This document shows, in pieces, positions 1 to 64,000 of a stretch of DNA of 64,000 nucleotides. The position numbers and the translations under genes were made by a program. The DNA lies in NCBI RefSeq assembly GCF_003334405.1, contig NZ_QOWM01000001.1. One strand, given 5' to 3'. A model generated the notes under the pieces. That model was not told where the DNA came from. It saw only the letters and a program-made list of their open reading frames with translations, and did no database searches. The number at the start of each line of letters is the position of its first letter. Position 1 is the first letter of the stretch. The DNA comes from Escherichia coli. Lineage in GTDB: Bacteria; Pseudomonadota; Gammaproteobacteria; Enterobacterales; Enterobacteriaceae.

Positions 1-2643
1 GGGATCGGCAACATTCGCGCCGATCACGTACAAAAAGGCGAGATCAACGTCGGTGCGAAGCTGGTCGTTCTCGGCGGCCCGGCAATGAACATCGGTCTTG
101 GCGGTGGTGCAGCGTCTTCTATGGCGTCTGGTCAGTCTGATGCCGACCTCGACTTTGCTTCCGTACAGCGCGACAACCCGGAGATGGAGCGTCGCTGCCA
201 GGAAGTGATCGACCGTTGCTGGCAGCTTGGTGATGCCAACCCAATCCTGTTTATCCACGACGTTGGCGCTGGCGGTCTTTCTAACGCCATGCCGGAACTG
301 GTGAGCGACGGCGGGCGCGGCGGTAAATTTGAACTGCGCGAGATTCTAAGCGACGAACCGGGCATGAGCCCGCTGGAAATCTGGTGTAACGAATCCCAGG
401 AACGCTACGTGCTGGCGGTTGCTGCCGATCAATTACCGCTGTTTGACGAACTGTGTAAGCGTGAGCGCGCACCCTACGCGGTGATTGGTGAAGCGACCGA
501 AGAACTGCATCTTTCTCTGCACGATCGTCATTTTGATAATCAGCCGATCGATCTGCCGCTGGACGTCCTGCTTGGTAAAACGCCGAAGATGACCCGCGAT
601 GTACAAACGCTGAAAGCGAAAGGCGACGCGCTGGCCCGTGAAGGGATCACCATTGCAGACGCGGTGAAACGTGTGCTGCATCTGCCGACTGTGGCGGAAA
701 AAACCTTCCTGGTGACCATTGGCGACCGCAGCGTAACCGGCATGGTAGCGCGCGATCAGATGGTGGGGCCGTGGCAGGTGCCGGTCGCTAACTGCGCGGT
801 CACTACCGCCAGCCTCGACAGCTACTACGGTGAAGCGATGGCGATTGGCGAGCGTGCGCCGGTTGCGCTGCTGGATTTCGCCGCCTCTGCCCGTCTGGCG
901 GTCGGTGAAGCGTTAACCAACATCGCCGCAACACAAATTGGCGATATCAAACGCATCAAACTTTCCGCCAACTGGATGGCGGCGGCAGGCCACCCTGGTG
1001 AAGATGCGGGCCTGTATGAAGCCGTTAAAGCCGTGGGCGAAGAGCTTTGTCCGGCGCTGGGCCTGACGATCCCGGTGGGTAAAGACTCCATGTCGATGAA
1101 AACCCGCTGGCAGGAAGGTAACGAAGAGCGCGAAATGACGTCGCCGCTGTCGCTGGTGATTTCTGCATTTGCCCGCGTGGAAGATGTACGTCACACCATC
1201 ACGCCGCAGCTTTCTACCGAAGATAACGCACTGCTGCTGATTGATTTGGGCAAAGGCAATAACGCGCTGGGCGCAACGGCGCTGGCGCAGGTTTATCGTC
1301 AGCTTGGCGACAAACCGGCAGATGTACGCGATGTCGCGCAACTGAAAGGCTTCTATGACGCGATTCAGGCGCTGGTTGCACAGCGTAAGCTGCTGGCGTA
1401 TCACGACCGCTCTGATGGCGGCCTGCTGGTAACGCTGGCGGAAATGGCCTTTGCTGGTCATTGTGGCATTGACGCGGATATCGCCACTCTGGGTGACGAT
1501 CGCCTGGCGGCGTTGTTTAACGAAGAACTGGGTGCGGTGATTCAGGTTCGTGCCGCTGACCGTGAAGCGGTCGAGTCCGTACTGGCACAGCATGGGCTTG
1601 CTGATTGTGTCCATTATGTAGGGCAGGCGGTTTCCGGTGACCGTTTTGTGATTACCGCCAACGGGCAGACTGTATTCAGCGAAAGCCGCACCACGTTGCG
1701 TGTCTGGTGGGCAGAAACTACCTGGCAGATGCAGCGCCTGCGTGACAACCCGGAGTGTGCCGATCAGGAGCATCAGGCGAAATCTAACGACGCCGATCCG
1801 GGCCTGAATGTAAAACTGTCGTTCGATATCAACGAAGATGTGGCAGCACCGTATATTGCCACTGGCGCACGTCCGAAAGTTGCCGTACTGCGTGAGCAGG
1901 GCGTGAACTCGCATGTTGAAATGGCGGCAGCTTTCCACCGTGCAGGCTTTGATGCTATCGACGTGCATATGAGTGACCTGCTGACCGGACGCACGGGCCT
2001 GGAAGATTTCCACGCCCTGGTCGCGTGCGGTGGTTTCTCCTACGGTGATGTGCTGGGTGCCGGTGAAGGTTGGGCGAAGTCAATCCTGTTCAATGACCGT
2101 GTACGCGATGAGTTTGCAACCTTCTTCCACCGTCCGCAAACGCTGGCGCTGGGGGTATGTAACGGTTGCCAGATGATGTCTAATCTGCGTGAACTGATCC
2201 CAGGTAGTGAGTTGTGGCCACGTTTTGTGCGCAATACCTCCGATCGCTTTGAAGCGCGTTTCAGCCTGGTTGAAGTAACCCAAAGCCCGTCTCTGCTGTT
2301 GCAGGGGATGGTGGGCTCGCAAATGCCGATTGCTGTCTCTCATGGTGAAGGGCGCGTGGAAGTGCGTGATGCGGCGCATCTGGCGGCACTGGAAAGCAAA
2401 GGGCTGGTGGCACTGCGCTATGTCGATAACTTCGGCAAAGTCACTGAAACCTACCCGGCTAACCCGAACGGTTCACCGAACGGTATTACGGCAGTCACGA
2501 CTGAAAGTGGTCGAGTCACCATTATGATGCCGCACCCGGAACGTGTTTTCCGTACTGTCAGCAACTCCTGGCATCCGGAAAACTGGGGCGAGGATGGCCC
2601 ATGGATGCGCATTTTCCGCAATGCGCGTAAGCAGTTGGGGTAA
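1..2643 (+). CDS. purL: Phosphoribosylformylglycinamidine synthase PurL, C-terminal ~880 codons (5' end lies outside the window)
   Basis: Frame is open from base 1 (track ORF 85..2643 is the same frame from the first internal Met). FGAM-synthetase linker and C-terminal glutamine-amidotransferase domain with GVCNGCQMM active-site motif. Stop at 2641-2643. Confidence 0.93.
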
Positions 2644-2702
2644 GTCGTCAGCCCATTGGTTTTGCAGCCCGGATGCGGCATTAAGCACCAACCACTATCA
2701 TA

Positions 2703-2727
2703 AGCTCCCAACTCCGGGAGCTTTTTT
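2703..2727 (+). terminator. Rho-independent terminator of purL
   Basis: Hairpin AGCTCCC-aactcc-GGGAGCT followed by T6 run, 60 nt after the purL stop. Confidence 0.7.
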
Positions 2728-2728
2728 G

Positions 2729-2842
2729 TGTCTGTAAATCACGACAATGGGTGGTTTGCCGTGTCGCTTTCTGGCGACACTTAACTCATTGATTTTAATA
2801 TTATCTAATAAGTTTATCTTAAGTTGTCTCTTTTTAGCGACA
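2729..2842. promoter_or_regulatory. Three TGTC-N10-GACA boxes (GlrR-type activator binding sites) upstream of glmY
   Basis: Exact TGTC-N10-GACA at 2729-2746, 2762-2779 and 2825-2842. Spacing and position upstream of a sigma54 promoter match the known GlrR upstream-activating sites. Confidence 0.65.
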
Positions 2843-2931
2843 CAGTGGCTGATTTACATTCAAACAGCGGAGGAGACATAAACCCCTCAAAGCAACGTAT
2901 AATCAGTACGTTACCAAACTATTTTCTTTAT

Positions 2932-2947
2932 TGGCACAGTTACTGCA
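2932..2947 (+). promoter_or_regulatory. sigma54 promoter (-24 TGGCAC / -12 CTGCA) of glmY
   Basis: TGGCACagttaCTGCA with GG at 2933-2934 and GC at 2945-2946 (12-bp spacing), about 12 nt upstream of the predicted glmY 5' end. Confidence 0.7.
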
Positions 2948-2958
2948 TAATAGTAACC

Positions 2959-3144
2959 AGTGGCTCATTCACCGACTTATGTCAGCCCCTTCGGGACGTG
3001 CTACATAAAATACGAATGACGCACAACAAGGTGCCTGCCGTCCAACTTCTGATATCAGCGTAGCTATATCAACCATCGGGCGAAACGTCGAGTTAGGCAC
3101 CGCCTTATTCCATAACAAAGCCGGGTAATTCCCGGCTTTGTTGT
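2959..3144 (+). ncRNA. glmY: GlmY small regulatory RNA (~185 nt)
   Basis: Begins AGTGGCTCATTCACCGACTTATGTCAGCCCCTTCGGGACG, ends with terminator hairpin GCCGGGtaattCCCGGC plus TTTGTTGT (3120-3144). No ORF. Sits directly upstream of glrK, as known for glmY. Confidence 0.8.
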
Positions 3145-3200
3145 ATCTGAACTTCCCCTCGGTTAGCATCAGGCTATTCGCGTCTGACGAGAGTAACACC

Positions 3201-4628
3201 TTGAAACGCTGGCCCGTTTTTCCCCGCTCATTACGACAACTGGTAATGCTGGCATTTTTGCTGATTCTGCTGCCCCTGTTGGTGCTGGCATGGCAAGCCT
3301 GGCAAAGCCTGAATGCGCTTAGCGATCAGGCGGCGCTGGTTAACCGCACTACGCTTATTGATGCCCGGCGCAGTGAAGCGATGACCAACGCGGCGCTGGA
3401 GATGGAGCGTAGTTACCGTCAGTATTGCGTGCTGGACGACCCAACCCTGGCGAAGGTTTATCAAAGCCAGCGCAAGCGTTACAGCGAAATGCTCGATGCC
3501 CACGCAGGCGTGCTGCCGGACGATAAACTCTACCAGGCATTACGTCAGGATTTGCACAATCTGGCTCAACTTCAGTGTAACAACAGCGGTCCCGATGCTG
3601 CCGCCGCCGCACGTCTTGAAGCCTTTGCCAGTGCCAATACCGAAATGGTACAGGCCACGCGCACAGTGGTGTTCTCTCGTGGGCAGCAGCTTCAGCGTGA
3701 AATCGCCGAACGTGGGCAATATTTTGGTTGGCAATCGCTGGTGCTATTTCTGGTGAGTCTGGTAATGGTACTGCTTTTCACGCGGATGATTATCGGGCCG
3801 GTGAAAAATATCGAGCGCATGATCAACCGTCTGGGGGAAGGGCGTTCTCTGGGCAATAGCGTCTCGTTCAGTGGACCGAGCGAGTTACGCTCGGTTGGGC
3901 AACGTATTCTTTGGTTAAGTGAGCGCCTGTCATGGCTGGAATCCCAACGCCATCAATTTTTAAGACATTTATCTCATGAATTAAAAACGCCACTGGCGAG
4001 TATGCGCGAGGGCACTGAATTACTGGCTGACCAGGTTGTCGGGCCGCTTACGCCAGAGCAAAAAGAGGTGGTGAGCATTCTTGATAGCAGCAGCCGCAAT
4101 TTGCAAAAACTGATCGAACAACTGCTTGATTACAACCGTAAACAGGCGGACAGTGCGGTGGAACTGGAGAATGTTGAGTTAGCACCGCTGGTGGAGACAG
4201 TGGTTTCTGCTCATAGCCTGCCCGCACGGGCTAAAATGATGCATACCGACGTCGATCTCAAAGCAACAGCTTGCCTGGCGGAGCCAATGCTGCTGATGAG
4301 CGTACTGGATAATCTTTACTCCAATGCGGTGCACTACGGGGCTGAATCCGGTAACATTTGCCTTCGCAGCAGTTTACATGGTGCGCGGGTTTATATTGAT
4401 GTCATCAATACAGGCACGCCCATTCCGCAAGAGGAACGCGCCATGATCTTCGAACCCTTTTTTCAGGGAAGCCACCAGCGAAAAGGGGCGGTGAAGGGCA
4501 GCGGTCTGGGATTAAGCATTGCCAGGGATTGTATTCGCCGTATGCAAGGGGAACTGTATCTGGTCGACGAGAGCGGGCAAGACGTTTGTTTCCGCATTGA
4601 ATTACCGTCGTCGAAAAACACGAAATAA
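3201..4628 (+). CDS. glrK: Two-component sensor histidine kinase GlrK (YfhK)
   Basis: TTG start at 3201 gives 475 aa (MKRWPVFPRSL...). N-terminal TM segment, H-box LSHELKTPL, ATPase G-box GSGLGLSIA. Track ORF from 3138 is a 5'-extended version of the same frame. Confidence 0.88.
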   Translation: MKRWPVFPRSLRQLVMLAFLLILLPLLVLAWQAWQSLNALSDQAALVNRTTLIDARRSEAMTNAALEMERSYRQYCVLDDPTLAKVYQSQRKRYSEMLDAHAGVLPDDKLYQALRQDLHNLAQLQCNNSGPDAAAAARLEAFASANTEMVQATRTVVFSRGQQLQREIAERGQYFGWQSLVLFLVSLVMVLLFTRMIIGPVKNIERMINRLGEGRSLGNSVSFSGPSELRSVGQRILWLSERLSWLESQRHQFLRHLSHELKTPLASMREGTELLADQVVGPLTPEQKEVVSILDSSSRNLQKLIEQLLDYNRKQADSAVELENVELAPLVETVVSAHSLPARAKMMHTDVDLKATACLAEPMLLMSVLDNLYSNAVHYGAESGNICLRSSLHGARVYIDVINTGTPIPQEERAMIFEPFFQGSHQRKGAVKGSGLGLSIARDCIRRMQGELYLVDESGQDVCFRIELPSSKNTK

Positions 4629-4792
4629 TGCTAACAGCCTATCCTATCAGGCTATTTTATTTGTCAGTTCGGCCCCGGGCAGTGCTCGAAATCTTCACGT
4701 ACGATATGTACGCTCCGGTTTCTCCGCGCTGTCCATGTCCAGACTGTCTGCAACAATTACGCCCACTGGGATAGGCTTTAAGTCTGGTGAAT

Positions 4793-5506
4793 ATGCGACA
4801 CATTTTTCAACGATTATTGCCCCGACGGCTGTGGCTGGCAGGGCTGTCATGTCTGGCATTGCTGGGTTGCGTGCAGAATCACAATAAGCCAGCCATTGAT
4901 ACGCCAGCAGAAGAAAAAATTCCGGTTTATCAACTGGCTGACTATCTTTCTACTGAATGTAGCGACATCTGGGCGCTGCAAGGTAAATCAACCGAAACCA
5001 ATCCGCTTTACTGGCTGCGGGCGATGGATTGTGCTGATCGTTTAATGCCTGCGCAGTCGCGTCAGCAAGCTCGCCAATATGACGACGGCAGCTGGCAAAA
5101 TACCTTTAAACAAGGGATTTTGCTCGCCGACGCCAAAATTACGCCGTATGAGCGCCGCCAGCTGGTCGCGCGTATTGAAGCGTTAAGTACCGAGATCCCG
5201 GCACAGGTTCGCCCACTGTATCAACTCTGGCGCGATGGTCAGGCGCTGCAACTGCAACTGGCGGAAGAGCGCCAACGTTACAGTAAACTCCAGCAGTCCA
5301 GCGACAGCGAGCTGGATACATTGCGCCAGCAACATCACGTTCTACAGCAGCAACTGGAACTCACCACCCGCAAGCTGGAAAACCTGACCGATATTGAACG
5401 CCAGCTCTCGACCCGCAAACCGGCTGGAAATTTCTCGCCGGATACGCCGCACGAGAGTGAAAAGCCCGCGCCATCCACCCATGAGGTCACTCCTGATGAG
5501 CCATAA
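4793..5506 (+). CDS. qseG: Lipoprotein QseG (YfhG)
   Basis: 237 aa. Lipobox LALLGC near the N-terminus, Gln/Leu-rich coiled-coil C-terminal half. Lies between glrK and glrR. Confidence 0.85.
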   Translation: MRHIFQRLLPRRLWLAGLSCLALLGCVQNHNKPAIDTPAEEKIPVYQLADYLSTECSDIWALQGKSTETNPLYWLRAMDCADRLMPAQSRQQARQYDDGSWQNTFKQGILLADAKITPYERRQLVARIEALSTEIPAQVRPLYQLWRDGQALQLQLAEERQRYSKLQQSSDSELDTLRQQHHVLQQQLELTTRKLENLTDIERQLSTRKPAGNFSPDTPHESEKPAPSTHEVTPDEP

Positions 5507-6830
5507 ACCTGCGCATTTATTATTGGTCGATGACGATCCGGGATTGCTGAAACTGCTTGGCCTGCGCCTGACCAGCGAAGGCTACAGTGTGGTCACGGCG
5601 GAAAGTGGCGCTGAAGGATTACGGGTACTGAATCGCGAAAAAGTAGATTTAGTCATCAGCGACCTGCGGATGGATGAAATGGACGGTATGCAGCTGTTTG
5701 CTGAAATCCAGAAAGTGCAGCCGGGAATGCCGGTAATTATTCTTACCGCGCATGGTTCTATTCCCGATGCCGTTGCTGCAACACAGCAGGGCGTTTTTAG
5801 TTTCCTCACCAAGCCTGTCGACAAAGACGCGCTATATCAGGCAATTGACGATGCGCTGGAGCAATCCGCGCCAGCCACCGATGAACGCTGGCGCGAGGCA
5901 ATTGTCACCCGCAGCCCGCTGATGCTGCGTTTGCTGGAACAGGCGCGGCTGGTGGCGCAATCAGACGTCAGCGTTTTGATTAACGGTCAGAGCGGCACCG
6001 GGAAAGAGATTTTCGCCCAGGCTATCCACAACGCCAGCCCGCGCAACAGCAAACCATTTATTGCTATTAACTGTGGCGCATTGCCCGAGCAATTGCTGGA
6101 GTCGGAGCTGTTTGGTCATGCGCGTGGCGCGTTTACTGGCGCTGTCAGCAATCGCGAAGGTTTATTCCAGGCGGCGGAAGGCGGAACGCTATTTCTCGAT
6201 GAAATTGGCGATATGCCTGCGCCGTTACAGGTCAAACTGCTGCGCGTGTTGCAGGAGCGTAAAGTGCGCCCGCTGGGCAGTAACCGCGATATTGATATCA
6301 ATGTGCGGATTATTTCTGCCACTCACCGTGATCTGCCAAAAGCGATGGCGCGCGGGGAATTCCGCGAAGATCTCTATTACCGCCTCAACGTTGTCAGCCT
6401 GAAAATTCCGGCACTGGCGGAGCGCACAGAAGACATTCCGCTACTGGCAAATCACCTGTTGCGCCAGGCGGCAGAGCGACATAAACCGTTTGTCCGCGCG
6501 TTCTCTACCGATGCGATGAAACGCCTGATGACCGCGAGCTGGCCGGGTAATGTGCGCCAGTTGGTCAACGTGATTGAACAGTGCGTGGCGCTGACCTCAT
6601 CTCCGGTGATTAGTGATGCGCTGGTGGAGCAGGCGCTGGAGGGTGAAAATACGGCGCTGCCAACCTTTGTTGAGGCACGTAATCAGTTTGAACTCAACTA
6701 TTTGCGTAAGCTGCTGCAAATCACCAAAGGCAACGTCACCCACGCGGCGAGAATGGCGGGGCGCAACCGGACAGAATTTTATAAACTGCTTTCCCGACAC
6801 GAGCTGGATGCAAACGATTTCAAGGAATGA
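5496..6830 (+). CDS. glrR: sigma54-dependent response regulator GlrR (YfhA)
   Basis: ATG at 5496 gives 444 aa ([20 protein letters not shown]...). Receiver domain, AAA+ sigma54-interaction domain ([14 protein letters not shown]) and C-terminal HTH. Overlaps the qseG end by 11 nt. Confidence 0.92.
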
Positions 6831-6854
6831 ATTGGCGTTATGTGTTACGTTTAG

Positions 6855-7229
<375 letters not shown>

Positions 7230-7241
7230 ACCGCGTCAAGG

Positions 7242-7267
7242 GTTGCCGGATGTTTCCATCCGGCAAC
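7242..7267. terminator. Hairpin between convergent glnB and hmp (probable bidirectional terminator)
   Basis: 11-bp perfect stem GTTGCCGGATG / CATCCGGCAAC with a 4-nt loop, placed between the two stop codons. No strong U-tract on either side. Confidence 0.45.
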
Positions 7268-7273
7268 ATCAAA

Positions 7274-8464
7274 TTACAGCACCTTATGCGGGCCAAAGCA
7301 TTCGTAATGAATGTTTTCCTGCTTCACGCCCAGATCCACTAACTGTTTCGCGGTAAACTGCATGAAGCCAACCGGGCCGCAGAGATAGAACTGCATTGTC
7401 GGATCGCTGAACGCACCTTCCAGTTTGCTCAAATCCATCAGACCTTCGCTATCAAACTGACCTTTAGCGCGATCGGCTTCGCTCGGCTGACGATACCAGG
7501 TGTGCGCGGTAAAGCGCGGCAGTGACTGCCCCAGTTCCTTAACTTCATCGGCAAAGGCGTGAACATCGCCATTTTCTGCCGCATGGAACCAGTTCACTTG
7601 TGCTGTGTGGCCTGCTTTTGCCAGCGTGTCGAGCATTGCCAGCATTGGCGTTTGACCAACACCGGCAGAGATTAACGTCACTGGTGTGTCATCTGCGACA
7701 GCCATAAAGAAATCACCTGCCGGAGCGACCAGTTTCACGACATCGCCAACATTGGCGTGATTGTGCAACCAGTTGGATACCTGCCCACCCTCTTCGCGTT
7801 TCACCGCAATACGATAGCCTTTGCCATCCGGTTTGCGAGTCAAAGAGTACTGACGAATTTCCTGATGTGGGAAACCTTCCGGCTTCAGCCAGACGCCGAG
7901 ATATTGCCCCGGACGGTATTCTGCCACTGCGCCACCGTCGACCGGCTCCAGTTCGAAGCTGGTGATAAGCGCGCTGCGCGGTGTTTTAGCCACAATGCGG
8001 AAATCGCGAGTACCTTCCCAACCACCGGCTTTGCTGGCGTTTTCGTTATAGATTTCCGCCTCGCGATTGATAAATACATTAGCCAGTACACCATAGGCTT
8101 TACCCCACGCGTCCAGCACTTCCTGCCCCGGGCTGAACATTTCGTCCAGCGTTGCCAACAGGTGTTCACCGACGATGTTGTACTGTTCCGGTTTGATCTG
8201 GAAGCTGGTGTGCTTCTGCGCGATTTTTTCTACCGCTGGCAGCAGCGCAGGCAGGTTTTCAATATTACTGGCGTAGGCGGCAATAGCGTTAAACAGGGCT
8301 TCACGTTGATCGCCATTACGCTGGTTACTCATGTTAAAAATTTCTTTGAGTTCTGGGTTATGAGTAAACATACGGTCGTAGAAATGGGCGGTTAACTTTG
8401 GCCCCGTTTCCACCAGTAAAGGGATGGTGGCTTTTACTGTAGCGATGGTTTGAGCGTCAAGCAT
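7274..8464 (-). CDS. hmp: Flavohemoglobin (nitric oxide dioxygenase) Hmp
   Basis: 396 aa from the ATG at 8464 ([17 protein letters not shown]...). Globin domain plus FAD/NAD-binding reductase domain. Confidence 0.93.
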
Positions 8465-8480
8465 ATGGTCTTCCTTTTTT

Positions 8481-8513
8481 TGCATCTTAATTGATGTATC
8501 TCAAATGCATCTT
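8481..8513. promoter_or_regulatory. Inverted repeat in the hmp promoter (NsrR-type operator)
   Basis: AAGATGCATTTGAGATACATCAA on the minus strand just upstream of the hmp start, with an additional AAGATGCA half-site. Matches the NsrR operator pattern reported for hmp. Confidence 0.5.
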
Positions 8514-8791
8514 ATAAAAAATAGCCCTGCAATGTAAATGGTTCTTTGGTGTTTTTCAGAAAGAATGTGATGAAGTGAAAAATTTGCATCACAAACCTGA
8601 AAAGAAATCCGTTTCCGGTTGCAAGCTCTTTATTCTCCAAAGCCTTGCGTAGCCTGAAGGTAATCGTTTGCGTAAATTCCTTTGTCAAGACCTGTTATCG
8701 CACAATGATTCGGTTATACTGTTCGCCGTTGTCCAACAGGACCGCCTATAAAGGCCAAAAATTTTATTGTTAGCTGAGTCAGGAGATGCGG

Positions 8792-10045
8792 ATGTTAAAG
8801 CGTGAAATGAACATTGCCGATTATGATGCCGAACTGTGGCAGGCTATGGAGCAGGAAAAAGTACGTCAGGAAGAGCACATCGAACTGATCGCCTCCGAAA
8901 ACTACACCAGCCCGCGCGTAATGCAGGCGCAGGGTTCTCAGCTGACCAACAAATATGCTGAAGGTTATCCGGGCAAACGCTACTACGGCGGTTGCGAGTA
9001 TGTTGATATCGTTGAACAACTGGCGATCGATCGTGCGAAAGAACTGTTCGGCGCTGACTACGCTAACGTCCAGCCGCACTCCGGCTCCCAGGCTAACTTT
9101 GCGGTCTACACCGCGCTGCTGGAACCAGGTGATACCGTTCTGGGTATGAACCTGGCGCATGGCGGTCACCTGACTCACGGTTCTCCGGTTAACTTCTCCG
9201 GTAAACTGTACAACATCGTTCCTTACGGTATCGATGCTACCGGTCATATCGACTACGCCGATCTGGAAAAACAAGCCAAAGAACACAAGCCGAAAATGAT
9301 TATCGGTGGTTTCTCTGCATATTCCGGCGTGGTGGACTGGGCGAAAATGCGTGAAATCGCTGACAGCATCGGTGCTTACCTGTTCGTTGATATGGCGCAC
9401 GTTGCGGGCCTGGTTGCTGCTGGCGTCTACCCGAACCCGGTTCCTCATGCTCACGTTGTTACTACCACCACTCACAAAACCCTGGCGGGTCCGCGCGGCG
9501 GCCTGATCCTGGCGAAAGGTGGTAGCGAAGAGCTGTACAAAAAACTGAACTCTGCCGTTTTCCCTGGTGGTCAGGGCGGTCCGTTGATGCACGTAATCGC
9601 CGGTAAAGCGGTTGCTCTGAAAGAAGCGATGGAGCCTGAGTTCAAAACTTACCAGCAGCAGGTCGCTAAAAACGCTAAAGCGATGGTAGAAGTGTTCCTC
9701 GAGCGCGGCTACAAAGTGGTTTCCGGCGGCACTGATAACCACCTGTTCCTGGTTGATCTGGTTGATAAAAACCTGACCGGTAAAGAAGCAGACGCCGCTC
9801 TGGGCCGTGCTAACATCACCGTCAACAAAAACAGCGTACCGAACGATCCGAAGAGCCCGTTTGTGACCTCCGGTATTCGTGTAGGTACTCCGGCGATTAC
9901 CCGTCGCGGCTTTAAAGAAGCCGAAGCGAAAGAACTGGCTGGCTGGATGTGTGACGTGCTGGACAGCATCAATGATGAAGCCGTTATCGAGCGCATCAAA
10001 GGTAAAGTTCTCGACATCTGCGCACGTTACCCGGTTTACGCATAA
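8792..10045 (+). CDS. glyA: Serine hydroxymethyltransferase
   Basis: 417 aa from the ATG at 8792 ([22 protein letters not shown]...). PLP-lysine region [14 protein letters not shown]. Confidence 0.95.
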
Positions 10046-10083
10046 GCGAAACGGTGATTTGCTGTCAATGTGCTCGTTGTTCA

Positions 10084-10184
10084 TGCCGGATGCGGCGTGA
10101 ACGCCTTATCCGGCCTACAAAACTTTGCAAATTCAATATATTGCAATCTCCGTGTAGGCCTGATAAGCGTAGCGCATCAGGCAA
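10084..10184. repeat. BIME (pair of inverted REP palindromes) downstream of glyA
   Basis: TGCCGGATGCGGCGTGAACGCCTTATCCGGCCTACAAA ... TGTAGGCCTGATAAGCGTAGCGCATCAGGCA. Near-identical to the BIME at 39140-39243. Confidence 0.85.
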
Positions 10185-10242
10185 TTTTTCGTTTATGATC
10201 ATCAAGGCTTCCTTCGGGAAGCCTTTCTACGTTATCGCGCCA

Positions 10243-11436
10243 TCAAATCTGTCGTAACTGCGCCTCAACATACAAATAGCCAATTCCCAGCACCTGTTGT
10301 GCGCGGCTTAATTGCCCAAAGCCAATTTGCGTCGCTTTCACGCTCGGTCCTTCGTCGCGGTCGAACGGGTTAAATCCTGTCTGGCGAATAATAGTATTAA
10401 GCCAGTTCTCACCAAAGGCACAACTGCGACCGTACAACCAAATCTGATTAATATTGAGGATGTTGAGGAAGTTATACAGACTCAAACCAATGGCATTGGC
10501 AGAGCGATCAACCCAGCTGGTGATCCACGGTTCTCCACTTTGCCAGGCAGCGATTAACTGCGCTGTAGTCAGTTTTTCAGGATCAAGTTGAGTACTAACC
10601 GGTTGTGATTTTAGCCATACCCGCGCCTGTTTTTTTAATGCGCTTAACGAGGCGACGGTTTCCAGGCAGCCATAACGTCCACAGTCGCAGACGACGCCAT
10701 CCGGATTAACGATGGTGTGACCAATCTGTCCGCTACCATACAAACTGCCGCGATAAATTTGCTCGTTAATCACGAACGACGAGCCAATGCCGTAATCAAC
10801 GTTGATCACGCAGAAATCCCGTTCCTGCGAATTATTTTGCCATTTCTCCGCCAGCGCCAGCATCACGCAGTCATTATCGACCATCACCCGAATGCCGAGC
10901 TTCTCTTCCAGCAGATATTTCACCTCCACCGGCGTTGTCCACGGCGCTTGCGGCATGGTTTGCGACACGCCGGTCACAGGATCAACCTGACCGTGGATTG
11001 CCAACGCCAGGTTGATGGTATGGTCCGGCCACAATTTACGGTGGCGATGCCAGCATTTTTCGATTTCGGACAGCAGCGCCTGCGGCGTCGGTGCATCAAT
11101 CTGTAAATACTCAAATTCACCTTTCGGACTTAAACAAGCATTAGCAACCTGACACTCAATACTGGTGGGCGTCACGTTCAGGCACAGCGTCCAGTCACCT
11201 TCCGGCGCAATCAGCCATGTACCGCTACTATGCCCGCGCGTCTGGCTTTCATCGTCAATATTCACCACCCGTTTTTCGCTTTCCAGTTCCTGCAAAATAT
11301 TACTGACTGCCGGAATCGAAATTTGCGCCAGCCGGGCCAGCGTTGATTTATTGGCGCGCTTTTGCCGGTACAGCAGTTCCAGAATCACGCATTTGTTATG
11401 GTGGCGAATCTGTTGATTATTAATGCAGGCTCTCAT
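10243..11436 (-). CDS. yphH: ROK-family (NagC/XylR-like) transcriptional regulator YphH
   Basis: 397 aa from the ATG at 11436 (a GTG two codons upstream is also possible). N-terminal HTH, ROK sugar-kinase-like fold with Cys/His zinc motif (CDCGRYGCLE). Divergent from the yph transporter genes. Confidence 0.8.
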   Translation of the reverse strand: MRACINNQQIRHHNKCVILELLYRQKRANKSTLARLAQISIPAVSNILQELESEKRVVNIDDESQTRGHSSGTWLIAPEGDWTLCLNVTPTSIECQVANACLSPKGEFEYLQIDAPTPQALLSEIEKCWHRHRKLWPDHTINLALAIHGQVDPVTGVSQTMPQAPWTTPVEVKYLLEEKLGIRVMVDNDCVMLALAEKWQNNSQERDFCVINVDYGIGSSFVINEQIYRGSLYGSGQIGHTIVNPDGVVCDCGRYGCLETVASLSALKKQARVWLKSQPVSTQLDPEKLTTAQLIAAWQSGEPWITSWVDRSANAIGLSLYNFLNILNINQIWLYGRSCAFGENWLNTIIRQTGFNPFDRDEGPSVKATQIGFGQLSRAQQVLGIGYLYVEAQLRQI

Positions 11437-11553
11437 CTTCACTAAACCTTGTTTAGTTAATTGCGTGATTATTCCGCGAAAACATTGCCAGATTGTTCAA
11501 TACACTGCCACAAATCTTTTAATTCAGTATGTCTTGTTAATATTGAGGGCACC

Positions 11554-14500
11554 ATGACTCCAGTAAAAGTGTGGCAAGAGCGCGTTGAGATCCCGACCTA
11601 TGAAACCGGGCCGCAGGATATACATCCCATGTTCCTGGAAAATCGCGTTTATCAGGGATCGTCCGGCGCGGTTTATCCCTACGGCGTGACCGATACGCTG
11701 AGCGAGCAGAAAACCCTGAAATCCTGGCAGGCGGTGTGGCTGGAAAACGACTACATCAAAGTGATGATCCTGCCGGAACTGGGCGGTCGGGTGCATCGCG
11801 CGTGGGATAAAGTGAAACAGCGCGATTTTGTTTATCACAATGAAGTCATTAAACCTGCGCTGGTGGGGCTGCTGGGGCCGTGGATTTCCGGTGGGATTGA
11901 GTTTAACTGGCCGCAACATCATCGCCCGACCACCTTTATGCCCGTTGATTTCACCCTCGAAGCCCATGAAGACGGTGCACAGACGGTGTGGGTAGGCGAA
12001 ACGGAGCCGATGCATGGTTTACAGGTGATGACAGGTTTCACCCTGCGCCCTGACCGGGCGGCGCTGGAAATCGCCAGCCGCGTCTATAACGGGAACGCCA
12101 CGCCGCGTCATTTCTTGTGGTGGGCCAACCCGGCAGTGAAAGGGGGGGAAGGGCATCAGAGCGTCTTCCCGCCGGATGTAACGGCGGTGTTTGATCACGG
12201 CAAACGGGCCGTCTCCGCTTTCCCCATCGCTACCGGCACTTACTACAAAGTGGACTACTCCGCTGGAGTGGACATTTCTCGCTATAAAAATGTGCCTGTT
12301 CCAACCTCATATATGGCCGAAAAATCGCAGTACGATTTTGTCGGCGCGTGGTGTCACGATGAAGATGGCGGTTTGCTGCACGTTGCCAACCACCATATTG
12401 CGCCAGGTAAAAAACAGTGGAGTTGGGGACACAGTGAATTTGGCCAGGCGTGGGATAAGAGTCTGACCGACAATAACGGCCCGTATATCGAACTGATGAC
12501 CGGTATTTTTGCCGATAACCAGCCCGATTTTACCTGGCTTGATGCTTACGAAGAGAAGCGTTTTGAGCAGTATTTCCTGCCTTATCATTCTTTGGGCATG
12601 GTGCAAAATGCCTCCCGCGATGCGGTGATAAAACTCCAGCGTAGTAAGCGGGGGATTGAGTGGGGGCTGTATGCCATCTCTCCGTTGAACGGATACCGCC
12701 TGGCGATCCGCGAAATCGGTAAATGCAACGCGTTACTTGATGATGCCGTGGCACTGATGCCTGCGACCGCCATCCAGGGCGTGTTGCACGGTATCAATCC
12801 TGAAAGGCTGACCATTGAGCTCTCCGATGCCGACGGCAATATTGTACTGAGTTATCAGGAACATCAGCCGCAAGCGTTGCCGTTACCGGACGTCGCCAAA
12901 GCGCCACTGGCAGCACAAGACATTACCAGTACAGATGAAGCCTGGTTTATCGGTCAGCATCTGGAGCAATATCATCACGCCAGCCGTTCACCGTTCGATT
13001 ACTACCTGCGCGGCGTGGCGCTGGACCCGCTGGATTATCGCTGTAACCTGGCGCTGGCGATGCTGGAATATAACCGCGCAGATTTCCCGCAAGCGGTGGC
13101 GTATGCCACTCAGGCTCTGAAACGCGCACATTCGCTGAACAAAAATCCGCAGTGCGGACAGGCGAGTTTGATTCGCGCCAGTGCTTACGAACGTCAGGGA
13201 CAATATCAACAAGCCGAAGAGGATTTCTGGCGTGCGGTCTGGAGCGGCAACAGCAAAGCCGGTGGCTATTATGGCCTGGCACGACTGGCGGCGCGTAATG
13301 GTAACTTCGACGCTGGTCTGGATTTTTGCCAACAAAGTCTTCGCGCCTGCCCAACCAATCAGGAAGTGCTTTGCCTGCATAATCTGCTGCTGGTGTTAAG
13401 TGGTCGTCAGGACAACGCGCGTGTGCAGCGCGAGAAACTGCTGCGCGATTATCCGCTGAACGCCACTCTGTGGTGGCTGAACTGGTTCGATGGTCGTAGC
13501 GAATCAGCTCTCGCGCAGTGGCGCGGTCTGTGTCAGGGACGCGACGTTAACGCCCTGATGACCGCCGGGCAACTGATTAACTGGGGAATGCCCACCCTGG
13601 CGGCAGAGATGCTGAACGCACTGGACTGCCAGCGCACGCTGCCGCTTTACCTGCAAGCCAGCTTGCTGCCGAAAGCCGAACGTGGCGAACTGGTCGCAAA
13701 AGCCATTGATGTCTTCCCGCAGTTTGTCCGTTTCCCGAATACGCTGGAAGAAGTGGCGGCGCTGGAGAGTATTGAAGAGTGCTGGTTTGCTCGCCATTTA
13801 CTAGCTTGCTTCTACTACAACAAACGTAGCTACAACAAAGCCATTGCCTTTTGGCAACGTTGCGTAGAGATGTCGCCGGAGTTTGCCGACGGCTGGCGCG
13901 GGTTAGCGATCCATGCGTGGAATAAGCAACACGATTATGAGCTGGCCGCGCGTTATCTTGATAATGCTTATCAGCTTGCGCCGCAGGATGCACGTCTGCT
14001 TTTCGAACGGGATTTGCTGGATAAGTTAAGTGGAGCCACACCGGAGAAACGACTGGCGCGTCTGGAAAATAATCTGGAAATTGCGCTGAAACGCGACGAC
14101 ATGACCGCAGAACTGCTCAATTTGTGGCATCTCACGGGTCAGGCAGACAAAGCGGCGGACATTCTCGCCACGCGCAAATTCCACCCGTGGGAAGGCGGGG
14201 AAGGGAAGGTCACCAGTCAGTTTATCCTCAACCAGTTATTACGCGCCTGGCAGCATCTTGATGCCAGACAGCCGCAGCAGGCCTGCGAACTGCTTCATGC
14301 CGCGCTGCATTATCCGGAGAATTTAAGCGAAGGCCGTTTACCGGGGCAAACTGATAACGACATCTGGTTCTGGCAGGCGATATGCGCCAACGCGCAGGGC
14401 GATGAAACTGAAGCGACGCGTTGTTTACGTCTGGCGGCGACCGGCGATCGCACTATTAACATTCACAGTTATTACAACGATCAGCCGGTTGATTATCTCT

Positions 14501-14835
14501 TCTGGCAAGGGATGGCGCTGCGACTGCTGGGCGAACAACAAACCGCACAGCAACTGTTTAGTGAAATGAAACAGTGGGCGCAAGAGATGGCGAAAACCAG
14601 TATCGAAGCGGATTTCTTTGCCGTCTCGCAACCTGACTTGTTGTCGCTGTATGGCGATTTACAACAGCAGCATAAAGAAAAATGCCTGATGGTGGCGATG
14701 CTGGCGTCCGCGGGACTCGGGGAGGTTGCGCAATATGAGTCTGCTCGCGCTGAATTGACGGCGATTAATCCGGCTTGGCCGAAAGCGGCATTATTCACCA
14801 CCGTGATGCCTTTTATTTTTAACCGCGTTCACTAA
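11554..14835 (+). CDS. yphG: Large uncharacterised protein YphG (TPR-containing)
   Basis: 1093 aa from the ATG at 11554 (MTPVKVWQERVEIPTYETG...), preceded by GAGGG. Track ORF from 11461 is a 5' extension of the same frame. Confidence 0.8.
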   Translation: MTPVKVWQERVEIPTYETGPQDIHPMFLENRVYQGSSGAVYPYGVTDTLSEQKTLKSWQAVWLENDYIKVMILPELGGRVHRAWDKVKQRDFVYHNEVIKPALVGLLGPWISGGIEFNWPQHHRPTTFMPVDFTLEAHEDGAQTVWVGETEPMHGLQVMTGFTLRPDRAALEIASRVYNGNATPRHFLWWANPAVKGGEGHQSVFPPDVTAVFDHGKRAVSAFPIATGTYYKVDYSAGVDISRYKNVPVPTSYMAEKSQYDFVGAWCHDEDGGLLHVANHHIAPGKKQWSWGHSEFGQAWDKSLTDNNGPYIELMTGIFADNQPDFTWLDAYEEKRFEQYFLPYHSLGMVQNASRDAVIKLQRSKRGIEWGLYAISPLNGYRLAIREIGKCNALLDDAVALMPATAIQGVLHGINPERLTIELSDADGNIVLSYQEHQPQALPLPDVAKAPLAAQDITSTDEAWFIGQHLEQYHHASRSPFDYYLRGVALDPLDYRCNLALAMLEYNRADFPQAVAYATQALKRAHSLNKNPQCGQASLIRASAYERQGQYQQAEEDFWRAVWSGNSKAGGYYGLARLAARNGNFDAGLDFCQQSLRACPTNQEVLCLHNLLLVLSGRQDNARVQREKLLRDYPLNATLWWLNWFDGRSESALAQWRGLCQGRDVNALMTAGQLINWGMPTLAAEMLNALDCQRTLPLYLQASLLPKAERGELVAKAIDVFPQFVRFPNTLEEVAALESIEECWFARHLLACFYYNKRSYNKAIAFWQRCVEMSPEFADGWRGLAIHAWNKQHDYELAARYLDNAYQLAPQDARLLFERDLLDKLSGATPEKRLARLENNLEIALKRDDMTAELLNLWHLTGQADKAADILATRKFHPWEGGEGKVTSQFILNQLLRAWQHLDARQPQQACELLHAALHYPENLSEGRLPGQTDNDIWFWQAICANAQGDETEATRCLRLAATGDRTINIHSYYNDQPVDYLFWQGMALRLLGEQQTAQQLFSEMKQWAQEMAKTSIEADFFAVSQPDLLSLYGDLQQQHKEKCLMVAMLASAGLGEVAQYESARAELTAINPAWPKAALFTTVMPFIFNRVH

Positions 14836-14931
14836 ACCCTATTAACTGTAATATTTGAGCGGCACGCGCTGCCGCTCATCACAAAATAATTAGAATAAGC
14901 CGTTGTTAATAAAAACCCTACAGGAGGCTCT

Positions 14932-15915
14932 ATGCCTACAAAAATGAGAACAACCCGTAATCTATTATTAATGGCTACGCTATTAGGTAGCGCACTATTT
15001 GCCAGGGCTGCGGAAAAAGAAATGACCATTGGCGCAATATACCTTGATACTCAGGGATACTACGCTGGAGTGCGTCAGGGCGTTCAGGATGCGGCAAAAG
15101 ATTCCTCAGTACAAGTTCAGTTAATAGAAACTAACGCCCAGGGTGATATTTCGAAAGAAAGTACCTTTGTTGATACCCTCGTGGCGCGTAATGTCGATGC
15201 CATTATTTTATCGGCAGTGTCTGAAAATGGCAGTAGCCGTACCGTTCGTCGCGCCAGTGAAGCGGGCATTCCGGTGATTTGCTACAACACCTGTATTAAT
15301 CAAAAGGGGGTCGATAAATATGTCTCGGCGTATCTGGTCGCCGATCCGCTGGAATTTGGTAAAAAACTGGGTAACGCTGCCGCTGATTATTTTATTGCCA
15401 ATAAAATTGACCAGCCGAAAATTGCCGTCATCAATTGCGAAGCCTTTGAAGTTTGTGTGCAGCGACGTAAAGGATTTGAAGAAGTTTTAAAATCCCGCGT
15501 TCCCGGCGCGCAAATTGTCGCTAATCAGGAAGGGACTGTTTTAGATAAAGCGATTTCCGTTGGTGAAAAACTAATTATCTCCACGCCGGATCTCAACGCC
15601 ATTATGGGGGAATCGGGCGGTGCGACACTCGGCGCGGTAAAAGCGGTACGTAATCAAAATCAGGCCGGAAAAATTGCTGTTTTCGGTTCGGATATGACAA
15701 CCGAAATTGCTCAGGAGCTGGAAAACAATCAGGTGCTGAAAGCGGTAGTGGATATTTCCGGTAAGAAAATGGGCAATGCTGTTTTCGCGCAAACATTGAA
15801 GGTTATCAATAAACAAGCCGACGGTGAAAAAGTGATTCAGGTGCCTATCGATCTCTATACCAAAACGGAAGACGGTAAACAGTGGCTGGCAACGCACGTT
15901 GATGGTCTGCCCTAA
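14932..15915 (+). CDS. yphF: ABC transporter periplasmic sugar-binding protein YphF
   Basis: 327 aa, signal peptide (MPTKMRTTRNLLLMATLLGSALFARA), periplasmic-binding-protein fold. RBS AGGAGG upstream. Confidence 0.85.
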   Translation: MPTKMRTTRNLLLMATLLGSALFARAAEKEMTIGAIYLDTQGYYAGVRQGVQDAAKDSSVQVQLIETNAQGDISKESTFVDTLVARNVDAIILSAVSENGSSRTVRRASEAGIPVICYNTCINQKGVDKYVSAYLVADPLEFGKKLGNAAADYFIANKIDQPKIAVINCEAFEVCVQRRKGFEEVLKSRVPGAQIVANQEGTVLDKAISVGEKLIISTPDLNAIMGESGGATLGAVKAVRNQNQAGKIAVFGSDMTTEIAQELENNQVLKAVVDISGKKMGNAVFAQTLKVINKQADGEKVIQVPIDLYTKTEDGKQWLATHVDGLP

Positions 15916-15937
15916 TCGCTGATTCGCAGAGGTCCCT

Positions 15938-17449
15938 ATGTTCACGGCAACAGAGGCAGTCCCGGTAGCAAAAGTGGTGGCAGGAAATAAGCGTTATCCC
16001 GGCGTCGTTGCGCTGGATAACGTTAACTTCACGCTCAATAAAGGCGAAGTTCGTGCGCTGTTAGGTAAAAACGGCGCGGGCAAATCGACTCTCATTCGAA
16101 TGCTTACCGGCAGCGAACGCCCGGATAGCGGTGATATCTGGATTGGCGAGACGCGACTGGAAGGTGACGAAGCTACGCTGACTCGCCGTGCCGCTGAACT
16201 GGGGGTGCGCGCGGTTTATCAGGAGTTAAGTCTGGTGGAAGGGCTGACAGTGGCGGAAAACCTCTGCCTCGGTCAGTGGCCCCGCCGCAACGGCATGATT
16301 GATTACCTGCAAATGGCGCAGGATGCCCAACGTTGCTTACAGGCGCTGGGCGTTGACGTTAGTCCTGAACAACTTGTTTCAACGCTAAGCCCGGCGCAAA
16401 AGCAGCTGGTGGAAATTGCGCGGGTGATGAAGGGCGAGCCGCGCGTGGTCATTCTTGATGAACCTACCAGTTCGCTTGCGAGTGCGGAAGTTGAACTGGT
16501 GATCAGCGCGGTGAAAAAGATGTCGGCACTGGGCGTGGCGGTGATTTATGTCAGCCACCGGATGGAAGAAATTCGCCGCATTGCCTCCTGTGCCACCGTT
16601 ATGCGCGATGGTCAGGTGGCGGGCGATGTGATGCTCGAAAACACCTCCACGCATCATATTGTGTCGCTGATGCTCGGGCGCGATCACGTTGATATTGCGC
16701 CGGTAGCCCCTCAGGAAATTGTGGATCAGGCCGTGCTGGAAGTCCGTGCGTTACGCCATAAGCCCAAGCTGGAGGATATCAGTTTTACGCTACGTCGTGG
16801 CGAAGTGCTCGGCATTGCTGGTCTGCTGGGGGCAGGGCGCAGTGAATTGCTGAAGGCGATTGTTGGGCTGGAGGAGTATGAACAGGGCGAAATTGTTATC
16901 AACGGCGAGAAAATCACGCGCCCCGATTACGGCGACATGCTGAAACGCGGCATTGGCTATACGCCAGAAAACCGCAAAGAAGCGGGGATCATTCCCTGGT
17001 TGGGCGTTGACGAAAATACAGTGCTGACCAATCGGCAAAAAATCAGCGCCAACGGTGTGCTGCAATGGTCCACCATCCGCCGCCTGACCGAAGAGGTGAT
17101 GCAGCGGATGACGGTCAAGGCCGCCAGTAGCGAAACACCCATCGGCACGCTTTCTGGTGGCAATCAGCAAAAAGTGGTGATCGGTCGTTGGGTCTATGCT
17201 GCCAGCCAGATTTTGTTGCTCGACGAGCCAACGCGCGGCGTCGATATCGAAGCCAAACAGCAGATTTACCGTATTGTCCGTGAGCTGGCTGCCGAAGGAA
17301 AAAGCGTGGTGTTTATCTCCAGTGAAGTGGAGGAGTTGCCGCTGGTGTGTGACCGCATCCTGTTATTACAGCACGGCACGTTCTCGCAGGAGTTTCACGC
17401 TCCGGTCAATGTGGATGAGCTGATGTCCGCCATTCTGTCTGTGCACTGA
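15938..17449 (+). CDS. yphE: ABC transporter ATP-binding protein YphE (duplicated ATPase cassette)
   Basis: 503 aa, two Walker A motifs (GKNGAGKST and GLLGAGRSEL) and two signature motifs (LSPAQKQ, LSGGNQQK). Confidence 0.88.
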   Translation: MFTATEAVPVAKVVAGNKRYPGVVALDNVNFTLNKGEVRALLGKNGAGKSTLIRMLTGSERPDSGDIWIGETRLEGDEATLTRRAAELGVRAVYQELSLVEGLTVAENLCLGQWPRRNGMIDYLQMAQDAQRCLQALGVDVSPEQLVSTLSPAQKQLVEIARVMKGEPRVVILDEPTSSLASAEVELVISAVKKMSALGVAVIYVSHRMEEIRRIASCATVMRDGQVAGDVMLENTSTHHIVSLMLGRDHVDIAPVAPQEIVDQAVLEVRALRHKPKLEDISFTLRRGEVLGIAGLLGAGRSELLKAIVGLEEYEQGEIVINGEKITRPDYGDMLKRGIGYTPENRKEAGIIPWLGVDENTVLTNRQKISANGVLQWSTIRRLTEEVMQRMTVKAASSETPIGTLSGGNQQKVVIGRWVYAASQILLLDEPTRGVDIEAKQQIYRIVRELAAEGKSVVFISSEVEELPLVCDRILLLQHGTFSQEFHAPVNVDELMSAILSVH

Positions 17450-17473
17450 TGAATTTTACCGAGGAACCTGAAG

Positions 17474-18472
17474 ATGTCTGCTTCGTCATTACCATTGCCG
17501 CAGGGCAAGAGCGTCTCGCTCAAACAATTTGTCAGTCGCCATATTAATGAGATCGGTTTGCTGGTGGTGATTGCCATTCTTTATCTGGTCTTCTCCCTGA
17601 ACGCGCCTGGCTTTATCTCATTGAATAACCAGATGAACGTGCTGCGCGATGCCGCCACCATTGGGATTGCCGCCTGGGCGATGACGCTGATTATTATCTC
17701 CGGTGAAATTGATGTCAGCGTTGGGCCGATGGTGGCTTTTGTCTCGGTGTGCCTGGCATTTTTGCTGCAATTTGAAGTTCCGCTGGCGGTGGCGTGCCTG
17801 CTGGTGTTGCTGTTAGGCGCGCTGATGGGAACGCTGGCCGGGGTGCTGCGCGGCGTGTTTAATGTACCAAGTTTCGTTGCCACACTGGGGCTGTGGAGCG
17901 CCCTGCGCGGAATGGGGCTGTTTATGACGAACGCACTGCCAGTGCCGATTGATGAAAACGAGGTGCTGGACTGGCTGGGCGGACAATTTCTCGGTGTGCC
18001 GGTATCCGCGCTGATCATGATTGTGTTGTTTGCGCTGTTTGTGTTCATCAGCCGCAAAACCGCCTTCGGGCGCTCGGTTTTTGCCGTTGGCGGTAATGCT
18101 ACGGCGGCGCAGTTGTGCGGCATCAACGTTCGTCGGGTGCGCATTCTTATCTTTACCCTTTCGGGATTATTAGCGGCGGTGACCGGCATTTTGTTGGCGG
18201 CGCGCCTCGGTTCTGGTAACGCAGGTGCCGCAAACGGTCTGGAGTTTGACGTCATCGCCGCGGTCGTGGTCGGCGGTACGGCACTTTCCGGCGGTCGCGG
18301 TTCCCTGTTCGGTACATTGCTTGGTGTGCTGGTGATTACGCTAATCGGTAACGGTCTGGTGCTGCTCGGTATTAACTCCTTTTTCCAGCAGGTGGTACGC
18401 GGCGTCATCATCGTGGTGGCGGTGCTGGCGAATATCTTGCTGACCCAGCGAAGCAGTAAAGCGAAACGCTAA
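17474..18472 (+). CDS. yphD: ABC transporter permease YphD
   Basis: 332 aa, multi-spanning hydrophobic protein of the ribose/xylose-type permease family. Confidence 0.85.
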   Translation: MSASSLPLPQGKSVSLKQFVSRHINEIGLLVVIAILYLVFSLNAPGFISLNNQMNVLRDAATIGIAAWAMTLIIISGEIDVSVGPMVAFVSVCLAFLLQFEVPLAVACLLVLLLGALMGTLAGVLRGVFNVPSFVATLGLWSALRGMGLFMTNALPVPIDENEVLDWLGGQFLGVPVSALIMIVLFALFVFISRKTAFGRSVFAVGGNATAAQLCGINVRRVRILIFTLSGLLAAVTGILLAARLGSGNAGAANGLEFDVIAAVVVGGTALSGGRGSLFGTLLGVLVITLIGNGLVLLGINSFFQQVVRGVIIVVAVLANILLTQRSSKAKR

Positions 18473-18537
18473 ACCTTAACGCCCCTGGCGCGGGTGCGGC
18501 AGGGATGAAAATTAATCGTATTGTTAATGAGGGATTT

Positions 18538-19599
18538 ATGAAAACGATGCTGGCAGCTTATTTACCAGGAAATTCGACCGTCGATCTGCGGGAAGTTGCG
18601 GTGCCGACGCCGGGGATTAACCAGGTACTGATCAAAATGAAATCCTCCGGGATTTGCGGAAGCGATGTCCACTATATCTATCATCAACACCGTGCCACAG
18701 CGGCGGCACCCGATAAACCGTTATACCAGGGCTTTATCAACGGTCATGAACCGTGCGGGCAGATTGTGGCGATGGGGCAAGGCTGCCGCCATTTTAAAGA
18801 GGGCGACCGCGTGCTGGTGTATCACATTTCTGGCTGTGGTTTTTGCCCGAACTGCCGTCGCGGTTTTCCTATTTCTTGTACTGGCGAAGGAAAAGCGGCT
18901 TACGGCTGGCAGCGTGACGGCGGTCATGCCGAATACTTGCTGGCGGAAGAAAAAGATCTGATCCTCCTGCCGGATGCGCTGAGCTACGAAGATGGTGCGT
19001 TTATCAGTTGCGGCGTTGGTACAGCGTATGAAGGAATTTTGCGCGGCGAAGTTTCCGGCAGTGATAACGTGCTGGTGGTCGGTCTGGGGCCAGTCGGCAT
19101 GATGGCGATGATGCTGGCGAAAGGTCGCGGTGCAAAACGGATCATCGGCGTTGATATGCTGCCGGAACGTCTGGCGATGGCAAAACAGTTAGGGGTGATG
19201 GATCACGGCTATTTAGCAACCACCGAAGGTCTGCCGCAGATTATCGCCGAACTCACCCACGGTGGCGCGGATGTTGCGCTCGATTGTTCCGGTAATGCCG
19301 CAGGTCGCTTGCTGGCACTGCAATCCACCGCTGACTGGGGACGGGTGGTTTACATTGGTGAAACCGGAAAAGTGGAATTCGAGGTCAGCGCCGATCTGAT
19401 GCACCATCAACGGCGGATTATCGGCTCCTGGGTGACCAGTCTGTTCCATATGGAAAAATGCGCCCATGATCTGACGGACTGGAAGCTGTGGCCGCGTAAC
19501 GCCATTACCCATCGCTTCTCGCTGGAACAGGCAGGTGATGCCTATGCGCTGATGGCGAGCGGCAAATGCGGGAAAGTTGTGATTAACTTCCCGGATTAA
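18538..19599 (+). CDS. yphC: Zn-dependent alcohol/polyol dehydrogenase family protein YphC
   Basis: 353 aa from the ATG at 18538 (MKTMLAAYLPG...). GHEPCG zinc motif and GLGPVG Rossmann motif. Confidence 0.82.
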   Translation: MKTMLAAYLPGNSTVDLREVAVPTPGINQVLIKMKSSGICGSDVHYIYHQHRATAAAPDKPLYQGFINGHEPCGQIVAMGQGCRHFKEGDRVLVYHISGCGFCPNCRRGFPISCTGEGKAAYGWQRDGGHAEYLLAEEKDLILLPDALSYEDGAFISCGVGTAYEGILRGEVSGSDNVLVVGLGPVGMMAMMLAKGRGAKRIIGVDMLPERLAMAKQLGVMDHGYLATTEGLPQIIAELTHGGADVALDCSGNAAGRLLALQSTADWGRVVYIGETGKVEFEVSADLMHHQRRIIGSWVTSLFHMEKCAHDLTDWKLWPRNAITHRFSLEQAGDAYALMASGKCGKVVINFPD

Positions 19600-19610
19600 G
19601 GAGTTAGCGG

Positions 19611-20483
19611 ATGACCATCTATACCTTATCCCACGGGTCGCTAAAGCTGGACGTTTCTGACCAGGGCGGCGTAATCGAAGGCTTCTGGCGCGATACGACG
19701 CCGCTCTTACGTCCTGGTAAAAAAAGCGGTGTGGCAACCGATGCCTCATGTTTTCCGCTGGTGCCATTTGCAAACCGGGTGAGCGGCAATCGTTTTGTCT
19801 GGCAGGGGCGTGAGTATCAACTGCAACCGAATGTTGAGTGGGATGCGCACTATCTACACGGCGATGGCTGGCTGGGCGAGTGGCAATGTGTCTCGCACAG
19901 CGATGATAGTTTGTGTCTGGTGTATGAACATCGCAGCGGTGTCTATCACTATCGGGTAAGTCAGGCGTTTCATTTAACGGCGGATACGCTGACGGTGACG
20001 CTCTCTGTCACCAATCAAGGGGCAGAGACGCTGCCATTTGGTACCGGCTGGCATCCTTATTTTCCGTTGTCGCCGCAAACGCGGATTCAGGCACAGGCGA
20101 GCGGTTACTGGCTGGAGCGGGAGCAGTGGCTGGCGGGTGAGTTTTGCGAGCAGCTACCGCAGGAACTGGATTTTAACCAGCCCGCGCCGTTGCCGCGCCA
20201 GTGGGTGAACAATGGTTTTGCCGGATGGAATGGTCAGGCCCGCATCGAGCAGCCGCAGGAAGGTTATGCCATCATCATGGAAACGACGCCACCTGCACCG
20301 TGTTATTTCATCTTTGTTTCCGACCCTGCGTTTGATAAAGGATATGCGTTTGATTTCTTCTGTCTGGAACCGATGAGCCATGCGCCGGATGATCATCATC
20401 GCCCGGAAGGGGGTGATCTCATTGCGCTAGCACCAGGGGAATCAACAACTTCAGAGATGTCGTTGCGGGTAGAGTGGCTGTAA
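19611..20483 (+). CDS. yphB: Aldose 1-epimerase-like protein YphB
   Basis: 290 aa, mutarotase-like protein, start 12 nt after the yphC stop. Confidence 0.8.
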   Translation: MTIYTLSHGSLKLDVSDQGGVIEGFWRDTTPLLRPGKKSGVATDASCFPLVPFANRVSGNRFVWQGREYQLQPNVEWDAHYLHGDGWLGEWQCVSHSDDSLCLVYEHRSGVYHYRVSQAFHLTADTLTVTLSVTNQGAETLPFGTGWHPYFPLSPQTRIQAQASGYWLEREQWLAGEFCEQLPQELDFNQPAPLPRQWVNNGFAGWNGQARIEQPQEGYAIIMETTPPAPCYFIFVSDPAFDKGYAFDFFCLEPMSHAPDDHHRPEGGDLIALAPGESTTSEMSLRVEWL

Positions 20484-20489
20484 TTTATT

Positions 20490-20525
20490 AAATGCCGGAT
20501 AAGGCGTTCACGCCGCATCCGGCAT
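20490..20525. repeat. REP palindrome downstream of yphB
   Basis: AATGCCGGATAAGGCGTTCACGCCGCATCCGGCAT. Confidence 0.8.
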
Positions 20526-20530
20526 CTTTC

Positions 20531-20953
20531 CTAACGCCGATCGAGAGAAATTGCCCCCGGCCCGGTAATTGCCAATAGCAAGAACGCGCCAGCGATACTG
20601 ACATTCTTCCAGAAATTAATCATATTTGGCCCAACCGCATCGCCGGTCATATCCCAGTAATGGTGACCAATCACCGCCGTACCCAGCGTGTAGAAAATAA
20701 ACAGCACCGCCAGCGGACGGGTGAAAAAGCCAAGCACGATTAATATCGCGGCGGGCACTTCCATAACTACCGCAATAATCGCTGCCAGCATCGGCATTGG
20801 CGCGCCCAACGAGGCCATATATTGGACCGTACCGTCAAAGCCCATCATTTTGGGAAAACCAAAAATAATGAAAATTAAGACCACGGCGATACGGGCAATT
20901 AATAACAAAACGGGGCGGGCAGCTCCAAAATCAAAATAACGTAGTGTGTTCAT
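20531..20953 (-). CDS. yphA: DoxX-family inner membrane protein YphA
   Basis: 140 aa from the ATG at 20953 ([18 protein letters not shown]...). Four predicted TM helices. Confidence 0.8.
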
Positions 20954-21049
20954 AACCAATCCCTTTGCAAGATAATGTGATTTAAACGTAATACACACTC
21001 TTGCACCTCGCCACGCCCCAGGCATTGAGATATTCGCTAATTATCCTGG

Positions 21050-22261
<1,212 letters not shown>

Positions 22262-23074
22262 TTAAAGATCCAGCCCAGCCGCTACGTGGCGAATGCCGCG
22301 AATCGCTAAACCCGCATCAGCGTTGATCATCACACCGCTTAATGCGCGATTATTGCGCCGCGATGTCAACATCACATACGGCCCCGTAAAATCCGCCGGT
22401 TGCGGGAAAAATTGCAGCGGTAAAATGGCGGCAATTTTCTCCGGCGTCAGAGACTGCATTATCGAGGTTTCACTTTGCCCGAGCGCCTGTGGGCCGCGCA
22501 GGTCGCTGGCCATACCACACGGGCCGACGCCATTCACCCGCACTTTCGGTGCCAGTTCATAAGCCAGTTGGCGAATAAGTCCGGTTGCGGCATGTTTACT
22601 GGCGGTGTACAGCGGGCCACCGCCGCCAGGATACCAGGCGGCATTTGACAGTGTGAAAATCATGCTGCCTTCACTGGCGATTAACGCCGGAGCGCAGGCT
22701 TTTGCGCCCAGCAGGTAACCGAGAACATTGACGTTAAACAGCTCGTGGAAGCCGGTTTCGAGCGTCTCTGCGGGAGTATTAACCAGTGAGGCATTGTGAT
22801 CCCAGATGCCTGCATTGCCGATAAAACAATCCAGCTTGCCGGAACGAGTCAGGATCTGATCGACCGCGCGTTGATAATCGGCATAACAGGTCACGTTACC
22901 TTCCACCGCCAGAATATGTTCGCCAAATCGCTGACGCAGACTGGCGACTTTTGCCGCCGACAGTTCCAGCGTGGCAACCTGCGCGCCTTCTTCGATAAAT
23001 CGCTCGACCAGCGCCAGCCCTAATCCCGATCCGCCGCCGGTAATAAAAATGGACTCGTTATGCAGATCGCTCAT
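22262..23074 (-). CDS. hcaB: cis-dihydrodiol dehydrogenase (short-chain dehydrogenase)
   Basis: 270 aa, TGGGSGLG cofactor motif and Y-x3-K catalytic pair. Confidence 0.9.
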
Positions 23075-23390
23075 GGCTGCGCCTCCGGTAAGTCGATGAA
23101 AATGTCACCACCTTCAACGTGTACTGGATAAGTGGTGAGCGGATCGGTGGCGGGCAGGCATAACGCTTTCCCCGTTTTCAGGCAAAAACTGGCGGCGTGT
23201 AGCGGGCACTCCACCGTGGCGTCATCTTCCAGATACCCTTCTGACATTGACGCATTACCATGGCTGCAACGATCGTTAATGGCATAAAACTCGCCGCCAA
23301 CGTTGAACAGGGCGATGACGGGCGAGGTATCGATCCGGAGAGCCTCACCCTCCGGCACATCCGCAACGGGACACGCATAAATTCGATTCA

Positions 23391-23391
<1 letters not shown>
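23071..23391 (-). CDS. hcaC: Rieske [2Fe-2S] ferredoxin component of the dioxygenase
   Basis: 106 aa, CSHGNAS ... CPLHAASF Rieske motif. 4-bp overlap with hcaB. Confidence 0.9.
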
Positions 23392-25303
<1,912 letters not shown>

Positions 25304-25402
25304 CTATTTTTGTGCCATAAGGATGTTGCTGGTTTGTTGCTAATATGTGAAATAGTTAATTTCTACCAGCTGAGACGTTTTTTCGATAACAAGGGGAAGG
25401 TG

Positions 25403-26293
25403 ATGGAACTACGGCATTTACGCTATTTCGTCGCAGTGGCGCAGGCACTGAACTTTACCCGTGCGGCGGAAAAACTGCATACCTCACAGCCTTCGTTAAG
25501 CAGCCAGATCCGCGATCTTGAAAACTGTGTCGGTGTTCCGTTACTGGTGAGGGATAAGCGCAAAGTCGCGTTGACGGCGGCGGGAGAATGTTTTCTCCAG
25601 GACGCGCTGGCAATCCTCGAACAAGCGGAAAATGCCAAATTACGGGCGCGGAAAATTGTTCAGGAAGACAGACAATTAACCATTGGCTTTGTGCCATCGG
25701 CGGAAGTGAATTTACTGCCAAAAGTATTACCGATGTTTCGTCTCAGACAGCCAGACACCTTGATTGAGCTGGTGAGTTTAATCACCACGCAACAGGAGGA
25801 AAAAATTCGCCGTGGTGAACTCGACGTCGGCTTAATGCGCCATCCTGTTTATAGCCCGGAGATTGATTATCTGGAGCTTTTTGACGAACCATTAGTGGTT
25901 GTGTTACCGGTTGATCACCCTTTAGCACATGAAAAAGAGATCACCGCCGCGCAACTGGATGGCGTGAATTTCGTCAGTACCGATCCGGTGTATTCCGGTT
26001 CGCTTGCGCCGATCGTTAAAGCGTGGTTTGCGCAAGAAAACAGCCAGCCAAATATCGTCCAGGTGGCAACGAATATTCTGGTGACCATGAATCTGGTGGG
26101 CATGGGGCTGGGCGTCACTTTGATACCCGGTTATATGAATAATTTTAATACCGGACAGGTTGTTTTTCGTCCCATTGCCGGAAATGTGCCTTCCATTGCT
26201 TTACTGATGGCGTGGAAGAAAGGGGAGATGAAGCCGGCATTACGCGATTTCATCGCCATTGTGCAGGAACGTTTGGCAAGCGTAACGGCATAA
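25403..26293 (+). CDS. hcaR: LysR-type transcriptional activator of the hca operon
   Basis: 296 aa from the ATG at 25403 (MELRHLRYFVAVAQALNFTRAAEKLH...). Divergent from hcaE. Confidence 0.9.
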   Translation: MELRHLRYFVAVAQALNFTRAAEKLHTSQPSLSSQIRDLENCVGVPLLVRDKRKVALTAAGECFLQDALAILEQAENAKLRARKIVQEDRQLTIGFVPSAEVNLLPKVLPMFRLRQPDTLIELVSLITTQQEEKIRRGELDVGLMRHPVYSPEIDYLELFDEPLVVVLPVDHPLAHEKEITAAQLDGVNFVSTDPVYSGSLAPIVKAWFAQENSQPNIVQVATNILVTMNLVGMGLGVTLIPGYMNNFNTGQVVFRPIAGNVPSIALLMAWKKGEMKPALRDFIAIVQERLASVTA

Positions 26294-26452
26294 TTACGCA
26301 TTATTTTTGCAACATGCGTCGCGGATCTCAGTTTTTTAGTGCTTGTGAACTGGCGTTACAGACATCGGGAAGCAGGCTCGAATATTCTTATTTTTCAACT
26401 TGCACCAACATTCGATTAACCCCAGACTAACGCCTCCTGACGGGAGGGACTC

Positions 26453-27592
26453 ATGGTTTTGCAATCCACGCGCTGGTTGGCGCTCGGCTATTTCACATAC
26501 TTTTTTAGTTACGGCATTTTTCTACCTTTCTGGAGCGTCTGGCTTAAAGGGATTGGTTTAACGCCAGAAACCATCGGCCTGTTATTGGGGGCAGGTCTGG
26601 TTGCCCGTTTCCTCGGGAGTTTGCTCATCGCGCCCCGCGTCAGCGATCCTTCCCGCCTGATTTCCGCCTTGCGCGTGCTGGCACTGCTGACACTTCTCTT
26701 TGCTGTCGCCTTCTGGGCGGGGGCGCACGTAGCGTGGCTGATGCTGGTGATGATTGGCTTTAACCTCTTTTTCTCACCACTGGTACCGTTGACCGATGCA
26801 CTGGCGAATACGTGGCAAAAGCAGTTCCCGCTTGATTACGGCAAAGTGCGACTGTGGGGCTCGGTGGCGTTTGTCATTGGCTCGGCGCTGACGGGCAAAC
26901 TGGTCACTATGTTTGATTATCGGGTGATCCTCGCGCTGTTGACGTTGGGCGTGGCATCCATGCTGCTCGGCTTTCTCATCCGTCCGACGATTCAGCCACA
27001 AGGGGCAAGTCGCCAGCAGGAGAGCACCGGTTGGTCTGCGTGGTTGGCGCTGGTTCGCCAGAACTGGCGCTTTCTGGCCTGCGTTTGTTTATTGCAGGGG
27101 GCACATGCGGCCTATTACGGTTTTAGCGCCATTTACTGGCAGGCAGCTGGCTACTCGGCCTCGGCGGTGGGGTATTTGTGGTCGCTGGGCGTGGTGGCGG
27201 AAGTCATTATCTTTGCGCTGAGTAATAAACTTTTCCGCCGTTGTAGTGCACGCGATATGCTGTTGATCTCGGCGATTTGCGGCGTAGTGCGCTGGGGCAT
27301 TATGGGAGCAACTACGGCGTTGCCGTGGTTGATAGTGGTGCAAATTCTGCATTGCGGCACCTTCACGGTCTGCCACCTGGCCGCCATGCGTTATATTGCT
27401 GCTCGCCAGGGTAGCGAAGTCATCCGTTTACAGGCGGTTTACTCTGCCGTCGCGATGGGCGGCAGTATCGCTATCATGACCGTTTTCGCCGGTTTCCTGT
27501 ATCAATATCTGGGCCACGGCGTGTTCTGGGTAATGGCGCTGGTGGCGCTTCCGGCAATGTTTTTGCGCCCGAAAGTTGTTCCCTCATGCTGA
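26453..27592 (+). CDS. hcaT: MFS transporter HcaT (putative 3-phenylpropionate permease)
   Basis: 379 aa, 12-TM hydrophobic profile. Confidence 0.88.
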   Translation: MVLQSTRWLALGYFTYFFSYGIFLPFWSVWLKGIGLTPETIGLLLGAGLVARFLGSLLIAPRVSDPSRLISALRVLALLTLLFAVAFWAGAHVAWLMLVMIGFNLFFSPLVPLTDALANTWQKQFPLDYGKVRLWGSVAFVIGSALTGKLVTMFDYRVILALLTLGVASMLLGFLIRPTIQPQGASRQQESTGWSAWLALVRQNWRFLACVCLLQGAHAAYYGFSAIYWQAAGYSASAVGYLWSLGVVAEVIIFALSNKLFRRCSARDMLLISAICGVVRWGIMGATTALPWLIVVQILHCGTFTVCHLAAMRYIAARQGSEVIRLQAVYSAVAMGGSIAIMTVFAGFLYQYLGHGVFWVMALVALPAMFLRPKVVPSC

Positions 27593-28864
27593 TTCGAGCA
27601 TTTTGCGGATCTGCTCCTGTTGATGTGTTGTCAGCGTCAGGTCCGTATAGATCAGCGGTGGTGAAAAGAGCGGTAATGGCATGGTATAAGGCGCAATAAT
27701 CAGTGCCGCGCCACGCGGAGCGCCTGTCTGCAAAAATGCCTTTACCGACATATGCTTAATGTTGAGCGGCAGTAACGTTAGTTCGCGTAACTGCTGCTCA
27801 ATCTGCGCTTCTCGCTCGCTATCATTCCCGGTAAGAAGAATAATCTGTTTTTCATGCAGATCGTTTTCCTGCATTAGCCAGGCACCGAAAATCACCGCGA
27901 CCAGACCACTTTCCTCATCAGAAAGATGGACGCCGTATTCACTTTCAAATCCGGCCAGCGCCGCGCGGGTGGTGCGCACCAGGCGTGGGTACAGTCTGGC
28001 GAACTCTTCCGGCAGGGTATTATCAATACCGATGGCAAACAAACTGCGATTTAACGCCTGGGCGAGGTGGGTATAAAGCTGATCACATAACCCCTGTTCA
28101 TCATAAAAACGAACATTTCCCAGCTCACGAAAATGGTTTACCAGACGTTTGATAGACTGACGCAATTGTCTGTCCCGCTGATGCGCATCCCGCAATGGAT
28201 CGGGAACCCGCAACATGGAAAAAAGTAGTGCCATAAACAGTGGCTCATCAGGTGGTACAGGCTGGAGCGCCCGACGCTGCCAGTGGCGTCCAATTTCCTG
28301 CGCTACCTGAAATTCAAGGCAGGATTCCGCCCAGCGACGTTGGAGCGGATTAAACTGAGGCGTAATTCCAGCGTGGTGCTGCAGCAAACAATATTGCAGA
28401 TACAGACACAGGAAATGAATATCGCGCGATTCAAAGCGTTTTTGCAGCCGTCGGGAGCAGAGATTCACTAACGCTTGTAGATTGGTATCGTCGTAAAAGT
28501 TACGCGCAATTCCGCGCCGCTTCAGTTCACTCTTCAGGGCGGGGGTGAATTGGCTGGTAATAAATGACGGACACAGACGGAAACCACGTCGTAGCCAGTG
28601 AAATAAACACAAACGTTGGTTAAGCACTGTACCTTCAACCCGGTAGCTACCGTCATAACCAGTCGTCAGTGTGAGTTGATGATAGCGCAGGATCTCCCGT
28701 CCTGTTTCGCTGATATCAAGACTGGCAATATCATCATCCACACCATTAAGCTCGCTGAAGGTTGCCATGGTGGCGGTCAACCCCGGCTGAAAGAGCGTCA
28801 GCAAGATCTGGCAGCGGCGCTGGGGAGCCGAAAGGACAGATGGTGGAGCAAGCGTAGGCATCAT
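27584..28864 (-). CDS. csiE: Stationary-phase inducible protein CsiE
   Basis: 426 aa from the ATG at 28864 (MMPTLAPPSVLSAPQRRCQ...). Its 3' end overlaps the hcaT 3' end by 9 nt (convergent). Confidence 0.85.
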   Translation of the reverse strand: MMPTLAPPSVLSAPQRRCQILLTLFQPGLTATMATFSELNGVDDDIASLDISETGREILRYHQLTLTTGYDGSYRVEGTVLNQRLCLFHWLRRGFRLCPSFITSQFTPALKSELKRRGIARNFYDDTNLQALVNLCSRRLQKRFESRDIHFLCLYLQYCLLQHHAGITPQFNPLQRRWAESCLEFQVAQEIGRHWQRRALQPVPPDEPLFMALLFSMLRVPDPLRDAHQRDRQLRQSIKRLVNHFRELGNVRFYDEQGLCDQLYTHLAQALNRSLFAIGIDNTLPEEFARLYPRLVRTTRAALAGFESEYGVHLSDEESGLVAVIFGAWLMQENDLHEKQIILLTGNDSEREAQIEQQLRELTLLPLNIKHMSVKAFLQTGAPRGAALIIAPYTMPLPLFSPPLIYTDLTLTTHQQEQIRKMLESA

Positions 28865-29054
28865 CTGTAGATCTCCCATAAGCATAATTGATAAGAATAG
28901 CTAAAGTTTGCTCAAGGAAATGGCGAAGGGAATGCTAATCATCAGAAATGTTGGCAAGCGTCACAGAATTTTTCTCATCTTAAACTGTTCTGACCAGTGG
29001 ATTAGCATGTCTTAAGGTGGTTTTGTGAATGATTATCGTGCTAGCGATCATGGG

Positions 29055-29936
29055 TTAGTTCTGCGGATTCAACGCGCTAAGGATAAAGTCCACCATCTGT
29101 TCGCGATAAACATCGCCGTGACGATCGGAAAAAGCATCAATGTGTTCGCCATCCGGGATTAGGATCAACCGTTTTGGCTCTTTTGCCAGGCTATACAACT
29201 TTTCTCTGTGCTGCCATGGGATAACGTGATCAGCTTTACCGTGAATGAGTAAAAGCGGGATCGGGCTGACGCTGGCGATATAATTTTCGCCGCTGTAACT
29301 CTCATCAAGTAAGTAGCCACTGCCGGGGATCATCTGGTTGGCGATGGTTGCATAAGAGGCAAATGTGGAGTCGAGGATCACCGCACGTATGCCTTCACGA
29401 TCACCCCGACCAATAACATCCAGAATATTCGCCCCGCCAATACTCTGCCCGAACAGCACCAGACGTTGTGGGTTTACATCACTGCGATGGCGCACCACAT
29501 TGATGGCACTTTGCGTATCGTCCAGCAATCCGGCCTGGGACGGCGTGCCTTTTGATTTACCAAACCCGCGATAATCAAACATAAAAACGTTGAAATTACG
29601 CTCGGGTAACCAACTGACCAGCGGCCAGTGGGCGGACATATTTCCGGCATTGCCGTGAGCATGAATGATGGTTGCGATGGCGTTGTCAGCAGGGCCCGTC
29701 GAAGAAGGGATAAACCAGCCTTGCAGACGAGTACCGTCCTTAGCCGTAAATTCGACGGATTCCGCCGACCAGGGATCGGGACCGTAAATTTTATCGTCGG
29801 GATAATAGAAGAAGTTGATGGCAACGCGCGGCACTAAATAAACGCAGAAGGCAACAACAAAGAGAATAAACAGAATTTTGGGAACGCGTTTGTTCACTGG
29901 CAGTGCCATAACCTTTCCTTGCGACTTCTTTATCAT
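29055..29936 (-). CDS. yfhR: Alpha/beta-hydrolase family protein YfhR
   Basis: GQSIGG nucleophile elbow and N-terminal membrane anchor. Start at 29936 (293 aa) or at the internal ATG at 29909 (284 aa). Confidence 0.8.
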   Translation of the reverse strand: MIKKSQGKVMALPVNKRVPKILFILFVVAFCVYLVPRVAINFFYYPDDKIYGPDPWSAESVEFTAKDGTRLQGWFIPSSTGPADNAIATIIHAHGNAGNMSAHWPLVSWLPERNFNVFMFDYRGFGKSKGTPSQAGLLDDTQSAINVVRHRSDVNPQRLVLFGQSIGGANILDVIGRGDREGIRAVILDSTFASYATIANQMIPGSGYLLDESYSGENYIASVSPIPLLLIHGKADHVIPWQHREKLYSLAKEPKRLILIPDGEHIDAFSDRHGDVYREQMVDFILSALNPQN

Positions 29937-30053
29937 CCATTAATCGGGGAAAGATGGTGGGAGAGTGACGAAAGAAAGTAAAGCAGTGAGGAAGTATTTC
30001 GGAATAGCGCCTGAAAGGCGAGGGCGGGTGAGTGATATCACCCGCCTGAGTCA

Positions 30054-30857
30054 TTAACGCTTCAGAGCGTCGCTTAACTCGTCACGCATGTTCGCCAGCA
30101 TGGCTTTAACAACGCGCGGGTTACCAGCAACGATGTTACCGGTCAGCATGTAGTTATGACCACCGGTGAAGTCGCTGACGATGCCGCCCGCTTCACGAAC
30201 CAGCAGCTCGCCTGCGGCGAAGTCCCACGGGCGCAGACCGATTTCAAAGAAACCGTCAACACGACCCGCAGCGACGTAAGCCAGATCCAGCGCCGCAGAA
30301 CCGGTACGACGGAAGTCTGCACATTCGTTGAACAGTTTGCCGACGATGTTGATGTAGGTAGTGGCGTACTGTTTTGCTTTGAACGGGAAGCCGGTCGCCA
30401 GAATAGTACCGTCGAGATCGCGAGCGGTGCTGCCGCGCAGTCGGTAGCCGTTCAGCTGTGCGCCCTGACCGCGAGTGGCGGTGAACAGTTCGTTACGCAT
30501 AGGATCGTATACCACAGCAACTTCGGTGCGGCCTTTGATACGAACAGCGATAGATACCGCGAAGTGCGGCAGACGTTTGATAAAGTTGGTAGTGCCATCC
30601 AGTGGATCGATAACCCATTGAACATCCTGATCAGTACCTTCAAGTTCACCGCTTTCTTCGGTGATGATGGTGTGCTGTGGGTAAGATTTACGAATCGTGT
30701 CGATAATCACCGCTTCGGCAGCTTTATCTACGTTGGTCACGAAATCGTTACTGCCTTTCTGGCTCGCTTCTACAGCGTCCGGGGTTTCATAGTTTTTGGC
30801 AATTAAATTACCCGCCTTGCGCGCTGCGCGCACGGCGATGTTCAGCATCGGATGCAT
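30054..30857 (-). CDS. suhB: Inositol monophosphatase SuhB
   Basis: 267 aa, IMPase metal-binding motifs (WVIDPLDGT, DFAAG). Confidence 0.93.
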   Translation of the reverse strand: MHPMLNIAVRAARKAGNLIAKNYETPDAVEASQKGSNDFVTNVDKAAEAVIIDTIRKSYPQHTIITEESGELEGTDQDVQWVIDPLDGTTNFIKRLPHFAVSIAVRIKGRTEVAVVYDPMRNELFTATRGQGAQLNGYRLRGSTARDLDGTILATGFPFKAKQYATTYINIVGKLFNECADFRRTGSAALDLAYVAAGRVDGFFEIGLRPWDFAAGELLVREAGGIVSDFTGGHNYMLTGNIVAGNPRVVKAMLANMRDELSDALKR

Positions 30858-30975
30858 CGGTCTCTCTCACTGGATGTTAAAGAACGGGAAAACGGCGCAG
30901 AGTATAGCAGCGAGATCGGCATCTGTCTTCGTTTTATGATAAGATGCGTGAATAATCTTTAGATGAAGAAAGACA

Positions 30976-31716
30976 ATGCTGCAAAATATTCGAATTGTGC
31001 TGGTGGAGACGTCACACACCGGCAATATGGGTTCTGTTGCCCGTGCCATGAAAACAATGGGATTAACCAATCTGTGGCTGGTTAATCCACTGGTGAAACC
31101 CGACTCCCAGGCGATTGCCCTGGCAGCAGGGGCCAGCGATGTGATTGGTAATGCTCACATCGTCGATACGCTCGACGAAGCGTTAGCCGGTTGTAGCCTG
31201 GTGGTGGGCACCAGCGCACGTTCCCGCACGCTGCCATGGCCGATGCTCGACCCGCGCGAATGCGGCCTGAAAAGCGTCGCTGAAGCGGCAAATACCCCGG
31301 TGGCGCTGGTGTTTGGTCGCGAGCGCGTCGGCTTGACCAATGAAGAGTTGCAGAAATGCCATTATCATGTCGCGATTGCGGCTAACCCGGAATACAGCTC
31401 GCTGAACCTGGCGATGGCGGTTCAGGTTATTGCCTATGAAGTGCGCATGGCCTGGCTGGCAACTCAGGAAAACGGCGAGCAGGTCGAGCATGAAGAGACG
31501 CCGTATCCGCTGGTCGATGATCTGGAGCGTTTTTATGGTCATCTGGAACAAACGCTGCTGGCAACCGGTTTTATCCGTGAAAACCATCCGGGGCAGGTGA
31601 TGAATAAATTGCGCCGTCTGTTTACCCGTGCGCGCCCGGAAAGCCAGGAGTTGAATATCCTGCGCGGGATTCTGGCTTCTATTGAGCAGCAGAATAAAGG
31701 TAACAAGGCCGAATAA
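30976..31716 (+). CDS. trmJ: tRNA (cytidine/uridine-2'-O)-methyltransferase TrmJ
   Basis: 246 aa, SpoU-class methyltransferase fold ([19 protein letters not shown]...). Confidence 0.9.
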
Positions 31717-31717
31717 C

Positions 31718-31900
<183 letters not shown>

Positions 31901-31942
31901 ACAGGTACAAACGCCACGATAAAAAAATGGCACTGAAGGTTA

Positions 31943-32000
31943 AATACCCGACTAAATCAGTCAAGTAAATAGTTGACCAATTTACTCGGGAATGTCAGAC
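31943..32000. promoter_or_regulatory. iscR promoter with IscR type-1 box-like sites
   Basis: ATACCCGACTAAATCAGTCAAGTAA and AAATAGTTGACCAATTTACTCGGGAATGTCAGACT resemble the IscR type-1 consensus (ATASYYGACTRwwwYAGTCRRSTAT), 80-130 nt upstream of the iscR start. Confidence 0.5.
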
Positions 32001-32076
32001 TTGACCCTGCTATGCAATACCCCCACTTTTACAATAAAAAACCCCGGGCAGGGGCGAGTTTGAGGTGAAGTAAGAC

Positions 32077-32565
32077 ATGAGACTGACATCTAAAGGGCGC
32101 TATGCCGTGACCGCAATGCTTGACGTTGCGCTCAACTCTGAAGCGGGCCCGGTACCGTTGGCTGATATTTCCGAACGTCAGGGAATTTCCCTTTCTTATC
32201 TGGAACAACTGTTTTCCCGTCTGCGTAAAAATGGTCTGGTTTCCAGCGTACGTGGACCAGGCGGTGGTTATCTGTTAGGCAAAGATGCCAGCAGCATCGC
32301 CGTTGGCGAAGTAATTAGCGCCGTTGACGAATCTGTAGATGCCACCCGTTGTCAGGGTAAAGGCGGCTGCCAGGGCGGCGATAAATGCCTGACCCACGCG
32401 CTGTGGCGTGATTTGAGCGACCGTCTCACCGGTTTTCTCAACAACATTACTTTAGGCGAACTGGTTAATAACCAGGAAGTGCTGGATGTGTCTGGTCGTC
32501 AGCATACTCACGACGCGCCACGCACCCGCACACAAGACGCGATCGACGTTAAGTTACGCGCTTAA
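32077..32565 (+). CDS. iscR: Fe-S cluster-sensing transcriptional regulator IscR (Rrf2 family)
   Basis: 162 aa, [20 protein letters not shown], cluster-ligand cysteines in [13 protein letters not shown]. Confidence 0.95.
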
Positions 32566-32676
32566 TAAAAAGAATTCAGAATCAGGCCGGAGTGCTAAAT
32601 ACTCCGTAAACACGGTCGTACATCCAGCCGGTAGCCTGATTCCTTGCATTGAGTGATGTACGGAGTTTATAGAGCA

Positions 32677-33891
32677 ATGAAATTACCGATTTATCTCGAC
32701 TACTCCGCAACCACGCCGGTGGACCCGCGTGTTGCCGAGAAAATGATGCAGTTTATGACGATGGACGGAACCTTTGGTAACCCGGCCTCCCGTTCTCACC
32801 GTTTCGGCTGGCAGGCTGAAGAAGCGGTAGATATCGCCCGTAATCAGATTGCCGATCTGGTCGGCGCTGATCCGCGTGAAATCGTCTTTACCTCTGGTGC
32901 AACCGAATCTGACAACCTGGCGATCAAAGGTGCAGCCAACTTTTATCAGAAAAAAGGCAAGCACATCATCACCAGCAAAACCGAACACAAAGCGGTACTG
33001 GATACCTGCCGTCAGCTGGAGCGCGAAGGTTTTGAAGTCACCTACCTGGCACCGCAGCGTAACGGCATTATCGACCTGAAAGAACTTGAAGCAGCGATGC
33101 GTGACGACACCATCCTCGTGTCCATCATGCACGTAAATAACGAAATCGGCGTGGTGCAGGATATCGCGGCTATCGGCGAAATGTGCCGTGCTCGTGGCAT
33201 TATCTATCACGTTGATGCAACCCAGAGCGTGGGTAAACTGCCTATCGACCTGAGCCAGTTGAAAGTTGACCTGATGTCTTTCTCCGGTCACAAAATCTAT
33301 GGCCCGAAAGGTATCGGTGCGCTGTATGTACGTCGTAAACCGCGCGTACGCATCGAAGCGCAAATGCACGGCGGCGGTCACGAGCGCGGTATGCGTTCCG
33401 GCACTCTGCCTGTTCACCAGATCGTCGGAATGGGCGAGGCCTATCGCATCGCAAAAGAAGAGATGGCGACCGAGATGGAACGTCTGCGCGGCCTGCGTAA
33501 CCGTCTGTGGAACGGCATCAAAGATATCGAAGAAGTTTACCTGAACGGTGACCTGGAACACGGTGCGCCGAACATTCTCAACGTCAGCTTCAACTACGTT
33601 GAAGGTGAGTCGCTGATTATGGCGCTGAAAGACCTCGCAGTTTCTTCAGGTTCCGCCTGTACGTCAGCAAGCCTCGAACCGTCCTACGTGCTGCGCGCGC
33701 TGGGGCTGAACGACGAGCTGGCACATAGCTCTATCCGTTTCTCTTTAGGTCGTTTTACTACTGAAGAAGAGATCGACTACACCATCGAGTTAGTTCGTAA
33801 ATCCATCGGTCGTCTGCGTGACCTTTCTCCGCTGTGGGAAATGTACAAGCAGGGCGTGGATCTGAACAGCATCGAATGGGCTCATCATTAA
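32677..33891 (+). CDS. iscS: Cysteine desulfurase IscS
   Basis: 404 aa from the ATG at 32677 ([16 protein letters not shown]...). PLP lysine (SGHK) and active-site Cys loop SSGSACTS. Confidence 0.95.
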
Positions 33892-33918
33892 TCGGTATCG
33901 GAATCAGGAGAATTTATA

Positions 33919-34305
33919 ATGGCTTACAGCGAAAAAGTTATCGACCATTACGAGAATCCGCGTAACGTGGGTTCCTTTGACAACAACGACGAGAACGTCG
34001 GCAGCGGCATGGTGGGGGCACCGGCCTGTGGCGACGTGATGAAGTTGCAGATTAAAGTCAACGATGAAGGTATCATTGAAGACGCGCGTTTTAAAACTTA
34101 CGGCTGCGGTTCCGCTATCGCTTCCAGCTCCCTGGTCACCGAATGGGTGAAAGGGAAGTCTCTCGACGAAGCGCAGGCGATCAAAAACACCGATATTGCT
34201 GAAGAACTTGAACTGCCGCCGGTGAAAATTCACTGTTCTATTCTGGCAGAAGACGCGATCAAAGCCGCCATTGCGGACTATAAAAGCAAACGTGAAGCAA
34301 AATAA
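33919..34305 (+). CDS. iscU: Fe-S cluster scaffold protein IscU
   Basis: 128 aa, conserved Cys ligands and LPPVK motif. Confidence 0.95.
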   Translation: MAYSEKVIDHYENPRNVGSFDNNDENVGSGMVGAPACGDVMKLQIKVNDEGIIEDARFKTYGCGSAIASSSLVTEWVKGKSLDEAQAIKNTDIAEELELPPVKIHCSILAEDAIKAAIADYKSKREAK

Positions 34306-34321
34306 GAGTTGAGGTTTGGTT

Positions 34322-34645
34322 ATGTCGATTACACTGAGCGACAGTGCAGCAGCGCGAGTAAATACCTTTCTGGCTAACCGCGGTAAAGGGTTTGGCCTGC
34401 GTCTGGGCGTGAGAACCTCCGGGTGTTCAGGTATGGCTTATGTACTGGAATTTGTTGACGAACCGACGCCGGAAGACATCGTGTTTGAAGACAAAGGCGT
34501 GAAAGTCGTGGTCGATGGCAAGAGCCTGCAATTTCTGGACGGTACGCAGCTGGACTTCGTAAAAGAAGGCCTGAACGAAGGGTTTAAATTCACCAACCCG
34601 AACGTCAAAGATGAGTGTGGTTGCGGCGAAAGCTTCCACGTTTGA
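34322..34645 (+). CDS. iscA: Fe-S cluster insertion protein IscA
   Basis: 107 aa from the ATG at 34322, C-terminal CGCGESF motif. Confidence 0.93.
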
Positions 34646-34740
34646 TGCGCATACCGATAACCCCACCGTGGTCGCCTGCGCGTGGGGTTTGTTTTACCTG
34701 ATTCGCCGTTATCGCGGCGGATCGCAGCCCTGAGAATGTT

Positions 34741-35256
34741 ATGGATTACTTCACCCTCTTTGGCTTGCCTGCCCGCTATCAACTCGATACCCAGGCGCTG
34801 AGCCTGCGTTTTCAGGATCTACAACGTCAGTATCATCCTGATAAATTCGCCAGCGGAAGCCAGGCGGAACAACTCGCCGCCGTACAGCAATCTGCAACCA
34901 TTAACCAGGCCTGGCAAACGCTGCGTCATCCGTTAATGCGCGCGGAATATTTGCTTTCTTTGCACGGCTTTGATCTCGCCAGCGAGCAGCATACTGTGCG
35001 CGACACCGCGTTCCTGATGGAACAGTTGGAGCTGCGCGAAGAGCTGGACGAGATCGAACAGGCGAAAGATGAAGCGCGGCTGGAAAGCTTTATCAAACGT
35101 GTGAAAAAGATGTTTGATACCCGCCATCAGTTGATGGTTGAACAGTTAGACAACGAGACGTGGGACGCGGCGGCGGATACCGTGCGTAAGCTGCGTTTTC
35201 TCGATAAACTGCGAAGCAGTGCCGAACAACTCGAAGAAAAACTGCTCGATTTTTAA
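34741..35256 (+). CDS. hscB: Co-chaperone HscB (J-domain protein)
   Basis: 171 aa, HPD tripeptide in the J-domain (QYHPDKF). Confidence 0.93.
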
Positions 35257-35272
35257 TTTCTGGAAGCTAAAC

Positions 35273-37123
35273 ATGGCCTTATTACAAATTAGTGAACCTG
35301 GTTTGAGTGCTGCGCCGCATCAGCGTCGTCTGGCGGCCGGTATTGACCTGGGCACAACCAACTCGCTGGTGGCGACAGTGCGCAGCGGTCAGGCCGAAAC
35401 GTTAGCCGATCATGAAGGCCGTCACCTGCTGCCATCTGTTGTTCACTATCAACAGCAAGGGCATTCGGTGGGTTATGACGCGCGTACTAATGCAGCGCTC
35501 GATACCGCCAACACAATTAGTTCTGTTAAACGCCTGATGGGACGCTCGCTGGCTGATATCCAGCAACGCTATCCGCATCTGCCTTATCAATTCCAGGCCA
35601 GCGAAAACGGCCTGCCGATGATTGAAACGGCGGCGGGGCTGCTGAACCCGGTGCGCGTTTCTGCGGACATCCTCAAAGCACTGGCGGCGCGGGCAACTGA
35701 AGCCCTGGCAGGCGAGCTGGATGGTGTAGTTATCACCGTTCCGGCGTACTTTGACGATGCCCAGCGTCAGGGCACCAAAGACGCGGCGCGTCTGGCGGGC
35801 CTTCACGTCCTGCGCTTACTTAACGAACCGACCGCTGCGGCTATCGCCTACGGGCTGGATTCCGGTCAGGAAGGCGTGATCGCCGTTTATGACCTCGGTG
35901 GCGGGACGTTTGATATTTCCATTCTGCGCTTAAGTCGCGGCGTGTTTGAAGTGCTGGCAACCGGCGGTGATTCCGCGCTCGGCGGCGATGATTTCGACCA
36001 TCTGCTGGCGGATTACATTCGCGAGCAGGCGGGCATTCCTGATCGTAGCGATAACCGCGTTCAGCGTGAACTGCTGGATGCCGCCATTGCAGCCAAAATC
36101 GCGCTGAGCGATGCGGACTCCGTGACCGTTAACGTTGCGGGCTGGCAGGGCGAAATCAGCCGTGAACAATTCAATGAACTGATCGCGCCACTGGTAAAAC
36201 GAACCTTACTGGCTTGTCGTCGCGCGCTGAAAGACGCGGGTGTAGAAGCTGATGAAGTGCTGGAAGTGGTGATGGTGGGCGGTTCTACTCGCGTGCCGCT
36301 GGTGCGTGAACGGGTAGGCGAATTTTTCGGTCGTCCACCGCTGACTTCCATCGACCCGGATAAAGTCGTCGCTATTGGCGCGGCGATTCAGGCGGATATT
36401 CTGGTGGGTAACAAGCCAGACAGCGAAATGCTGTTGCTTGATGTGATCCCACTGTCGCTGGGCCTCGAAACGATGGGCGGCCTGGTGGAGAAAGTGATTC
36501 CGCGTAATACCACTATTCCGGTGGCCCGCGCTCAGGATTTCACCACCTTTAAAGATGGTCAGACGGCGATGTCTATCCATGTAATGCAGGGTGAGCGCGA
36601 ACTGGTGCAGGACTGCCGCTCACTGGCGCGTTTTGCGCTGCGTGGTATTCCGGCGCTACCGGCTGGCGGTGCGCATATTCGCGTGACGTTCCAGGTCGAT
36701 GCCGACGGTCTTTTGAGCGTGACGGCGATGGAGAAATCCACCGGCGTTGAGGCGTCTATTCAGGTCAAACCGTCTTACGGTCTGACCGATAGCGAAATCG
36801 CTTCGATGATCAAAGACTCAATGAGCTATGCCGAGCAGGACGTAAAAGCCCGAATGCTGGCAGAACAAAAAGTAGAAGCGGCGCGTGTGCTGGAAAGTCT
36901 GCACGGCGCGCTGGCTGCTGATGCCGCGCTGTTAAGCGCCGCAGAACGTCAGGTCATTGACGATGCTGCCGCTCACCTGAGTGAAGTGGCGCAGGGCGAT
37001 GATGTTGACGCCATCGAACAAGCGATTAAAAACGTAGACAAACAAACCCAGGATTTCGCCGCTCGCCGCATGGACCAGTCGGTTCGTCGTGCGCTGAAAG
37101 GCCATTCCGTGGACGAGGTTTAA
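35273..37123 (+). CDS. hscA: Hsp70-family chaperone HscA
   Basis: 616 aa from the ATG at 35273 ([10 protein letters not shown]...). Hsp70 signatures DLGTTNS and DLGGGTFD. Confidence 0.95.
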
Positions 37124-37124
37124 T

Positions 37125-37460
37125 ATGCCAAAGATTGTTATTTTGCCTCATCAGGATCTCTGCCCTGATGGCGCTGTTCTGGAAGCTAATAGCGGTGAAA
37201 CCATTCTCGACGCAGCTCTGCGTAACGGTATCGAGATTGAACACGCCTGTGAAAAATCCTGTGCTTGCACCACCTGCCACTGCATCGTTCGTGAAGGTTT
37301 TGACTCACTGCCGGAAAGCTCAGAGCAGGAAGACGACATGCTGGACAAAGCCTGGGGACTGGAGCCGGAAAGCCGTTTAAGCTGCCAGGCGCGCGTTACC
37401 GACGAAGATTTAGTAGTCGAAATCCCGCGTTACACTATCAACCATGCGCGTGAGCATTAA
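37125..37460 (+). CDS. fdx: [2Fe-2S] ferredoxin Fdx
   Basis: 111 aa, cysteine ligands in [12 protein letters not shown]. Confidence 0.95.
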
Positions 37461-37471
37461 CAGAGGTTAGT

Positions 37472-64000: not shown

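Follow-up and report, generated by a model that had tools for sequence, protein, structure and literature searches.

The segment at positions 2729-3144 of the stretch of Escherichia coli DNA analysed here, 64,000 nt in length and hereafter called the window, is almost certainly the glmY gene of E. coli K-12 along with the whole of its upstream control region. The glmY locus, its sigma-54 promoter and its three GlrR sites are all already known, and what is described below is textbook biology, with nothing new in it. Over the 4,799 nt compared, the window has 0 mismatches with NC_000913.3 (K-12 MG1655), a position p of the window corresponding to 2694299 - p in that record. The ncRNA glmY (b4441), which that record annotates between purL and glrK (2691157-2691340, minus strand), is found by exact string match at window positions 2959-3142, i.e., over 184 nt. 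A 571-nt query (2640-3210) used in a megablast search of all complete E. coli genomes was 100% identical in K-12 strains and was found in 5,426 of 5,426 genomes, nearly always as one copy and always on the chromosome. A first-pass annotation of this DNA had proposed the glmY small RNA, with a sigma-54 promoter and three GlrR boxes, upstream of glrK, and all the coordinates that it gave agree with the sequence in the part of the window inspected (2400-3500).

GlmY is a known decoy small RNA: by shielding its paralogue GlmZ from RapZ and RNase E, it determines the amount of GlmS, with which amino-sugar synthesis for the cell envelope begins. The only practical point to be made concerns annotation, as glmY is missing from ORF-based tracks and yet is present in all the complete genomes searched. 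Of 38 PGAP-annotated E. coli RefSeq records examined, none has a glmY feature, so the earlier remark that this RNA gene is absent from any ORF track stands, although NC_000913.3 does annotate the ncRNA. At this place the PGAP records (NZ_CP032667.1 and others) list only purL and qseE, and a second assembly of K-12 MG1655 likewise lacks glmY. The elements of the locus, numbered along the window, are the following.

2641-2643: stop codon of purL
2702-2723, + strand: intrinsic terminator hairpin of purL, the upstream boundary of the control region (found by the scan; 8-bp stem with 5 G-C pairs, TTTTGTGTCT)
2729-2746: GlrR (QseF) site ABS1, TGTCtgtaaatcacGACA, -230 to -213 from +1 (exact TGTC-N10-GACA match)
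2762-2779: GlrR site ABS2, TGTCgctttctggcGACA, -197 to -180 (exact TGTC-N10-GACA match)
2782-2794, - strand: distal IHF site (published site 1), AATCAATGAGTTA (exact match to WATCARNNNNTTR)
2825-2842: GlrR site ABS3, TGTCtctttttagcGACA, -134 to -117 (exact TGTC-N10-GACA match)
2901-2913, + strand: proximal IHF site, AATCAGTACGTTA, between ABS3 and the promoter (exact match to WATCARNNNNTTR)
2932-2947, + strand: sigma-54 promoter TGGCACagttaCTGCA, TGGCAC-agtta-CTGCA, with GG at 2933-2934 and GC at 2945-2946, ending 12 nt before +1 (read from the sequence)
2946-2951, + strand: sigma-70 -10 hexamer CATAAT, -13 to -8, overlapping the -12 element and sharing its +1 (PMC3045617)
2959-3142, + strand: primary transcript of glmY (b4441), 184 nt (exact match to the NC_000913.3 feature)
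2959-3106, + strand: processed active form GlmY*, about 148 nt, with the 5' stem-loop and the central RapZ-binding stem-loop (Rfam span; PMC2377431)
3112-3144, + strand: intrinsic terminator of glmY, a 14-bp hairpin with core GCCGGG/CCCGGC, loop TAATT and tail TTTGTTGT (MFE fold)
3141-3176, + strand: putative sigma-70 promoter of glrK-qseG-glrR, TTGTAT at 3141-3146, 17-bp spacer, TAGCAT at 3164-3169, start at 3176 (hexamers inferred from the published start)
3201-4628, + strand: glrK (qseE/yfhK), sensor histidine kinase of 475 aa with a TTG start (exact match to the b2556 CDS of NC_000913.3)
4793-5506, + strand: qseG, lipoprotein (NCBIfam NF007997 equivalog, 359 bits against a cut-off of 234; annotation of K-12 records)
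5496-6830, + strand: glrR (qseF/yfhA), sigma-54-dependent response regulator (NCBIfam NF011695 equivalog, 982 bits against 763, full length)

The gene order is that of glmY, on the same strand as its neighbours and between purL and glrK(qseE)-qseG-glrR(qseF), with glrR encoded 2.3 kb downstream of the RNA gene and followed by glnB according to the annotation of identical K-12 records. On the NtrC model of NCBIfam, this response regulator also reaches 404 bits. GlrK matched only generic histidine-kinase models of that collection, below their cut-offs, and it was therefore identified through its identity to b2556. On the purL side, a truncated REP-like palindrome (GCCCGGATGCGGCATTAAG) occupies positions 2664-2690, just 3' of the purL stop codon. 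Strains 19KM1778 and O157:H7 ATCC 43890 carry 18 extra bases that complete this palindrome (GCCGGATGCGGC...GCCGCATCCGGC), an indel that lies 5' of the purL terminator and leaves the glmY control region unaffected. In E. coli GMF065 (NZ_CM183923.1, 1-150, corresponding to window positions ~2640-2722), a tnpA gene of the IS200/IS605 family is found between purL and glmY, where it replaces the purL-proximal intergenic DNA up to the T-tract that precedes the first GlrR box; from that box onward the locus is intact.

A scan of the whole 64-kb window with Rfam at the gathering threshold assigned positions 2959-3106 of the + strand to the GlmY_tke1 family (RF00128) with 146 bits for a gathering score of 33 (E 1.5e-32), the match covering the full model (1-163 of 163), so that the family assignment announced by the first-pass annotation is borne out. 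The RNA was said to be of ~185 nt, in line with the 184 nt of the annotated gene. Two forms of GlmY, of 184 and 148 nt, have been described, with 3' ends mapped by 3'-RACE at 147-149 nt (Reichenbach et al. 2008, PMC2377431), and the span of the Rfam match is precisely that of the published processed 148-nt form. The minimum-free-energy fold of GlmY has -66.7 kcal/mol (z = -5.7 relative to shuffled sequences) and is made of three parts, a 5' stem-loop, a central compound stem-loop and the 14-bp terminator hairpin (3112-3144). An alignment of 17 enterobacterial sequences preserves this structure, and 14 of its 52 pairs show compensatory changes; because the sequence itself is so highly conserved, there is only modest covariation (covariation term of -0.2 kcal/mol). 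The terminator, too, is conserved across species with compensatory changes. Its core and tail, GCCGGG-TAATT-CCCGGC followed by TTTGTTGT, are present at 3120-3144, and the hairpin and tail previously reported there are thus real, although calling them a canonical terminator was slightly generous, the T-tract being interrupted. A simple terminator and promoter scan of positions 2600-3300, whose only call was the purL terminator, did not report this hairpin because of that interruption, which reflects a limit of the scan and is not evidence that the terminator is absent.

It is highly unlikely that the RNA is mainly the 5' leader of a glmY-glrK-qseG-glrR operon transcript and not an independent small RNA. 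The two genes do lie on the same strand only 57 nt apart, the T-tract of the intervening terminator is interrupted and escapes the simple scan, and glmY-qseE-qseG-qseF of Proteus mirabilis are reported to be one operon (PMC8745638). In K-12, however, the two-component system is "transcribed independently" (PMC3045617): qseEGF has a sigma-70 promoter of its own and read-through from glmY "does virtually not occur" (PMC6075780), two observations on which the operon-leader explanation was rejected for this strain. Moreover, the 14-bp hairpin with its G+C core is strong and conserved, and it is as the processed 148-nt form that the RNA functions (PMC2377431). GlmY is thus best regarded as an independent small RNA, and Gopel and Gorke (2018, PMC6075780) located the qseEGF promoter immediately 3' of its gene, with transcription starting 25 bp before the start codon. 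The hexamers that would correspond to this start were not called by the promoter scan of 2600-3300. Positions 3145-3200 are nearly invariant between E. coli and Escherichia albertii. The start codon of glrK is further from the RNA gene than had been stated, since the terminator was said to end just before the TTG of glrK and the annotated TTG, at 3201, is 57 nt past it; a TTG at 3138 lies within the terminator and is the start of a mechanical ORF only.

The putative -35 hexamer of the glrK promoter, TTGTAT (3141-3146), overlaps the tail of the glmY terminator, TTGTTGT (3138-3144). It is very unlikely, if conceivable, that these bases serve both purposes in such a way that heavy transcription or termination of glmY could physically hinder the synthesis of the activator. 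Were this true, it would amount to a transcriptional-interference feedback on GlmY's own activator system, which is undescribed in the papers cited here. The qseE gene has been reported to show no autoregulation under standard conditions (PMC6075780).

In principle the locus could be glmZ or another member of the Rfam clan CL00011, to which both GlmY and its homologue GlmZ (76% mean column identity) are assigned. The probability of this is nevertheless vanishingly small: GlmY_tke1 is the model that survives clan competition in Rfam, the locus is an exact copy of b4441 and lies in the purL-glrK context, glmZ of K-12 is located elsewhere, between aslA and hemY, with a longer and different 3' part, and E. 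coli glmZ is devoid of a sigma-54 promoter and of GlrR sites (PMC3045617). An identity as glmZ was accordingly rejected on the exact match to b4441 and the distinct location of glmZ.

Upstream of glmY, the three TGTC-N10-GACA boxes are where they had been reported, and they are the sole exact matches to this pattern on both strands of the 64-kb window. Shuffling of the window with preservation of dinucleotides gave a mean of 0.77 matches per 64 kb, and three matches were reached in 6 of 100 shuffles. Three matches anywhere in 64 kb are thus not rare, whereas three inside 114 bp are: from the shuffle mean, a Poisson estimate gives about 4e-10 per 114-bp stretch for such a cluster, and <3e-5 over all start positions. 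Three TGTCN10GACA sites for GlrR, more than 100 bp 5' of the sigma-54 promoter, have been described for E. coli glmY (Gopel et al. 2011, PMC3045617). For that promoter to be active, ABS2 and ABS3 are both required, and ABS1 is dispensable (PMC3045617). The centres of the boxes are separated by 33 and 63 bp, i.e., about 3 and 6 helical turns, which would place the three GlrR sites roughly on one face of the DNA. The purL terminator's T-tract leads straight into the first box (2729), so that purL termination and the dispensable box share a few bases.

The sigma-54 -24/-12 element at 2932-2947 is likewise present as reported, with its GG and GC at canonical spacing and within 10-14 nt 5' of the transcript start (A2959). 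Its sequence is also that of a site found by ChIP-seq of sigma-54, OS24 (TTGGCACAGTTACTGCA), which was assigned to glmY b4441 (Bonocora et al. 2015, PMC4591121) and is identical to window positions 2931-2947. Since two matches to the sigma-54 consensus with up to 1 mismatch were found in the 64 kb for 3.5 expected, the consensus match alone is not above chance, and the weight of this element therefore rests on its position, its conservation and the ChIP-seq data. The promoter mapping published for K-12, against which the first-pass annotation had suggested that the transcript be checked, agrees with this reading both for the architecture (PMC3045617) and for sigma-54 binding (PMC4591121). A weak sigma-70 promoter overlaps the sigma-54 promoter, its -10 hexamer CATAAT overlapping the -12 element and its transcripts starting at the same site (PMC3045617). 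It was not called by the consensus promoter scan of 2600-3300 because its -35 hexamer is poor (TTTCTT, 2/6 matches), which fits the published description of the promoter as weak; the promoter upstream of glrK was also missed because of a poor -35 hexamer, and both misses reflect the limits of the scan, not the absence of these promoters.

Two IHF-like sites with the consensus WATCARNNNNTTR have been reported to flank ABS3, the distal one being essential if the sigma-54 promoter is to be active (PMC3045617), and the positions of both sites in the window agree with that report. As this consensus has 11 matches in the window for 3.7 expected, any single IHF site is weak evidence when taken alone. 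The glmY sigma-54 promoter depends for its activity in K-12 on rpoN, glrR, glrK, qseG and ihf (PMC3045617, PMC6075780). The K-12 papers cited here place the 5' end at about 2959, describe RNAs of 184 and 148 nt, and report the dependence on glrR, rpoN and ihf once CATAAT has been inactivated. The overlapping sigma-70 promoter, the two IHF sites, the 3' processing to 148 nt and the promoter proper to glrK had all been omitted from the first-pass annotation.

Relatives of the locus were sought in species-representative genomes with the pattern GGTGCCT-N{50,75}-AGGCACCGCC, which is unspecific because its two halves are complementary and any hairpin matches it. At least 120 matches were obtained, and about 16 enterobacterial glmY loci were present among the matches listed, from E. 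albertii, four Citrobacter and four Enterobacter species, Pluralibacter, Superficieibacter, Pseudescherichia, Shimwellia, Serratia, Dickeya and one metagenome-assembled genome. This sample leans to close kin (Citrobacter, Enterobacter), only Serratia, Dickeya and Shimwellia being more distant. In 14 of 14 other enterobacterial loci with a full-length match among the matches listed, TGGCA-N7-TGC lies at -27 from the aligned +1, and boxes that are exact or 1 base off occur near -230, -197 and -134 in most of the 14 loci. Across species the boxes are positioned at -215 to -230, -183 to -197 and -120 to -134, i.e., within about 15 bp, the whole set being about 14 bp nearer to +1 in Shimwellia; for one Enterobacter locus, the sequence available ends at -197. 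The third GlrR box has no match in the E. albertii locus. There (~9725-9840, corresponding to window positions 2729-2842), GlmY is 96% identical to that of the window and the boxes are degenerate, the first two ending in GACG and the third reading AGTC-N10-GACG, and the remaining upstream region is far more diverged than the RNA.

The conservation of each element was measured over 14 sequences, namely the window and 13 other species with full upstream sequence, and its values, given as identity to the window, were as follows.

ABS1: 0.98 for both half-sites, 0.62 for the spacer
ABS2: 0.98 and 0.95 for the half-sites, 0.46 for the spacer
ABS3: 0.84 and 0.96 for the half-sites
GlrR boxes overall: 0.84-0.98 for the half-sites, 0.46-0.62 for the spacers
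Sigma-54 blocks TGGCAC and CTGCA: 0.94 and 0.93, with 0.46 for the 5-nt spacer
IHF-like sites: 0.83 for the distal, 0.73 for the proximal
DNA between elements: 0.24-0.50
GlmY RNA itself: 0.90

The hexamer CATAAT is 0.95 identical in the same alignment and is present in 12 of 14 other species examined. The boxes, the IHF sites, the -24/-12 element and CATAAT thus stand out as conserved islands (0.73-0.98), in contrast with the spacers (0.24-0.62).

The description of the RNA as ORF-free holds in that it is not coding, but needs amendment in that two mechanical ORFs overlap it, at 2824-3063 (+ strand, 79 aa) and 2969-3199 (- strand, 76 aa). K-12 carries no annotation for these ORFs, and the frame of each is interrupted by 1-nt indels when species are compared, which shows that the RNA is not coding; a coding reading of the ORFs was rejected on the same grounds. 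The proposal that the motif cluster arose by chance, or that the stretch encodes a small protein, which could appeal to those two ORFs and to a single sigma-54-like match that is within chance expectation, has practically no likelihood of being correct in view of the three boxes within 114 bp (probability <3e-5 over all start positions), the concentration of conservation on box half-sites and paired RNA positions, and the broken frames of ORFs that K-12 annotations do not contain.

The sequence, family membership, fold, motif positions, conservation and neighbouring genes of this locus were established computationally, and for the binding of GlrR, the dependence on sigma-54, the processing of the RNA and the sequestration of RapZ, the basis is provided by published experiments on identical sequence. 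The circuit invoked in the first-pass annotation, in which GlmY, GlrK and GlrR control glmS via GlmZ and RapZ, matches the published one (PMC4152352, PMC7073468). In this circuit, as published for the identical sequence, GlrK phosphorylates GlrR with the help of QseG, a lipoprotein required for GlrK activity (PMC6075780), and phosphorylated GlrR binds its three boxes (TGTC-N10-GACA, starting at -230, -197 and -134). [quoted passage not shown] Transcription begins at A2959, the weak overlapping sigma-70 promoter (CATAAT) giving basal expression from the same base. The 184-nt transcript ends at the hairpin at 3112-3144, its 3' end being subsequently trimmed to yield the form of about 148 nt. GlmY* mimics GlmZ and sequesters RapZ, the adaptor of RNase E (PMC4152352); GlmZ therefore escapes cleavage by RNase E. 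The spared GlmZ pairs with the glmS mRNA and activates its translation, raising GlmS when glucosamine-6-phosphate is scarce (PMC4152352). RapZ acts as the sensor of GlcN6P, the metabolite-free protein stimulating GlrK/GlrR and the binding of GlmY switching this stimulation off (PMC7073468). The stimulation of GlrK/GlrR by RapZ closes a feedback loop.

Elsewhere in the window, the same Rfam scan found full-length matches to ryfA (40050-40353, - strand, 315 bits) and to IS128 RNA (40485-40693, - strand, 262 bits), which are 130 nt apart on the same strand. It also yielded naRNA4, a REP-derived nucleoid-associated RNA (31778-31849, + strand, 72 bits), the iscRS stability element (32566-32675, + strand, 138 bits) and sroE (53522-53613, + strand, 117 bits), all three of which score above threshold and are expected in this region of the K-12 chromosome.

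With respect to known systems, the gene in the window does not differ from E. coli K-12 glmY (b4441, formerly tke1/sroF; Rfam RF00128), its 184 nt being identical, and the control region 5' of it is identical to K-12 records in the stretches compared. The closest relative is GlmZ (b4456; Rfam clan CL00011), with which GlmY has in common the 5' and central RapZ-binding stem-loops, over which a pairwise alignment gives 76% mean column identity. That alignment supports mimicry at the sequence level, and both RNAs bind RapZ (PMC4152352). The 3' part of GlmZ is longer and has diverged from that of GlmY; it contains a segment that pairs with the glmS mRNA, which GlmY lacks. The genes also differ in their control, E. 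coli glmZ being driven by one sigma-70 promoter only and lacking GlrR, IHF and sigma-54 elements (PMC3045617), and in their location, as K-12 glmZ is found between aslA and hemY.

Another enhancer-dependent sigma-54 promoter with IHF-assisted looping is glnHp2, which is activated by NtrC. The QseF-dependent promoter of rpoE (PMC6075780) is likewise an enhancer-dependent sigma-54 promoter with IHF-assisted looping and a response regulator as bacterial enhancer-binding protein. The glmY promoter shares with such promoters the activator sites more than 100 bp upstream, the requirement for IHF, the -24 GG/-12 GC element and a response regulator of the enhancer-binding type, here GlrR. Unlike them, it directs the synthesis of a small RNA, not of an mRNA, and it is exactly overlapped by a sigma-70 promoter that uses the same start nucleotide (PMC3045617).

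Follow-up and report, generated by a model that had tools for sequence, protein, structure and literature searches.

What regulatory signals are packed into the DNA between the divergent Escherichia coli genes hmp and glyA, and how firmly can each be assigned to a regulator? In the stretch of 64,000 nucleotides analysed here, referred to as the window, hmp (hmpA, K-12 b2552; 7274–8464, minus strand) is an open reading frame, annotated in RefSeq, for the 396-aa NO-inducible flavohaemoglobin, or NO dioxygenase, and glyA (8792–10045, plus strand) is an annotated open reading frame for the 417-aa serine hydroxymethyltransferase, whose start at 8792 begins MLKREMN. An in-frame ATG at 8485 was considered as the hmp start and rejected; the annotated start is the ATG at 8464. 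Because the annotated starts lie at 8464 and 8792, the segment 8465–8791 that an earlier note on this DNA had singled out coincides exactly with the 327-bp intergenic spacer. This spacer is 100% identical to that of K-12 MG1655, and a 651-bp junction query, with hmpA and glyA annotated, matches 5426 of the 5426 complete E. coli genomes searched. The open reading frames, the annotation and the K-12 identity bear out the description of 8465–8791 as the hmp–glyA divergent control region, and its description as AT-rich and non-coding holds equally: the spacer has 38.8% GC and the 64-kb window 53.0%, the open reading frames inside the spacer are mechanical only (at most 58 aa), an Rfam scan of the spacer gave no RNA family match, and indels of ~23 bp occur in other genera. 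The 58-aa frame itself (8512–8688, minus strand) was rejected as coding, the ~23-bp indels of other genera falling inside it. Scanning for NsrR, MetR, PurR and FNR motifs, the check that the earlier note had proposed, located sites in the spacer for all four regulators. We are highly confident that the spacer is a common control region in which NsrR and FNR act on hmp, MetR on both genes and PurR on glyA.

The arrangement is shared across the family. When species-representative genomes were scanned with the Hmp protein, 80 loci from Enterobacteriaceae were obtained, 77 of them with enough flank, and in all 77 glyA divergently adjoins hmp across a spacer of 272–346 bp. For the conservation alignment, sequences more than 95% identical were dropped, leaving 62 non-redundant species (median identity 0.73 relative to the E. 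coli sequence), in which the conservation of the spacer falls into discrete blocks. Between the hmp −35 and the first MetR-like site, the interval 8546–8572 has a mean conservation of 0.31. A gap of ~23 bp replaces this interval in the Enterobacter, Lelliottia, Trabulsiella and Superficieibacter sequences displayed, so that, from one genus to another, the separation of MetR and the hmp promoter changes by about two helical turns.

On the hmp side, a consensus scan predicts a sigma-70 promoter on the minus strand (8509–8538), with the −35 element TTTACA (8538–8533) and the −10 element TAAGAT (8514–8509) separated by an 18-bp spacer; the conservation of these elements is 1.00 and 0.99, respectively. 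A transcription start near 8502 is implied by the predicted −10, and the FNR site of hmp, which we take to be centred at +5.5, would point to the same start. The leader carries a Shine-Dalgarno sequence, AGGAAG (8470–8475, minus strand), read from the sequence 5 nt before the ATG, and AAGGAAG is kept in most aligned species. Overlapping both the predicted −10 TAAGAT and the implied start is the operator (8491–8513) of NsrR, a regulator of the Rrf2 family. It reads TTGATGTATCTCAAATGCATCTT on the plus strand and AAGATGCATTTGAGATACATCAA on the minus strand and forms an imperfect inverted repeat of the 11-1-11 layout, which along hmp reads AAGATGCATTT-G-AGATACATCAA. Table 4 of Mehta et al. 2015 (PMC5320621), the source for the hmp operator, lists 25 further sites of the 11-1-11 type, and a palindromised NsrR matrix was made from these, with hmp itself excluded. 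Under this matrix 8491–8513 outscores every other position in the 64 kb (18.8 bits, the runner-up having 15.9), and its score was not attained in any of 30 random 64-kb sequences drawn from a first-order Markov model. The second-best match, TCATTTTATTTTAAAAAAATGTT at 49225–49247, is probably a chance one because its 15.9 bits lie below the top random maxima of 16.3–18.7 bits.

This operator is a published one, and the earlier note gave it correctly to the base. Table 4 of PMC5320621 lists the identical 23-mer as the hmp site, ChIP-seq positive with an ln(P) of −18.22 (PatSer) against a cut-off of −14.28, and Table 2 reports the glyA/hmp ChIP-seq peak in CFT073 at 3.79-fold enrichment; hmp was also bound by NsrR in an earlier K-12 ChIP-chip study, according to PMC5320621. 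The NsrR operator is conserved upstream of orthologous hmp genes (PMC1274295). In the literature NsrR is an NO-sensitive repressor of hmp, nitrosylation of its cluster by NO lowering its affinity for DNA, which agrees with the description of hmp as NO-inducible via NsrR.

The NsrR palindrome is really one strong arm and one weak arm. The strong half-site AAGATGCATTT (8503–8513, minus strand), which overlaps the hmp −10, scores 15.8 bits and ranks first among all 11-mers of the window under a half-site matrix, with 0.17 expected per 64 kb, and its mean conservation across the 62 species is 0.95. The right arm, TTGATGTATCT on the plus strand, has an NsrR score of 3.3 bits. The 11-1-11 layout is present, the arms being symmetric at 7 of 11 positions by manual count, and a repeat finder run with seed 6 reported no inverted repeat at the operator. 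Of the claim that an NsrR-type palindrome lies over the hmp promoter, then, the NsrR site and its position over the predicted −10 stand, as the top matrix match and as a published site, and the word palindrome applies only to the extent of 7 symmetric positions in 11. Among the points against the main reading are the very weak right arm and the modest ChIP enrichment at hmp. Across Enterobacteriaceae the operator is found in 77 of 77 species at 18.7–31.4 bits (median 27.0), with its centre usually 37–39 bp and at most 50 bp from the hmp ATG. The E. coli operator (18.7 bits) is the lowest-scoring of the 43 distinct orthologous operators because its right arm, owing to its likeness to an FNR box, scores 3.3 bits, compared with 6.8–15.0 in the others.

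A second NsrR-like 11-mer of doubtful function, AAGATGCAAAA, lies in the hmp leader (8478–8488, minus strand), where positions 8481–8488 of the minus strand read AAGATGCA. At 7.8 bits it takes 90th place in the window, and chance alone would give 0.55 such matches in 327 bp; the mean conservation of 8478–8488 is 0.44, and AAGATGCA occupies this leader position in 4 of 78 sequences, all from Escherichia. The AAGATGCA core also belongs to a 9-bp exact direct repeat, TGCATCTTA, with 25-bp spacing and of a length expected by chance. The 11-mer is already tabulated as a weak motif: Table 2 of PMC5320621 gives “hmp (19) AAGATGCAAAA” a score of 5.00, among the weakest listed, and “hmp (44) AAGATGCATTT” a score of 10.92. 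The earlier note had called this element an adjacent half-site; the letters are truly there, but the score is at chance level and the element is confined to Escherichia. Its functional role has neither statistical nor conservation support and is doubtful.

Could this second half-site nonetheless make up for the weak arm? An Escherichia-specific composite operator would have AAGATGCAAAA, in direct orientation 25 bp downstream, recruit extra NsrR as a roadblock in the leader and thereby compensate for a right arm that has drifted towards FNR. The exact repetition of the core AAGATGCA, the restriction of its second copy to Escherichia and the position of the E. coli operator as the weakest of the 43 distinct orthologues all fit such a design, as do the proposal that single 11-bp motifs bind NsrR and the listing of AAGATGCAAAA under the hmp ChIP-seq peak (PMC5320621). 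Against it, sites 25 bp apart are beyond the resolution of ChIP-seq, and a centre-to-centre distance of 25 bp, or ~2.4 helical turns, places the two sites on different faces of the helix. The species of Escherichia resemble one another too closely for a sequence common to them to be taken as conserved; at this position Escherichia sp. MOD1-EC7003 has TAGATGCA, and other genera have unrelated sequence. With a match of 7.8 bits for which 0.55 are expected in 327 bp by chance, we consider the composite operator unlikely. Similarly doubtful is a three-part hmp unit in Escherichia, made up of a strong NsrR arm, a right arm devoted to FNR and a lineage-specific, compensating AAGATGCA half-site. If that unit were real, a 29-bp duplication of the leader would be a natural variant with altered hmp control.

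The leader varies within the species in this and other ways. In E. coli MS14384, a 29-bp tandem duplication, TTTGAGATACATCAATTAAGATGCAAAAA, occupies the hmp leader at the equivalent of window positions ~8476–8504. Of 5426 complete E. coli genomes, 5 carry this duplication, SCU-109 being another of them, and it adds a second FNR-like box and a third AAGATGCA. The run of A residues before the hmp Shine-Dalgarno sequence (8475–8481) has an apparent length of 7 in the window and K-12 and of 8 in SCU-112 and Escherichia sp. E1V33. Over 8465–8530 as a whole, 1608 of the 5274 matched E. coli genomes are only 95–99% identical. For specialists in the control of NO stress this natural variation may be of interest.

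The weak right arm of the NsrR operator is also an FNR box, TTGAGATACATCAA (8491–8504), which matches TTGAT-N4-ATCAA at 9 of 10 positions. Because the window holds 6 such matches with at most one mismatch against 2.1 expected, the match alone is weak evidence. In the work of Myers et al., an FNR matrix predicts the hmp site and hmp expression is FNR-dependent, while the site gives no FNR ChIP-seq peak and is termed “silent”; the 9/10 box and this published matrix prediction together answer the FNR part of the motif scan. One could accordingly read 8491–8513 as mainly an FNR operator with a secondary resemblance to NsrR sites, since the 9/10 box covers the predicted hmp start and there is published in vitro and expression evidence for FNR at hmp. 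The comparison between species speaks against this. Matches of 8–10 out of 10 occur mainly in Escherichia and Citrobacter, with a few outside that clade, whereas the NsrR operator is universal, in agreement with the report that the hmp FNR site is conserved only in close relatives (PMC1274295). Conservation within the operator is moreover highest in the NsrR left arm, a part outside the FNR box, and ChIP-seq finds an NsrR peak at hmp but no FNR peak. That FNR is the main occupant is thus very improbable, and an NsrR operator with an FNR box nested in it is the reading that we retain.

In the common right arm, NsrR recognition seems to be traded off against FNR recognition across Enterobacteriaceae, as suggested by a Spearman correlation of −0.54 between FNR-likeness and the NsrR right-arm score, a raw value that ignores phylogeny. 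Such a trade-off is of possible interest for the study of NO stress, again for the specialist. As the NsrR operator encloses the whole FNR box, we propose that masking by NsrR could explain why the FNR site is “silent” in ChIP-seq.

Further from hmp, two sites resembling those of the LysR-type regulator MetR occupy the middle of the spacer. Site 1, GTGAAAAATTTGCAT (8575–8589), is nearer hmp; its minus strand departs from the 15-bp MetR consensus ATGAAAATTTTTCAT (PMC5002191) at 2 positions, and its conservation is 0.86. Site 2, CTGAAAAGAAATCCG (8598–8612), is nearer glyA, with a conservation of 0.91 and a weak match to the consensus (8 of 15 positions by manual count, the TGAA half being exact), which is at chance level alone. 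The centres of the two, at 8582 and 8605, are 23 bp apart, and site 2, the weaker partner (also written TGAAAAGAAATCC), is as conserved as site 1. In the window the 15-bp consensus with at most 3 mismatches has 8 matches against 2.6 expected, and a shorter MetR consensus of 13 bp shows no enrichment (33 matches, 26 expected); for MetR, only the 15-bp consensus combined with conservation is informative. Another 15-mer with 2 mismatches, ATTAAAATTATTCAT, lies at 26135–26149. Secondary sources, PMC5002191 among them, describe two tandem MetR sites, footprinted in the glyA–hmp spacer, and an action of MetR on both genes; PMC5002191 gives the spacing of IR1 and IR2 at metE as 22 bp. The sites at 8575–8589 and 8598–8612 are likely to be these published MetR sites. 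The statement that glyA is controlled by MetR is accordingly supported by two conserved candidates and by the sites in the literature, and it is qualified by the weak consensus match of site 2. A search for a NarL/NarP 7-2-7 element (TACYYMT-NN-AKRRGTA, at most 3 mismatches) found no match in 8465–8791.

On the glyA side lies the operator AGGTAATCGTTTGCGT (8658–8673, plus strand) of the LacI-family regulator PurR, a 16-bp PUR box (consensus ACGNAAACGTTTGCNT). A matrix of 27 ChIP-chip motifs from Table 1 of PMC3159470, with glyA excluded, ranks it first in the window at 21.1 bits, a score that none of 100 random 64-kb sequences reached, and its conservation is 0.92. The same 16-mer, AGGTAATCGTTTGCGT, is the glyA motif of that ChIP-chip study (Cho et al. 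2011, PMC3159470), and RegulonDB grades the evidence for the glyA PurR site as “confirmed”. The top matrix match and the identical published motif support the established view that glyA is controlled by PurR.

Other PurR-like sequences occur elsewhere in the window. The box TTGAAATCGTTTGCAT (6808–6823, minus strand; 13.2 bits, window rank 4) lies 68–83 bp upstream of glnB (6891–7229, plus strand). PurR regulation of glnB is published (He et al. 1993), and the PurR ChIP-chip study PMC3159470 missed glnB. A further box, GCGTAACCGATTGCAT (60069–60084, minus strand), is the published guaB–guaA motif (PMC3159470), and with this identity the window therefore also reaches the guaBA promoter. Among the other published resources, the supplementary tables of PMC4239095 hold regulon scores without site sequences.

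Between the PurR box and glyA, the promoter can be placed mainly by conservation. The probable −10 is TATACT (8715–8720, plus strand; conservation 0.98), an assignment that we infer from conservation and consensus, and this conserved TATACT implies a glyA start near 8727. From such a start, the PurR box would therefore lie at about −61 and the MetR sites at about −122 and −145. A nearly invariant block, CCTTTGTCAAGACCTGTTATC (8679–8699), separates the PurR box from the −10, its segment CCTTTGTCAAGACCTGT (8679–8695) having a conservation of 0.95, and it is probably the −35 and upstream promoter region of glyA. TTGTCA within it (8682–8687) cannot be the −35 for TATACT because the two are 27 bp apart, which is too far. 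The block also reads TTGACA on the hmp-sense strand. The glyA promoter proposed by the scan, TTGTCA-16-AATGAT, was set aside, AATGAT being unconserved and TATACT conserved.

The translation-initiation region of glyA, GTTAGCTGAGTCAGGAGATGCGG (8769–8791, plus strand), with the Shine-Dalgarno sequence AGGAG at 8781–8785, surpasses every other 23 nt of the spacer in conservation (0.98, rank 1 of 305). This conservation is well above what a Shine-Dalgarno sequence alone would need. Two small GC hairpins, GUCC-AACA-GGAC and GCCU-AUAA-AGGC, can be drawn at 8731–8755 (plus strand), close to where the glyA transcript is predicted to begin. In some species they carry a compensatory change from GTCC/GGAC to GCCC/GGGC; in others, as folds of the individual species show, they vary or are missing. 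The idea that this leader holds a robust, conserved RNA structure was considered and rejected: RNAalifold gave only an unconvincing 7-pair helix without compensatory pairs, and the folding of the E. coli glyA leader is not better than that of its shuffles (z = 0.25). Elsewhere in the window, Rfam matches above the gathering score fall at 2959–3106, 31778–31849, 32566–32675, 40050–40353, 40485–40693 and 53522–53613; they correspond in turn to GlmY, naRNA4, the iscRS stability element, ryfA, IS128 and sroE, all known E. coli RNAs.

Taken as one control region, the spacer would work as follows. NsrR, an [Fe-S] repressor, would bind 8491–8513 and block RNA polymerase at the hmp promoter; because the operator starts inside the −10 and spans the implied start at ~8502, bound NsrR would occlude the polymerase. 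Nitrosylation of the NsrR cluster by NO would then release NsrR and induce hmp. FNR on the box nested in the right arm may act likewise, adding an anaerobic repression of hmp that NO could relieve. The two tandem MetR sites would serve both genes, in homocysteine-dependent activation of glyA and in modulation of hmp, and the PurR operator just upstream of the glyA promoter would bring about purine repression of glyA. The sites, their positions and their conservation were computed here, together with above-chance scores for NsrR and PurR and consensus fits for FNR and MetR; the in vivo occupancy by NsrR and PurR and the regulatory effects are taken from the literature, and the promoter and start positions and the geometry of occlusion are deduced. 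That AT-rich intergenic DNA has produced these matches by chance, and that they lack a regulatory role, is almost certainly wrong: a GC content of 38.8% does inflate matches to AT-rich motifs, and the FNR box, MetR-like site 2 and the second half-site are each at chance level alone, but no random 64-kb sequence reached the NsrR (n = 30) or PurR (n = 100) score, the sites are conserved across 77 species against 0.31 for 8546–8572, and this conservation and published ChIP have already refuted the reading for NsrR and PurR.

The hmp–glyA spacer is among the best-characterised divergent control regions in E. coli. Every element in it is already published, and the locus is the type example itself, with no family member added. 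Its discovery value is therefore small and its use is that of a positive control, the known sites having been recovered cleanly by leave-one-out matrices and a 77-species footprint. The NsrR operator of hmp is reportedly the work of Bodenmiller & Spiro 2006 and Partridge et al. 2009, its FNR box is said to go back to Poole et al. 1996 and Cruz-Ramos et al. 2002, the glyA–hmp MetR sites are attributed to Lorenz & Stauffer 1995, 1996 and Membrillo-Hernandez et al. 1998, and the glyA PurR operator reportedly stems from Steiert et al. 1990, 1992.

Compared with the known systems, the locus mostly reproduces them. The NsrR operator of hmp in E. coli K-12 and CFT073 is the same 23-mer, TTGATGTATCTCAAATGCATCTT, at the same position relative to hmp and within the same 327 bp, and the glyA PurR operator is the same 16-mer, AGGTAATCGTTTGCGT, at a matching offset from the glyA start; neither shows a difference. 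The FNR box known at the hmp promoter is likewise the same TTGAGATACATCAA over the region of the transcription start, “silent” in FNR ChIP-seq and nested wholly inside the NsrR operator. With the metE–metR region the spacer has in common a tandem pair of TGAA-N5-TTCA-type MetR sites ~22–23 bp apart between divergent genes, although site 2 here is a poor match to the consensus when set beside known tandem sites. The closest contrast is with the NsrR operator of ytfE, AAGATGCATTTAAAATGCATCTT, a near-perfect palindrome that has the left arm AAGATGCATTT and the 11-1-11 layout in common with hmp. ChIP enrichment is 9.65-fold at ytfE and 3.79-fold at hmp (PMC5320621), and the right arm at hmp, unlike that of ytfE, is degenerate (3.3 bits) and doubles as an FNR box.

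Follow-up and report, generated by a model that had tools for sequence, protein, structure and literature searches.

In the galactose system of Escherichia coli, a mutarotase-fold enzyme (galM) goes together with a CUT2 ABC importer (mglBAC) or an MFS porter (galP). The D-allose (alsBAC) and ribose (rbsACB) importers of the same species are built from a binding protein, a fused double ATPase and an RbsC-type permease, and the ROK regulators NagC and Mlc, as well as XylR of Bacillus, combine an N-terminal DNA-binding part with a ROK sugar-binding domain and a Zn motif. To our knowledge, every ROK regulator of E. coli except YphH has been characterised. YphH is encoded in the yph cluster, a known E. 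coli gene cluster that is part of the K-12 genome without experimental function. The K-12 annotation of its genes is 'putative' throughout, yphFED was still a putative sugar transporter in a 2023 review (PMC10305011), curated family models, annotation and searchable literature hold no substrate assignment, and no yph protein reaches any NCBIfam equivalog cut-off. This upholds an earlier sequence-only reading in describing a carbohydrate-type uptake and processing locus with no assigned substrate. Here, we analysed the cluster in a window of 64,000 nucleotides. We lean towards regarding it as a modular sugar-scavenging locus under YphH, for a galactose-configured monosaccharide or small glycoside that is processed at the anomeric centre; in this best explanation, operator function, the enzymatic role of YphG and the substrate class are the parts that we infer.

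The window comes from the E. coli chromosome. Of 5426 complete E. coli genomes, 5370 (99%) contain 80% or more of the yph block. All eight reading frames (Table 1) are intact in the window and in three comparison genomes (E. albertii, a divergent E. coli and Klebsiella); with dN/dS of 0.003-0.11 across these comparisons, all eight genes are under strong purifying selection. ORFs and the RefSeq and K-12 annotation confirm the gene content and outer coordinates of the sequence-only reading, and its family calls hold (ROK, CUT2-type ABC with a two-cassette ATPase, Zn-dependent MDR dehydrogenase, aldose-1-epimerase and DoxX). Its single operon with spacings of 12-35 nt is wrong, as two of the genes, yphH and yphA, are encoded on the minus strand and a conserved gap of 96 nt parts yphG from yphF. 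In the window yphH and yphG are divergent and 117 nt apart, and tight gaps are confined to F-E (22 nt), E-D (24 nt), D-C (32 or 65 nt) and C-B (11 nt). The convergent yphB and yphA are 47 nt apart with a REP element filling the gap; an Rfam match to the REP-derived naRNA4 at 20493-20562 is below threshold. A scan of six proteins (YphH, G, F, C, B and A) against the PADLOC anti-phage defence families gave no match.

Table 1 Features of the yph locus, in positions of the 64,000-nt window
Feature	Position	Strand	Description
yphH	10243-11436	-	ROK-family transcription regulator, 397 aa; ORF reaches GTG at 11442
Candidate YphH operator	11441-11457; 11462-11469		Palindrome ACTAAACcttGTTTAGT, then block TGCGTGAT (intergenic alignment)
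yphG	11554-14835	+	1093-aa cytoplasmic protein, mutarotase-fold DUF5107 and TPR solenoid
yphG-yphF junction	14831-14847; 14856-14878	+	Operator-like site ACTAAACCCTATTAACT; GC-rich hairpin
yphF	14932-15915	+	Periplasmic sugar-binding protein, CUT2-type ABC importer
yphE	15938-17449	+	ABC ATPase with two cassettes
yphD	17474-18472	+	Permease, RbsC/AraH-type
yphC	18538-19599	+	Zn-dependent MDR dehydrogenase, 353 aa (K-12 start); PGAP start 18505
yphB	19611-20483	+	Aldose-1-epimerase-fold protein (PDB 3NRE)
REP-type palindromic element	20490-20530		Between convergent yphB and yphA
yphA	20531-20953	-	DoxX-family membrane protein

The family survey covered 85 loci with a YphG homologue, 80 of which are the best-scoring of at least 598, and its counts, based on neighbour genes called by a simple ORF heuristic, are approximate. 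Within this set, a monosaccharide transporter occurs in 58 loci, an AraC or ROK regulator in 62 and a YphB- or GalM-type mutarotase in 30; GalM scores above its subfamily cut-off and takes the place of YphB in 11. GH2-like glycosidases, with the exo-beta-1,4-galactosidases BT4151 and BT4156 as nearest models, are found in 30 of the 85. The neighbours of distant YphG homologues also include a relative of retaining alpha-galactosidase (592 bits, cut-off 800) and a protein with weak similarity to beta-L-arabinopyranosidase (81 bits, cut-off 1100). The GH2 and galactosidase neighbours belong to Bacteroidota, Firmicutes and one Photobacterium locus, no glycosidase being found near the Enterobacterales orthologues, and some loci consist of YphG and a GH2 enzyme alone. 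The cluster had been called complete, a term that does not fit: neither this locus nor any related one has a kinase, an isomerase or an aldolase, and none recurs among the 85. A YphC-like gene is present in 9 loci and ABC genes in 15. Orthologues of yphH, yphG and yphB occur with an MFS sugar porter and without YphC in Aeromonas, Serratia, Limnobaculum and Pectobacterium, and Budvicia and an Enterobacter have the order ROK-G-SBP-ATPase-permease-ZnDH-YphB-MFS. These neighbourhoods indicate a conserved core, new here, of regulator, YphG, monosaccharide transporter and mutarotase in Enterobacterales, Aeromonas, Bacteroidota and Firmicutes. Judged by gene order, yphFEDC is a cassette that entered between yphG and yphB in some members of the Enterobacterales (Escherichia, Klebsiella, an Enterobacter and Budvicia), the arrangement in Budvicia and the Enterobacter is an insertion intermediate, and in Escherichia and Klebsiella the cassette has displaced an ancestral MFS sugar porter.

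YphG consists of a DUF5107 mutarotase-fold domain (residues 1-345), a small beta domain (357-435) and a TPR solenoid of about 30 helices (460-1093). It had been described as having no recognisable catalytic motif, but it carries Pfam DUF5107 (PF17128, E 3.1e-55, residues 39-324), true TPRs (TPR_16, E 8.6e-07) and a mutarotase fold with invariant Glu and His. The predicted model places the N-terminal domain structurally in the aldose-1-epimerase fold superfamily: its nearest structural neighbours are true mutarotases, by a wide margin over hydrolases and lyases, and Foldseek on the N-terminal model upholds this ranking. Sequence profiles gave no link between DUF5107 and Aldose_epim (hhalign probability 0.3%), and a profile search of the PDB returned only 5cd6. 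Across 47 sequences, down to 27% identity, the loop Glu, His and Asp are invariant or nearly so, and E313 and H123/H215 are, by chain position only, candidates for the catalytic Glu and His. The full model has a pTM of 0.91, its conserved loops drop in confidence once the TPR part is removed, and the mutarotase-fold cleft appears to be capped by the protein's own solenoid. We tentatively propose, as a possibility rather than an expectation, that YphG is the first member of a class of cytoplasmic enzymes, so far uncharacterised, in which the active-site loops of an aldose-1-epimerase-fold domain are completed by a TPR solenoid. Such enzymes would perform an unassigned anomeric-centre step on a galactose-configured sugar or small galactoside, would extend from E. 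coli to Bacteroidota and Firmicutes (>1100 sequence clusters) and would regularly operate together with GH2 galactosidases and sugar porters.

YphFED has the composition of a CUT2 importer in NCBIfam, with a Peripla_BP_4 binding protein, a double-cassette ATPase of about 500 aa and a BPD_transp_2 permease, and the Pfam families of CUT2 subunits are recorded on Klebsiella orthologues that are 78-92% identical. A signal peptide is visible in the sequence of YphF. The top NCBIfam matches of YphF (AlsB, MglB, RbsB, LsrB and YtfQ) are all far under their cut-offs, and it was rejected as a binding protein of known substrate (Als, Mgl, Rbs, Ara, Xyl, Ytf or Lsr), the best score being 64.6 bits against 335 for AlsB; its best PDB match is 5hsg (E 6e-25). 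Against the AraG and XylG-type models YphE scores 455 and 435 bits, respectively, under the equivalog cut-offs. YphF protein has been detected at 3.0-4.6-fold higher levels on levoglucosan than on fructose (PMC8753852), yphEF is up-regulated in glucose-transporter mutants (PMC6786474), yphD mRNA rises >3-fold after 24 h of starvation, and deletion of yphD lowers long-term ampicillin tolerance (PMC8597633). Given detected YphF protein and yphD/E/F mRNA, up under carbon limitation, and purifying selection, 'cryptic' was too strong a word for the cluster.

YphB is near-identical to PDB 3NRE and has the aldose-1-epimerase fold. H83, H148 and E253, its presumed catalytic residues by the GalM literature, are invariant in six genera. 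It was rejected as a galactose mutarotase GalM equivalog, its sole NCBIfam hit reaching 40.8 bits against a cut-off of 251. YphC, with 24 NCBIfam MDR matches, the ADH_N and ADH_zinc_N domain plan, zinc-ligand motifs and a GxGxxG (the sequence shows GHEPCG, CGFCPNCRRGFPISC and GLGPVG), is a Zn-dependent MDR protein whose nearest PDB entries are an ADH (4cpd) and a xylitol DH (7y9p); it falls below the cut-offs for L-threonine 3-dehydrogenase (171.4 bits versus 380) and scyllo-inosose 3-dehydrogenase IolM (169 versus 450). No other protein of the block is as conserved as YphC (dN/dS 0.003 versus E. albertii, 92% identity to Klebsiella), and its gene has an internal stop in the O157 strain AR-0430, with its neighbours intact. 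Membership of yphA in the system, which the sequence-only reading assumed, is doubtful: the gene is on the opposite strand, 96 nt downstream of hcaD, and its synteny is confined to Enterobacteriaceae. A DoxX gene is adjacent in 5 of the 85 surveyed loci (80 of them the best of at least 598), on differing sides and always in Enterobacteriaceae. In Klebsiella, the yphA orthologue (87% identical) is flanked by glyA and yphH. Like Klebsiella, Cedecea and Enterobacter sp. Ag1 have yphA on the other side of yphH, and elsewhere the vicinity of the cluster has no yphA.

YphH carries the ROK zinc motif CDCGRYGCLE (CxCGxxGCxE), PF00480 is recorded on its orthologues, and its residues 10-336 align with the NCBIfam model of Mlc and residues 120-344 with that of NagC; identity with NagC (111.6 bits, cut-off 650) or Mlc (106.5, cut-off 530) is ruled out. 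YphH stands apart from them on a long branch of its own, and its linker motif differs (PMC4288165); its orthologues (59-76% identity) are divergent from yphG in five further genera. The block TGCGTGAT next to the intergenic palindrome is invariant across six aligned genera and exact in 10 of 18 ROK-type regions. The motif itself occupies a constant position in 15 of the 18 divergent regions between a ROK gene and yphG, with 39 matches in total, those sites included, on both strands of 3.5 Mb of related loci. Its half-sites vary as A[CG]T[AT]AAC with no compensatory change, which points to recognition by a protein more than to an RNA stem, and the palindrome is a probable candidate for the YphH operator. 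The operators of NagC and Mlc are AT-rich, and this half-site appears unlike them. The degenerate pattern occurs only twice in the window, at 11441 and at 14831 in the yphG-yphF junction. The junction hairpin (RNA fold -22.1 kcal/mol, z -2.1) has no T-run 3' of it and is therefore not a typical terminator. A related motif and a hairpin recur at this junction in E. albertii, Klebsiella and Budvicia, and the site is more degenerate in an Enterobacter; the junction may be an internal regulated promoter or a 5' stabiliser. No convincing CRP site was found in the yphH-yphG region, so the carbon-limitation response may be indirect.

In the reading that we prefer, YphH would sit on the palindrome beside its own start codon, and probably also on the operator-like site ahead of yphF, and would be freed by an inducer sugar. 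The transporter would import a small glycoside or a compound the size of a monosaccharide, the latter most likely with galactose configuration. Galactose as such would give the locus a redundant role, because E. coli already has galP, mglBAC and galM. Cytoplasmic YphG may act at or next to the anomeric carbon, by interconverting ring forms or anomers or by cleavage, and YphB, as a conventional mutarotase-fold enzyme, would equilibrate the product anomer for housekeeping pathways encoded elsewhere. Oxidation of a polyol or sugar by YphC would be added only where a lineage has the ABC cassette.

YphG could instead be a sugar-sensing scaffold and no enzyme, its mutarotase-like domain binding sugar and its solenoid contacting the regulator (YphH or AraC) or the transporter to tune induction or uptake, a mode broadly comparable to that of MalT and TPR-type receptors. 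We consider this unlikely, given that YphG stays constant while the regulator switches between ROK and AraC types and that YphG stands with a GH2 enzyme alone in some loci. The invariant loop Glu, His, Asp, Asn and Trp are typical of a catalytic sugar site, and the pTM indicates one rigid body with no free interaction arm. Slightly less probable again is a new glycoside hydrolase, phosphorylase or lyase acting on a small glycoside or disaccharide (for example glyceryl- or methyl-galactoside) that monosaccharide-type transporters carry, with YphB mutarotating the freed sugar as GalM does after beta-galactosidase; the true mutarotases that surround YphG in structural space, the usual monosaccharide cargo of CUT2 ABC and XylE-like MFS transporters, and the GH2 glycosidases already encoded in many related loci all argue against it.

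Mainly polyol utilisation, with uptake of a polyol through YphFED, its conversion to a sugar by YphC and only accessory roles for YphB and YphG, draws on the complete Zn-dependent MDR dehydrogenase with its NAD-type fold, on the exceptional conservation of YphC and on its travelling with the ABC genes as a single cassette. It may fit that cassette, but not the whole locus, and we regard it as improbable: the ancient, universally linked pair is YphG and YphB, and the earlier emphasis on the dehydrogenase and on polyols was misplaced in view of the survey counts for YphC and ABC genes (9 and 15 of 85, mostly the best 80 of at least 598) and the internal stop in the O157 strain. That the cluster is a decaying, non-functional remnant we hardly credit at all. 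Its growth phenotype and substrate are unreported and yphC is a pseudogene in one strain, but presence in 99% of complete E. coli genomes, frames intact in the window and three compared genomes, low dN/dS and regulated protein and mRNA (PMC8753852, PMC8597633, PMC6786474) contradict the non-expressed remnant that the sequence-only reading had named as its refutation.

The question is narrowed from eight genes to one regulator with a candidate operator, one binding protein with a galactose-biased set of candidate ligands and one large protein with named residues. If YphG is an enzyme, the widespread DUF5107 family, found in gut Bacteroidota and Firmicutes beside galactosidases, gains a function, and a gap is closed in models of galactan and galactoside use by gut and plant-associated bacteria. 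If it is not, yph is an ordinary, low-priority sugar transporter operon.

Compared with known systems, yph resembles the galactose system in that MglB is among the best matches of YphF and GalM lies beside YphG homologues. It differs in having a ROK or AraC regulator rather than GalR/GalS, in its lack of linked Leloir enzymes, in the additional 1093-aa YphG and, in E. coli, YphC, and in YphB and YphF scoring far below the GalM and MglB cut-offs. YphFED shares the subunit plan of the allose and ribose importers, YphF matching AlsB best in NCBIfam and YphD matching RbsC or AraH best, but it scores far below the equivalog cut-offs, and the kinase and epimerase of those pathways are not linked to yph. 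YphH shares its domain plan with NagC, Mlc and XylR; like theirs, its gene is divergent from genes presumably under its control, and its candidate operator is palindromic. For YphG the comparison is PDB 5CD6 (BDI_1685 of Parabacteroides distasonis), a structural-genomics 'TPR-domain containing protein' of 580 aa versus 1093, 21% identical, with a shorter solenoid and probably without the FHPWEGGEG region, for which no function or publication was found. YphB (3NRE) served as a structural reference in work on the sulfoquinovose mutarotase YihR (PMC5902678), which is likewise a mutarotase-fold protein inside a dedicated sugar-utilisation operon. The sulfoquinovose operon carries its entire pathway, whereas the yph locus is without downstream enzymes and, unlike that operon, has a pair of proteins with the mutarotase fold, of which one also carries a TPR solenoid.

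In a sequence-only reading of the window, yphH to yphA were taken for a single uptake and catabolism module. The module is real and was largely described correctly, but yphA and yphC had been given roles that have to be revised. The window is Escherichia coli chromosome: the segment from 10000 to 21100 matched 5,478 records, and in 5,370 of 5,426 complete genomes at least 80% of it is present, at 96–100% identity. The gene list and coordinates of that reading proved exact, because the ORF listing and the RefSeq and K-12 annotation agree on all eight genes, which lie between glyA upstream and hcaD downstream. REP/BIME-type palindromic repeats at 10060-10200 and 20490-20562, with sub-threshold Rfam matches to naRNA4 and ES036, flank the yphH-yphB block on both sides and account for BLAST matches at 196,089 scattered places across E. 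coli genomes.

Genes of the yph block, from the ORF listing and the RefSeq/K-12 annotation
Gene	Position	Strand
yphH	10243-11436	-
yphG	11554-14835	+
yphF	14932-15915	+
yphE	15938-17449	+
yphD	17474-18472	+
yphC	18538 or 18505-19599	+
yphB	19611-20483	+
yphA	20531-20953	-

The proposal that all genes form one operon, with spacings of 12–35 nt, is refuted by the strands of yphH and yphA and by a gap of 96 nt between yphG and yphF. Tight spacing is limited to yphF-E-D-C-B (22, 24, 32 or 65, and 11 nt). The start codons of the divergent genes yphH and yphG are 117 nt apart, and yphA, 96 nt downstream of hcaD, converges with yphB across a 47-nt gap that contains a REP element. The start of yphC is ambiguous (18505-18540): PGAP places it at 18505 (364 aa), K-12 annotation at 18538 (353 aa), the latter with the better Shine-Dalgarno sequence (GAGGGA); the 11 extra residues from 18505 are conserved in Klebsiella. 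In strain AVS0744 (comparison locus L092, 7305-8834) yphE is annotated 18 nt longer than the window copy and stops 3 nt before yphD, which is a 3′-end length polymorphism. Two antisense ORFs, at 8795-10084 (-) opposite glyA (429 aa) and at 17581-18411 (-) opposite yphD (276 aa), are probably non-coding by-products of composition.

Membership of yphA in the hca operon was considered and rejected, because in a strain without hcaR-hcaD yphA is kept, adjoining hcaT. YphA orthologues lie on the opposite side of yphH in Klebsiella, Cedecea and Enterobacter sp. Ag1 and are absent elsewhere; yphA is tied to the yph block solely through local synteny. The hca operon beside it is a presence/absence polymorphism, AVS0744 running directly from yphA to hcaT. 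In strain WP5-S17-ESBL-10 hcaD carries a frameshift flag; in the window (21050-22252) it is an uninterrupted ORF of 400 aa. A CRP-like half-site, TAATGTGATTTAAACGTAATAC, lies at 20973-20994 in the 96-nt region upstream of yphA, with nothing comparable upstream of yphG.

On contigs with YphG orthologues from five other genera, a ROK gene again diverges from yphG and a YphB orthologue is present, with identities to E. coli of 59–76% for YphH, 54–74% for YphG and 32–64% for YphB. Klebsiella is arranged as E. coli. Where E. coli has yphFEDC, Aeromonas, Serratia, Limnobaculum and Pectobacterium have a single MFS sugar porter, which scores above the sugar-porter subfamily cut-off with XylE nearest. 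Budvicia and an Enterobacter show the order ROK-G-SBP-ATPase-permease-ZnDH-YphB-MFS, in which the older arrangement has received the ABC/dehydrogenase cassette. From these orthologous gene arrangements, therefore, the ancient unit is a regulator, YphG, a transporter and YphB, and yphFEDC is an add-on. An internal stop makes yphC an annotated pseudogene in E. coli O157 strain AR-0430 (L091, 8671-9765), with the seven neighbouring yph genes intact.

The possibility that the cluster is a non-expressed remnant is contradicted by low dN/dS, intact reading frames and published expression. For all eight genes dN/dS is 0.003–0.066 in the comparison with E. albertii and no higher than 0.11 with a divergent E. 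coli; the six length-matched genes give 0.025–0.096 against Klebsiella, with yphH and yphB left out for a one-codon difference. No yph gene has an internal stop in these comparisons. YphF protein was 3.0–4.6-fold higher on levoglucosan than on fructose, rising along with MalE, XylF, YtfQ and MglA (PMC8753852), yphEF rose in glucose-transporter mutants (PMC6786474), and yphD rose more than 3-fold after 24 h of starvation, its deletion weakening long-term ampicillin tolerance (PMC8597633). The expression changes are a carbon-limitation pattern. Levoglucosan itself was rejected as a substrate, given that the rise is common to many carbon-limitation transporters in the levoglucosan study and that the strain used there depended on a heterologous kinase. 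A simple consensus scan gave no convincing CRP site in the yphH-yphG or yphG-yphF regions, and hence direct CRP control is not claimed.

YphG had been described as having no recognisable catalytic motif. In Pfam it has a DUF5107 domain (residues 39–324, E 3e-55) plus TPRs, and sequence comparison finds a single relative in the PDB, 5CD6, which comes from Parabacteroides and is itself uncharacterised. In structure prediction, suggested as a check, the AF2 model from 47 diverse sequences is confident (pLDDT 93, pTM 0.91), with an all-beta region (1–345), a small beta domain (357–435) and about 30 helices (460–1093). Foldseek ranks mutarotases closest, a relationship that sequence profiles leave undetected and for which residue mapping onto the catalytic residues is non-significant; a separate N-terminal model left the ranking unchanged. 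Across the 47-sequence alignment E64, N65, E116, N179, E313 and E333 are invariant, and H122, H123, R124, W189, W190, N192, D208, H215, D240, H276, K286, K287, D325 and the C-terminal motif FHPWEGGEG (876–883) nearly so; the motifs around E116/H123, H276 and E313 are common to YphG and 5CD6. Once the TPR part is omitted, the conserved loops 24–40, 100–125 and 315–330 fall to a pLDDT of 51–62, which hints that the TPR solenoid may complete the site, a loss that the shallower N-terminal alignment may also explain. We read YphG not as featureless but as a putative enzyme of the mutarotase fold.

When 1.84 billion representative proteins were scanned in full, 5,842 YphG relatives were found, 1,152 of them with E <1e-30; among the best 150 listed, most are full-length at about 1,100 aa. 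With each species represented by one genome, a scan yielded at least 598 loci, and the best 80 were kept, covering Enterobacterales, Aeromonas, Photobacterium, Bacteroidota and Firmicutes. Neighbours were simple-heuristic ORFs within 7 kb, clustered by BLAST and named from NCBIfam and Pfam. An AraC or ROK regulator is present at 62 of 85 YphG-homologue loci, and an MFS sugar porter or CUT2 ABC importer at 58. Mutarotases of YphB or GalM type occur at 30 loci, GH2-like glycosidases likewise at 30, and DoxX at five; no kinase, isomerase or aldolase recurs. For the main GH2 clusters the top-scoring models, below their cut-offs, are the exo-beta-1,4-galactosidases BT4151 and BT4156, and for a smaller GH2-like cluster the match is confined to the N-terminal region of an exo-beta-D-glucosaminidase model. 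The neighbourhoods also repeatedly contain a relative of retaining alpha-galactosidase, a protein weakly matching beta-L-arabinopyranosidase, and SusC/SusD pairs, with sulfatases added in marine Flavobacteriia. NCBIfam scans of binding proteins beside distant homologues gave no substrate assignment. YphG probably handles a monosaccharide-sized, probably galactose-configured product, with later metabolism encoded elsewhere. Six marine Flavobacteriia loci (L036, L054, L055, L063, L089 and L090) share a fixed string of sulfatase, MFS porter, an unannotated protein of about 240 aa, GH2 and YphG homologue, extended in five of the six by sulfatases and a second GH2; the string points to a link with sulfated algal galactans.

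A palindrome, ACTAAACcttGTTTAGT, lies at 11441-11457 between yphH and yphG beside a block, TGCGTGAT, and conservation of the two extends from E. coli to Aeromonas; at 15 of 18 ROK-type loci the corresponding place is occupied by a degenerate form of the palindrome. A protein-binding site is favoured over an RNA stem, because the half-sites vary without compensatory change. The 64-kb window has a single further match to the pattern, which falls on the yphG stop codon (14831-14847) and is followed by a GC hairpin (-22.1 kcal/mol, z -2.1); E. albertii, Klebsiella and Budvicia have site and hairpin at the same junction, and the Enterobacter site is more degenerate. We infer that YphH may autoregulate and control yphG through this candidate operator, and that the inserted cassette may have its own putative YphH-responsive start. 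A generic promoter/terminator scan did no better than on shuffled sequence, and Rfam gave no riboswitch or sRNA, only sub-threshold REP-derived matches.

The most likely mechanism, to which we give slightly better than an even chance, is that a YphH-controlled scavenging system would import a galactose-type monosaccharide or small glycoside, that two mutarotase-fold proteins would process the sugar at its anomeric centre and that an optional ABC/dehydrogenase cassette would have been added in E. coli. Galactose specificity as such is doubtful. YphG as a sensor or scaffold is a rival reading, to be set beside both its long helical part and its invariant residues, and YphG as a new glycosidase is another, set against both the Foldseek ranking and the GH2-like glycosidases already encoded at many related loci. 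A polyol-centred system, one of the two options in the sequence-only reading, has the cassette's Zn-dehydrogenase to draw on; YphC-like dehydrogenases occur at nine of the 85 loci.

That substrate and function are unassigned was rightly stated: NCBIfam, K-12 annotation and the cited literature give none. None of the eight proteins reaches an NCBIfam equivalog cut-off (June 2026 release), no functional study of yph genes, DUF5107 or 5CD6/BDI_1685 was found in the literature, and a defence role was rejected, PADLOC having no match among the yph proteins scanned. DUF5107 is given as ‘unknown function’ in the one searchable paper that mentions it (PMC8163842), and the structural-genomics structure of YphB, 3NRE, has served solely as a template (PMC5902678). 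In 2014 YphH was described as the third ROK repressor of E. coli and as uncharacterised (PMC4288165), and in 2022 it was still given as unknown (PMC9308461). The yph locus is an already catalogued y-gene cluster, with all eight proteins ‘putative’ in K-12 and yphFED a putative sugar ABC transporter in a 2023 review (PMC10305011).

Follow-up and report, generated by a model that had tools for sequence, protein, structure and literature searches.

What controls the relative output of iscR and iscS in Escherichia coli is a question raised by the two elements that flank iscR, a pair of boxes resembling IscR type-1 sites upstream of the gene and a strongly structured spacer between it and iscS. Our analysis and the literature together make it very likely that the locus is the E. 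coli iscRSUA control region, in which IscR type-1 repression is combined with spacer-dependent mRNA stability. The operators and the folded spacer belong to a well-studied region, and everything essential about it has already been published or curated (RF01517; IscR type-1 sites A and B). Our own computations established which locus this is and covered the matches to the operator consensus together with their conservation, Rfam membership, the fold, covariation, complementarity to RyhB and the absence of a terminator.

Many E. coli chromosomes share positions 31700-32900 of the window, by which we mean the whole 64 kb stretch of DNA that was analysed, at 100% identity, and there the RefSeq annotation gives trmJ, iscR and iscS. 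An earlier note made from the sequence had delimited a 111-nt iscR-iscS spacer at 32566-32676, and both the list of open reading frames and the RefSeq boundaries of identical E. coli loci agree with it: the iscS ATG lies at 32677, and in RefSeq loci with the same spacer iscR ends and iscS starts exactly at the spacer borders. The features discussed below are collected in Table 1.

Table 1. Features of the iscR-iscS control region, with base-pairing of the spacer helices across 34 distinct spacers
Feature	Position	Strand	Basis and remarks	Paired (34 spacers)	Compensatory pairs (34 spacers)
IscR type-1 predicted site A, ATACCCGACTAAATCAGTCAAGTAA	31944-31968	+	1 mismatch to 25-bp consensus		
IscR type-1 predicted site B	31969-31993	+	3 mismatches to consensus; contains -35-like TTGACC at 31973-31978		
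Candidate -10 hexamer CAGACT	31996-32001	+	17 bp after TTGACC; weak, 3/6; positional conservation		
iscR CDS	32077-32565	+	162 aa; ORF list and RefSeq annotation of identical E. coli DNA		
iscRS "iscR stability element", RF01517	32566-32675	+	138.1 bits, model 1-110 of 110, E = 3e-37		
Rfam outermost 5-bp helix AAUUC/GAGUU	32573-32577 with 32663-32667	+	Rfam consensus and MFE fold; covers the Shine-Dalgarno sequence; one pair broken in 24/34 sequences	77.1%	1
Core bifurcated stem-loop	32579-32642	+	9-bp stem enclosing two hairpins; fold and covariation		
Outer 9-bp stem, GAAUCAGGC/GCCUGAUUC	32579-32587 with 32634-32642	+	Rfam consensus	100%	3
Hairpin 1, CGGAGT...ACTCCG	32588-32606	+	Inside the 9-bp stem	95.6%	4
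Hairpin 2	32610-32632	+	Inside the 9-bp stem	93.5%	3
Small 3' hairpin, UGCAUUGAGUGAUGUA	32645-32660	+	Just upstream of the iscS Shine-Dalgarno sequence; Rfam consensus and RNAalifold; nearly invariant, so that covariation says nothing either way	99.3%	0
Predicted RyhB pairing region	32650-32680	+	RyhB nt 39-68, -22.9 kcal/mol; covers Shine-Dalgarno sequence and AUG (32677-32679)		
iscS Shine-Dalgarno GGAG	32662-32665	+	After the small hairpin		
iscS CDS, cysteine desulfurase	32677-33891	+	ORF list; RefSeq iscS start directly after the 111-nt spacer		

Predicted IscR operators and the iscR promoter

A 25-bp type-1 IscR consensus, ATASYYGACTRWWWYAGTCRRSTAT, is available from work in E. coli (PMC6599224). 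When it was used with at most 3 mismatches, sites A and B were the sole matches in the 64 kb of the window and no match appeared in 100 dinucleotide-preserving shuffles, and the two sites abut exactly. For the comparison of promoters we used the 105 analysable iscR upstream regions among 120 loci, which had been fetched by means of an anchor in the N-terminal coding sequence of iscS. An orthologue of site B was found in almost all 105 loci, including those of Pseudomonadales and Alteromonadales, making it the most conserved block of the promoter, and in most Enterobacterales loci an orthologue of site A lies exactly 25 bp upstream of it; the tandem arrangement is kept in about 100 Enterobacterales and gammaproteobacterial loci. 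The earlier note had seen two type-1-like boxes at 31943-32000 and had suggested a motif scan as a check; the boxes correspond to these two matches, which the shuffles do not reproduce and which are conserved across Enterobacterales.

We take CAGACT as the -10 hexamer because similar hexamers occur at the same position in other genera, the orthologues at this offset from site B being CACAAT, CATACT, CAAACT or GAAAAT. This suggests that CAGACT is the -10 of the iscR promoter, and we infer a transcription start near 32008-32009. A simple sigma-70 consensus scan of 31650-32750 called no promoter, since this -10 is too weak for its rule. The layout is the same as in P. aeruginosa, with site B overlapping the -35-like hexamer and site A upstream of it, and the paper that describes it also mentions a minor E. 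coli IscR site C (PMC6599224). Repression of PiscR by [2Fe-2S]-IscR through type-1 sites has been reported (PMC12594620, PMC5040110, PMC6599224). Compared with the type-1 operator pair of the E. coli iscR promoter we found no difference, there being here too two abutting matches to the 25-bp consensus. Giel et al. 2006 and 2013 reportedly deal with this pair of sites in E. coli.

Two other features were observed around the promoter. Between the trmJ stop codon and the operators lies a REP/BIME cluster (31692-31932) with several matches on both strands to RF02564, the REP-derived naRNA4 model, the best of which, at 31778-31849, reaches 72.2 bits and exceeds the gathering score. The iscR 5' UTR contains a stem-loop, CCCC-GGGCA-GGGG (32041-32055), preceded by an A-run; by its score on the minus strand it resembles an intrinsic terminator. 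Its stem is kept, with variable loops, in Enterobacteriaceae only, and taken alone it is not unusually stable (z = -0.95); Enterobacteriaceae have about 40 nt more between site B and the iscR ATG than Serratia, Providencia or Photorhabdus.

A conserved bifurcated stem-loop in the iscR-iscS spacer

The spacer is matched over the full length of the Rfam model RF01517, on the coding strand and between the iscR stop (32565) and the iscS start (32677), with a score far above the gathering score of 40 bits (Rfam release 15). Position, helices and the 111-nt length are the same as in the family, and nothing substantive is different. The ViennaRNA fold reproduces the consensus structure of RF01517: the folding energy is -31.5 kcal/mol (z = -3.08) for the spacer as a whole and -25.6 kcal/mol (z = -4.67) for its core, 32579-32642, the latter a stability that none of 200 shuffles attained. 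By themselves, neither the 3' segment (z = -0.46) nor the small hairpin folds stably.

The earlier note had called the spacer strongly structured and had proposed that it contains a processing, stability or differential-expression signal, and the stable fold, the full-length RF01517 match and the literature on the locus are all in line with this. Its detailed pairing scheme held in part. The complementary segments that it had named are GAATCAGGCCGG (32579-32590), CCGGTAGCCTGATTC (32628-32642) and CGGAGTgctaaatACTCCG (32588-32606), two of which overlap at CGG (32588-32590). Of the proposed nested pairing between GAATCAGGCCGG and CCGGTAGCCTGATTC the first 9 bp form the outer stem, but the CCGG extension does not form, its residues being used by the two inner hairpins, and two further hairpins, including the small one at 32645-32660, had been missed.

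Conservation of this structure was examined in sequences cut from the iscR stop to the iscS ATG in the 120 loci of the genome-collection scan. The resulting alignment holds 34 distinct spacers from about 20 genera of Enterobacteriaceae, gathered independently and anchored on the iscS coding sequence and not on the spacer. The spacers of Enterobacteriaceae, 97-242 nt long, show homology to that of E. coli over their final ~110 nt. On the Rfam structure 93.9% of the cells of the 34-spacer alignment form a standard pair, as against 32-48% when the 3' partners are slid by 1-3 columns, and 11 pairs (40 cells) are changed on both sides; none of 500 shuffles reached any of the five covariation measures. 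RNAalifold, run on the alignment without the Rfam structure, recovered the outer stem, hairpin 1 and the 3' hairpin. Of hairpin 2 it found the core, with the register slightly displaced and the two basal pairs absent, and it did not predict the outermost Rfam helix, which is poorly supported in our 34-species alignment. The 9-bp stem and its inner hairpins are conserved by covariation; a lack of such covariation in other enterobacteria had been named beforehand as what would speak against the structure.

Within the family, divergent members (Buttiauxella, Shimwellia, Franconibacter and isolates labelled Enterobacter sp. Ag1 and R1(2018)) retain hairpin 1 together with the outer stem, at scores of 41-54 bits, and the RF01517 score falls below the threshold in Mangrovibacter, Cedecea neteri and the LSJC7 group. 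In Serratia, Dickeya, Photorhabdus, Xenorhabdus, Morganella, Proteus and Budvicia the spacers are 47-75 nt long and without the stem-loop, and no RF01517 match was found in the eight non-Enterobacteriaceae loci scanned with Rfam. The 3' block GAAGUGAUGUACGGAG...AGAGCA, which carries the Shine-Dalgarno sequence, is common to more taxa than the stem-loop. The pattern as a whole points to a greater age of the segment for ribosome binding and sRNA targeting, and the bifurcated stem-loop looks like an addition specific to Enterobacteriaceae.

Predicted RyhB pairing at the iscS start

Complementarity to RyhB was assessed with the RyhB sequence of the MG1655 record (NC_000913.3), in a windowed duplex scan with its core, nt 31-68. 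The best local site lies over the iscS start and is predicted to consist of three blocks. GAGCAAUG (32672-32679), which includes the iscS AUG, is predicted to form 8 contiguous bp with RyhB CAUUGCUC (nt 40-47), and GGAGU, with the Shine-Dalgarno sequence, is predicted to pair with RyhB GCUUC (nt 53-57); the third block, GAGUGAUG at 32651-32658, consists mostly of G-U pairs and varies between GUGAUG and GCGAUG among genera. GGAG and AGAGCA are invariant in 34 of 34 species. In energy, this best local site stands no higher than the top 1.5% of the windows in the 64 kb, and by itself the duplex computation is weak evidence for pairing. An unrestricted full-length RNAduplex of RyhB against 200 nt proved uninformative, yielding an end-to-end duplex of -54.7 kcal/mol that was no better than shuffles.

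Published work describes the same arrangement. RyhB pairs upstream of iscS, according to PMC5040110, which cites Desnoyers 2009, and the predicted duplex over the iscS Shine-Dalgarno sequence and AUG, a comparison that the earlier note had put forward, is as published. In three papers, again citing Desnoyers 2009, the iscSUA part of the transcript is degraded and the iscR part stays stable, with the iscR-iscS structure held responsible (PMC12533949, PMC5040110, PMC7038943); the sRNA-dependent discoordinate regulation of iscR versus iscSUA that the earlier note had given as known for this operon is in line with these papers. Two of them treat iscRSUA as one transcript that is cleaved once made (PMC12533949, PMC5040110). 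FnrS and OxyS act on the iscRSUA transcript too (PMC12533949).

Alternative readings of the spacer

Another reading is that the spacer mainly controls iscS translation, as a switch that occludes the Shine-Dalgarno sequence or as an RNA thermometer like the Yersinia-type IscS-1 intercistronic thermometer, and not as 3' protection of iscR. The outermost helix indeed covers the Shine-Dalgarno sequence in both the Rfam consensus and the MFE fold, and a thermometer, RF02783 ("IscS-1 ICR thermometer"), occupies the same junction in Photorhabdus, Serratia and Dickeya. However, the helix that pairs with the Shine-Dalgarno sequence is the least conserved (77% paired) and is absent from the RNAalifold structure, the 3' segment has no stable fold of its own, and the helices with covariation are located at a distance of 20 to 80 nt upstream of that sequence. 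The RF02783 model finds no match in 31000-34000 even at E <= 1, and membership of the spacer in this thermometer family was rejected on that ground, the matches of 69-138 bits being those of Photorhabdus (L004 1238-1415), Serratia (L010 3676-3859) and Dickeya (L016 7514-7700). The two families share the junction and the 3' block with the Shine-Dalgarno sequence, but RF02783 is a different model and its taxa have 47-75-nt spacers without the bifurcated stem-loop. We consider a mainly translational role of the E. coli spacer unlikely. As a side observation, RF01517 and RF02783 appear as taxonomically complementary occupants of one junction, with only the 3' Shine-Dalgarno block in common.

Two further readings concern the origin of the structure and its effect on transcription. 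The literature uses the term REP secondary structure for the spacer element (PMC7038943), genuine REPs lie just upstream (31692-31932), and the spacer is a hotspot for insertions, an ERIC-like one being present in 491 of 5426 genomes of E. coli, all of which would fit a copy of a dispersed REP/BIME repeat that landed between iscR and iscS and serves as a generic stabiliser without a dedicated role. Yet blastn, within its sensitivity, finds the spacer once, and always at the same locus, in 5425 of 5426 complete E. coli genomes, the naRNA4 model detects the neighbouring REPs and no similarity in the spacer, and the spacer is orthologously conserved with compensatory changes across genera of Enterobacteriaceae. 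With one copy per genome and no naRNA4 match we rejected the identity with a dispersed REP, and a generic repeat is a highly improbable explanation. Still harder to credit is that some of the transcripts stop after iscR at an intrinsic terminator or attenuator. A stable GC-rich hairpin does follow directly after the stop codon, but no hairpin is followed by a U-run, and a terminator scan of 32566-32676 found no terminator-like site, on which basis the candidate was rejected; the operon is, moreover, described as one iscRSUA transcript with post-transcriptional cleavage in PMC12533949 and PMC5040110.

Variation of the spacer within E. coli

The spacer is unusually variable within the species, more than one third of the complete E. 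coli genomes being at most 90-95% identical to the window: identity over the 111 nt is at least 99% in 2169 genomes, 95-99% in 1242, 90-95% in 1547 and 80-90% in 467. In five loci that we aligned the flanks are near-identical; among the five spacers the differences of the non-insertion alleles are concentrated in hairpin 1, and the insertion allele differs also at the 5' end of the spacer. Hairpin 1 occurs in E. coli (window 32588-32606; loci L123, L124, 301-411) as two compensated alleles, CGGAGUGcuaaaUACUCCG in the window and K-12 and CGGGGCGuaucgCGCUCCG, present in E. albertii too, its base-pairing being kept by compensatory changes.

A 129-nt ERIC-like insertion was observed between the iscR stop codon, which it follows directly, and the stability element in 9% of the complete E. 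coli genomes (491/5426), for example in E. coli N96 (L122 172-300), and also in loci L003, L020, L039, L026, L119 and L084. The same insertion is present at the same site in Citrobacter werkmanii, C. youngae, Enterobacter asburiae, some Rahnella and others. It matches what we take to be the ERIC1R and ERIC2 primer sequences at 18 of 22 positions each. Elsewhere in the window, positions 37679-37793, downstream of a small ORF (37472-37672) at the end of the isc cluster, are 67.8% identical over 115 nt to the insertion and are probably a resident ERIC/IRU copy.

It is conceivable, if on the whole doubtful, that the two forms of hairpin 1 and the ERIC-like insertion of about 9% of genomes tune the iscR:iscSUA ratio between strains. 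If the amount of iscR mRNA that survives RyhB-triggered cleavage does depend on these variants, iron-starved strains would differ in their switch from ISC to SUF.

Discussion

The features described here very probably serve control of the operon at two levels. At the level of transcription, the two abutting predicted type-1 sites span the region from upstream of the -35 to just before the candidate -10, and [2Fe-2S]-IscR would bind both of them and repress its own operon when the supply of Fe-S is sufficient. Under iron starvation RyhB, together with Hfq, would base-pair with the start region of iscS, over both its Shine-Dalgarno sequence and its AUG, and block iscS translation, and this pairing would trigger RNase E-dependent decay of iscSUA. 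The iscR fragment would keep the stem-loop at its 3' end and be protected by it from 3'-5' exonucleases, such that iscR mRNA, and hence apo-IscR, could persist and activation of suf would be possible. IscR binding, the dependence on RyhB, Hfq and RNase E and the protective role of the structure come from the literature or by inference, the mechanism being taken from papers that cite Desnoyers 2009.

The iscR stability element itself is reportedly the subject of Desnoyers et al. 2009 (EMBO J 28:1551). By analogy, it may follow the same logic as the intercistronic REP of malE-malF, where an intercistronic stem-loop acts as a barrier to 3' exonucleases and prolongs the life of the upstream cistron; the term REP is applied to the iscR-iscS structure in PMC7038943. 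In contrast to the malE-malF REP, which is a dispersed repeat, the iscR-iscS element is single-copy and locus-specific, and its effect would be coupled to sRNA-triggered cleavage. To this known picture the present analysis makes modest additions, namely the taxonomic limits of the element, an outermost Rfam helix that is poorly supported, the distinction from a dispersed REP, and the variants found within the species.

For the biology of E. coli, the locus stands as a textbook case of discoordinate operon regulation, in which the cistron of a transcription factor outlives its operon partners. Cleavage triggered by an sRNA downstream of a protective RNA would in this way drive the switch from ISC to SUF Fe-S biogenesis during iron starvation.
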